From assembly GCA_026026165.1 (NCBI GenBank), contig JAPEUD010000052.1, forward strand, positions 1 to 64,000: DNA of 64,000 nucleotides, read 5' to 3'. The DNA comes from Sarea resinae (lineage: Eukaryota). Below are positions 1 through 64,000 of this stretch, piece by piece. The notes under the pieces were generated by a model. It did no database searches, was not told the DNA's origin, and was given only the letters and a program-made list of their open reading frames with translations. The position numbers and the translations under genes are program-made. Every line of letters begins with the position of its first letter. Position 1 is the stretch's first letter.

Positions 1-2050
1 ACCCTATATAGGTTTCTAGAGTGAATAGGTTATAGAGTATAAAATCCAACCCAATTGTAAATTGGGTTGGTTTTTTCTTAGCACTACTGCACGTGACATA
101 TTGCTTATGTAATCGTAGGTCTAGGGTGTATAAACACTAAGAAAAGTCAATTTCCTATGTAATAAAAAGAGCGTTACCTCTTGTTGTTACTGTTACATCC
201 TATAGGTGCGTGAAACTATGCTGTAAGACATATAAACAGCACCTATAGGTGTGTTCTCAGTATGTAACAGTGCTGAAAATTACATGTTGGATTAAAATGG
301 ATTATCCTAGGTTGGGTTGACTATTGTTCTACTAACACACTATTGGTTAATGGGTTACTAGACTAGCCTTATCTAGTCTGTGAGCCTTATCTGCAGAACT
401 ATTAGATTGGAAAATCCAGTTGGAGCTGCCACCCTAATTCTATCCTTATAGACTACAAATCCTAATTAGAGCTGCCTTACAGCTTAGGGATTTTATATGC
501 AGGATCAGATATAGCTGTGATTACTAATCTCCTACTTAATTTCAGAGAAAAGAACTACTAGCTATTAAGTGTATTCTACTGCAAGTAGTTGAATCACACT
601 AGTATGACTTTTGTACACCTATAGAAGTTCTATAGATGTATGAAATAGCTGCACAAAGAGTGTCTTATGCTTTTGCACCACTGTTACAAGTTCTATAGAT
701 ACACAAAAGATTAGCACAAAGGCTGTTTTGTGACTTTTAAACTATTACAGTTCTATAGGTGCGTAAAATTGCTGCACAAAGGCTGCTTTACAGAACATAG
801 GCTGCTTTACTATAGTTCTATAGACATAAGCTATAGGTACTATAGGATCTAGGTAAAGGCAGCATACATTAAGCACTTAACTTGCTCTTCTATAGGTGTT
901 TCTCTTTAAAGGGGATTATACCTATAAGGCAGCATAAAGGATAAGGAAAATCCTTATTAAGTGTGTGTATACCTAATGTCTATAAGTATAGGCTTAGTTT
1001 AAGCAGTCTACCCTAAGTAGGTCTTATCTGTAAGTTAAGTTATATAGCCTCTAGGAGACTATATAACTGCCTAGGGACTATAAAGACTATAGGACCTAGT
1101 CTTTTTAGGTGAAAAAGAGGAAGTTCAACTCTTTTTCAAGGAAATTTTAGTAGCTATAGGTGAAATTATAGGCTTCTTTAGCAGGCTAGCAAGGCTTATA
1201 ACCTGTTAGAAGGTAGCAGAAAGATCTAAGTAGAGGAAGGTGCTAAAGAAGTATAGTATAGAATGATTATATATTATAAACTTAGAGATTCTAGCTATAG
1301 AGGTGTAACTATATAAGGCAGTTAATACAGTATATAGACTTAAATAACTTACTAGAAACTTCTAGTGATAACTAATTACATAAGTGATTTGTAAGCAATA
1401 AGTTAATAATAACATATGCTTTATAAGAAAGTTAAGAGATAGTTATATAATTCTTATATTATAGAAGTTCTACAGATATCTAAGAGATTCTATAGACTAC
1501 TAGATAGTTCTAGAACATTCTAAAGAGTTCTAGAAGGTTCTAGCTGCTTAGTCAGCATATAGTGATACTTAGTCAGCATTGCTATAGAGTCTTCTAGAAT
1601 GTTCTATAAGATTCTATAAGGTTCTACTATATTCTATTAGCTTCTATAGGTTTATAGAAGCTTCTAGATATATCTATAGTATTTTATAATAGTTTATAAT
1701 AGTCTAGATACTTAAGAGTAACTAGAATTATAACTTTAATTCTAATAAGAGGCTAAGGAAGTATATAGCCTCTAGATAAGCTATAAAGAAATAACTCTAA
1801 TAAGTATAGATTAGTAATACCTACTATATGCTATATTTAAGTAGCCTTATATACTTGTTATTTTTATAAAGAGGCTTATAGCTAATTATATTTTTTAGAT
1901 TGTATTAGAATAGAAAGTTTAGATTAATTACATAGGTGCTTTACTATATAAAATCATATAATGTAGAGCTAACTACATCATTAACTATTACAAACAGCAT
2001 CAATATCTGCTGTTAGAGGCAGCTATATTCCCTGAATCTCACATGTTAGG
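1..2050. mobile_element. AT-rich, RIP-degenerated repeat/transposon remnant (family not identifiable)
   Basis: Very high TpA (TAG/CTA/TATA words), almost no CpG, no ORF of 60 aa or more in any frame, internal degenerate repeats, and an abrupt change to normal composition at ~2050. This matches the repeat-induced point mutation signature. Confidence 0.75.
600..830. repeat. Degenerate ~62-bp tandem repeat (about 4 units) within the RIP-like region
   Basis: GTTCTATAG recurs at ~627, ~690, ~750 and ~815; the first three copies are followed by a GCACAAAG-like word. Confidence 0.6.
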
Positions 2051-2133
2051 TAGATATACACGAACGCCTTTATAAATGCTGTGAATATGCAGGTAGAAAC
2101 AAGACCAGAACGCCAAGACACTTCTTAAAGACA

Positions 2134-3856
2134 TCACGTATTCATCGCATCCCGGGACTTCCAGGTTTCTTCTTGTCTCGTCCCCGGAGGAAGCCATGGG
2201 CCAGGATTACTGAAACCCCGAGGCCTTCCCTGGCTAACGATGTCGCTGCGCTTTTCCTCCAAATTGATGCCATTGACAAATCCATTCACGCTGCCATATA
2301 TCTGTCCGGAGGTAGCACTTAGCGGCGAGGAGACGAAGGCATGCGAATCACGCCTAGATTGGGTGGTATTGAGTGGCAGAAGTGTATCAAGGCCCCTTGA
2401 CTGACTCGCCTTTGCGCGGCGGTCAACCCTTGCTGCATCGCTGGTACGATCATACAGGTATAGCCCGACGAAGGTCAAAGCGATGCCCACAGCTTGGATG
2501 GGTGTCGTCCTGCTGCCAAACCAGACGATAGCGACGACGATGACGAAGATACGCTTGACAAGACTGGCGACGGAGTACGTAACCGGGGAGACCATAGATA
2601 GAAGGATAAAGGCAATGATATTCTGGCCGAAATGAAAGGTACCATTGACGAAAAATTCTATACTTAGTCTCGTAGATCCGAGAGCACCCCTGGAACTCGA
2701 AAGGTCAAGCGCTCCGTCACGAAGGAAATCACTAAGAAGCGCAAAGCCTTCCGACCACAGCCATAAAGGGGCAGTCAGAAGAAAAGCCAGACCGGAAGAA
2801 TAGCAGAGAAGATTAAGCTTATCAAGCTTTCGACTTTTCTGCTCCTGACCTTCGGCTTCGGCGCGAGCGGCCTCGTTGAAGAGCCTTTTTGAGAATATGT
2901 TTTGCGAAACAAAGACGATAGCTCCACCAAATGCACATAACACCCCAAAAATGTTACCAGAGAACTCGGCAGAACAGGCGAGCATAACACCCAGCGTAAG
3001 CGGAATGAGGGACAAATATGTCGACGTCGAGTAGTGTATCCTGAATATGACTCGGTAGGCAAGGACCGTGAATAGGGGCGATAGTCCTTTAATTGTATGG
3101 ACGAGCGAGACGGGTATTTTGGACGTAGCATTGGCACTCAGTATATGACCTCCCACTTGGAAAAGCGCCAGGGGTAGGGTTGTCATGATGACTTCTCGAC
3201 TGGGGTACCGTATGCCATACCTCAACGCCGGGATGGTATTCCGGAGGGAGGGATACAGATATGCTGCGTACGAGAAGAAGAAGCACCATGAAGAAACAAA
3301 ACCAAATTGGATCAGAGTTAGAGTTACAGGCTTCTCGAAGGCGTTGAGTATAGTTTTGGAGGAGGTGTTCGTGAGGGCAGATGTGAGATACCACACGACA
3401 CAAAGAACCTAGAAGTTCCTGTTAGTAGGCTTCCTGAAATAGTAAGTGATGCACCGCTCTTACTATAAGCCTCGGCGATACAGGAGCTTTTAAAGCCTCT
3501 GCGATTTCCTGTGCGTTTGCACTGACGCTACCCCTCCTGGTTCGAATGGTCTTGAGAGCATCGCTAAGACTTTTTTGCCTGCCATGCCTCCCGGTCTTGC
3601 CCACAAGGACGCTGCCAGGATTCCAGGGAGTGTTGCGCGGATGCCAGCGGCCGTTCGGTAGCCCGCCCTTGAGTGAAGCTGGTAGGTCCGGACTCGTAGA
3701 TCTAGAAGGGTCCTTCACAGGCGTTTCCGGGACTGGAGGCAGATGTTCCTGCGATCCAAATGACGCCGAGAGCCGAGTGGGAGAAGTAGGGAGAGGGCCG
3801 CTGGATGTGGCAACGAAAGATGTCTGCGGCCAGCGTTCAGTGGTGGCAGAGGCCAT
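2134..3856 (-). CDS. Triose-phosphate/nucleotide-sugar transporter family protein (SLC35E1/Sly41-like)
   Basis: Exon 3856-3464, GT-AG intron 3463-3409, exon 3408-2134. Multi-TM protein with family motifs VSLVHTIKGLSP, QNIFSK, LDKLNLL and SPVTYSVASLVKR. Confidence 0.9.
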
Positions 3857-4847
3857 CGCCCTTGCACCTCAGAAGAGTCGCCGATCAGATTGAGACTCGC
3901 AAAGACAAGAGTGTCTACTGTATGATCGCCATTGACCTCTTGAGAGCAATAAGCTCGATGCTGATTGAGCCGTGAAAGTGAACAAGCTAAATCAGAAAAA
4001 GTCCCACTAAATACGGTCTTGCCAGAGCTTCCACCGAGGACAGCTCAGGCGCATTCGTGAATAGGGTTTGCAGAACTGGATGATCGTCAAAGATGAGCTC
4101 TGAAGAATTCCTTCCTCGAATAAGTATGGGAGAGACTGTGCTTGGGATCTTAAATGGTAGAAGAACGACAGTCCATTATTGATGGCTCGTGTCACATTGA
4201 TTGAGAGAGTCGCTGTTACTCTAGACGGTGGTGGTGTTCAGGAAGGTACGAGTAGGAGGATGAGAAGCAAGTAACAGGTAACGTAAGTAGAGTACTAGGT
4301 AGCTCGGGCAGTTAGGTATTCATGGATCTTTATCCGGCGTGCTATCAGCAGCTGACTGAAAGGTACCACCCTCGGAAGTATGGTACTACGAAGTACCCTT
4401 TGGGGTAGTAGTAGCAATTACTATGGCAGGTACCCAGGTAGGTAGATCTCTGGTGGTACTTTTACCTTGCACAATTGTATGTCACGTACCTTAGGATTCG
4501 TCACTCGTCGGCGCATCCCGTCGAACTAGTACTTACTCCGGCGTAGGTAGGAGGCACGCACCGTAGTGTACGCACCGTAGTGTACGTTGAGGTACTTAGG
4601 GACCCTTGGACTCTAGCAAGGTAGCTACCTACGGTACAGTTCTCCGCATCGCTTTCCCACCTTTGCCTAAGGTACCTTACTCCTCGACACTGACATCTAT
4701 GGCGGTGACCACCTTTCTTTGAGATGTGAGATATAACATATATTTCATAGTAATCCTCCTTGATTGCAGCATTGAGTGAGTTGATGTGGATGTTAAAGCG
4801 TCCATTGAGTATCTTCCCCACTGTCTGAGATTCTATTGTAATGAGCC

Positions 4848-7800
4848 ATGCGCCTTTTGAAGATTTTCTCTTGCGCAACTGGGGGGTTTCTACTCCAGCT
4901 GTTTCTTCCGCGGGCATTTGCGGCTCTGGGCGTCGATGAGGCACCTGCGTTTCCCCTCTGCCAGGACTTTTTTGGCCCTGAAGAGCAACCCCTTGCCACT
5001 CTATCATCAACCTGGCACATCCTTGGACCGTTTCAGATTGGCACGAGAGGCAAGGCAGCACATGGGAAGACCCCGAGTACCTGATAAGCGTTGCTAAACT
5101 ACCTCCAGAAGCTCTATGGGGAGCGGACCCTTTAGAATATCATGGCGGATTCCGTGTCTTGGAATATGATACGAACGCCGAATTCCGAAGTTCTCTCGCG
5201 ACTAATGGATCCGTAAACTGGTCAGTTCAGGAAGCGGAGACTCAGCACAACGCTTCAAACGGCGCGAGGACGTCGGTGCTCGTTTCCTTCCCAGAGACTG
5301 ACTGGACATTTCTCCAACTCGTCTATGGATGGGCCGCTCAACAATATCAAGCTTGGGCCCGCGGAACTATTTTTGTAAGGTCAAGGGAGGCTCAGCCCTT
5401 CGTCATGGATGTTGAGAATGTTCTCGAATTCTGGATTGATGGAGAACCCTTTTTCGGTGGAGATTTCTACGCTTACCGAAAAGCGCCCCTTGTTGTAGTG
5501 CTTGAACCAGGACGACATCGGCTAGACGTCCGTCTCGTTCGCGACGTGCGAGCTATGGGCGGTATGAATACTCCCGTGCTGAGTTTCAACATCCAACTCA
5601 GAGCTAGTGAAGGCAGACTGGCAGTCTTAGGGGAAAGGATGATCGTTCCCGATATCGTAAAGGGTAGATTAGCAAGCTCTTTGGTGTCTGTACCTGTTCG
5701 TAATGAAGGCCAACAATGGATCACAATACACAGCATTATTTCAGCAAATGTAGGTTTTGACCCTTTCAGCAGGAACAACGTGTCTGCTAATGATCTGAAA
5801 GGATGAATTCATGGTCTCCACTGATCTCGAAGATCTAGCATTTAGGTTGGCACCCGGTCAAGCCCGACCCGTTACTTTCCATATTTCACTTATTCGAGCG
5901 AAGTCAGAATTAAGTAGAACCCATATCAACGAAGAGGAATCAGACGATAATGCCAGGACCCAGACATACTCTCTCTCGTTTAAGGTTGGCTATGCCATTG
6001 ACATATCTAGGGAAGAGCATCGCACTCCGATTACGTCCAATGTTTTGAAAGAGATCTCGATCTTTCAACCCCACAAGTTCACGTTCCGGCATCCTTCCAG
6101 CTCACTGTCATACGCGATACTGAGGCCGCCATCGAAGAGGTCTGAATGTGCAAGAATGAAGCTTGAGAATGTTCCTATAATTCTGAATCTTCACGGAGCT
6201 GGGCTTGAAGCAGAGAGCGAACCAGTAGCTCATGCATTTGACGCTATCCCTGATCTATGCGCTTGGGTGCTGTCACCCAGCGGGACCACCCCATGGAGCG
6301 GAGATGACTGGCGTACGATACCAAAACCATTTTGAAGTCAGCAAGCTGATTGTATCAGATACATGGGGCCTTGCCGACGTGGAAGCAGCAATAAAAGCAA
6401 TAGAGGACTGGACAAGATCAGTTAAATGGTATGGCGTCGGAGTTGACGTCAAGAGATGGATCGTCAGTGGGCATTCTAATGGAGGTAGGTCTACTCTTCT
6501 ACTACGAATAAGAGCTGGGCTAATGTCTTCTAGGTCAGGGGACTTGGCACACCCTAACGCATCGTCCCGATAACGTGATCGCTGCTGCACCTATATCGGC
6601 GTATTCGTCGATTGAGAGTAAGACCATTTTTTCAAGCATCCTGATTTACAATTAACTCTTTAAGCTTATGTTCCCTATCATCTTTGGCGGATACTTGAAC
6701 CTCGGGTGACATCGATTCTCCTAGCCGCGACTGGTAGTTATCGACACGAGCGACTGGTGGAGAACTGTGCCGGGATCCCTGTTCTACAACAGCACGGAAG
6801 TGCCGATGACAATGTTCCCGCATTCCACTCCCGCTTGATGAGCCAACTGTTATTTGAGGCTGCAGGGAAGTCGAGCTACGTAGAAATTCCACATGAAGGA
6901 CACTGGTTTGATGGCGCAATGACTACAAAGCCACTCACCAGGTTCTATGAATATTTCATTGAGCGGGGAAATGATGTATTGACACGACAAGACCGATTTT
7001 CGATAACGATCCCACCTTCTGGCGAACTCGGTCCCCGATACGGACTTTTAGTGGATCAATTAGGGTCTCCCGATCAGTATGGCAAGGCTGAGGTAGAAAT
7101 CGATCACAAGAAATCATCATGGGCTATCAAAACATCGAACATACATCGCTTTCATTTCACGAACTCGTCTCATAATGTCGAATTTCCTGCTACGGTAGTG
7201 CTCGACGGCCATGCTATTACATTGGAGTATCTATCATGCGCAGGAGAGGACCAATGGTTTATCAGGACTGTTGCTTCCCTATGGGAGGTAGGTTCCACCC
7301 CTTCACTATTCAGGGATTTTGGCTAACTTTTTCCAGGTATCTTGCGGTAAGAAATGGCAAACTCTCGGCGAGAGATATGGCGATCAATTAGGAGCCCTCG
7401 ATGCTATCCTGAAATCGAAAGATGTTTTCAGAATAGCAGTGCTACAAAAGTCTTCTTACGATGTGGCTCTACAGATCTCACGTAATCTTTTCCAGTATTA
7501 TGGAGCCGACACTGAAATTATTCGAGAGGACTATGTAAGCCACCAGCATGGGGGCGGAAACCTGATGCTTGTAACTCTTGGGTCGACAGTACCGTCCTCT
7601 CTTCTCGAGACGTTTCCATTACGCGTTTTGCCAGATCAAGCGATAGCCATTCGTGATAGCGTCGGCCAAGAGAGGACTTATCCTCTGAGCGAAGGGACAG
7701 GGGCCATCTTCCTACGACCTTTGGAGGCAGAGCGACTTGAGTTGGTGATTTGGGGCTTTGACAAAGGTGGCCTCCAACGAGCTGCTCGTCTTGTCCCAAC

Positions 7801-7933
7801 TTTGACGGGAGCTGGCCAACCAGAATTCGTGGTACTCGGTAAAAGTTGTGCATGGAAAGGGGTTGATGGAATTCTCGCATTGGGATCTTTTGACCATGCT
7901 TGGAATGTTTCAGCGGCGTCTTTCTTCACCTAA
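4848..7933 (+). CDS. Secreted alpha/beta-hydrolase with a peptidase S9-like domain (multi-exon)
   Basis: Signal-like N-terminus (MRLLKIF...AFAALG), LHGAG oxyanion motif, GHSNGG nucleophile elbow, QQHGSADDNVP and GHWFDG. ORF-track pieces join through short introns; the first is probably GC-AG (5050-5108). Confidence 0.8.
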
Positions 7934-9077
7934 GGACGCTGCAACGGAAGATTTGTAATACGAATGCGGGTAGGCAGGAAGGATGTGGTATATGAGGCTC
8001 TATTTCGAGAAGGTAGGCCTGAGACGCTTTCCGATCAAAGCCTCGAGGCTTATCTTACATTTCAGGTGATTTACCTGTTCGAAGTACATACCTTATGTCG
8101 CTGATATCGAGAAGTGGATGTCGAGGAGTTCCGTCAAATGGCGATGTCCGGCGGAGAGGTTCGCCACGGTTCTTGACCCAACAGCCCGCCTAAGGCTTTC
8201 CCGGCTTCTTGGTAACGACAAAGATGACTAGACTGTCGGAATATGTCAGTCTTGTAATCCATCAAGTAAAGTTTGATCGGCTAGGAGGGTTGGTATGGTA
8301 GGATACGGGCAAGTAGAAAATTGAAGCTCCACGGAGACAGTGGAGGTGATGGGCTGGCAACTTGCTAGGCTAGCATGCGCTCAATCTTGGACTGCCTTAG
8401 CATGGCTTCTCTGAATTCGCGTTGTGTTGTGTGGTGTTATAACGTATTACGGATGCCGTATGCCTAATATCACGACCAGCTCTGCCTCGATTTGCTACCA
8501 TCGCGAGATTTACCAGCCGCGTCTTCTGCTCCTTACCCATCTCTCTCCGTCGCTTTCTTCATTCACTCATCTCACCAACACAACATCTTCCGCCATTTTG
8601 AACGGGAATGAACTCAAATAAGCGGCACCTGCCGGTATTCACCCTTACCCACCGTCCGGCTTGGGTCCATTCGTGTCAGGCTAGCCATCTAATAACTTCT
8701 TATTCACCTGAGCATGTCCGTTTCGGGAAGCTTCAACCCGTACACATGCATGATTGATCTCAAGTGAGCGTTCCTTCCTCCCTTACTGCTCGCTATGGCT
8801 TGCCAATCTTAACAGGTTCTCGCAGCAACTGTTGTTGGCTTTGCTACAATATCCCCGGCCTCCGTCACTCGTCTCTACTTACATCGTCATCTCATAGCAG
8901 ACAACATCAACCCCGCCTTAAGTGCACTCACTTCATAACTACGCGAAGGTGAGGCTACTGTAGTGCTTCCTCTCCTTGACCTTCTCCCGCTCGAGTACTA
9001 ATGTCTCAGCATTTACAGTAGCTTGGACCATTCCCCGTTCGCTACGTCTGCTGCTCAGATTGAGCCGACCAACTATC

Positions 9078-11874
9078 ATGTCGGCCATTCAGCGAGAGGG
9101 CCCACCTCTCCATCAACGCGATAGAAAGTCATCACAGTTCTCCATTCATTCCGAAAATCCTCATGAAGAATTACCCGCTCCCACGACTGCACAAGTTCCA
9201 ACAGTGAGACTTTCCAGTTACAATTATATGATTATAGGATATTCCAAGGCTTAGCGAAGCAATACTGACGAACGTAGCAGGGAACCAAGCGTGGTAATGC
9301 CACTGCTCGTGAAATGCCGACCCCTTTGATCACCTCCCAACTGGGTAATCAATTATCTCAAGCGGCCTACCTTGGCGGTATCACTTCTAAGGTCGGATAT
9401 TTGGTTCGTGCAAGCAATTACGGATCTTTTCTCTGACAGCCTCAGAAGCAGAAACTCGAGCATGCTCCCACCTCATCTCCAGGAGATCTTCACCCTGGTG
9501 CCGTTGATAATTTGCTCGCCAAGCTTTCCGAACAGCAGGCCTTGATCGACAAGCAAAAGAAGAGACCTTCGTCAACCGACAATGATAAATCTTCCAATTC
9601 TGTTACTGACTTCAATGCGCATCCTCTGGGGTCTAGCCCTGTCGAAACAGCCGTTGATTCTCTCAGCATTACACATTCACCTGCTCCTGCTGCAGCTGAT
9701 CTCTCAAAGGCGGACGCCGAAATGACTCGGCTCAAGCAGGAGCTCATTGCTGCTAAGAACAAAATCGCACGGATGGATCAGGAGCTTTCTCAGACTCGCA
9801 TCACCAAGCATACACTTGACCAGGCAATGGGCCCAGCTTCAGAAGCAGATGTTCGTGTGGCTGGAGATGTCTCGGAGCAAACCATCAGTAACCTCCAAAA
9901 CGCCTTCAACGCTTCGACGCGTCCTGCGAGCGGAAGGAACGAGACCTGGACGACGATCGAGGACGGGTGTTCTGATACTAGCGAGGCTCCTTCATTGGGA
10001 CCCAATACAAGAGCACATGGAATATGGAGTAATCATACCCGAACCGGCTTCACATTCAGTGTGACACCACCTGTAGAACAACAGTACTCTGATTCCTCCA
10101 GTACCTGGAGTCAAGAGACCCCGAGGCCTTGGTTCAATCGTCGAAATGACTGCAGCGCACCTTCTCAGGGTCAAGCGAGCCATCAGCAACGAACCATCAA
10201 TGGCACGCCTAACGCTATAGACGACTACGAAAAAGTCCTGCCTGATCAGGGCCTGCGTCGCCTTCACAGTCAACATAATAGGGGAGTAACGAACTTTAAC
10301 CAGCATGCTTCAGGATGGGGGAATTATGGGGCTGGTGCGGGACCTGTTGAGGGGATCAGTCCACCATCTACCCCATTTCAAGCTTTCGGCGTGTTTCCAG
10401 TACCTATCCCACACCAACCGCGGCCAATTGGCACCCCGTTGTCTCCAACGGCTGCTGAATTTACGGCTAATACCTCCCCAGTGAACCCGTGGAATGTCCA
10501 AGTAAAGCCATCAGCCAGTCACCTCTGTCCAGTTGCTAATGTGTACCAGGCTCCAGCTTCCCCAGGACAGACGTACATCTCACCAATCGAGCCGCTCAAT
10601 TACCGGCGACTCCTTGACCGCAGCGTGACATGCAACTGGAAATATATCGTGGACAAGATCGTGTGCAACAACGATCAGCAAGCCTCCATATTTCTTCAAC
10701 AGAAGCTAAAGATCGGGACTGCTGAGCAGAAATTTGAGATAGTTGAGGCTATTATTGGCCAGGCTTACCCACTGATGGTGAATCGTTTTGGAAACTTTCT
10801 TGTGCAGCGTTGTTTCGAGCATGGCACACCTGAGCAGGTCATTGCTATTGCAAATGCGATTCGCGGCAATACACTAAATCTAAGCATGGACGCGTTCGGC
10901 TGCCATGTTGTCCAGAAAGCTTTCGATTCTGTCCCGGAAGATTTTAAGGCCATTATGGTCCACGAGCTTCTGCGCCGCATCCCCGAAACGGTCATCCATA
11001 GATACGCTTGTCACGTCTGGCAGAAGTTGTTCGAACTCCGTTGGAGCGACTCGCCTCCACAGATCATGAAGTATGTCAACGAATCTCTTCGCGGTATGTG
11101 GCACGAGGTTGCACTGGGCGAGACAGGCAGCCTTGTGGTTCAGAATATTTTCGAAAATTGCCTAGAAGAAGACAAGGTCAGTGCGACTTCTCCTGATGGG
11201 CACTATGGCTTCGTAAGATTAACATGTATTGCTGCAGCGCTCCTGTATCAACGAGGTACTAGCTAGTATCGACAATATTGCACATGGCCAGTTTGGGAAC
11301 TGGTGCATTCAGCACATCTGCGAGCATGGGCTGCCTTCCGACCGTAGCCGTGCCGTGGAACATGTTCTTCGATATGCCACGGAATACAGTATGGATCAAT
11401 TTGCTTCCAAAGTGGTCGAAAAGTGCCTCAAGATCGGCGGGCCGGATTTTCTTGAACGATATCTTGAGCGCGTTTGCGAAGGTCGTCCTGACCGCCCCCG
11501 AATCCCGCTCATTGACAGTAAGTGATTTGTGAATTGATTCGAGATGCTGGGGATCAAGAATCTCATAGAATGGCTAGTTGCAAGCGACCAATATGGAAAT
11601 TATCTTATCCAGTACATTCTGACCCACGCCAATCCACAACACCGCGAGATTGTGGCCACACATATTCGGTGAGTGATATTTTCTACAACTGAAAGTCCTC
11701 GAAGTTAAACCTTTCTATAGCAAACATCTGGTCTCATTACGTGGCTCCAAATTTGGCTCTCGGGTTGGAATGCTGTGCTGTAACCCGGCCTTCGCAACCA
11801 GGCCAGGACCAGGCGCAGGCCCTCCTGTCAGCCGCTTCGGCAACCATAACCGCTTTGGGGGAGCCTATCGCTGA
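9078..11874 (+). CDS. Pumilio/PUF RNA-binding protein with N-terminal coiled coil (resembles S. pombe Mcp2 type)
   Basis: PUF repeats (NRFGNFLVQR, DAFGCHVVQK, HRYACHVWQK, GQFGNWCIQH, DQYGNYLIQY). Frame-consistent introns 9204-9280, 9392-9439, 10502-10549, 11177-11237 and two more near the 3' end; stop TGA 11872-11874. The start codon is inferred. Confidence 0.85.
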
Positions 11875-12911
11875 TACTATTCGTTGGCGAAGCATGAAAG
11901 CATTAACAACGGTCGTTTCAACTGTTTCTTGTCCGCATCGCTGAACTCCTATTCGATCTCTACGGATGACGAAAATGCATCTAACATCATGGAATCGTCG
12001 TGTTCGGCTAGCGTTCTCCAGATTTTTTTTTGTCCTATCCAACAGACGACGAAAGTGGGGAGATTGATGAGATCTTCTAAGAGATTACCTGCCGCCGGAG
12101 ACTAGGGTGCTCATCACTCTTAACAGTGGCCGGCCCAATGTGGCTTCAGCTAACTGTCTGACCGCGACCAGCTTTCCTTTGCGCTTTGTCTCCATATCTT
12201 CTTCCGGTTATGTTTCTATCTAAGTTGCAAAGCTAAACACTCTGTACTGCGTTTCTTCCGCATAGGAGTGCTCCCTGACGTTCATCTGAGACTAGGGTAT
12301 CACAACTACCGATGTTCTGCAAGGAATGCTTGACCAAGGACCATTTGTCCAACACGGTCGTATGATAAGGAAACACAGTGTCATTTCCAATCTTCCATCT
12401 TTTTGTAACGCTGCAATGTTTTGTTCGACGCGGCCGAGTGATTGGGCTTCAATCGGACACCGCCAAAAGATGTGATTGAAGAAAACTTGCTTTCTGTCAC
12501 TTAAATACACGGCGTTATGCCACTTAGATAGATTTCACTCCTTAGTACCAATCTGGCAATCGATAAGTCAAACCGAATACCGGTGCGTCTATTGTTTGCA
12601 GGCACACTCAAGGTCCCTGGTAGTGAGAAGCACTACCCGAAGACGACTTTTAGCTTCCTCGTACTCATCGTGCCTCGAACTATAAGCCGTAGGTTGCTGG
12701 CCGCAAGCTTCCCATTCTCAGAAGTTGGCTTCAGCTTTCATCCAGTGAAGGTGGTCATCTGAAGCAGTGACTGATTGAAGTAGTAGTTGTCTCGAGCTCA
12801 AGAGAATATCTCTTCATCGCCATTTTGAATAGCCCCATGGAGAATCGTTGGCGACCCCTCGATTCAGTGTAGATCTTCGATATGCTACTTAAGCTTGGAA
12901 TGATCGATTCC

Positions 12912-13460
12912 TCACGCGATCGATGCGCTAGATTCTCCTTTCTCCCACGGTTTCTTCCTCCGAACAGCCGTGCTTTGTGTCTCCTCGCCTTCAAGAACTG
13001 TATCAGGAATGTCTCTGATGCCGGGAATTGACTGGCCGCTCGCAATGAGCTCTACTATGTGCTCAAAAGAATTCGGGTAGGGGGCAGAAGGATCGGACGA
13101 TGTGCTTGCTAAATTGACTGACGGCGGCATGGATGCGTAATTAGACATCTTAGGAAGGTTCTGTTCGCGCCAGGACTTGTAGGCATCAAAATCAACAGCA
13201 ATGCCATACTTTCTATGCCAAGTCAGCAAAGGTCCGATAAACTTTCGGTAGGTCGCTATGTTCACCTACCTAGAGTAATAGAAGCATCTTGCGCGTAGCG
13301 TCAGCTCTTGAGTCCGCTCGAGGTCAGGGCCCTTTCCTAGGATGGCGGTAAGCCCGCCTTGGAACTCAGGATCATTATCCCAATCATAGTCTTCCAGCTG
13401 CTGGTAGAGAGAGTTCCCTTGCGCCTGCGCCGGGTTCGTAGCGCCTCGTTGCGCAGACAT
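12912..13460 (-). CDS. pex39: PEX39-like peroxin (DUF5572/KPWE-motif protein with N-terminal helical domain)
   Basis: Exon 13460-13270, intron 13269-13213, exon 13212-12912. N-terminal YDWDNDPEFQGGL...ARCFYYSR; C-terminal SFEHIVELIASGQSIPGIRDIP...RKKPWE. Confidence 0.75.
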
Positions 13461-13862
13461 ATCTGGAATTCAAATGCGAAAGCTTTGGCTGCAAGTGCGG
13501 GGTCGCTGTCCATATGGCACAGTGGGAGAATGATGCGTAAAGTTCGTACTGACAAGCGTACAATCTGTCCCCAGAGGCAGGTTTTGTAGCGAGCATCTGC
13601 ATGTCCTCGTCCATCGCTTCGTCGGACCTTAATCTTACCTTAACCTTACGTTCAACTCCAATCGTCCACCAATCCATCTCCTCAATTCCTCACCGTCCCT
13701 CTCTGTTCCAACTCCTGTCTCTCTCACTCTTTTACTACTTGAATGTTTACACCCTCTTAGCTTAAGCAGCGGGTGTCACTTCATTATACTTTCATCCCAC
13801 TAACCCCCCCACCCGCCCAACACCCCAACCTTCCGACACGTTTGAAAAACTCGTACGGCGCG

Positions 13863-16032
13863 ATGTCCGAATTCATCGGGTCAGTACTTGCCATTGCCTC
13901 TGCTCTGCCCGAAATTCCACTCTACCTTTGGGGTGTCTATCGAGCTCGAGCTTACCGGACTCTTACCACAGGGCACGCATCTCGCTTGTCTCAAAGAGCG
14001 ACATACGGTACGTGGGCTATCGAGCGCCTCTGACGATTAAGCTACGGCTAATGCATCTGAAGTTACGTTGGCACGCTCCACGAAATCAATTCAGAAAAGT
14101 CAACCGTTGCGCTTGAGCAGGTGATCTCTTTCGGGACTGAAGGCCGTCGGAACAGCCCTGAAGATGAGATTGCACCCTCTGATAGCGTCTATGAATATAT
14201 TGTCTTTCGAGGCAGTGATGTCAAGGATTTGAGGATCGAAGAGCCACCAAAAGAGAATGAACCGCCTCAGCTTCTCAATGATCCTGCAATCTTAGGCGTA
14301 AGTTGATTTAAACCCCACCTACCCTGAAATGGCCCTTCTCCGTCAACGAAGAGTTCGTTCGACAATATATGTGATGAAAAATTTCGGATGTTAAATTACA
14401 ATACAATATCCGAGAGCGCAAACCCCATGTGGATATTTCCGTTGCCTTCCTTCTGATATAGCAAGCTTCCGCACATTTTGTCAGACTCCTGTCTTGAGAA
14501 GTAGCATCGCTGACCAAAACGCCTTGCAGAGCGGCTCTCGGCCGCAACATTCCCCACAACCCTCTCCACAGCAGCCGCAACAGCAGGAGCGACCTCGGCC
14601 TCCTCAATTGCCGCAGCAGCCACCTTTTCCTTACTATTACCCGCCACCCCCAAACCAGAGGTTCGGCCCCCAGGGTGGCTTTCCTGGCGCACCTGGTTTT
14701 CCCCCTTTGCCCTACGGCGCCCCTCCCGGATGGTACCCTCCCCCGGGACAGGGTTTCCCGCATCCTCCAGGGCCGTTTCAATCCTCATCTATGCCGCCCA
14801 TGCCTCCAGGACCAACAGGTCCTAAGCAGGCTCACCAACAGCCTCGCCCAATTGGTCCGTCTGTGAGAAAGGATCAAAAACCCGAATCCCTGCCAGAGAA
14901 GTCAGACAAGTCAGACAAGCCAGGTAGCGAGCTCCTGGTGGAGACGTCAAGCACTCTGACAAGTGCGACATCTAAGGGCCCAACGCAGAAAGGACCTCCT
15001 CTACCTGTTGACTCCAAACCTGACGTTGCAACAGCTCTCGCGCCAGCTGCGCCAGCTACAATCACAGGCCATGCTCCAGCTCCTTCGGATCATGCCTCAG
15101 TACCGTCTGCCCCCACTCGGTTAAAAAATGGTCGCATTATTCCCGCAGTCCCTTTAGCCAATACTCAAGCAAAACCCCCGGCGGCAAGTACGTCACTTCA
15201 GGCCAATTCTGGGAATACCGCGCAGCGAATGGCGTCGCAACCTGGCCAAGCTGCGGCAAATGCGGCCCTGGAATACCAGAATGCGACCGAAGCTGCGACC
15301 GCTGCCGTGGCTGCCGCTATGGCCAAATTGCCCCCAGCACCTTCTCAACACCAACAAGGAGAGGGTGCACTTGACAATCTCACAAAGAAGGTCAATGAGA
15401 TGAGGACTAAGGATCTGGGTCGGACAGCGCGACAGCCGGGTGTTGGTGCCCATGGCGGGCACTATAGGGGTGGAGTTCGAGGCAATTTTCGGGGTGGCCC
15501 AGCCCAACAGCATGCAAAGAGAGTTGAAGTCCCCACTACGGATTTTGATTTTGAATCGGCAAACGCCAAATTTAATAAGCAAGATCTTGTAAAAGAAGCT
15601 ATTGCGACTGGATCTCCCGTTGGCACACCAGAAGAGTCGGCTCCTAGCAACATCAATGGTGAGGCCACAAGCAACGGTACCTCCAAGAGTGACCTTGATG
15701 CAGGGTCCACTACGACTCCTTACAACAGATCTAGCTCTTTCTTCGATAACATATCAAGCGAGAGCAAGGATCGTGATGAGGCGAATGGGAGACGGCCAGG
15801 AGGACGAGAATGGCGGGGAGAAGAGCAAAAGAAGAATTTGGAGACATTTGGGCAAGGAAGTGTTGACAGTGGCTATAGAGGAGGTTACAGAGGCAGAGGC
15901 AGGGGAAGAGGCGCGGGCCGAGGTAGGGGGGGTTTCGGAGGGCCTGGTAGTTATCGTGGGCAGAGGGCCGGGCACCGTGGAAATCAGGGGAGCAGTATGG
16001 CCGGGAATCCTGCCGTCAACGCACAATCATAG
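13863..16032 (+). CDS. scd6: Scd6/Lsm14 (RAP55, Sum2) mRNA decapping activator / P-body protein
   Basis: Lsm14 N-domain ([21 protein letters not shown]...[14 protein letters not shown]), DFDF box, FFD and TFG boxes, RGG tail. Introns 13880-13971, 14008-14062 and 14298-14529. Confidence 0.95.
14366..14460 (+). ncRNA. Intronic box C/D snoRNA, snR52-like (predicted guide for 18S rRNA Am420, yeast numbering)
   Basis: C box GTGATGA 14371-14377, D box CTGA 14453-14456, terminal TATA/TATA stem. The guide GTTGCCTTCCTT (14441-14452) pairs with conserved 18S AAGGAAGGCAGC (one G-U). Confidence 0.8.
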
Positions 16033-16963
16033 CTGGAGAGGAACCTCAATGTCTCCTATGTTCTGACCTTGCGAAGGGATGTCTTCCGGCGTGGAACAAG
16101 GATCTGTGATGATTGCAACGTGTACCATTATTCGTCGTTCTTTGGAAACTTGAAAAGGAGTGGATGGTGCTAGTGATGGACTCCCTGTTGCGATAATGGC
16201 ACAACAGAAAGCGAAAAGAAAAGAAAACGTTTTGACGAAACCCCTGGTGTTCCCTTGCTGTCATTATCGATATATACGATGGATATGATGCCTATGGGGT
16301 AATGACGCGTCTATGAGTTCGAAGCTACTAACTAGTCCAAGCGCCCAAGCTAACGGCCGCTTTCGTTGTATTATTATTATTTACCTTACCTTCTAAGTTC
16401 TGAGTAATGACGGGTCATGTCCTCTGGCGATTGCTTCATATGTTAACTCCTCTACTCCGGAGTGCTCATAGCACTTGGGAATGTTTTACTCTGTTACTCG
16501 GGGCAGAATATAAGGCAAGGTTGCGGGGTTTTGAGGATGAGCTCAATGGCTAATGGTAGGGTAATGGCTCTATAATCCAATATAAGATTATCTCATACTT
16601 ACTGTCTAGGAATCGGAAAGATTCATCTTGGTCTTAGAAGTTGGAAGGATTCGAATGTCGAGTACCCTACAAAGTACTCGTAGTCAACGGTCAACAAAAA
16701 GGTGGCAATCTCATTGGTGCAGAAATGCGCGGAAGGTAGAAGAAAGTGAGGTCAGAGGATCACTCAGCAAAAGATAGCTTCAGAGACGCCTCCAAGCGCG
16801 CCGCTTCTCCGAATACCTTAGCTTGTAAACCCCATTTCATTGCTGCTTATCACGCTGCAAGAACCAGTCCTTGATAAATAGAGATATACTCCGAGTATAT
16901 CGGCCTGACTCTTGCAAGACCTCGCCATTAAAATATATCATCTTTTGTTTCATTCTTAGGCAG

Positions 16964-18073
16964 ATGGATCGCCCGGAATCAAGCACACCACCACATACGT
17001 CCCCCCCTACGGCAGTAACAGACTCCGCCCATGACGTCCAAATAAACATCTTTCACCATGGCAAAGCTCTTGCCTTTTCATTCCCAGTAGATTCCACAAT
17101 ATCCGACCTCTCAGATACCATATCTGGTGCGCTCGCCATCCCACCCTCGAACCAGAAGTTCATGGTAACACCTAAGATTGGTCTCCTCAAGCCTCCCTTC
17201 AAAGACCCCTCCTTGTCTCTGGATTCTCTCGCCTCCAAGAAGATCACCCTCATTGGCAGCACGTTCAACGAGATCTCCTCTCTCGACGATGCAGCCTTCA
17301 ATTCTCGGTCTCGGTCTGTGCGTCGCAGCGGTCGACTCCTCGGCCCTAGCCCCGGCGTGGTGAAGCCCGCTACGCCCTCTCGCCACCGAGACTGGCAGCG
17401 CGCACAAGAAGAAGCAACCTACACCTTCACGACACTCCGACCGCTCCCATACCTGCCGAACCCGGACCGTTCCCTCCACTTCCTAGAGCGCCTGCGCGAT
17501 GACCCCGGCATCAAAGCCAGCATGCGCAAGCACAGATGGACGGTGCCGCTTCTGACGGAGATGAATCCCGCAGAGCACACGACGCACGAGTCACGCACGC
17601 TCGGCCTGAACCGCAACCGCGGCGAGGTCATCGAGCTGCGTCTGCGCACCGACGCCTACGACGGCTATCGCGACTACAAGACCATTCGCAAGACGCTGTG
17701 TCACGAGCTGACACATAACGTCTGGGGCGAGCACGACAGGAACTTTTGGGATCTGTGCCGCGAGGTGGAGAAGGAGGTTGAGCGAGGCGACTGGAAGAGC
17801 GGGGGCCATGCCCTGACGGAGCAGGAGTTCTACAATCCCGATGATGATGGTATCGATGACGAAGAGATTGCTGACCATGGTGGATGGACCGGCGGGGAAT
17901 ATGTTCTCGGCAGCAATTCGGGGACTGGGAGTCTCGAGTCGTCGGTCACGGGAGGAGAAGTTTCAGCCGGGAGTCTGAATAGGAGAGAGGTTTTGGCGAA
18001 AGCGGCTGAGGAAAGGCTGAAGAGGCAGAAGCAAGTTGGGCAACCTAACGGCTCGACGCCAAAACCCTCCTAA
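16964..18073 (+). CDS. Ubiquitin-like + WLM (Wss1-family) zinc metalloprotease
   Basis: Single exon. UBL-like N-terminus, LGLNRNRGEVIELRLRT, HELTH zinc motif, C-terminal REVLAKAAEERL (Cdc48-binding VIM-like). Confidence 0.9.
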   Translation: MDRPESSTPPHTSPPTAVTDSAHDVQINIFHHGKALAFSFPVDSTISDLSDTISGALAIPPSNQKFMVTPKIGLLKPPFKDPSLSLDSLASKKITLIGSTFNEISSLDDAAFNSRSRSVRRSGRLLGPSPGVVKPATPSRHRDWQRAQEEATYTFTTLRPLPYLPNPDRSLHFLERLRDDPGIKASMRKHRWTVPLLTEMNPAEHTTHESRTLGLNRNRGEVIELRLRTDAYDGYRDYKTIRKTLCHELTHNVWGEHDRNFWDLCREVEKEVERGDWKSGGHALTEQEFYNPDDDGIDDEEIADHGGWTGGEYVLGSNSGTGSLESSVTGGEVSAGSLNRREVLAKAAEERLKRQKQVGQPNGSTPKPS

Positions 18074-18831
18074 ACCACCCCTGTCTCAAGAAAGCAAGCT
18101 GTCTCTCGCACAGCATGGCGTTTTGGAAGGTTCAAGGGGCTGCCATTTGAGGGTGTACTGTCACGATATAACGAGCATAGCATAGATTGTAAGAACATTT
18201 CTTGACTCGACTATATGAGATATAATGACTTCTACCATCTTGCCGCTACTTCTCAAAAGGCATCAGCAGTAGTACAGACACGGTTTACTGATAGTGTACG
18301 ATGCCCTCATTTGAATCCCAGCAACGCCAGTTTGACCACGTCTCGCCACCCTAAGCCACGACCACGTAAGAAATGCCTTACCGCCAAAATACCAACAGAC
18401 CACCAGAGGCTGCTAACGGCACACAGGCACAATCAAAAGATATAAGAACAAGATGTACACCCCACATGTTAGTCAAATAGCCGATGCTCATCGATGCTGT
18501 GATTTTATACACGTGGACTAACTATAATCCAACGAGAGAAAGGCGGCCAAGATACAGAGCCTAATAAGGGTTTGTAACATTGATATGCTCCGAAGGGAAT
18601 CCACAAAAAGGGGAAAAGGTGCCCGATGCGCTGCGCAAATGCTTCCCAGGTATTCGCCCGCGATGCCATTGAACGCCTATGCTATACAAGTGGCCTATGA
18701 CAAGCCCGAAAACAAAAGAGGGAGATAAAATTAGACACGAGAACAGGAAGAATTGCGGCCAATTCCTGCGACAGCTGAGCTATCAATGGCCCAGAAACGT
18801 AGTTCTTCGGTCGTGGTAAATTCTGCTGAGG

Positions 18832-19925
18832 CTAATGGCCCGAGCCCGAGCCCGGTTTCTTGGTGACGGGCTTGCTGCCCCGGACAGCATCGTCCCTCAC
18901 CCACGCTCTCGCATCAGGATCCCATCTGTGGCTGCAGATAATGTAAGCAAGGGGTGCGTAACAATCATTTTCCGTGCAGCGAACTTACCCTTCGTACGTC
19001 GTTAGGACCAAAGCTTTGTGCTGATATTCCTGCGCCAGCATGAGATCGTAGGCGTAGGGGATTTTCGCGGGTACGCCCTCGAAGACGCTTTCCCGCAATG
19101 GATAGAGATCCTTGGTTTTGTAATAGTGGTAGTTCTTGCAGCTCCAGACGCCGGGTGAGATGTCCGGGTTTGTCTCGCTCAGCCCTGTGATATCGATGAA
19201 CAGCCCGTTCCTGGTGTCAATCCAGCGTGCGTCGATGACATTGAAGCCATCTCCTCGTTCGCGCTCCCATATCCAAGGGTTTACGTCCAGCAGGTATTCC
19301 CTTGCAACTTTTGAGCCCTCAGGCACGTATCGGTGTTTTGTACGATTGTAGTGCTGGCCAAGGTATGCTAAGGTCGTACCAGACACTTGAGTATCTAGAT
19401 CCCAATCCCACGGAAGCATCTGAGTACGGTCAGCACGAAAATGACCGAAATAGTCAAGGTCTGCTCAAGGACAGACCTTTCCATTCCACCACCAGCCCAG
19501 AAGCGTCCCGTGAGCTATCCATGTTTCCAGGCCAAGTTCTCGAAAGGTATTCAGATATGCTCTGATCATGTGTTCAAGTGTGTCTCCGCGCTCTTCGTAG
19601 GTCACCACGCCCTTGAAATATCTGACATCATAGTGTCCCAAGAGATCATCGCCACTATAGGATAAGTTAGCTAGGGCACCGGGAGGCTTTCTCGGGAAGC
19701 CGGCCACTTGATATGCAAACTAACCCAGGCTCATCTGTCTTGCATGTTAGTTGGCTGCTTCCGCTTAGAGCTTTGCTCTTGGGGTGACTTACGAAAATAT
19801 TTTGTGTCTTTAGGCTCCTCAGGTGGTTTCGTTGCCAGTTCCCTCGGTGCGGCATGGACGCTCTCGAAAAACAATGACGCCGCCGAGACGAGGCAAAAGG
19901 CTGCATTTCGTATTCTCATCTTCAA
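18832..19925 (-). CDS. LicD/fukutin-family phosphotransferase (Mnn4-related), secretory pathway
   Basis: Signal-like N-terminus and KYFHEPG..GHYDVRYF, WIAHGTLLGWWWNG, LPWDWDLD and IDARWIDT motifs. Includes a 10-nt exon at 19734-19725; stop TAG 18834-18832. Confidence 0.9.
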
Positions 19926-22900
19926 TTAAGCGTCCACGACTCCGAGTCCAATCGGCGCACACTTTTCCAGCCCAATATTAGATGATTCGGCAGAGCCAAT
20001 CGAGTTCTTCGATGGATCCGACAGAGTCAAACAGTTGAGAGAACAAGATCGGCTTATATGGTAGAAGACGAGTGCTCGTGTCGCAAGAACGGAGGTCGCA
20101 AGATCAAACAAAGCGAAGCCAAATGCGATGGAAGGTAGAGGCGATGTCTACGGCAAGGGGGGGCTATGAGTGCGGAGAGGCCAAATCATCAAATATTGAA
20201 GAGTGTCGTAGAGATTCCAGGAGCTGCAAAGACGATGAGGGACCGTTTTATCAGGAGCAGAGTTGAACGGCCAAGATCATGGCAAGGGCAGCGGTCTGGC
20301 AGCAGGAGGATTATCGACAATGTCACGAGTGACCCGAAGACGCCGCTTGGAGGTTGGAACGCTTGGCGCGAGTGCGGTCAAGCAAACACTAGGTGTGGAT
20401 AAAGAGGACCGCAGAGACAGGGCAAGATATGTAGGACGGAACAGGCGCCGGCAAGCACACTAAGGGGGGGTGAGGAGAAGGAGAGAACAGTCAGCGAGCG
20501 AGCGGAGGAAGGAAGGGCGACGGAAGTGGAAGTAAGTGTCGCGTGCTCAGTCTCTCGTGGATGGCAATTGAAAAGCGTGAGGGAGTGGTGTGTGGAGTCG
20601 GCCGTCTCGAAAGAATCGCTATCCCGGGACCCGTTCCTTGGCAGTCTCAACTGCTATGATGTGGCCGCGCGACTACTGCTCTCTAAGGCCCGAGGTCCCA
20701 CCAGATGTGGCCGCTCTACTACGCAGTACTTTGTGCGTCGGTACCGACGTACGTCTACCACTCTGCGCTTATCTGATGGGAAAACCCTCAATACTGCCTC
20801 AATCCTGCCTCAATCCTGACTCGTCGCTCGATATCAAAGATCATGGTCGAGACATCGATGCGGAAAGGGGGATCCGAGAGAAAGAGACTGAGAAAGAGAC
20901 TCAGCGTACCTTACTCTACCGCACCACACGGTCGATGGCGAGAGCGGTACTTGCGACTTCGTGATGGTCCTTCTTAGAGGCCCGGCCCGCGCTATCTACA
21001 GCGAATACGGCAGGGGGCATGAAGTGATGCTACCGATAGAATACCTTGACATACTCGCCGCAGACACGCTGCTGGCCGCATCAAGAAGTAGCGACAGAGT
21101 AGAGCGAGTGTACCTCCTTAGCCAACCGCTCTGTTCCTGTCGCCGCTCGCTCAGGGCCGCTGTAAGGAGATTCGCACCAGACCGAGTACTGCACAGTACT
21201 GTGTACCTCGTACATGTACTATTATCCATCCATGGTAATTGCTGATTGACTACCTTGCAGAATATTTTAGTCCAGCAACGCAGCATGCCTCACAATTCAA
21301 TAGTCATCGATTCAACATGCCTCACAGTTGACGGTCAGCATACCTCTCTAGCATATCGACTCGCCTGACAATTCAGCATGCCAGCCGCGCCAGCGCTCCC
21401 AGGCCCACGAGGCCGAGTCTTCTCAATCAGCGCAGGGATCGTGATGGATTGATAGCGATAAGCGGATTAACGTTTCCCTACTCCGTAGACACCTCACTAC
21501 CGTATGTAATACCTTAGCTGACAATCTATCTTCATATTCACTCGGATCGCAGAGCCATCGGGAATTGATACCAACGAATGGCTCTGCAACTCCACCTGTC
21601 TACTGGGCAGAGTAGCAGGAGCATCTATGGTAGAGCCAAGGAAGGCCAAGCCACTATCGAGGCTCGCATGCCGCTTGGATGGCTTGGCCGAAGTTGGTTC
21701 GCTGGAGCGCCAACCATTGTGTTCCTATCGCCGCTCCTGCCGTAGTGGGTACTTCGAACAAAGTACATCCATAGATGCAAGCCTACCTTACCTTGGCGCC
21801 TGTCTCGGGCGACTTTCGTATCTTCACTCGCGGGAGCAGACGTTGCGAGGAACCTCCCAGAACCGCTCAGCACATCCAGAACCTCCAGCTACGAGTACTT
21901 TGCACATTCTATCTGCATCATGGATGCGGCGCTTCCTTTTATGAACGAGTTAGCAGGTTTGTAGAGTACTGGCTAGGGTAGGCCGGGAAAGGAAGTACCT
22001 AGGTAGGCAAGGTATCTTAGACTGGCCTATGTACCTTAGGTTACTTCGTACCTAGGGTAGGTAAGGCAGCTGGGCAACGAACCTACATAGGTACAGTTGA
22101 TTCGATTCATCGGGAAGGCGATCAGTCTAGATCCAATAGCTATCTGTTGGCTAAGGTAGGATCCATATTGTGGCAGAGCCGTTTGGTTTTGTTCTCCTAG
22201 GGTTCTTAATTCTCAGGTATGACAGACTCGGAAACTGATCCTGAGGGTCTCCACCGTTCCAATCAAAGGATCTTACCCCAGAGTCTTGATGCTCGAACAC
22301 ATGTCGTGCACATCCCGCATCTCTCGATATCTTATCTCAGCCACTGCGCCTCCTCAATGCATCATCCTCGCGTGCGCATGCTCTCATTCATCATTGTCAC
22401 ACGGCGAGGTGAGCCTTCAGAACGTCATCGCTCGAGGTGTCAAGGAGGGAAACACAAGTGGCACCCTTTGACAGATCTAATTAGGAAGCTGAATGTTAGT
22501 AATTGCACATATTGACGAGACAGACCGGTCCGCCGTACAGGCTCTTGTCATCCATCTAATCATCACTTCTACGTGTCGTCGTCCTTGTTGCACAAGCGTT
22601 GAATGTTCTCATACCATCGTGTCTCATATCCACGCGCTCTCTTCGCATTGCTACTGGCACATACCTAAATGCAAATGCTGGCAGGCAATAGTCGGTGATC
22701 GTGTCTCCGGCGAGGACGGCAAAACCAGTCAAGAAGCACTTCTCGAGCTTTGACAGAATTGAGGTAGGACGTTGACTCCCTTCCTTAGATCATCATTCCC
22801 CGGGCCAGAATACATTATCACTTGATTTCGACTTGGATCATCTAGGCTGCTAGCCTTATGAATCCGGCGCTCTTCGTGCGACCCGCTTCGCCCTCTAGAC

Positions 22901-23333
22901 CGTACCGCGTTTTACATTGCGTAATGTCGTCTTCGAATGAGGGAAATGGGCAGGAGCTGCCGTAGTATCATTTCCTTCCATCTTCTGATGCTAGCTCTCT
23001 GTCCTTTGGCCCAGTCGAGTTCTACCACAGGGAGATGTCTTGATATCCAGACTGTCTGCTTTTTAATGAAGGTGAAGGGAGAGAAAAGCAATCTCAGTGG
23101 CACGTCTTATAGTTATAGACTTTGATATTGTATAGAATATATATTAGTGCTGATGCGTCTTGCTGTGATTGCTCGTATATATCATCCTTGTCGAGCCTCC
23201 TGCTCCAATGCCAAACGAATGGTCTTTGCACAAATCGATGCAGCGCCGAAGGCCACTTAAGGTTGGATGTAGAGAGTACCAAAAGATCATAGCCCAGCAA
23301 ATCACACCTTCAATTTGGATATCGTCTTTCATA

Positions 23334-24223
23334 TTATAAATTGGCTTTCTGAGGCTTCTCTGGCCCCACTGCTGATCGGTGCTCAGGCTTTTTGGGCGAA
23401 TTGACCTTATGATGGTCGGCCGCGGCATAGACGGCCTTCCCGTCGGGTGAAGTGATACGCCCGTGGATCATAGCCATCGTCTTGCCATGGGCCAGCACTT
23501 CGGCATGTATTTTGATTCTGGCCCCTGTAGATTGTCAGACCAACGGACAAATTTGGCAGTAGAATAAGTCAATTGGACTACCTGTAGGAACCGGCCGGAG
23601 ATACGATATGTTCAAAGTTCGACTGACCCCACCAAAGAGCCTCCACGATATCAGCCACAGATACATTCAATTGGGCATTGAGGCTTCTGACTTACTCCCA
23701 ATGCCCGGATGTTGATAGTGGTGCCAATGCCATTGACGTACATATGTCTACGATCTGGTTAGCATTGCGCATCGAGTCGCCACAGAGGACGTAACCAAAT
23801 ACAGTGCCAATAGCCCCCCCATGCATAACGCCTAGAATAGATTCAGTCTCTGTCAGTCTTGGCGAAATGATTCCAAGAAGAACCGTTCAAGTTTGAATAA
23901 GTCTCTGTCGCTGTCAATTCGAAGGTAGACCGTCCTCCGTCGACATCAATCAATTCGAGGTCGGACACTATAGAGCGGTCGAAGTTCTAGCCACGATCAA
24001 GGGAATCAGTTCCGGTGATCGAAATCAGAATAGCCTCAGGCTGTGGTGTCAGAGGAGCTAACAGGAGACTTCTGAGCGTTGGCCATTTCCTGGTAACTGA
24101 GGCACGTTAATTCAAGAGTTGGCCCCCTGGTAGAGGATACCCGTCCGGCAGACTAGCACCGTACCGTGCAAAAACATTCTGAATCGCTTTCATGGCCGCT
24201 TCTCGCGGCTTTTGAGAGGGCAT
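23334..24223 (-). CDS. HotDog-fold acyl-CoA thioesterase (ACOT13/THEM2/PaaI family), 177 aa, C-terminal KANL
   Basis: Seven exons (24223-24165, 24096-24063, 23986-23884, 23831-23796, 23747-23696, 23640-23582, 23524-23334) splice in frame and give NLNGVMHGGAIGTVFD, GGVSRTLNISYLRPVP and EVLAHGKTMA. Confidence 0.88.
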
Positions 24224-25012
24224 TATTGTGACATTGTAGATATGCTTGGTTGAATGATTGATCTGAGGTGGTGGTGTTTGATAAGTCATGATAAACGTTG
24301 ATCGTGTCCAGGCGGGCGTGTGGGGTAGGAAGTCGGAGTACTTCACTTGGTCGGCGAGAGTACCTCTTCCATCCCTACAAAGACGCGGCTACGCGCTGGT
24401 ACAATACTGTGCACTGGCACCCCTCGGTCAAGGTACCTATACTTAAGTATGAGCTAGGTAGCTACCTCAGCTTAGTCGCGATACTTGGAAGCCAAAGCGA
24501 CCTACTATTACTCCGGAGTACTATGTAAGGTAGATGACGTCGGCGACGCTACTCGGCCAAGTTTCAGATGAGCTGGGAGCTGGAGGTGGGCAACCCCAGA
24601 GTCGAGCTGTTGCAACAATAGGGCAATGGCCTGCGCATCTCTCCACTTTCCCACCCTGTGCGCGTCTCAACTTGCCTGGAAATGCATCAATGACGGCGTT
24701 TTTAGCGAGGTGGCACAAACCATCACCAACCTCCTAAATCCTACAGCATCTTGAGATCTGCCCGAGTATTTAGTATAAGATTAGGCTAGGCTGCATAGTA
24801 CCCCATCTTCTCCCACCTTTGGTTGTGATCTGCTGTGATCTGCTTCGATCTTCTTTGGTCTGCTTTGATCTGCGCCCGCCGGTTCTGCATCATCTATCTT
24901 GTTTACTTTGCGCAAATCAACCGGTCCCGGACCCCTCAACTCCCCCCTGCTTCAGGACACATCGTTGGAAACCACTTCTGTTTGATCTGGAAGAACAGTC
25001 ATTCGCGCCAAA

Positions 25013-25745
25013 ATGCCTGACATGGAACAAAAACCAAGAAAACCGTTGCATGAGTGAGTCCAAATCATCCTCTGATCCTGACGGCTACCCCACACTGACT
25101 AAACCTCCTGCGCGCAGGCTCCTCTCGAGGACAATGGTCGACATTTACGTCGGACCAGAGAATACCCACTTTAACATGCACGAGAAGCTCCTCTGCTACA
25201 ACTCTACCTTCTTTTCCAAGATTTTCTACAATTCGAACAAGAAAGAAGCGCAGACGAAGGATCTCGGTCTGCCGGACGAGGACGAAAAGCCATTTACGAT
25301 GTTCGTCGGTTGGCTTTACAGCGGTCTGCTACCTCTGCCCGAGGATGAGAAGGATGTCGGCCCGTTGTTGGAGGTATACCTCATGTCAGAGAAATGGTCG
25401 ATCGAGCCATTGAAGGACTACGTCGTGGATATCGTCCGGACTTTCTACCATCGCAGCGGATCCTACCCTGGACTCCGACGCGTGCAGTACATCTATGCGA
25501 ACACGGATGCGGACTCACCCATGCGGCACCTGCTCGTCGACAGCGTGGCTAGGTTTCTGACCTTGGGCTCCGAAATTCCTCAGCACTGGGACAAGGCGCT
25601 GCGGAAGAACGGCCAGCTGGCTGTCGATATCATCAAGTCTATTCAGGAGTGGCATCTCGAGTCTCGAAGCGTTCCGGATGCGAGAGACGGATCTGTTGAC
25701 AGAGGTCGAACCACTCGAGACGGATCTGAAATGCTGTCTGAGTAG
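25013..25745 (+). CDS. BTB/POZ-domain protein
   Basis: Exon 25013-25053, intron 25054-25117 (GTGAGT...CAG), exon 25118-25745. Fungal BTB pattern VDIYVG...HEKLLC.NS.FF...LPDED...F..FVGWLY. Confidence 0.85.
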
Positions 25746-26246
25746 TGGCAGACGCTGCCTTTGAGATGGTAGGATATGAATCTCGACTGAACTTCGCGGG
25801 CTTGAGGAGTAAATAAGCTACCTTCTATTGATTACCTAGCTGGACAGGGGAAGGGGCTTTCTTGAGGGAGAGGCTAATGGAGGGGGCATTGCTGATGTGA
25901 GGCTAGGATGTGGTAATGGTAAAAGACTGTCAGAGAGAACCGCACGGGAGCCTTCAAAGATTGCGTGAGGAGTTGATGTGATCCTTAGGTGTGGTCTGGA
26001 TTGCGCATTGGACTGGGACATTGTATTCTCATCATCTTCGATAATGCGGCATTCATGCGTAGAGCAAAATAATGTACGAAATTTGTCCGTCTTGTCGAAT
26101 CAAAGCTATCCACTCTACACCATCTCTGACGCCGTTTGAACGCTATGTGGTGACTACTAACTAAAATATAATCATGCTGATGAATGGCAGAAACATCGTC
26201 TTCGTCATCAACATGATGATTTTTACCGTCAGCGTCAGCGTCAACG

Positions 26247-27254
26247 TCAACGCCTCAAGCGTGGATCCCGACTGGCATCATAGCCCATCTGCCCCTCCAA
26301 CCCCTTTGGTTCCTCCTTCTTCTCACTCGCTTTCGACCCCGAACCCCTCCTCTCACCACCTTCACTCGTCCTTCGCCGCGAATCCCCGGAAAACAACAAA
26401 CTTGCCTCTGCCTCCCGCCCTGTCTCCTCATACAACTTCTTCAACGCTTTTTTGAAGTAATTCACCGACTCCGTCGCATGTCGATCGTAGTCCTCTAATT
26501 TCCTCACCGTCTCTTGCGCCAGGGCTAAGTACTTCTCTCCCAGGGGCGACGACTTTGACGTCAACGATAGTGGTAAAATCATACGATGGTCCGCGGCCGC
26601 CCAGGATGCGGCCGTGACGGTGGGTTTAGGAGTCTTAGAGTTCCATTCCGTGCCGAGCATGCGCACGGCGTCTTCATTCTCTGATCTGGTTATTCCAAAC
26701 GGCGGCACGTTGCTGCGCTCTCGCATCTCTTCTGCATTCTGCGTTTCGAGGATGTTCTGTTTCTGTATCTGCGCCAGTGCTAGAATATTGCGGCTGATTT
26801 TGCTACGTTAGAACAGGATGACAGATGAGAAAGGTCGGATTGACTAGAGGAATGGGAAACTTTGTTGGCGCCGCTGGTAGAGGGGAAGCGTTGGGGTAAA
26901 AGTCAATAATCCATGCCGAGAAGAGAGACCCCGTACCGTACATCCGCATGATGCCGTTCTAGATTCTGGATGATCGTCTTTAATTTCTCTTCGCGGTCTG
27001 CGCGGCCGGAAGCTGTGATTTCGACCCTGCAGGGGGACGTGAGCTAATTGCGTGCTCCCGGGTGAGGCCAATCGGCTGCATCATACGTAGGAAAAGGAAC
27101 GGCGACGGCGTGAGACATGAAGATCTGCCGTAAATTTAGTATCGGAATATCTCATTGGCGTTTGCTGTATCAGAAAGGGGTGTACGACTTTTGGATCATG
27201 GCTTTCCTGCTCGGCCGGAAATTGCATCTCGTAGTCCATGCTGTCGTCGGCCAT
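26247..27254 (-). CDS. Hypothetical protein (4 exons), C-terminal YDASRDPRLRR
   Basis: ATG at 27254. Three GT-AG introns with branch sites join MADDSMDYE...-IFMSHAVAVPFPT-VEITASG...HHADVR-RNILALAQ... in frame with ORF 26247-26726. No family recognised. Confidence 0.65.
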
Positions 27255-27795
27255 GTTCGCGCCAGTTTCGATTTGCTCAGTAGTCTCAGACTGAGAGGCT
27301 GGAGTAGAAAATGTGTATTTCAATCTCACATAATGATAACACAGCCGTAATTAAGATATGGCGATTATGGTGGCTGTTAATGGCTAAGAGTGGAATATCA
27401 TGCCAGGATCTGATAGCGAGGGGAAGCCGGGAAGGAACCGCGGAGAGAAAGTTTGCTTCCGATAGACAACATCTATATCCATCGGCGACCGGACGATGGC
27501 CCATGCGAAACCGCCAGGATGGAAGTAGCAATTACCTGTCAGGGTCTTCGTCAAAAACGACGATAACAATTGCTCTCATGTTGTCGCTATTTGTGAGACG
27601 ATTCATCGACTGTAGACTAAACATTATATTCAACAGAATTCTACCAAGTCTACGTAGATGCAGAAATCCGAGCAGATTTACAACTATTTGCTATGCTTAA
27701 CATTCTTCTCTAAGGCGCCGGTAGCCGGAGACACATAAGTGATATGTAAGTGCATAGCTGATATTAACAATACAGACCTCGACGAGTATTTCAAA

Positions 27796-29093
27796 TCACT
27801 TCCCATGTCGAGGTAGTCTGACACTGCCCAGTCGCAGACTTCTGGCTTTCTCTTTTCCAAGTTCCACAAGCAGCCTAATAGCGTCCAGCAACCCGATTTT
27901 ACGCCTCCTTGCCCACAGAAACAATATACCCAATATTACCACATCAATCGAGACATGCTTGACAGTGATCCAGAAAAGCCAAGTAACCCATCCCCACGTA
28001 GAACGCCGCGGTCTAACTCCAAACGCCCGCCGCGAATCCAATTGTTCCCTCAACGCCGCAACCTCTGCTGTCATCTTCACCAGCGTTTGCTCCACTCTCA
28101 GTCTCCACGTATGGCCTTTGGCATCTTTCCCAGCCTGGTGAGATATCCCCTCGCTGTTATAATCTCCCTCGCCGGGCTCGCCTTCGGATGGCTCATCTTC
28201 TACTTCTTCGTATCTTTGCCGCTCTTCCATGTATTCTCCTTCGCCCTGAGATATTGGACTGAGAACTTTCAAAGGCCCCTCTGTGTCCCTACCGTCGCCG
28301 CCGGAGAGTCTTGGATAAGAGTGCCTATTTCGCAACGGTATGCCAGTAGGCGAAGAAGAGGATGACGAAGATGGAGCGTTGGATTTGACCTGATCCCAGA
28401 CAAATTCAAGCTCGGAAACAAGCTCTCTAGCGTCTCTAAAATAACAAAAAGCATACATTAGCTATCCTGAAAGTTTCTCTCCAGAATGAGGGACAGTGGA
28501 CAACGGGCTGGCTGAAAGAGTACGGCGGCTCACGGTGTAGCAGAAGCGTATGTATGCATGGTATCAATCAGTGTAGATATATATCGACGCTTCGCCTCAG
28601 TCTTCGAGATGCCTTTTTGTTGATTCCATGCGTCCCTATGAAAGCAGTTCTAGTATCCTGTTCGATATGACTCGCGATTGTTCGACTCACCACTTCTCTC
28701 GTTCAGCGTGTACTTGATCTCCATCCCCTGTTGGCCTGTCCATGACACCTTCGACATCGCCTTCTGAATTGAGGAAGATGAATCAGACGATAGTACTCTA
28801 CGAAGTCCGCATTTCGATGCTTCGATTACACGTACCCATGCTCTGCTTATACAAGCCATAGAGCTTTAGACGGTCGGCTGGAGGAGGCCTCGCCGAGCCA
28901 GTCCGCGGGATCTTCTTCACTGTATGGAGTGCGTGCACAAAGACTCGATCTATATTCCATAATTGAAGCCTATCAGCAATGAATTGACTTTTCCTCGGAA
29001 TTACTCGGACATCTGTCCGGTTGTCCAGGCTGAAGCTGGAAGGGCGACACGACAGGTGCTTGAAAGACAGCACTTGCCTACTGAGTCCGACAT
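27796..29093 (-). CDS. Acyl-CoA-binding (ACBP) domain membrane protein, Atg37/ACBD5-like
   Basis: MSDSVDRVFVHAL...RLKLYGLYKQSMEGDV...EKWDAW...AKRRYI ACBP domain, coiled coil (KMTAEVAALREQL) and C-terminal TM. First intron is GC-AG (29077-28950). Confidence 0.88.
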
Positions 29094-29821
29094 GCTTCTC
29101 AAGGCTCTTCCTCGAGCTGTCTTTCATGCGATTCTGCACGCATCGAAGGTAGCGACGATCCCCTATCATGACCGCAAGAAATGATGAGTGCGGCATTGAC
29201 AGTTCTCATCGCCGAGGCATAATATTTAGGTGCTTGATGTCTCGGTTGGCTATTCCTATCGGGGGGAGGAAGCTACTTGGTTACATCTCCTACCCCACAA
29301 TCCACAATCCTCGATCTCGTCTTCTTCGGAGTTAGCTGGTAGCTGCGGTAACGTACGGAGTACCTAAGCAATAGTGAAGAAAACCGAGACTGCCCTGCTG
29401 AGTCTGAGACGCCAACGAACAGATCCAAGGTATGAGGGAAAACCCAACGAGGATATCCATACTATTGGATTCTCCCCAACGTCCGTACTGGAGATCTCAG
29501 CTTGTGCCATTTTACTTTGACGTCTGAAACAGCTACGGAAACACATTCAGGGGGCCCTAAAATAAGTGAGAAGGTAGATTGTGGATTCCAATTTAGTCCA
29601 GATCGTCCGAAACATTATGTCGTAAATGCTACTCAGAGAAAGAAACGAGAAACGAGAATATGTGGCTTCCTCTTGGCTATCAAACGCCAGTAAGAACAGC
29701 TCGATCGTCGCCTTCGTCGACCTCTCTCAAGAGGTTCCCACCGGCGATCGACATCGAGACCGACGGACGCGCAGAAATGAGTATGTAAAGATCGAAGAGA
29801 ATTGCACCATTGGCGGCTTGA

Positions 29822-30298
29822 TCATAATCGTATGAGCACATCCACGCATGGCACCCTCCATTCTCTTTTCCCCAACAAATTCCTGATCCATTCAAGTCCC
29901 ATACCCGTCCATTCCGACCTCGTCTCCAACTTCTTCTTCATCTGCCCGGCTGCTGCACTAGCTAGAGCAGTAGCAGTGCTGTTGACGGTTCTCACTAGAT
30001 ATGCAGCTGGTGCTAAGGTCGGACTCGATGTTGCCACACACTCAGCTGAACTATCTGATATAGGGTTTGGTAAGGGGTAGGATAGGTGGCGAGGCTCGAA
30101 CCAGTTGCTGTGGATGTCGAAGAAACACTGATCTGACCAGTAGCAGGATGATACGAATAGTATCAGGAGGAGGAGAGAGCAATAGACACAAGGCCTGTTC
30201 AAGAAGTAGGTCGAGATCAGGAAGATGAAGATAAAGGCCGGACTCGCATTCGTTGGAAGAAAGACGAGAAGAAGCAACCACGACCTTAAGCAGAACAT
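29822..30298 (-). CDS. BC10/BLCAP (bladder cancer-associated protein) family small membrane protein
   Basis: Starts MFCLRSWL; hydrophobic segments flank RPCVYC, matching the BLCAP MYCLQWL...KPCTIC pattern. Single exon. Confidence 0.75.
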   Translation of the reverse strand: MFCLRSWLLLLVFLPTNASPAFIFIFLISTYFLNRPCVYCSLLLLILFVSSCYWSDQCFFDIHSNWFEPRHLSYPLPNPISDSSAECVATSSPTLAPAAYLVRTVNSTATALASAAAGQMKKKLETRSEWTGMGLEWIRNLLGKREWRVPCVDVLIRL

Positions 30299-31233
30299 GC
30301 TGGCGGCGGGGAGCCTGCGGCTCACCCACTCAGCTTCGCCTGGATCGAGAGATGCTCAAGGGCTCTGAGACTATTCGACGTTATATCGGTACGAGCCAAG
30401 CTCAGCAGGCAGGAAAGCGACGTTCGAAAGCGACGACTGAGTGGACTTTGCGGCTTGCGGAGGAAATAGCTGCTCAGGGCTACATTCGTAGTCGTCCGGA
30501 TCTCTCCAAGGAAGGACGGAGCTGGATGTGCCCAGGAAGACAAGCCGTGCTTTTCAAAAAAGAACAAGCGGCGGGGTTGACGAGAGATTGAGGTGGGCGA
30601 GGTAAATACTAGGTAGGCAGGTACCGAAGTTGAACAGGAGGCATGAAGTAGCTGGAGAAGGTAGGTCGGTCGGTCGGTTGGTAGGTAGGTAGTGATATCC
30701 AAGGCTCATCGAGGTGTCGATGACCGGAATTCAAGGTTGCCCGCTGTCCATGACCTCCAGGGCTGGGAGGTTTGGAAGCACCCGATCACGTAAGCAAGCG
30801 GTGCCTCAGTCCCGTCGCCGTTCCTTCCTCTTTCATATAGGTCAGACTCGTTCTCCGTACCGCGTTCGCCTCGCTCTTGCCTCGGGCGGCGGCTTCCCAG
30901 CCAGTTTACGACACAACAATGCTACTTGGGCTTCCGTACCTCACACCTTCACCATCCATCATTCTCGTCATGAACTCGAGTCTTCACCACCTCACTCGTC
31001 ACCATCACAACACCACCTTGTTCTTCTTCTCTCCCACCCAGCCATCCTCGTTCTTCCCTCCTCTCTTCGCAATCGCGGTTTTTCGAGATTTCACAAAGTG
31101 CTTCCAATCAATAATTCCTGCTTCACGTGTGGTCTCATTCACCTCGGTTTCTCTTTCAGTTCGTTCGTCACCAAGCTTTCCATCGCGTATGGTGGAGCTG
31201 GCCCAGGTCTCCTGAGCCAGGTCTCCCGCCGCT

Positions 31234-34200
31234 ATGGCCGACTCGGGCAGCCTGGACCCGAGTGGCAACAGCTCACTCCAGGCTCTCTTTGCTCAATTGC
31301 GCGCCAATCAAGAAAACGGGACGCACCGTCAGGCTCATTCGCCTGCCTCAAGCCACAGTCAACAGTCCCTCCATTCTTCCTCCAGAGCGCCACAACCCTT
31401 GTTCCCGGGCTCACTGCAGCCGCATGGATATCACCAACCGACTGTATCCTCCGCGACTGCTTCGCCACAGCCCCACGGTTCACAGCCTCACAATTTGTCC
31501 ATCATGAGTCCCGTTGGCCCTTCGCCGGCTCCGAACACACCTTTGCCTCCGCCCGGACATGCGAATGTTGATCGTTCGGATCGGACCGCAAATCTACTGA
31601 ATCTTCTAAGGTTCCATAAGCCAGGTCCTTCACCCCCAGGCTCAGGGTCAACGAATGAGAATGGCCAGCGAGCCCGGGAAGATTCTCGCCGGCAGAATCA
31701 CGAAGCCCCACAAAAATCTTCTCCTCCAAATGGTCAGTTGCGCCAGCGAACTAACTCGACGTCCGACTTGATGGCATCTTTTGTTGGAAAATCATCGGCA
31801 CTGCCGGCCCAGAATACGATTGCTAGTTCGGCACCTCAAAATAGACCAGGGCCTTCAGGAATCAAGTCAGATTCGTCCGAGAATCCGCAGGAGTTCCTTT
31901 TGAGGCTCCTCAATCGGCCTAAACCGAAGTCAAATGACACGTCTCCTCGTCAAGAGTATAGTGACCTACACCAGACGCCTGAAAATCATCTGAAGGAAAA
32001 TCGGGCAGATGCCTCATCCAAGCGAGTCTCAACGGCCGCTTCCAACGGACGTGTTGGGACCGTATCCTCAAGGAGCACGTCTGTCGACTCAAATGGACTC
32101 GATAAGGAGACCCTTGAGCCAGCCCTTGCTCTATCCACGGCTGCTTCTAAACAGAATTCCATTTTCACTTATGTGAATCCATTTGACCAGCTTGCTGCGT
32201 CTTCACCCCGCAATCATACCCCTATAGCGACTGACCAAATTGCTGGGTCCGCGACTCTGAATATGGAGAGCGCTAACGTTGTTCGCGAACCGACCGCCGA
32301 TGCAGATGCCGTGCACAAGTCGGAGAGCAATGAAAGTTCAACTAATCCTCAGGAAATCATCACAACCGAGCAGATGGCTTCTAATGGGCACGGAGAGTCA
32401 TCCAATGTAGCTTCGTCTCCACTCACGCTTCCCGATGGCCGAAGCAAGTTGGAAGCGCTGATGGGCATTGGCGCGAACAACAAGCGGGGCCAAGAGACGG
32501 TCTCAGAGGCGTTGAACGAAGTAGGTGAGAAGGTTGACAGACAAGTTGAAGAAGCTCTAGCTCAAGCCGAGAGAGACCTTGACGAAGGCCCGAAGCCTGA
32601 ATCTGGAAGCTTGTATGAAATCGAAACAGCAAAAGATGGTCAGACTGAGGTAGAGGATCATATTCGCGACGCCGCTATTGATATCAAAGCTCAGCTCGAC
32701 AAGAGTGAGAATCAGGGTGCTTTGGAAGAGACTCTCCCTAAGCCTGCTGCCGAAGCGGTAGAGAAAATTATCGAGGAAACGGCAGGAGATGCTCTTGCAG
32801 ATAGCTGGGAGAATGCATCCGCAGCAAAGGACGACCATGTCTCGCATAATCACGTGTTCAACTTCCCGATGAAGCCCTTCGTTTCAATAACCATCGAGTC
32901 GGACAACGATTGTGTATCGGAGTTGCCACACAACTCTGTCATGGACATTGCTAGGCTTAAGAAGCCGTTTGATCAAGTAGATCGAACGCTTGTGACAGCG
33001 ACGAACAAATACATCGTCTATGCTATGTCCAAAAATGGTGGCTTTCGAATTATTAGGCAAGAAGACGGAAAAGACCGTCAGATTTTCCGTACCCCTCAAG
33101 ATCGCATATTCAACGTCGCCATCTCCACAGCACCCTCCGGGTCGTCATCCGCTGGTACCGAGACTGTACTTGGTACTGGAGTAAGTGGGTCCGTGTATTG
33201 GTCCACAATTTCAAAGCCATCTCAAGACTTGTTCGAGGAAGATGAAATAGAAAGTCAAGGGATAATATTCCCACCATCATCCTCCCAGGACGAGAATACC
33301 TCCGGCGGTCAGCTCAAGACCAGGGCTAAAAAGAGCTCTCGGCATCCCGAGGTGATCGCTATAGGACGCGGCAAATCAATTCATTTGATTTACCCTGAAG
33401 TTGCCTTTAGCAGCTACCGAGAAAACGCGAAATCCAAGATTGTTGATAGCGCGAAGTATCTGAGAGAGCGCAATCTCAAAATAGCCGCTGGAAAAGCTGG
33501 GAAAGACTTCACTTTCAGTGAAGATGATAGTCTCATCGCCACGCTAGACAAAGCTGGCCGGCTGAGATTTTGGGACATTCGCCCATTATTGGATACAGGT
33601 GCTGGAGCCTTGGCAGCAATTGAGCTATCTCCCGTCGAACTGAGAGAGCCGTTGATGACTCTGATAACCAGCCCGCCGTCTGAAAAATCCTGGCCAACGT
33701 CCGTGATGTTTGTCGACAAGCACCGTCCTTTCACGAAAGGTCTAGCACTTAGATATATGATCGTTGGGCTAAGGCAAAACCATACCCTCCAGCTTTGGGA
33801 TTTAGGACTAGGCAAAGTCGTCCAAGAGCTGAACTTCCCTCATGAAAGAGAGCAGGATGCTATTTGCAGTGTCTCATATCATCCCAGCTCAGGCATCATT
33901 GCTGTGGGCCATCCGACTCGTAACTCTATCTATCTCGTACACCTTTCTGCACCGAAGTACAACCTTCCTGCGATGAGTCAAGCACAGTATATTCAGCGCC
34001 TGGCGCAGAATCCGTCCAGTCTGGCAAACCCGGAGGCTACTGCCATTATGAGTGGGTTCAGGGAGCTGTCATTTGCCTCCAAGGGCGAATTACGGAGTGT
34101 GGACATGCTCTGTACTCCAAGCGTGCCATCCGGCAGTGCTGACCTTGAGAACCCAGTTTTGTTCGAGCTGTACACAGTACATTCGAAGGGTGTGACATGT

Positions 34201-36690
34201 CTTACTATCAAGAGAGCAGACCTGGGTTGGGGTAAAGACAATCGAGTGACGCATCCCGTGGATGCCGAGGCCAAGGGCTTCATTAGCATCAAAGAACTCG
34301 CGGAACTTCCACCTATGATACCGGGTGATTCACCCGCTGCCTTGACGGGGGAGCAGAAAGCAAATCCGGCCCAACGGGCTTCTTCCGCTATGCGAACGAC
34401 TCCCAAAGATATCGCTAAGAAAAACGCTTCTACAAGTAGCCGCTCAAAATCACCGCAGACTGTGGAAGCAACGCCGATGGCTTCTCCTCTTGCGAAGGTT
34501 GGCAGTCGGCAAGATGCAGCTCGTGCTGTCGTATTGAATGGCGCAGGAACGCATGGATTAAACAAATTTGATAAGAAAAAGAAGAAGCACCATGCGGAAA
34601 GGGAGATCTCCAAAGCTACGTCCAATGAGTCTAATGGCTCGGGTAATATCGGTACTCCGCCATTTTCATATGCTCATGCGGCACAGCGCGCAAATCCACC
34701 TCAGAGTGAATACCAGAAGCCAAGTGAACCATCCGGTCGCCAGCCGTCAGAGAAATCTGGCTCTGCGGCTTCTCTAGAAACGGGCTATCCAAAGTCCAAT
34801 GTTACCGAGCAGTCCCAAAGTGCTAATCAAGAGAACCCTCCTACCACATCTGGATCTGTGGACGCGGAAACGTATAATTGGGAAGATGCTATCTCGAAGG
34901 AGGTGATTCGACTCATGGAGTCTCTTAAACGGGATATGGATCTTCCGAAAGTTGAAGATGCCGTTGGCAAGGAAGTGACCAGAGTTATCGGGCGTGAGCT
35001 CGACTCGCTTTACCGTCGCTTCGATGATGACAGACGAGCACAAGATGCAGCGGGAGCCGCGAGACATGAAGCTGTCCTTCGTCTAGTGTCTAGCACTCTC
35101 TCTGAAAATGTGGAGCGAAATCTAGCCCGGATGATCCAGGCCAATATTCAAGACGTCGTTATTCCTTCCCTCCACGGGCCGTTACTGTCGACGCTCGATT
35201 CTTTCTCAAGAATTCCTGACCTACTTTCAAGCCAAGTATCATTCACACTACCGCAGGAACTTGATCGGGCATTGCAGCGCCAAACTGTGCAAGATATGAT
35301 TGGCGAGAAGATTGTGGCTCGAGTGGAAAGCGAGATCTCTAAGCTTCTCCAAGACAGCATCTCTCCAGCATTCAAAAATCTCACTTTCAATGCTGCGCAA
35401 AAATTCAGTGGGGAAGTCAATCGCCGCGTCGCCGAGCAAGTTGACCGCCGCGTCGCTGAGCAAGTAAACCGCTTTGCTGAGCAAGTCGATCGTCACGTTT
35501 CTGAGCAGTTTCGTCAAATCGATAGCCGCTTTGGTCAGCAGCTGCGCGAAGCTGAAGTGCAACGCTTCGATGCGAGTAACAAGATCGACCAGTTGACTGA
35601 TCTCGTCCAGTCGTTGTCAGGAACCGTACAATCACTATCGGGGAATGTCCAATCACTATCCGGGACCGTTCAGCAGTCACTCTTAGACAATGCCCAAACC
35701 GTTCAGCAGTCTCTCTCAGACAATGCCCAAACCGTTCAGCAGTCTCTCTCAGAGAATGGTCAAACCATGCAGCAGTCTCTCTCAGAAAATGGTCAAGCCG
35801 TTCAGCAGTCACTCTCAGAAACTGGTCAAACCGTCCAGCAGTCACTCTCGGAATATGGCCAAACGGTTCAGCAGTCACTCTCAGAAAACGCTCAGAGTTT
35901 CAAGCAGTCGCTCTCCAAAAACACTCAAACCTTTAAGCAGCTACTCTCAGAAAATGCTCAAATCGTCCGGCAATCTCTCTTAGAGAATGCTCAAAACATT
36001 GCAGCTTCTCAATCCGATCTGCAAAACCAATTGACCAAGCTGCAGGAGCAGGTGGCTGGAATGTCTCTTAGTGACCGAATTCGGGGACACTCCAGACAAC
36101 GCAGCCAGCACGCCCCGGAACAAATCGAAGCGCCTTTGACTATGAAAACTCCTGAAGATCAAGAAATAGATGACATCGCTGCTCTCTTGAACGCAGGGAA
36201 GTACGAAGAGTCTACGATCTGGGTAAGATCATTATCCTCGTCTCGAAGCGTAGACCTGACTGACAATGCAAAGTGGCTTCAATCCCCTCATCAGGACGAG
36301 ATTTTTAACCGTTTGTTTGTCCGATGCAATCCTGCATATCTCCGAATTGTATCTAGTTTAGTTTCACTCTCTGTTTCGGCAGCGGTCACTTCTACCCTAG
36401 AGAGTCACCTTACAGAGCGCCTAAATTGGTTGGAGACGATTCTTGACGCATTGGATCCATCGGTTTGTACTTCCTTAATCTCATCCACTAATGTAGGACT
36501 CTGCTGACTAGAGCTCTAGGACCCGGAAATACACGAAGTGGCGCCGCAAATAATGGATATCATTAGCCAGCGGCTCGAAGGACTGTATATGCGTATCGCG
36601 GAAACCAATCCGCATGATCCCGTGCTGCGAAAGATTCCGCCCCTCACGAGGCGCGCAAGGGAATTGAAGTCGAAATCTGCGCCGAGATAG
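31234..36690 (+). CDS. EDC4/Ge-1/Pdc1-like decapping scaffold (low-complexity N-terminus, WD40-like propeller, coiled-coil C-terminus)
   Basis: 1757-aa ORF plus two 3' introns (36223-36272, ~36463-36519). Motifs FTYVNPF, MDIARLKKPFDQ, GGQLKTRAKKSSRHP and GKAGKDFTFS; ends ...ELKSKSAPR, TAG 36688-36690. Confidence 0.78.
35665..35994 (+). repeat. Coding tandem repeat, 33 nt x 10 (11-aa TVQQSLSENGQ-like units)
   Basis: Ten consecutive units visible in DNA and protein, preceded by 7-aa VQSLSGT repeats (35605-35667). Confidence 0.95.
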
Positions 36691-37591
36691 GTGCTGATAT
36701 CTCACTCTGCGGCGTCAGGATATCGGGCGTCTCCATATCACTTTAACATTCAGAAGGGGCGAACACACTTGTGTTTTCGGCGATGTCATTCGTTTTCTGA
36801 TTCTTGTTTATATCCCGTAGGTGCTCCTGGTTGGCGGCGGCGTGTATTCTTAGAGTCTGAAAATCAAGTCCTTCTTTCATGCGTTCTCCCGTGATACCCA
36901 CCAAGGCTGGGCGTCTTAGTAAAGATGAGATTTTTCACGAATGCTTCACTCAAACAACATGGTAGAATGCAAACTCTCGTAGTTTTCCGTGTGTTCCGAA
37001 AGATGATCTGACATGGATCCGTGGGATCTGAATCTCTTTGGATTACCCGGCAGGAGCAAGTATAGTGTAGGTAAATAAGCACCTGCACTCCCATTGAGCT
37101 TGAAGCTGCATATATATATGGATGTCCACCTAGAACCCCAGCCGTACATCGCGTACTTTGCATTCAGTCGTACTTTCTAGGCTACTATTGAAGAATCGAG
37201 AAGCAGCTCTGACATGATTTTGGGGGGTATCAGCAGCAGGCGTGTCATTGCAGCCGCAGCATCACCGCCCTTCTCCAAACGGACGACGTGGGAGCTCGGG
37301 AAGTCAACGCACTTTCTGCGCTTTGCATCGGCTTATCTAGCAGTCCCGGAGATCTCCCCACCCCCACCGTCACCATTATTGCTCGCCTCCTCCCACCGTC
37401 AAGGCAACAGCAATACCAAGAATAACCTCATTCGACGCTTGACTACTGAGAAGCCAAACAATAACGTACGAAACCAGTCCGGCCCATCAAATCCGAACCA
37501 GGCAATTGGATTGCAATTGACAAACAGCTCGACCGGCTTCCATACTGGTCAACGACCTCATTCAGTCTTGCCTTCTGCAGCTCTCCCCACA

Positions 37592-40500
37592 ATGGCGAAC
37601 AGTGATCGCGACATATTGCCCGACGCGTTTGTCCTCACTTCTCTTGAGACCTCAAGAACAGTATGACTAACCTCATCTCTGGTAGAGTCAAGCCGATTAA
37701 TTATGCAATTTCGCTGTACGACCTCGAGCTTGGCGGCGAGTATAGCTATCAGGGAACGGTCAAGATTGATGCGAATATCATCAAGGGCACCAAAAATATT
37801 GTTCTCAATTCGTATCAGCTGAAAATTCATGATGCGGAAATCTTCACAGAACACAGCAAGAGTCAGATTTGCCCCGATTTATTTCATCATAGCTGAGCTG
37901 ACGTTATCACGCACTACACAGCCAAAGAGTCGTTCAAAGCCTCCGGCATTACCTACGATGAGAAGTCGCAGCGTGTAACGCTTGAATTTGCCGTCGAATT
38001 GCCTGTTACCCAAAAGGCAGTGCTAGTGCTCAATTACAAAGGGACTATCAATAATCTGATGGCCGGCTTCTATCGCTCAAAATACAAGCCTGCAGCCCCG
38101 CCAGCACCGTCTGTGCCGAAGGATAAGGAGTATCATTATATGTTCAGTACCCAATTCGAATCCTGTGACGCAAGGAGGGCATTTCCATGCTTCGATGAGC
38201 CGAATCTCAAAGCCACGTTTGATTTCGAGATCGAGATTCCAGAGGATCAAATTGCTTTGAGCAACATGCCGGAGAAGCAGGTGAAGAAAGGATACAAGCA
38301 CGGCCTGAAGATTGTTAGCTTTGAGAGGACTCCTGTCATGAGTACTTACGTAAGTCCTCAATCCATCTTAGCCATTATTTTGGTGCTTATAGATGATACA
38401 GCTGCTTGCTTGGGCATTTGGAGATTTCGAATACGTTGAAGACTTCACCCGCCGGCAGTATAACGGTCGGAATCTTCCGGTCCGCGTCTATACGACAAGG
38501 GGATTAAAGGAGCAAGGCCGATTTGCGCTCAAGAACGCTCACCAGATCGTGGATTACTATTCCGAGGTTCGGAGATTCACGAGCCTCAAATTGAACAAGC
38601 CACTAACAGATATACGTCAGGTGTTCCGCATCGACTATCCCTTACCGAAGGTCGATTTGCTTGCTGTCCATGAATTTGTAAGTTGCTTTTATCTCTAGAC
38701 TGCTCAGACCGCTCGATATGAAGACACGTCTGTCTGATCCAAGGATTGGCTGACCGCTTCAGTCTGCAATAAGTCACCCCTCTAAAACGCGATTTTCTGG
38801 GGGGCAGGGATACAACTGACAATGATCCTAGTCACACGGTGCAATGGAGAATTGGGGGCTTATTACCTATCGGACCACGGCTGTCCTCTTTGATGAAGCG
38901 CATTCCGATGAGAAGTACAAGAATCGAGTTGCTTACGTTGTGGCTCATGGTGCGTTTTCTCTTCCGCTAAGATCAAGTCCCAATCCCAGTCTCACCTTCT
39001 TCAGAACTGGCACATCAATGGTTTGGGAACTTGGTCACAATGGACTGGTGGAGCGAATTGTGGCTCAATGAAGGATTTGCAACATGGATGGGCGAACTAG
39101 CCATCGATCATCTCTATCCCGGTTCGTGTTGAAACTGATTGACCCGAGATCCCCTATGCTTGCTTATGCTGACATCGGGTTCGTTAGAATGGAAGGTCTG
39201 GAGTCATTTTGTGGTAGGTCATTTTTTCCCATGCGCCTGCGTGCTTCATGATACTTATGGAGCTTCCTATCTCTCTAGGACGAATCCGTGGAAGTGGCAT
39301 TCGCGCTAGACTCCCTCCGCAGCTCTCATCCCATCGAAGTCCCTGTTCGAGATGCTCTAGATATTGATCAGATTTTCGACGCGATAAGTTATCGGAAGGG
39401 TAGCTCAGTGATAAGGATGCTGAGTGCTCACATTACAGTCGAGACCTTTCTGCTCGGGGTTTCTAATTACCTCAAACAACACGCATATGGTAGGTAGTAT
39501 GTCTGTCCCTTTCTAAGAAGAGAGTCTTATTATACAAAGGCAATGCAACCACCAACGATCTGTGGTCAGCACTGAGCCAGGCTTCTGGGCAAGACGTGGA
39601 TAGTTATATGGTATGTTGCTTACGAAACACTGTTTTCTTAGCAGAATGACTAACGAGATTTCAGGACAACTGGATTCGAAAGATAGGATTCCCTGTAGTC
39701 ACAGTTGCCGAAGAGCCGGGCCAAATAGCTGTTCAGCAATCCCGCTTTCTGTCGTCGGGAGACGTGAAGCCTGAAGAGGACGAAACGACGTGGTGGATTC
39801 CTCTTGGGATCCAGACTAAGCCCAGAGCTGTAGCTAGCACAGCCACCACGCTTACGGCTAAGAACGAGATACTTCGCAACATCGACGAAAGCTTCTATAA
39901 AGTGAACGCCGACCAGACAGGATTCTTCCGGACCAACTATCCGCCTGGACGGCTTGCGAAACTCGGCGCCATCGGCAACCAGCTTAGCGATGAAGACAAA
40001 ATCGGTCTTATAGGAGATGCGGCTGCATTGGCTGTTTCCGGCCACGGGACCACAGCTGGGCTGCTCGCATTTGTGGAGGGTTTTCAGGATGAACAAAACT
40101 ATCTGTACGGAAGTGATTTGATGTCCATGCGGAAACCTTGCTAATAGGCTATAGTGTCTGGTCACGACTCATCTCTTCTCTCACTAACCTCCGGTCCATC
40201 TTTTCGGATGACCAGGAAATACATGCGGCAATCAAAAAGTTCGTTCTCAAATTAGTGACGCCCGCGACAGAGCAGATTGGTTGGGAATATGCGGCAAATG
40301 AGGACTTGTTGACTGGCCAGCTTCGAGCATTGCTGATCAGTGCTGCAGGCGCAGTCGGACACCAAGGGTAACATTCATCTGATTAGAAATTGAACACTGC
40401 TGACGCCCAGTAGTGTAATTGCCGAAGCCCAGAAGCGTTTCCGCCTGTTTGCGTCAGGCGATAAGAAAGCAATTCATCAAAACTTGCGTTTGGCGGTGTT

Positions 40501-41005
40501 CCGAATTGCCATTGCGGAAGGTGGTAAAGAAGAATACGAAGCTGTGAAGAACGAATACCTCACCACCACCGCGGTCGATGGAAAGGAGATTGCTCTCCAG
40601 TCTCTCGGACGCACTCGAGAACCGGAGCTCGTTCAAGACTGTCTGGACTTCCTCTTTTCTGGCAAGGTCGCAATCCAGGATGTGCACAGCGTAGCTGGCT
40701 CGCTCGCTGCCAATCCCAAGGCGCGTAGTGCTCTTTGGGATTACATTAAAGCCAATTGGAATACTGTCTACGACCAACTCTCAGGCAACTCGGTCGTCCT
40801 CGATCGATTCCTGAGATTGAGTCTACAAAAGTTTGCCAGCCACGAGGTAGAGCAGGACATTGCATCCTTCTTTGCGGAAAAAGACAATAGAGGATATGAC
40901 AGGACCCTTGCTGTCATTTCAGACACTATTCGTAACAACGCGAATTACAGGGATCGGGATGAGAAGCTCATTAGCGAGTGGCTAAAGGCGCATAGTTATG
41001 CGTAA
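37592..41005 (+). CDS. M1-family alanyl aminopeptidase (Ape2/Aap1, puromycin-sensitive type); optional upstream in-frame ATG at 37214
   Basis: [39 protein letters not shown] (split by an intron), WLNEGFA and ERAP1-like C-terminal domain. Many short introns. Confidence 0.95.
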
Positions 41006-41295
41006 GTATTGATATCATATTCGACCTGTCCTAGAAGCGGACAGTACTCTATATCATGGGGGTATGGAGTGAGAGCGTGTTTTTCATTGATCGTCTTGTG
41101 CAACCAAAATGTGCTTCTGATCTGCCTTCTTTTCCCGCCAGACTGCGCATGTTTGCACGCAGTGTGGATTCGATTCGCCTTACTACATTCGTCTCTGGGT
41201 AGTCTGGGTCGCCGCAGGAGGTCGATGTTATATAGACGAGAATGCCAGCAGCACGAATGAACATGATCGTAGCCTTTGTGGAGATGCAGTGCTGC

Positions 41296-41604
41296 TCAAC
41301 CCGAGCTCACAGGGGGGATGATTGCGACCTCATCTCCCTCCTGAATGACCACCTGCTTCCTCACATCCTGAGTCCCTGCCTCATTCTCAGCCTCGATATC
41401 CACGTACTCAAGGTTGACAGTCACTAAGCAGCCATCCAGGACTCTCTCTTTCATCGTAGGATACCGTGCTTCCAGGAGATCAAACAGCTTCGATAGCGGT
41501 AGAGGTGCCTCGAGATCTTCAGAGACTCGTTTGGTGAAGGATGACGCTGATGCAAAGTAGAGGAGCTTGAAGTGGCCGGGAGGAGTGCCGAGAGCGGCAG
41601 ACAT
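41296..41604 (-). CDS. cnxG: Molybdopterin synthase sulfur-carrier subunit (MoaD/MOCS2A)
   Basis: ThiS/MoaD-like LLYFASA...VTVNLEYVD...IQEGDEVAIIPPVSSG. Confidence 0.9.
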   Translation of the reverse strand: MSAALGTPPGHFKLLYFASASSFTKRVSEDLEAPLPLSKLFDLLEARYPTMKERVLDGCLVTVNLEYVDIEAENEAGTQDVRKQVVIQEGDEVAIIPPVSSG

Positions 41605-42210
41605 GCTAGATTGTCCGTCTCTGTTCGACTTTGTTCGTCTCCCTTTCAATGGAGAGCACGAGGAGGTGTTTGGTCTGGCATGCTGGAGTGTCAGGTTTCA
41701 ATTCACTTGACTTAGACATCCAGGCGTCGTCGGCACGTGCAAGGTGCGCGAGGCGATTTCCGAGCACTGCCTTGGGATGTAGCGAGTACGCGACTCCATG
41801 GTACGGCAGACACCAGTATCAGGGTATCGGATACTTGATAAGTGCACGTCAACCTCTCCGACTAGCTGCTGTCTTGTCATTATTGTCTCTCTTAGCAGGG
41901 CAGGTAGAGCAAGGTAGCAAGTACTCCATCTCAAGCAGCAGACCACCACCACCATCACCACCACCACCACCGCCATCACTACCACTTACCCCCATCATAA
42001 TCATCATCATCGTCACCTCTTCTGAGCCTTCGCATTTCCCTTCCACACGCTCTCCGCCATCCACTACTATCCGTCCCTGCCGCAAATTCACTGACTCTGC
42101 AGTGACTCGTTGATTCTCGTCTTCGTCCATCGTTCGTGTATCGAGGACCGTCTCTCAACTCATCCTCACCGTTCTTGACATTCGTCAACGTCCAACTCCC
42201 GACCGTTAAG

Positions 42211-43186
42211 ATGAATCCTGAGTGGTATGTTAGCGGTCTGTGTCTTGACAGATGTTTGAGCATGTCTGAGTATCCGATGAGAGGAAGCTTTACTAAATCT
42301 CCTTGTCTTGACAGAGTACCGACCATCCGCAACTTGTCCTCATGCTGCGGCAAAGAATACGAGCCTGAGTACTGTGCCGACAGCGAACAACGAACTGATA
42401 CTGTCTACCGAATAGATACGACTACCTCTTCAAGCTCCTCCTCATCGGAGACTCCGGTGTGGGAAAATCCTGCCTGCTCTTGCGATTTGCCGATGATACC
42501 TACACCGAAAGCTACATTTCGACCATCGGAGTTGATTTTGTAGGTGTCCATCCAATACCAAATCTGTCGCAGGTAGAGACTGATGCTTGATAGAAAATAA
42601 GGACGATTGAACTCGATGGCAAGACCGTGAAGCTGCAGATTGTACGTCGGACCACCGTCCCGAGGGATTTGGACTTCTAGACTTCATCTAATGGTCGCAA
42701 TTTAGTGGGATACCGCCGGCCAAGAGAGGTTCCGAACCATCACCTCATCTTACTACCGAGGCGCTCACGGCATCTGCGTCGTCTACGATGTCACTGACAT
42801 GGACTCGTTCAACAACGTGAAGCAATGGCTGCAGGAGATTGATAGATACGCCACCGAAGGAGTGAACAAGCTATTGGTTGGCAACAAGAGCGATATGTCG
42901 GACAAAAAGGTTGTGGAATACACTGTTGCAAAGGTTCGATCACCGCTCTCGAGATGGCCCATCCCACCTCACAATACTAACAAACGTTTAGGAATTTGCC
43001 GACAGCCTCGGGATTCCCTTCCTTGAGACGTCCGCAAAGAATGCCTCAAACGTCGAGCAAGCATTTTTGACGATGGCTCGGCAGATCAAGGAACGCATGG
43101 GAGCAACGACCGTAAACAACAAGCCTACGATCCAGGTCGGCCAAGGCCAAGGAGTCCAGTCCGGCTCTGCTGGAGGTTGTTGTTAA
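42211..43186 (+). CDS. ypt1: Rab1/Ypt1 GTPase
   Basis: Exons 42211-42221, 42416-42539, 42594-42641, 42706-42933 and 42992-43186 give [22 protein letters not shown]...STIGVDF...WDTAGQE...NKSD...ETSAK...GGCC. Confidence 0.97.
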
Positions 43187-43914
43187 ATCAACAACAGCTT
43201 GGGCCATGGGTTTCGTGGGGCGTGACTTCGGGTGGATGGAGCGGTGGAGATGCCACAGCCTCCAGTTTGTCGATTTCGGAAGGGTGACCTGCGCAATAGA
43301 CGACTTTCTCTCGCGTCGTTTGGATCGTTGAGCCGTGAATGCTCAACGGCAGTGGTTCTTTAGGGAGAATCGGGGTCTGGTCTGTTCGCTTTCACGTCTC
43401 AGTTGGGCTCGCACATGATGCACTTGCTCGGCAGCTTAGGAGAGTCCTGATGTGATGGACCTTTGGGAGGTGCCGCAGCGAATGGAATGAACGCAGCACA
43501 TTTTACTTATTCAGTTGTCATTTGCGGGGCTTTATGTGTACTAGTCGATGCCACGTCCGTTTCATGCCAGTTTAGTTTTCTAATTCAATCTTGAGCAAGC
43601 TCCAATAATCAGCCTGAGCCTGAGCCGAAGCCTTTGTAGTCTGTAGAGACGTGGACGTAGAAGACCGTTATTGACAGGTGGTCTCACAGGATCGAGGCGT
43701 GCCCCGATGTCACGAATAGATATCACGAGTAAGGCACTCGAGGGCTGCCGGAAGGGAGCCCCTCTAAGTCATGTTGTGAGAGGTTCAGGGAGAGTAGCGA
43801 AGTATCTTCGATCTTGATAGACCCCACCACATCTGATGGCCGGGCTGGACTGATCAGCCATCACACAACAAACAGACGACCAGGGGGCTCATCCTTGGAA
43901 GCGCTCGAGGAATC

Positions 43915-45460
43915 ATGTCACGATCAACAGATCCAGGCCACTTCTTCCAAACCGAGTGCGTGAGATGCTTGCTGCTATTTCCTTGACAACACCCCCTTCC
44001 CTTCCCCCCCGCCTGGCGCCCCTAGGCTGTATCAACTCATGCTCGAACTCAACACCAAGAGATACAACAAAGGGGAGAAAGGACAAGACTGACATACCCC
44101 GCCTAATCCTCCGGGAAAGGGCACTGGCGACTCTCTAGAACATCAGTGGCCAATTCCCAGCGCAGAGCAATCAAATCAAAGAACGCGTTCGGGGCGCCTA
44201 TCCGCTTGCCGTCTAAGATCCTCGCGGTCGCGGCCGATCCGGCGGACATGGGACGTATATATGTGGCCGAGAGCGCGGGGTGCGTGAGGAGAGTCGTGCT
44301 TGATGTCTGTAAGACGGCTTTGTTTGTCTCTTTCATCTGTCTGCGTAGTTTCGACGGTCCACCAGCTCTTTGTCGTCTCATACCGGCCTTGTGAACAGCA
44401 AAGTTTCGGAGCGTCAGTCTACCAAAGCACGAGCTGACTGCTCTATCTCTTCACGCAGACTAGTGACACCAATACGGTCTTCCGCGGCCCCACCGCCCCC
44501 CTAACATCGCTTGCCCTAACTTCCTCCACAGTCTACGCCGGCTGCTGGGACAAAACAATCTGGTCCTGGGACCTCGCCTCTCGCACGCCGGGCCGGCGTT
44601 TCCTAGGCCACGCGGACTTTGTGAAAGCTGTGCTGGTCGTGCGGCTCGGGGGGAAAGACGTTCTCATATCCGGGTCTGCCGACGCCTCGATAATCGTGTG
44701 GGATATTGCGAGCGGGCAGAGACTGCATACGCTCAAGGGACATGCGAGAGGGGTCTTGAATCTGGCGGTGGATCCGCTGGGGTTCGAGGTAGAGGATGCT
44801 ACGGGACAGGCAAATGCACTCACGCTTTTCAGTGCTGGTAGCGATAGGGAGATACGAAGATGGCATATCAGTCTATCGAGCGCTGGACCTCTTCCGTCTT
44901 GTTCGTCGTCCTCGGCCAATGGAGCGCCCATATTACTGGACACTACACCAGCAGCACTCCTGCGGCACGAAACGAGTGTCAACAGACTCTTTTTCGACGC
45001 AGACGGCGACCTCTGGACGGCGTCCTCGGACGGCACGGCCAAGGGTCTCGTGCGTGGAGAGGGCGGCGTCGTTGATGGTCGAGTAGGAAGCCCGGAAGAG
45101 GATGAGGGATGGGAAGAGGAGACTACGCTACCACATCCAGATTTCGTGCGGGATGTCGTTGTAGACGAGAGGGGTGGTTGGGTCCTCACTGCCTGTCGGG
45201 ATGAAGAGGTCCGGGTTTGGGAGAGAAGTGTAAGATTCCCTCTTTCCTATCTGCCCATCTATCTCACGACTTCCGACCTTGATTCCTACCGCTCTTTTCT
45301 CATCCGTTGTCGCTGCGCCACTTTTACTACGGATCGATATCATGGCCGGAATCAACTTTCATGTTCACAGCTCACACGCTTCACAGACGGGAAAACTCTA
45401 CGCGACGCTCACGGGCCACTACGAAGAAGTCACCGCGCTGCTCCTCGTCCTCCTCCCGCC

Positions 45461-45500
<40 letters not shown>

Positions 45501-45830
45501 TCGTCGCCGACCTCGCCCACACCAACACCAACGCTCGTCTCCGTCTCCATAGACGCAACAGTGCGGACGTGGCCACTGCGCCGGGCCGACCTCGATGCCG
45601 TGAACGAGCGCGCGAGAAAAGCAGCCGAGGACGACGCCAACGGCGTCACGGCGGCGAATGGCGGTGGCGGTGTCGAAGCGGCTAGGAGCGAAGCGGATGG
45701 CAGAAAAGCGGGACCGGGACCGGGACCGGGACCAGCGAAAGCGGAAGGGGGAGGGCAAGGGGCGGGCTTGCTGACGGAGGAGGAAGAGCGGGAATTGGCC
45801 GAGCTGATGGAGGAGGATGTCGAGGATTAG
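43915..45830 (+). CDS. WD40-repeat protein
   Basis: WD repeats (GCWDKTIWSWD, GHADFVK, SGSADASIIVWD, GHYEEV, SIDATVRTW). Introns 43956-44138, 44305-44458 and ~45229-45386; C-terminus LTEEEERELAELM. Confidence 0.85.
45462..45506 (+). repeat. (TCG)n coding microsatellite, poly-Ser tract in the WD40 protein
   Basis: About 15 consecutive TCG/TCA codons. Confidence 0.95.
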
Positions 45831-45984
45831 ATGGACTTCGAGAAAACTAGAAGTCAAAGACTAGAGTAGAATACATATGGCGCAGATTTGTCATAGTGAA
45901 CAGAAGACGTGGATCTAGAATCGAAAAAGAAAAGTCTAATGGCGGCGCTGAGCAGCGGTAGATTGAAACTTGGTTTACCAGACA

Positions 45985-46425
45985 AATAGACGGGCAGACA
46001 GACAGACAGACATACGAGCAGACAGGCAGACAGGCGGGTAGACAGACAGATGGATCCATCGCATCGCATCACATCACATCATATCATATCCCAACGAGAC
46101 ATTCCTTGTTTATACAGATCAAGGTATTTATAGATACAACAGACACGCGCCGCGGCAGAAGGGCAGACAGACAAACACACACGGCGAGTCGACCGACTTC
46201 CCAACCCACCCACCCACGACGAGGCCAGCATCAACAATATCAACAATACACATGAACACATCAAATATACACAGACATACACACACAGCCAAGCGTTCAA
46301 GAAGGGGGAATTGATGATGATGATAATAATAATGACAGTCATGACAATAACAACAATAATAGTAATAACAGTAATAAGAAGAAGAATAATAATAATCTCC
46401 ATCAACCAACCAACCAACCAACCGC
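45985..46425. repeat. Cluster of simple repeats ((CAGA)n, (ATCAC/ATCAT)n, (ATG/ATA/ACA)n, (CCAA)n) between convergent 3' ends
   Basis: Directly visible low-complexity tracts. Confidence 0.85.
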
Positions 46426-46764
46426 CGGACCCAAGGAAGCCTATACCGAGTATATCCAGATCCAAGAAAAGAACGAAAGAAAGAAGAAAGACATCCCGTG
46501 ACCCGCCCATCAAGAGAAGGGAAAATGGGGGAACAAGTATTCCCGGTCACTATATATAGATAGACAGAGAAAAAGAGAAAAGAGATGAGACATGAGAAAT
46601 GAGAATCAGAGAATACCGCCGCCTGGGCCCTGGCCTGCTCTGCCCTGTTACTCCTTCGTCTTCCTCTCCGCTCCGCTTCATCCCATCTCATGAGAGATAG
46701 ACAGAGAAACCAAGACAGGACACGAGCGAAAAGCAACCCAAGGAAGAGAAAAAAAGGAACGGGA

Positions 46765-49625
46765 CTAGAAATCAGCCAGCCGCAACCTCTTGCCCACGCT
46801 CCTGCGGGCATTGCCCACGGCCTTCTCGCTGGGACGCTCCTCGTGCAACTTGCCTGCTTTCAGGGCCTGTCGGAGCATTCCGGCGTCGAAGAAGCCATCT
46901 GGAGAAGAGAAGAGATGGTTAGGATACAGAAAGCATATGAAACGTTTCGCGTGTCGGGTTGCGTCGTGGCGCGTCGATAAGGGAGGCATGAACGAAAGAA
47001 ACGGGAGGAAGGGGAGAAGAGAGAGAAAAAAAGGGGAACAGAAAACTTACAGCCACCTAGCAACTCTTCCTCCTCGCTCTCCATACGGCTACTGTCATCC
47101 GTCGGCGTATCGACCCCCTTGCCACCGACACTCGGAATCAGCGTCCCACGACTCTTCAACCGGGGGTTCAACCCAGGCCGATGTTGCGGTCCCTCGGCCT
47201 CTCTCGCCCGACTCGAGCCCTTGTTACTAGACGTGCCGCGCCGCTGCTGCGTCTGCCTCAACAGCTTCCGCATCTCCAGCAGATAGCTCTCGATGGCGTC
47301 GACGAAGCGCTTGGTCTGTCGGTGCTTGCTCGACGCGCAGATCGAGATGCTGTCGTCCTTGATGATATACCCGATGCCAAACCCTTCGCCCGACGTGGGC
47401 CCGAACCCGAATTGCCGCAGACACGGATTCCCGCAGTTCGACGTGCTGAGGATCGTGTTGTTGAGTTTGTCCCAGCCAGCGTCGGCGAAGATGGCCGGCA
47501 TCTGTTGCGGTGTCGGGGCACGCGACGATCGCGAGCCACCTGTCGAGCCATTTCGGCCGTTCTGATGATGCATGCTCGTCATGTCCTCCGAGGAGATGGA
47601 TCTTCGGCCCGGAGAGCTGAAGGTGGGGCTCAAGCTACGGTCGGAAAAGGCATCAGGGCTGGACCGGCCGTCGGTGCTGTAGGCGTCGATTTCCTCGTTA
47701 TCCATGGCACGCTGCCAGAGACAGAAGAGGGCGTAGAGGTGGCGGTCCTGGCCTTGCGCTTTGGCACTCTCTTTGGTGATGGCGGTGTGCTGCTGACATG
47801 CTTTCTTCAGCGCTTCGACCTTTTCAATCGGAGGGATGTCGGCCCAGAAATGCCTGACGAAGGCGGTCGATTCCTCCGTCACGGCTCGCACGGCCTCGGT
47901 TCGACCATGGAAGAAGGTCTTGGTCATGGCTGGCTCGTAGACACAATCATGACGGCCATAAAGACCGTAGTATGCAGCTTGGAAAGCCATCTGGACAAAT
48001 GCGTCAGGAGAGAAGCCCATGCCGGTCATGAAATTCTTTCCATAGCCCGCAAAATTCAACGTCTCGAATTCATTCTGTTGAATCAAATCAGCGAGACGAG
48101 TCTCTGCGAATCTCAACGCCGTGCTGAGTTCGGGACCCATGGTCCATTGAAGTTTGTGAGGAGTCGTATTTACATCTCCGAAACTGCCTGGATCGCGTTT
48201 AGAAGGATCCGGGCTGCTCGTGGCCCACAATGAGGGGGCTTGGCCGTTGATCGTACGAGCAAACCGTAGAATGGTGTCGGTGTAGACATCACTGGCCATC
48301 CGCAATACAGTATGACCGTCGACGCCTGTATGCTCGAAATTGATCCCCGCACTTCCATTGGCGCAGACGATAATCTGCAACTTGTCGTACCAACGATTGG
48401 TGCAAGTCCCAATCTGTATCCCTCTTTCAACCTTGCTACTTCCGCAAAGCATATTCATGCAAAGATCCGGCCCGCTCTGTGGCTCCGTATAGTCCAGACA
48501 TAATATAAACAGAGCCGAGTCAACGATCGCGAGACAGTCTGCATTGTTCGAGCCCTCATCTCTGGTCAGAATGTCTCTCAATCCTGCCCATATTTTTCGA
48601 TTCTCCGTGCTCAGAACTCCAATGGCACCCTTGGCGGCATCTTCGATCGGGGTTTGTTGGGCGTCGTCCACGATCGCTTGCAAGTTTAAGCTCATATCTT
48701 TCTCGGTGAAGATAAGGTCGGAATTGTCGTCTAGCACGTCGAACCAATAAAATTGTCCTCGAGCCATTACGACAATGTGCTTTGCATTTGCGTCCTGGCC
48801 AATGATGCAACCATTCTCGGTCGGCACTCTTGCCGTACCAAACATCCTTGAATACTGGTACATGCACAACGGGGTGCCCCTGATCGTATCGGGCGCCAGC
48901 TCCTCCTTTCGGACGGCTCGGACAAAGGACAGAGATGAAATTGCAAGCGATGCTGCACGGGTCACTTGGTTGTTTCGATGCGGTGTTGGGTCATCCTCCA
49001 AGAGAAAGCTACCGAAGATTAGACATATATAATAGACCCAGAATGCGCAACACATACAAAGGATTAAGGTTGAGTACAACAGCTAAATCATGTCAGTATT
49101 GAACTCGCGACCTTGACTGAAGATTTGTAAACTTACGATTGTCATAATTTAGATATGAATCGTACCCTAAGATGAAAGGTTAGAGTCTATGTCATCCAAA
49201 GCCCTTTTAGATGCACGCTCACAGAACTGCTCAATGTAACTCGTTCTGCCCATAGCATATCTCTTAAGCCTCTCCTGTAGATCAGGACCCTCGCCCTTTA
49301 GGAATTCCTCCACTGCGGCTATGGTGTCGGCGTGGTCTCGAGCAGGCTGGAGTGGCTTGAGAGCGGCCAAGTATTTCCGACACGTCTGTTCGAGGTCGGG
49401 AATGGGCAACTTCGGCAGCTTGTCCTGAGAGGCAAAGGTGACACCGGCCTTGCGCTCCGAGGGTGGATAAGTGGCTTGGGCATCTTGCACGGGTGGTAAT
49501 GATGTCGGAGCAGATTTCTCAGTCTGCTTGGCCAAAGGCTTGGACAGGTCGCCGTTTGCATCGTTTCTATCGGCAGCCAGCGACTCGTTCAAGGAGTTGG
49601 GCATGGTTAGGGTTCGGACTGGCAT
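46765..49625 (-). CDS. facC: Carnitine O-acetyltransferase, FacC/Yat1 type
   Basis: LPKLPIPDL, WYDSYLNYDNPVVLNLNPFFLL, NRWYDKLQ, catalytic FEHTGVDG, LSTSNCG. Last exon YGFFDAG...RLRLADF has no PTS1. Confidence 0.9.
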
Positions 49626-51507
49626 TATGGGCAACAGCAAGCGTCAGTCAAGCGTATAACGGCGAGATAAAGGTCGGAATCGACAGCAGACGCAAGGCGC
49701 TGCGATAAAAGTAGTGGCAGTCTTGGAGGCAATAAAGAGGCATTGAACAGCGCTTTAGGGGATCTTCAGTCACAGGAGGTGACGGGGCTGAGGGTAAGAA
49801 GTGAGATTTGAAGAGCGAAGGGCGGAACGACAGAGTTGCAGATGATAAGATATATCTGGGGGAAGGGGAGCGTGCCCCGCCAAAAAGAGATGACCATACA
49901 TGAGAAGCGAACATGTGAAGGGGGACGGGACCAGACTTGGCGGGACAGGGGTGGGGCTTGGGAGGGAGAGGGGTGGCAGAGGAGGGTGCCACGCTCCATG
50001 CAGCAATGATGCAGGACCACGAGGGGTACAGGGACTCTGGGGAACCACAACAAACTGGGATGGATTGCGAGAGAGAGACACAAAGGACTGGCTTACCGAA
50101 GAATGAGAGAGAATAATATCAAGCAACGCCTAATCTCCGGGGCACTCCGAGAAAGCTGAGCAGTCCGATGAACGATGATAGGGAAATACGAAGAAAGAAA
50201 AGGTTGGTTGCTCGAGCACGCCCGTCTGATTCGGTAGGACAGTAGCAGCCAGAGGTCTGCGTATCAGCATCGTCTGTCCCGCTTCTCCGACTCTCTGACC
50301 GAGCTGCCAATGATGACGGGCCGCGTTACCGACGATGAGGAATGTTGCTCATGGTTTGCGTCTCTGCGTGTCTGCGTGTCTGGCGGTGGCCGACCGGGGA
50401 GGGTCTGCACGGCCTGCACGGCCTGCATACTTCAGTAGTGTGGGGAAGGATAAGCATACCGTCCCAGCTTCCAGAAGATGGACGGGACTCGTCCTTCTAG
50501 ACGCGCCGATTGTCGACGCTTACTCGGTTGTATCCCGGATGCGGGGAGAGGAAGGGCCACGCTATGACGACGGGGCCCACGACCACCAACACTTCGTAGT
50601 CGACCCCAGCCCCCAAGCCACCCAAGCCATCCTCCACTCGTCCGCCGTGAGATCCATCCAAGACATCCAAGACATCGAAGAACTCGAAGACATCGAAGAT
50701 GATCGGGCATGATCGACGATGGATGCCCTCCCTCGGTCGAGCCAGACCAGACGACTGCGCAGCAGTGACGAGCACTGTCCATGGCGGCATGAAGAGAGTA
50801 CTCCGGAGTACATAGTACTATCCATGCTTCTACGACTCTATTCCCTCGAATCTCGCGAATCTCTCGACTCCGTAGTCAAGGTACTCTTAGACTTGGTAGC
50901 CACGGCTGCGACAGCCGCAGCTATGCACGCTCGGCTTTGTGGAACAGACCCGACTTCCATGATTACGGCCATGGCGACTACGGTAGCGTGCTCGTCACCG
51001 TATCTCCGGTATTTCCTCCTTCCGGCCCAAGGTACCAAAGACTCCAGTGGACCGGCCGCTTCACGGGAAGCCTCAGGTATCGAAGACATCGTACTACCTA
51101 CCTACCGAGTCACTACCTACCTACTTTTGGGGTGGGGCGTCCGCGATAGTCTAAGCTATCAAATCGACGTAAACCAGAGAGACGTGGAGCGACAGCGCGC
51201 AATGCAACGCCATGCGTCGATAGATAATCGTATGTATCGGAATCTTCCAGCCGTACACTCTAGCTTTGGCCTAGACGTCCGTCATCGTAAGGGCCGGTAG
51301 CCACGCTCCGCAAACGGACTGCCTCTCGGCTCTCTCGGTAAGCCATCTCCAGGGAAGGGAGCCCGTCTGGTAGCGCTGTAACGGCCAGCTCCCCCAGGAT
51401 CATCGTGAAGAAGCAAGAAATCGGTTCAACCTATGTTCCATTGAATTATCAACTAAATTGAGTCGAGTTTTAAGAATTTCTCTGACAGTCTCTGTATATG
51501 TTCAACA

Positions 51508-53011
51508 TCACGCTGCCTTCACCCCTACAGGTTTCTTCTTCTCCGAGCCCTGAGGCATTTTCAAACCCACGAGCACCAGAGCGCAGACACCAAGCATGCC
51601 AGCACCTCCAATAGCATACGCCGATTCCCTGCCTGCCCACCAATATAGCGAGCAGAAGATCAGAGGACCAAGGGCTCTGCCAAATTGACCTGTCGAATGA
51701 CTTTGCGTTAGCAGCTGCTGCGCCCACAGGAAAGAAACGTCAACTGTACCCCAACTCCTATGATTCCCGAGCTTGCTCCCTCTTTCACCAGCCCCAGCTT
51801 CGAAGCTACTGAGACTATTCAAACCGGTCACCACCGTCGCTGTTGTGACGGCCAACAAAGCGGCGGCTATATAGAGTGTTGCCTCTGTCCTAAGCCGCCC
51901 TAGAAGAAAGAAGCTGATGGCACAGCTTAGTACTCCCGTCTGTACTACCCTCAAAGGATGAGCTCTTCGGGTGAAACCTCCTTGGATGACTGATGCGAGA
52001 ATCCCAATAAATCCAAGAAGCCGTCCCGACTGCGAAGGACCATACGAGAAGAGGTCGTACGTCATGAAGGGCAGAGAGAATTCCATCCCGGAGAAGAAAA
52101 GGATAAAGAGGAAATGCGTCGAATTGAGCATCAAGTGACTGTTCGTTCGCGATGCGGATCCAACGGTCTGCTGGTTTTTTGCCGAGCCGTTGACAGCAGA
52201 CCGAGGGACAGAAGGACGGGTTTCAGGGAGATATAAATATAGATATACAGTCTCGATGAGAATGAGGGTCAACGAGAAGCCTGCAGCAGTCGCAAAGGGA
52301 TTTGCTGCTACTGTACTGATACTAGCCAAGGCGGCGCCCAGGGCCGGACCAAATGTGAAGGCGATGGAAAAGCAAATGCCGACGATAGCCATGGTAGCCC
52401 CGCGCTGCTTGTCATCGCTGATGTCCGTAGCAATGGCCATAGCCAGTTGCACATTGCCTTCACTCAGCCCGCCCACTATCCTGCTTGCAAGGAAGGTGCG
52501 GAAGTCCGTCGCGGCAACCCAGAGAGCCACGGAGAGGATGTTCCCCACCATGGAGGCCAGCAATGCCTTGCGTCTACCATACTTGTCCGAAAATCTGCCA
52601 ATAACTGGCGAAGCAATTGCTTGCAGGAATGAGAAGAGACCTGTTGATGAAGAATATCAGCATTTGTAAGTATCTATGTCTGGAATCGAGCGATTTCCTT
52701 ACTTCCCAAAGCCCCTCCAAGAAGAACCACGTCGTACTTGCCACTTATGGGACGTGAGAATGAATTCTTATATGCATTTAGACCGCGTAATATACGATTG
52801 AGAAGTGAAGTTGAGCTCTCGCTTGGTGCTTCGAGATTGCGGTAGAATTCGAGGAGATTCGGATAGAGAGGTAAGATGAAGGTGAATGATATCTGGATTG
52901 CTGTTAATGTCGACGCCTTCCTACGAAGACCAACCGGGAACCTACTAGATCTAGTAGAAGTGATATGAACAGGACTTTGAGGACCTTGCGTCTTTCCGCC
53001 GGTCCAGCCAT
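51508..53011 (-). CDS. MFS transporter, DHA1/TetA-like (MFSD10-like)
   Basis: VLFISLLLDL-ISFTFILPL, motif A GRFSDKYGRR, GGLSEGNVQ and AFTFGPALG; three introns. Confidence 0.9.
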
Positions 53012-56000
53012 GGCGAAAGTGCAGTGTAAAGGTAGAGATATTCGGTCACTTTTCAATTATACAGTAAGAGCAAAGGCTACCCGGAGCAGCACGAAACCTT
53101 GAATGATACGGCAGCTCAAACGCGAATGGGGCCGCAAAGCAAATAGAAACAAGTCAATGAAGAGTAATAGTACATGGGTATGGACAGAAAGTGAAAGAAT
53201 GAAGAACGCGGCAGTACAGATGCTGAGCAATAGGTAATGCTCGGCGCTTGGCGCTTTATCACGAGTACGAAGTACGAGCTCTACTCCGTAGAGTAAGGTG
53301 ATGTAAGGTGAGCGAGCAGCAGCAGCAGCCTTACGGTGCGCTTCGTACTTTGTACTTTGTACTCCGTACCTTACAGCGGCAGATCCTGCTGACAAGTACT
53401 TCGCATCCGGAACGTGCGTCTAGATGCTTCAGTACGGTCTCGTCCTGATCCAGAATGCCCATGATCTTCTAAGCAGGACTCTACGCCGCCATCGTTTGAT
53501 TCAGCATCAGGAAAGATTTCTACGTTCATCCACGATTCTTCCTCACGGAAAGAGTATTCGTGAGAGGCTTACTGCTTCGGTAGGTAGATTCGGAAGACAA
53601 GTCCATAGAGATGTAACATTATTGTCTAAATTCAAAGGTGCTTGATATGGACCGTATTTGGCACCCCTTGAAGATCGATCATATCGTCTTTCGTTGCTGG
53701 CCGCCGACCTTGGCAGCTCAAAGTGGGATTCGAAGTTTCTTGTATTCCATACACTTCTCCCATCAGCATCTTTTTCCAAGGTTGCCCTGTCAGCAGTGAA
53801 CTTTCTCCAGGTACTACTGGCGTACGTAGCCGTGCAGGACGACACTTCAGAGAAATGGTGATCATCGTTCGTCTCGCTTTTCGCAACGCAGATCGGGGCA
53901 GCTAGCCCACGCCAACCGCTCTTAGACCAATCTTCTTAAATGATGACCGACAGCTGCGCTCCATAAATCATTCCAACGACGACATGCGAGCGACGCACAG
54001 CTTGAGGGGGATATCTTATCCTCAACGAGCCCTGGAGACTCTCAAATCTACGGGTGGTCAAAGGGTCGTGACGCAAACGATCATTTGATAAAGGTAGTCG
54101 CCCGCCTTATCGAGAGTTGGGGTCTCTGAAAGGCCACTGACTCATGCATGTTCATTCACAAGCATCCATGAGTTGACATCCATTCATGGATATTCATATT
54201 CATCCATTTCCGTTCCTATTCTTCCTCGTTCCCTTTAATGGCTGGGCCAGTCCGTTTGGTGATTCGAGAAGTCCAGCTATCAATTCGGGGCCCCGGAAGT
54301 TCCGCGGGTGTGCCACACGAGGCGGTAAACAAGGTAGTTATCGTGGTACGATGATGGCGAATGGGTTGGCTGCATCGGAGGTTTTGTGGATTTGGGGCTT
54401 TGTGCTCGACTCCGTACGAAGTACTCGAGTCGAACCGCCACCGGGAACGATCGGTGCAACGGCGGCCACGTACTTCGTAGAAAGATCTCAAAGAATACTG
54501 GAAGCCCCCGACCTCGTCAATCTACGATGTAGCTGGAGTGCACGACCGAGTCCGGACCCGACGGATGGCGACACCACGTTGGGTCGCACTCGTGAGGATC
54601 TAGCCTGTTGCGAGGCGAGCTCGAGAGTCTGAGCTTCTTTGATGCTTTCAAGTTTTCTTTGAGTATCAGATGAATCATGAGTCTACCGTCCGTCGTGGGC
54701 CGGCCATTGTTGAGCGAAATCACATTGATATTCAGACTGAGAAGTGGCCCCTCTGTGGCTGGCCGCCGGTGATGGGGAAGCGGCGAAGGAACAGTACCTG
54801 TGTTTCGAAACGGCCATGGGCATCAGAGATCTCGGCGCCTAGGATCGAGATGGACAGAGGGCCGTGGCAGTCTAGAATCGTGCATGAAGATACGAGGATT
54901 TCACCATGATCTCGAGATGAAGGATGGAAGGAATTTGATAGCCTATATAGGTCCTTGGCCTTCGATCCGCGTCCACTACCACGTAGGCCGCAGGTATGCG
55001 GCAGGTTTGATGATGGGAAGTTCATGAGGCTTTTCGCTTTCGCGTGCACAGGTCGCGCGCAAGGCTCCTCATCTCCTTGTCTCCTTGTGTGCACTACAGT
55101 ACCGAGCTTAGTACTGCGTACTGCGTACTGCGTGCTGTGGTACTCCGGCTCAGGGAGGACGACGGTGAAATGCGTGGCTGCATCCGCCTAACCCTGGCGG
55201 CTTAGTGTCCCGAGCCAGGGCGTTTCAGATCGGCAGTGGAGGCAGGAACGGGGGGAACGGGGGGGAGCATGGCCAAGGGGGGCCCAATCGTAACAAAGCC
55301 AACGCCACCAGGGTCCCAGGTCCCTGACGTCGCTTCCGCCATCCCCTCTCACCCTGAGTGGAGGTGACAAGAATTGCGCGGCCACCTGATGAGTGGATGA
55401 GATTCGGATTGAGATTCCACCTCACCTGGGCTCACCTCATCTCATCTCATCGTTCTGAGGAGCTCCCCTCAGAGGCACTATGTGTCCGTAGCACACCGGT
55501 GAGAACAATGAAGGACCAGGAGACATCGATCCATTGATGCCACTCCACCTCACCTCACCCACTTTACGGCGTCTCAGTACTCGTGCAGGCGGTGGGAGAT
55601 GTACTCATGTCTACATAGTGCAGTCCCTGGGGATCGACGCAGGCACTCTCGCCTGTGCCTTGGATCACGTCCAAGGTCTACCTAATATCCGTAGCGGGAC
55701 GCCTATCATCTAGGGGTATTCCGTCGACAAGGAGTCAGGCTTTGACACGCCGAACGACGCCTCGTCCCCCTGTTTCGCAATCGTCAATTCCCGGTCTCTG
55801 CCCACTCCCTCTACCCCAGAGCTGCGTGACATGATACATCAATAAAGCCACATGCCTACACCCATTCGTTTCTCTTTCTCCCTCCCTCTCTCTTTCACCT
55901 CCACCACTGTCTCTGGTCTTCGAAGCCTCACGTTCATTTTTCCCATCCCCATCGCACCCTCAAGTCGTTCGTACACTTCACTCTTTACAGTGTGCAAGGG

Positions 56001-56314
56001 CTAGTCCTTCTTTCACCGCGTTCTGTTTATTCACATATCCTCCCAGTCGATCTGGACTCGCGATCAAAGCCGATTGCCCATCACACCCCCATTCACTCTT
56101 TCGGCAGCCCAACTAGAGAGACACGAACAGTATTGAGCAGTGCTCCGTCCGAACCTCACTTCTTTCGTCCCACGATCAGTCGTACAGAATCCACCCCACC
56201 ACCGTCGCCTTCGTCAATATCCAGGTGAAAGACAAAGCATCTCGGCTGCCATCCGTCACTCGTTAAATAGAGCCGTTCACATCCAATTTCCTGATCATCC
56301 TCATCGTCATCATC

Positions 56315-57405
56315 ATGCGTTCCTCTGCCTTGATCTCAGCGCTCTTCGTGAGCTGCGCGTTCAGCTCTCCTCTCGTCAAGCGTGTCTATGTCACAGACGT
56401 GGACACCGTCTATGTCACCGACACGGTCACTGCTGGCCAAGCTGCTGCGACGACCGTCTCCTCAGCCACTTCGACTTACACTCCCCCAGCTGTCACCGTC
56501 ACGGCCACGGCCTCGGCCTCGTCCAGCATCTCCTCGAGCGCTCAGGCTGCCGTCGTTTCTTCTAGCAGCCCTGCAGCACAAGAGCAACTCTATCAAGCCG
56601 CATCTAGTGCCTCGAGTGCCTCGACCTTCTCGACCGCGTCGACCTTCTCGACCGCGTCGACCTTCTCGACTGCATGGACTTCGACTTACGAGGCTTCCTC
56701 CAGCAGCTCGGTTCCATTGGCGACTGCTTCCCCTTCTGCGGCCGCTTCATCGTCGGGCCTCTCCGCCTATGACCAGTATGTGCTAAACAGCCACAACGCT
56801 CATCGTGCCAACCACTCTGCCTCGGACATTGGCCATGACGGCACTTTGGCTTCGATTGCGTCAACGATTGCGCAGAGCTGCAAGTTTGCACATAACCTGT
56901 AAGTTGTTTGTTCCACCAACACAACTGAGGTTTTTTCTGACAGGATGATAGCGATGTCGCTCAGGGCAACTACGCTGCCGGCAGCTATGGCCAAAACATC
57001 GCCGAAGGAGTGCCTGCGTCTAACATTTCCGTCATCATCTCTGACATGTTCTACAATGGTGAAGTGGGTTTGTTCGACAATCTTTACAATCAAGCCACTC
57101 CGGATATGTCCAACTTCGAGAGCTGGGGTCACTTTTCGCAATTGGTGTGGAAGGGAACCACTCACGTTGGTTGTGCTAGCCAATACTGCCCCAATGGTGT
57201 GACTGTGGACGGTTCAAACTCAGGCCAAGCAAACACCTTCACCGTCTGCAACTATTCTCCTCGAGGTAAGCCTTGTTTGATCTCGTTGCACACGGACCAT
57301 ACTAACAGACTTGCAGGGAATGTTGAAGGCGAGTATGCCACAAACATCGGTTCTCCTCTCAACAAGGAGCCGGTTTTCAGTCTTGGGCAAGTCCCGGGCT
57401 TGTAA
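56315..57405 (+). CDS. Secreted CAP-superfamily (SCP/PR-1/Pry-like) protein with Ser/Thr/Ala-rich linker
   Basis: Signal peptide plus KR site, HNAHRANH, YGQNIA, WGHFSQLVWKGT and FTVCNYSPRGN. Introns 56899-56943 and 57266-57316; 18-nt STFSTA repeat x3 at ~56621-56674. Confidence 0.92.
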
Positions 57406-58294
57406 ACAGCTTCTCGAGCGACCTCATCGCATAGCGTGGCGCGTGTGCTGTTGATCGTCCTAGCTTTCAATGACCAGCATTAGAAGTCTTCCGATAAATA
57501 CACCATTTGCTCTCGGTGGTTCCTAGGCCACCCATCGGTCATGTCTGGTACATTCCCAGTGCCTGGCTTTGGACACTGAGAGTCATTTCCGCATGTCTGG
57601 GGGTCTCACACTCGTTGTGAATTCGGGTTTCGGGTTTTCGCTTTTTTTTATTCGCTGGCAGGCTGCGCACAACCTCGAGGCTTCAATATGTACTTTTGTG
57701 TAGCTCTTGTTACTGTTGCTCATCGGTGGCTTCGAGACAATCTGCTTGAAGGTGCTTCGAAGCATTGAGGTTGACGAGGCTGTAGGCTTTCGATTCTTTG
57801 TGCATTATCTTGCCCTACGCTGGATCTCGTCCGAGATTTGGCATTGACAATATTCGCTTCTCCCCCAAACATGTAGGACAAGAAATACTGAGTCCTCAAA
57901 GGGACACTGCGTTCATGCTCTGGCTCGTGCTTGTGATGATTGATCAGTGACATGATGCTTGGTCTGGAATAGGATACGGATTTGGCGACGAGAAAAATGA
58001 TGAGAGTAGAGTAGGTCAAGGTATATCTACTACTATCGCCTGGGTTTGTATACAAAAGGGGTGGTAAGGGGGCTTTCCCAGGAGGGGTTGATTGTAAGAT
58101 ATACTCGAGTACTGCGTAGGTAGTTCTAGAGTATCGCGTATCTCGATCACGTCGACACTATCAGCCACTAGTCCGACGTCATACTGAATGTCTTACTCCT
58201 TCCATTCTCCACCGTCCACGAGTACAATCGCAGCTTCCCGTCGCAACATAAAGTCAATCGTCATCGCAATAGATCCGAGGTCGTCAAGGAAGAC

Positions 58295-61014
58295 ATGGCG
58301 ACTGATGCGCAAGAAATTCCGGGCGCCAGACCTGGGCAGAATGCCTCGAGTCAAGGCCCTATCTCTCAAGGCTTGAAGCTTGTAAATCGGCTAAATGAAA
58401 GCCGCAGTCCATACGTAAGTGTCTGGCCCGTCAGCCCCTCCTCGATATATGATCGCATCGGAGAGTCATGATTCAAACACCAATGAAGTCGAAGAAGAGA
58501 CTGAAAATGGCGGATTGGACAGGTTCGAGGTCATATGAACAACCCGGTGGCATGGCAGATGTGGGGTCCGGAGGCGCTTGGCTTGGCGAAGAAGTGGAAT
58601 AAGCTGCTCTTTGTGAGCATTGGATACGCAGCTTGCCACTGTGAGTAGTGCCCCTTCCTTTTTGTCGAATACTCTAACGGGATTCTGGCGCCAGGGTGTC
58701 ATGTCATGGAGCGCGAATCGTTCATGTCGAATGAGATTGCCGCAGTGCTCAACAGCTCGTTCATTCCCATCAAGGTGGACCGAGAAGAACGTCCAGATAT
58801 TGATCGCATCTATATGAACTACGTGCAGGCTACAACCGGCTCTGGAGGCTGGCCGTTGAACGTTTTTCTCACCCCCGACCTTGAGCCCGTCTTCGGAGGC
58901 ACGTATTGGCCCGGCCCGAATTCTTCGACGGTGATGGGGAACGAGCATGTGGGGTTCTTGGAGATATTGGAGAAGATGAGAGATGTTTGGAATGGTCAGG
59001 AAGAGAGGTGCTTGTCGAGTGCGAAAGAGATTACGGCGCAATTGAAAGAGTTTGCTGCCGAAGGAACGATGAGCTCTGGCGCCAAGGCCGAGGATGATGG
59101 CGATGGAATCGATATCGATTTGCTGGAGGAGGCGTATCAGCACTTCGTAGGACGTTACGATAAGGCACATGCTGGATTTGGGGTTGCTCAAAAGTTTCCG
59201 ACTCCCGTGAACCTATATTTTCTGCTTCGGCTGGGACAGTTCCCGTCGGCGGTGGAGGATGTCGTCGGAGCGGCAGAGTGTGAGCATGCTGCTCTGATGG
59301 CGATCAACACACTACGAAGCATGGCAAGAGGCGGTATCCATGATCACATCGGAAATGGTTTCGCCAGGTACTCGGTCACAAGGGACTGGAGTCTGCCCCA
59401 CTTTGAAAAGATGTACGCACTATCTCTGATATTTGCTTGCTCGAGTTGCTAACAGATCACGACTCAGGCTTTACGACCAAGCACAGCTTTTGAATGTCTA
59501 CCTAGATGCATTCCTCGCCTCCAAAGACCCTGAAATGCTCGGCGCCGTCTACGACATTGCAACCTATCTCACTGACTCGCCCCTCACATCTCCAAATGGC
59601 GGTTTCTTCTCCGCCGAAGACGCAGACTCGTACTACCGTCCCGGTGACACTGAAAAGCGTGAGGGCGCCTTCTACGTCTGGACGCTCAAGGACCTGCAGA
59701 CCATTCTGGGAGAGCGCAACGCCGAAGTCTGCGCCCGCTTCTGGGGCGTGAGTGCGCATGGCAATGTCAGCCCCGAGCATGATGCCCACGACGAGTTCAT
59801 CAACCAAAACGTTCTTGCTGTGAAGAGCACACCTGCAGTGCTGAGTAAGGAGTTCGGCCTCGGTGTCGACGAGGTGGTCGGGATCTTGAAGGAAGGCCGA
59901 AGGAAACTGAGAGAGCACCGAGAGAGAGAGCGGCCGAGACCGAATCTCGACGATAAGATCATAGTCGCGTGGAATGGACTTGCCGTCGGTGCGTTGGCGA
60001 GGGTGAGCGCTGTTCTTGAAGAGGTCGACCCGGACAAATCAAGGGTCTATCGAGACTCTGCTGAGAAGGCCGTTGCGTTTATTCGCCGAGAGCTGTACGA
60101 CGAGACGACAGGGCTGCTGAAGAGAATATACCGCGAGGGGCCTGGAGAAGCCCCGGCGTTTGCGGACGACTATGCGTTTTTGATCCAGGGACTGATCGAG
60201 CTGTACGAAGCCACCTTCAATGACGTCTACCTCGAATTCGCCGATAAATTGCAAAGTCAGTCCCATTCACCGCTACTCTCCTAACCGCCCCCTTTCCCTC
60301 TCTGATAGAAAAATGCTGACCTATGAATAAACAGAGACACAACTCTCCCTTTTCTGGGACACGCCGCACCACACGACGCCCAGCACAGGTGGCGGTTTCT
60401 TTTCCACCCCGGCTTCGCAACCCGACCTTCTCCTCCGCCTTAAAGACGGCATGGACAACGCCGAACCCTCGACAAACGGCATCTCAGCCCAGAACCTCTT
60501 CCGCCTTTCGTCCCTCCTCGAAGACCCCTTGTACGCCGCCCGCGCCAAAGAGACGATTGCCGCATTCGCTCCCGAGGTCCTGCAGCACCCCTCCCTCTTC
60601 GTCAGTATCTTGCAAGCAGTCGTCGGGGCGGAATGCGGGGTGCGCTGCACGATCGTATGCGGAAACGAGGACGAAGACGGTGACGGCGCGAATTATCGAG
60701 GAGAGGGGGGAGAACGACAGGAGAGAGCGAAACTCGTCAAGGACAAGCTGCGGGCGTGGAAGGCGGAAGCGACGGAGAAGCCGAGCGTGCTCGTCCGTCT
60801 TGATCCCGCGCGACGCAGGGAATGCGAGTGGTTGAGGGCCCGCAACAGCGTGTTGTCCGCCATGGAGATTGACGAGAGACGGATCCTGGTCTGCGAGAGG
60901 GGCGTTTGTAGTGAGGAGGGCGTGGACCTTGGCGGCTTGAGCGAGGCGTTGAATGCTGTTGGTGGGGAACAGCCGATGGATGTCGATGGTCTAGAGAAGT
61001 CGGACGCGCGATGA
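58295..61014 (+). CDS. SPATA20/SSP411 (YyaL) thioredoxin-DUF255 plus alpha/alpha-barrel protein
   Basis: NRLNESRSPY-VRGH.NNPVAW, GYAACHWCHVMERESF, IKVDREERPDID, GGWPLNVFLTP, PHFEKMLYDQ and DNAEPSTNG; four introns. Confidence 0.93.
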
Positions 61015-61055
61015 TGATGATTCTTATGAGGTTGTTGATGTTGACGATAACAATT

Positions 61056-61080
61056 GGGGGGGGGGGGGGGGGGGGGGGGG
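61056..61080 (+). repeat. G25 homopolymer
   Basis: 25 consecutive G residues, 41 nt after the SPATA20-like stop codon. Confidence 0.9.
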
Positions 61081-62136
61081 AATATGGAATACTCGGGCGA
61101 GCCTGGTTTGAGTCGAGCCAGCCGCCATCTATTGCGTGCAGTTTTTTTCGAGGATTTTCTTTCGGCTCGGTTTTCTCTCGTCTCGGGATTTTTGCCAATC
61201 AGTTTGTCCGTTTATAAATCTTTTTTTTGGGGGGGAATTTTGGGCACTCTTTGGCCTTTCATCTTCTTTTTGTTATTCTTCTCTTTTTGTATCTCCTCCC
61301 CCCACCTCCCCCTGTTTCCCCTCGCGAGCCGATTTCCATCTTTCCATCACCCCATCTCTCATCTTCTCTTCGCTCCTCTTCGCTCCTTCCTCTCATCTTC
61401 CCAGCTCGCCATTCCTCTCCTCTCATATAGACCCTTAATACCATACCATACTATACTATACCATACCATGCCATACCCATACCAGACCAGACCATACCCA
61501 TTTCCACCCCGACACTTCTCACCCCTCACATATTTCCTTCGTGGACCCCTAGACACACACACACGAGAGAGAAGGAGAGAGAAGAGGGTGGGGCCGGGGG
61601 CGGTCGATCTCGCGTCAAGTGCATGCATGCATCTATCTGGGATATCTGATGAATACCGACTAGGATCCATGTACTACTACTACGAGAGTATCTGCTACCA
61701 TGAGAGTATCTGCATCTGCTTTCTAGATATCGGTAAAATGCCGCGAATGAGGGACGGCGTGGCTTTCGACGTGACCTTGACTTTGGCTGGCTGAGTGAGT
61801 GAATGAGGGACCGTGGCCCCCCCCCCCCCCCCCTTCCCTTTCCCTTTTGACACTTGGGCAAATGAATACAAAATATGGCCCCCTCTCCATCCATCCATCC
61901 ATCCATCCATCCAACGCCCTTTGTGAACACTACACCAAAAAATAGAACCTTTACAGAAGCCCTGATTCCTATTTGCCTAGTCCCTGCACCAGAAGATATA
62001 TGTATTGGTATGGCTTCCAGCTCTCGGGCAGCGGCAGTGGCCGAGCAGGCTCGGGAGATTGAAGGCGTGATACTAGCTAGACATGGACATAGCCATAGCC
62101 AGGATAAGTGAGACGGGCACCTGATGTCATGCATGA

Positions 62137-63875
62137 TCATGGCGGCGGCGGCGGCGACGAGGACGACGAGGACGACGCCGCCGCCACACCCCTAACGCCA
62201 CCGGCTACGATCTCAAATTCCGTCCCCTTGATCCCGTCATCTGGCTCGGCGTAGGATGCAAAGACCACTTTGAAGTAGCGCCGCCACGTGCGCGTTCGGG
62301 TCTGGCTACTCGAGTTCCCCGACCCGCTTGGGAGTGGGAGTGGGAGTGCCTGCGACTGCGGCGCCGACTCCGGGTGCGATTCTTGCCCTTGCTGCTGCCC
62401 GAACCGCGGTGTGTGTTGGTGTTGGTGTTGATGTTGATGTGGATGCGATTGATTTTCATATGGTTGAGGATGATGTGAGTGATTTTGCTGTTGATGTAGA
62501 TATTGATGGTGGCGCTGTGAGGGAAGGACGGGCTCTTTGAGTAGTGTGATCCGGGCTGCAATTTGGTTCGTCCAGACGAGACCTAAGGAGGGAGTTTTGA
62601 GGTTGAGGTTAAGATTGAGACTAGGATTCGTGTCGTACGGATTAGAGGAGTAGAAGAGAATGGAATCGACTGGCGAGGCTATATCGCCCCAGCCTGTAAA
62701 CCACCGTTGCTGGTGGTCCAGCGTCAGAGGGTCCGATGAAGGAGAGGGATGAGATGGTCTCCTCGGCCCCGTTATTGATGCTGGATTTTGCGCTGGACCG
62801 TGTTGTGGTGTTGGAGAGGGCTGAGACGGTAGAGCCGAGTGTGGTTGTGGTGATGGCGGTGCTGGAGGCTGGGCCGCCCGTATAGCGCGCGCGGGAGGCT
62901 CGAAACGGTCAGCCACCTGGTTAGACACCACGATAGCAACGTCGTATTCGTGAGCAAGACTTCGTAGGAGCGCGCCCAGACGTGTGAGGTCGGCTGAACG
63001 TTGCGCCATTGCTGCTCCGTTGTTTGAGCTCGTGCCATTACTGGCGGCAGCACCGCCCGTACCGGGTTTAGAGGACATTTCGGCGCGAAAGTTCGCGGCG
63101 ATGGAGTCGATGATTACGAGGCCTACGTTGTGACGACGAACGGCAACGGGGACCTGGTATCGGAGGATATGGTCTTGGGATTCGAGATCCGGGGTTTGGA
63201 TGCTGAGGATGTTGGAGAGGGAGGGCTTGTCTCCTTTTCCGGGGCCAGGTGTGCCGGTGCCTTCAGTGAGGAGGGGATGCGTTCGCAGAAGCTGGTAGAG
63301 GCGCTGGGTAGAGAGGGGCGCCTCAGTTGAGACGTAGATAGCTGATTTGGATAGGCCGTGAGGCGAGGGCATTTGGACGGCTAGCAAGAGGGTGAGGAGG
63401 AGCTGGGTTTTGCCTGCGCCGCTATTCCCCATTGTTAGAATGAAAGTCATGTCAACGTCGTACGGAAAGCCTACCTCTCCCCGGTGACTTCTGTTAGATA
63501 TCCCGTCGGTATCCCACCGCCCAACGCGTCGTCCAGCAGGGCATCCAGCATGCTGATCCTGCCACTACTCTCCACCATTGCCCTGCCATTCTTCCTCAAT
63601 ATGCCTCTCTGTTCTCCATCCTCCGCGGCAGCATCTCCAGTACTGCCGTTATCCCCCTCTTGTGCTTTGACGCCCAATTCCGTATGCAGAGCATCAACGA
63701 TCGCGTTGGAGAGCCTGCGCAGCTCGAGCAGCGGCAGCTGCGCTCGTTTGGCTATCTCCAAGGCATCGAGGGTGATGAGATCAGTAGTCGTGATCAGACT
63801 CCTCTCCAAAGATGGCAGCAGATGCGAAAAGTCTTTGACGGGAAATGTCGGTAGCGTGTCCAGAAGGTCTGTCAT
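62137..63875 (-). CDS. rad57: Rad51 paralog Rad57/XRCC3
   Basis: Walker A GESGAGKT across the intron (~63474-63423), YVSTEAPL, Walker B IIDSIAANFR, VVSNQVADRF and PSLGLVWTNQIA. Confidence 0.92.
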
Positions 63876-64000
63876 CAGATACTAGGTAGCATGCGGGGTG
63901 GTGACGGGCAGAGAGGTGCGGGTACAACATCGCGTCAATGGGCACGCGAAGTCGACCGACACTTGCCGTTTTGGGTCGGCAATCGTGATGCAGCAAGCTT

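Follow-up and report, generated by a model that had tools for sequence, protein, structure and literature searches.

Introduction

Spliceosomal twin introns (stwintrons) are the clearest evidence for intron-definition pairing of fungal splice sites, and the gain, sliding and loss of introns can be studied on them as models. The types demonstrated so far are [D1,2], [D2,3], [D5,6] and [A2,3] (Ag et al., 2020, PMC7138796), and nearly every stwintron known belongs to the [D1,2] type (Fekete et al., 2025, PMC12403724). The original prediction for the locus studied here, intron 1 of a fungal ypt1 gene, had described the known types as mostly [D1,2], [D2,3] or [D5,6], in agreement with this literature (PMC7138796), and had proposed a donor split between nucleotides 3 and 4, i.e., type [D3,4].

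The [D2,3] stwintron of bioDA is found in Sordariomycetes and others (Flipphi et al., 2017, PMC5639578). Like the proposed arrangement in ypt1, it consists of an internal U2 intron that interrupts the donor of an external one; the intron position is old, lies in a conserved gene and has been retained in a wide range of taxa. The stability of this stwintron is ascribed to the lethality or auxotrophy that would follow from the loss of an internal signal (PMC5639578), and the same explanation may hold for ypt1. In bioDA, the donor is split after nucleotide 2, RT-PCR has verified the intermediate, and several lineages have lost the internal intron (PMC5639578). In ypt1, the putative split lies after nucleotide 3, the intermediate is a predicted one, and no clear loss was seen among the loci listed.

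The reticulon-like gene rtnA carries a [D5,6] stwintron which is widely conserved in filamentous ascomycetes of the Pezizomycotina (Kavalecz et al., 2019, PMC6616335). As in ypt1, the donor is split and the intron lies in the first part of a conserved gene, but the split follows nucleotide 5 and comes with exon skipping and higher-order nested splicing, unlike in ypt1 (PMC6616335). One of the ypt1 loci sampled here (L091) has a [D5,6]-like layout as in rtnA instead of [D3,4]. In rtnA of Lipomyces, two donors stand side by side at the start of the intron, as they do in ypt1, and the origin proposed for this arrangement is a duplication of the donor combined with new internal 3′ signals, named “stwintronisation” (Ag et al., 2020, PMC7138796). 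One-step and two-step routes lead to the same mRNA in Lipomyces (PMC7138796), whereas one-step splicing of ypt1 from its good donor would lead to a stop codon.

The [D1,2] stwintrons, to which the sister stwintrons of Hypoxylaceae and Xylariaceae belong, are excised in two consecutive canonical reactions by intron definition, as is assumed in our model for ypt1 (Fekete et al., 2025, PMC12403724). For this type, splicing of the inner donor to the outer acceptor is a known error (PMC12403724). It leaves 1 nt, whereas it would leave 3 nt in ypt1. Sister [D1,2] stwintrons are split after G1, are similar copies at species-specific positions and have near-terminal complementary inverted repeats of 10 nt (PMC12403724). 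In ypt1, by contrast, the split follows nucleotide 3, the position is common to at least 111 loci and no similarity is detectable between the clusters of interiors.

In the recursive splicing of long animal introns, ratchet points are formed by a juxtaposed AG/GT, at which the upstream exon is ligated. The model for ypt1 shares with them the stepwise removal of an intron and a 5′ splice site that is regenerated by the first ligation. Unlike at ratchet points, an A follows the internal CAG in ypt1, and the first reaction would not take place at the true exon end.

A [D3,4] type in ypt1 was not found in the literature searched, in which no paper contained both ypt1 and stwintron and none contained [D3,4]; an earlier mention elsewhere is possible. 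One supplement file each of PMC9024468 and PMC12403724 held no ypt1 or Rab entry. A [D3,4] case would fill a missing stwintron type.

Results and Discussion

The ypt1 gene of Sarea resinae

The DNA analyzed, called the window in the following, is a stretch of 64,000 nt from Sarea resinae (GCA_026026165.1, contig JAPEUD010000052.1, positions 1–64,000, forward strand). The gene ypt1 is located at 42211–43186 (+) and has five exons, which after joining form an open frame of 201 amino acids ending with GGCC-stop. Besides intron 1, which is described below, the gene is composed of:

42211–42221, + strand: exon 1, ATGAATCCTGA (ATG AAT CCT GA), consisting of the codons for MNP plus the initial GA of the codon for E
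42416–42539, + strand: exon 2, beginning with ATACGAC; Pfam Ras family match (E 8.1e-13)
42540–42593, + strand: intron 2, 54 nt, GTAGGT...TAG
42594–42641, + strand: exon 3, from exon joining
42642–42705, + strand: intron 3, 64 nt, GTACGT...TAG
42706–42933, + strand: exon 4; Pfam Ras match (E 1.6e-28)
42934–42991, + strand: intron 4, 58 nt, GTTCGA...TAG
42992–43186, + strand: exon 5, ending with GGCC-stop

When exon 4 was compared with solved structures, Rab-1A (2.8e-40) and yeast Ypt1 (6.6e-37) came out ahead of Rab-10 (2.7e-26). Together with the Pfam Ras matches, this ranking identifies the gene as ypt1/Rab1. The Ras fold (PF00071), a GDSGVGKS P-loop and a C-terminal CC prenylation motif within the GGCC end are all present. 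Ypt1/Rab1 is an essential small GTPase.

Two sequencing runs were used for a check on the RNA level, an RNA library (X1) and a run from a relative whose kind was guessed to be RNA (X2). None of the X1 or X2 contigs covers 42211–42415 of the window, and neither the intermediate junction 42224^42315 nor the mature junction 42221^42416 was seen in them; the splicing order of intron 1 is therefore deduced from its signals in the DNA. A contig of 655 nt from X1 differs at 3 positions over 461 aligned bases and skips 58 bases at intron 4, with the joint at 42931>42990 (“cut +2”). Thus, the gene or a near-identical one is represented in the RNA library, and intron 4 is as modelled. The donor of this intron, GTTCGA, is unusual (T at +3, A at +6), yet the intron is skipped in this near-identical contig. 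A contig from X2, i.e., from the relative, omits exactly the 64 bases of intron 3. It further reads ...ATGAACCCTGA directly before the position corresponding to 42416, which gives a weak RNA hint in favor of the [D3,4] reading presented below.

Anatomy of intron 1 and consequences for the reading frame

Intron 1 spans 42222–42415 (194 nt) and opens with GTG/GTATGT. The following elements were distinguished within it:

42222–42224, + strand: GTG, 5′ part of the putative external donor, directly after exon 1
42225–42314, + strand: candidate internal U2 intron, 90 nt, with donor GTATGT (42225–42230), branch word TACTAAA (42291–42297) and acceptor CAG (42312–42314)
42315–42317, + strand: AGT, 3′ part of the putative external donor, which together with 42222–42224 rebuilds the consensus donor GTGAGT
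42315–42415, + strand: remainder of the putative external intron, with branch element ACTGAT (42394–42399) and acceptor TAG (42413–42415)

The positions and words which the original prediction gave for the nested intron were all found in place. The internal intron has a donor, a branch element and an acceptor of its own; the last base of the branch word TACTAAA is off consensus, being A instead of the Y of the fungal YTRAY, and the word consequently fails the strict YTRAY test used below. Removal of the internal intron restores a donor, here GTG + AGT, and the external intron also has its own branch element and acceptor. It measures 104 nt once the remainder is joined to GTG, and its branch A lies 17 nt before the G of the acceptor. 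Conversely, the intron as a whole opens with GTGGTA, which is off consensus at +4, +5 and +6. With A, G and T missing from positions 4–6 of the donor, this word would not be expected to work as a donor alone. Since the split falls between donor nucleotides 3 and 4, the arrangement is assigned to type [D3,4].

Reading the frames bears out the claim that both off-pathway outcomes are truncated after four codons: removal of the internal intron alone results in MNPE-stop, and so does joining of 42224 to 42416, i.e., of the inner donor to the distal acceptor. Joining of GTGGTA to the internal CAG was also considered and gives a product that is out of frame. Classical recursive splicing was ruled out for the window, in which the internal CAG is followed by AGTACC, so that there is no AG/GT and no ratchet point of the form YAG/GTRAGT.

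Based on these signals, intron 1 of ypt1 is very probably a donor-split spliceosomal twin intron of type [D3,4] that is removed in two U2 steps. Intron definition would pair GTATGT (42225) with the nearest TACTAAA...CAG (42291–42314), and 90 nt would leave in the first reaction. Ligation would place GTG (42222–42224) beside AGT (42315–42317) and thereby create the donor GTGAGT at the end of exon 1. A second round would then excise the external intron of 104 nt via ACTGAT...TAG (42394–42415), and the final joining of GA to A-TAC would produce MNPE-YDYLF. Both the sequence in which the reactions occur and the intermediate between them are inferred from the arrangement of the signals.

Another route to the same protein is conceivable, as this requires just the junction 42221^42416. 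In this case, 194 nt would be removed in one step from the weak donor GTGGTA (42222) to TAG (42415), and the internal signals would be incidental, or U1 would dock on GTATGT with cleavage occurring 3 nt upstream. There is precedent for a single reaction, since published [D1,2] stwintrons are occasionally removed in this way (PMC12403724) and abutting donors permit either route in Lipomyces starkeyi (PMC7138796). That an RNA lacking just the internal intron was not seen in X1 or X2 would also agree with one reaction. However, the one-step events described in the literature start from the inner donor, and in the window this yields MNPE-stop. One-step splicing in either variant is assessed further with the relatives below.

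Sampling of orthologous ypt1 loci

For a comparison with relatives, JGI metagenome contigs were scanned with a pattern in which the acceptor AG is followed by a degenerate version of the first bases of exon 2. As only these two elements were used, the scan is blind to the donor side. It yielded at least 111 ypt1 loci, 80 of which have flanks of 800 nt and the others flanks of 300 nt; the loci are partly related to each other. The exon-1 word ATGAAYCCNGA is present upstream in 94 of 111 loci among the matches listed, and the 17 loci lacking it are cut contigs or genes with another N-terminus. The 94 loci and the window together provide 95 introns in the listed set, 83 of which are distinct, with lengths of 145–541 nt.

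Within this set, the interiors of the 83 listed introns, taken without the first 10 nt, fall into 56 blastn clusters between which no similarity is detectable. The window intron has no resemblance to the listed loci beyond exon 1 and the donor, about 20–35 nt. Exon 2 is represented among the matches listed by 89 distinct sequences with a median pairwise identity of 0.83 and a minimum of 0.69; the nearest listed relative of the window's exon 2 has an identity of 0.88, and 87 of the 89 sequences encode one peptide, the same as that of the window. This degree of nucleotide divergence under one shared peptide indicates a deeply diverged sample. Further downstream, the listed loci differ in their gene structure: 9 of the 87 distinct loci have no intron 2, additional introns are present in six loci after about residues 80 and 93–98, and one locus is free of any downstream intron.

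The split donor is conserved in relatives

Absence of the split donor from relatives had been named in the original prediction as an outcome that would refute it. The split donor was, however, present in 80 of the 83 distinct introns among the matches listed, where exon 1 is followed by GTN and then at once by a second GT with its own G at +5. In these listed matches, the first three bases of intron 1 are GTA in 50, GTG in 27, GTC in five and GTT in one of 83 introns. The inner donors of the relatives have G at +5 in all cases, and the inner acceptors are CAG (63) or TAG (17), again among the matches listed.

A strict test for the complete nested layout demanded that a GT begin at +4, that an internal HAG lie no less than 35 nt into the intron with YTRAY 5–45 nt upstream of it, and that the rebuilt donor (GTN plus the three bases after HAG) have the form GTNWGY. 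It was passed by 71 of the 83 distinct introns listed; 49 of the 56 clusters of listed introns contain a strict pass, and in 47 of them all members pass. Introns with shuffled interiors (200 times) passed 4.0 times on average (sd 1.9, maximum 9 of 83). When the three bases after HAG were slid by +1 to +5, strict passes among the listed introns fell to 5–12 of 83. Using relaxed words, 80 of the 83 distinct introns among the matches listed fit the [D3,4] nested layout, nine of these through donors such as GTACGT, GTAGGT, GTGGGT, GTAAGA or GTTAGA. The rebuilt donors in the listed matches are GTAAGT (30), GTGAGT (20), GTAAGC (7), GTATGT, GTCAGT and GTGAGC (5 each) and a few others.

In a blind test, the first internal YTRAY plus YAG was chosen regardless of the bases downstream. 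Such a pair was located in 81 of 83 introns among the matches listed. The three bases following it are WGY in 68 of these 81 listed introns (AGT 51, AGC 12, TGT 5), and the middle one is G in 76 of 81. In the background, WGY accounts for 6.2% of trinucleotides and occurs after 19 of 305 other YAGs.

The sizes of the parts are also regular. Among the matches listed, internal introns have a median of 88.5 nt (range 54–183) with the branch A a median of 15 nt before AG, and external introns a median of 102.5 nt. The whole of intron 1 has a median of 179 nt in the listed loci, and other introns of the same genes, measured as gap sizes from ungapped tblastn, are mostly about 45–110 nt. The greater length of intron 1 fits two nested units.

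As a control, the intron-2 donors of the same genes were inspected. All of them begin with GT (78/78) and have G at +5 (78/78), and none reads GTNGT (0/78), among the matches listed. Thus, GTNGTR, the six bases at the very 5′ end of intron 1, has T at +5 and is unlike any ordinary intron-2 donor of these genes. The inner donor and the rebuilt donor of intron 1 both look ordinary.

These results bear on two alternatives. First, the layout in the window could be a chance resemblance in one species, namely an ordinary long intron in which GT...AG happens to be followed by AGT. A single intron passes the strict test with a probability of about 5%, as seen with the shuffled interiors, and hence the window alone is only suggestive and the relatives decide. 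Recurrence of the architecture in 80 of 83 orthologous introns from 56 clusters without detectable similarity to each other, among the matches listed, refutes this explanation, whose remaining probability we regard as negligible, and supports the [D3,4] stwintron reading put forward originally for what are so far predicted signals. Second, one-step splicing from GTGGTA leaves unexplained why WGY follows the first internal branch element and YAG in 68 of 81 cases against a background of 6%, and why 71 of 83 introns pass the strict test compared with about 4 of 83 after shuffling; it would also have to use GTNGTR with T at +5, where intron-2 donors have G in 78 of 78 cases (all counts among the matches listed). 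One-step splicing, with or without docking of U1 on the inner donor, is therefore considered quite unlikely.

The two-step [D3,4] reading thus appears to concern an old and selected donor-split stwintron rather than an oddity of one species, as follows from its conservation in relatives. At the level of predicted splice signals, the anatomy and its consequences for the frame are established, and the divergent fungal ypt1 genes demonstrate strong purifying selection on the split architecture.

Variation of the split point

Several loci outside the regular set have the same arrangement, GA/GTN/GT...YAG/AGT, when inspected by eye: L026, L048 and L052/L095, which have other N-termini, and L018 and L071, which are cut at the 5′ end. 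The [D3,4] layout is not matched by three of the 83 distinct introns listed. In L045, the internal acceptor is absent from the expected place, whereas its relative L081 has TATAG/AGT. The other two deviate in the position of the split. L067 reads GT/GTGAGT...CAG/ATGT, a [D2,3]-like split, and L091 reads GTATG/GTATGT...TAG/T, which is [D5,6]-like or a plain one-step donor GTATGG. L067 and L091 suggest that the place at which the donor is split can change in evolution.

A cluster of introns beginning with GTC (L006, L040, L043, L050 and L051, and also L090) has the rebuilt donor GTCAGT with an unusual C at +3. In the five GTC introns, one-step use of the inner donor would merely add one in-frame serine codon. 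This cluster may represent a stage in the sliding of an intron by 3 nt.

In L024 and L096, an 11-nt word, TGCTGCTGACA, is common to the internal and the external branch regions. The shared word hints at a possible origin of the internal 3′ signals of these two loci by local duplication of the external ones.

Stability of the arrangement and a possible regulatory role

Since losing any internal signal would abolish an essential protein, the structure can only be kept or be lost precisely. The arrangement is most likely a frozen old structure and less likely a regulatory device. Nevertheless, the two-step route could in addition have been recruited as a control point, such that a mis-spliced or stalled share of transcripts with a stop after four codons sets the dose of Ypt1. 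This would agree with the two off-pathway products of the window, which are both MNPE-stop, and with donor position 3 being A or G in 77 of 83 introns (including L067 and L091), which creates TAA or TGA; the absence of a clear loss of the layout from the sampled loci points the same way (both among the matches listed). However, A or G at +3 is already demanded by the donor consensus GURWGY (PMC7138796), and the stop codon thus needs no extra selection. In addition, five GTC introns and one GTT intron among the matches listed give a sense codon instead, and the stability is equally well explained by the lethality of losing an internal signal, as argued for bioDA (PMC5639578). A role in setting the Ypt1 dose is accordingly rated as improbable.

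A more far-reaching scenario, which we consider doubtful, is that the ypt1 [D3,4] stwintron arose once, very early in filamentous ascomycetes, and has been held since then in this essential, highly expressed gene as a splicing-dependent gate. If so, only two ordered reactions would yield Ypt1, every off-pathway RNA would end after four codons, and the capacity of the secretory pathway would be coupled to the performance of the spliceosome. One could then regard the rare [D2,3]-like, [D5,6]-like and GTC forms as naturally occurring experiments on the sliding of nested introns inside a donor.

Whichever role it has, ypt1 is universal, essential, single-copy and easily aligned, and the layout is found in nearly every relative sampled, which makes it a convenient marker. 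It could be used for dating the birth of a stwintron, for following shifts of the split point and for tests of ordered splicing in model fungi. Annotation is affected as well, since gene callers that rely on a consensus donor will predict exon 1 of ypt1 wrongly.

A repeat and a complementary segment specific to the window

A direct repeat of 12 nt, TGTCTTGACAGA, is present at 42241–42252 and 42304–42315 (+), the second copy spanning the internal acceptor. Both copies of this acceptor word are where the original prediction had placed them (42241 and 42304). In 2000 shuffled versions of the intron, no direct repeat of 12 nt occurred (maximum 11). The longest direct repeats of the relatives have 11 nt or less, and the 12-nt repeat was not seen in them, among the matches listed. 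The suggestion that the word is a trace of the origin of the stwintron was not borne out: the repeat is specific to the window whereas the architecture is common to the relatives, and as this architecture is far older than the species, the 12-mer cannot record how it originated.

The segment 42268–42290 of the internal intron, just 5′ of the branch word, is complementary to exon 2 at 42432–42454 over 23 nt, with 19 Watson-Crick pairs and one G-U pair; the exon arm consists of the KLLLIGDS codons. The local alignment score of this complementarity is 29, compared with 18.7 ± 2.2 and a maximum of 27 in 300 shuffles, and the helix is part of both the minimum-energy fold and the centroid fold predicted. 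A comparable complementarity was not found in 78 relatives among the matches listed. As a conserved helix controlling splicing, it was rejected: the window has a z of 6.1, the next best value is 2.5, and z exceeds 3 in 1 of 79 sequences among the matches listed. The fold of 42205–42470 contains the helix, yet it is no stabler than shuffled sequences (z −0.59). Either the 23-nt arm is a recent copy of exon sequence in inverted orientation, or the helix is specific to the lineage. The repeat and the complementarity are young additions outside the conserved device and hold no record of its origin.

Other features of the window

Upstream of ypt1, at a distance of about 230 nt from the start codon, about 15 copies of ACC form an (ACC)n microsatellite (41942–41985), which is followed by CAT-rich repeats. 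No tRNA genes were found in the 64,000-nt window. A C/D-box snoRNA, Z13/snR52, is located at 14362–14464 (+) and matches Rfam RF00335 over its full length with 86.6 bits.
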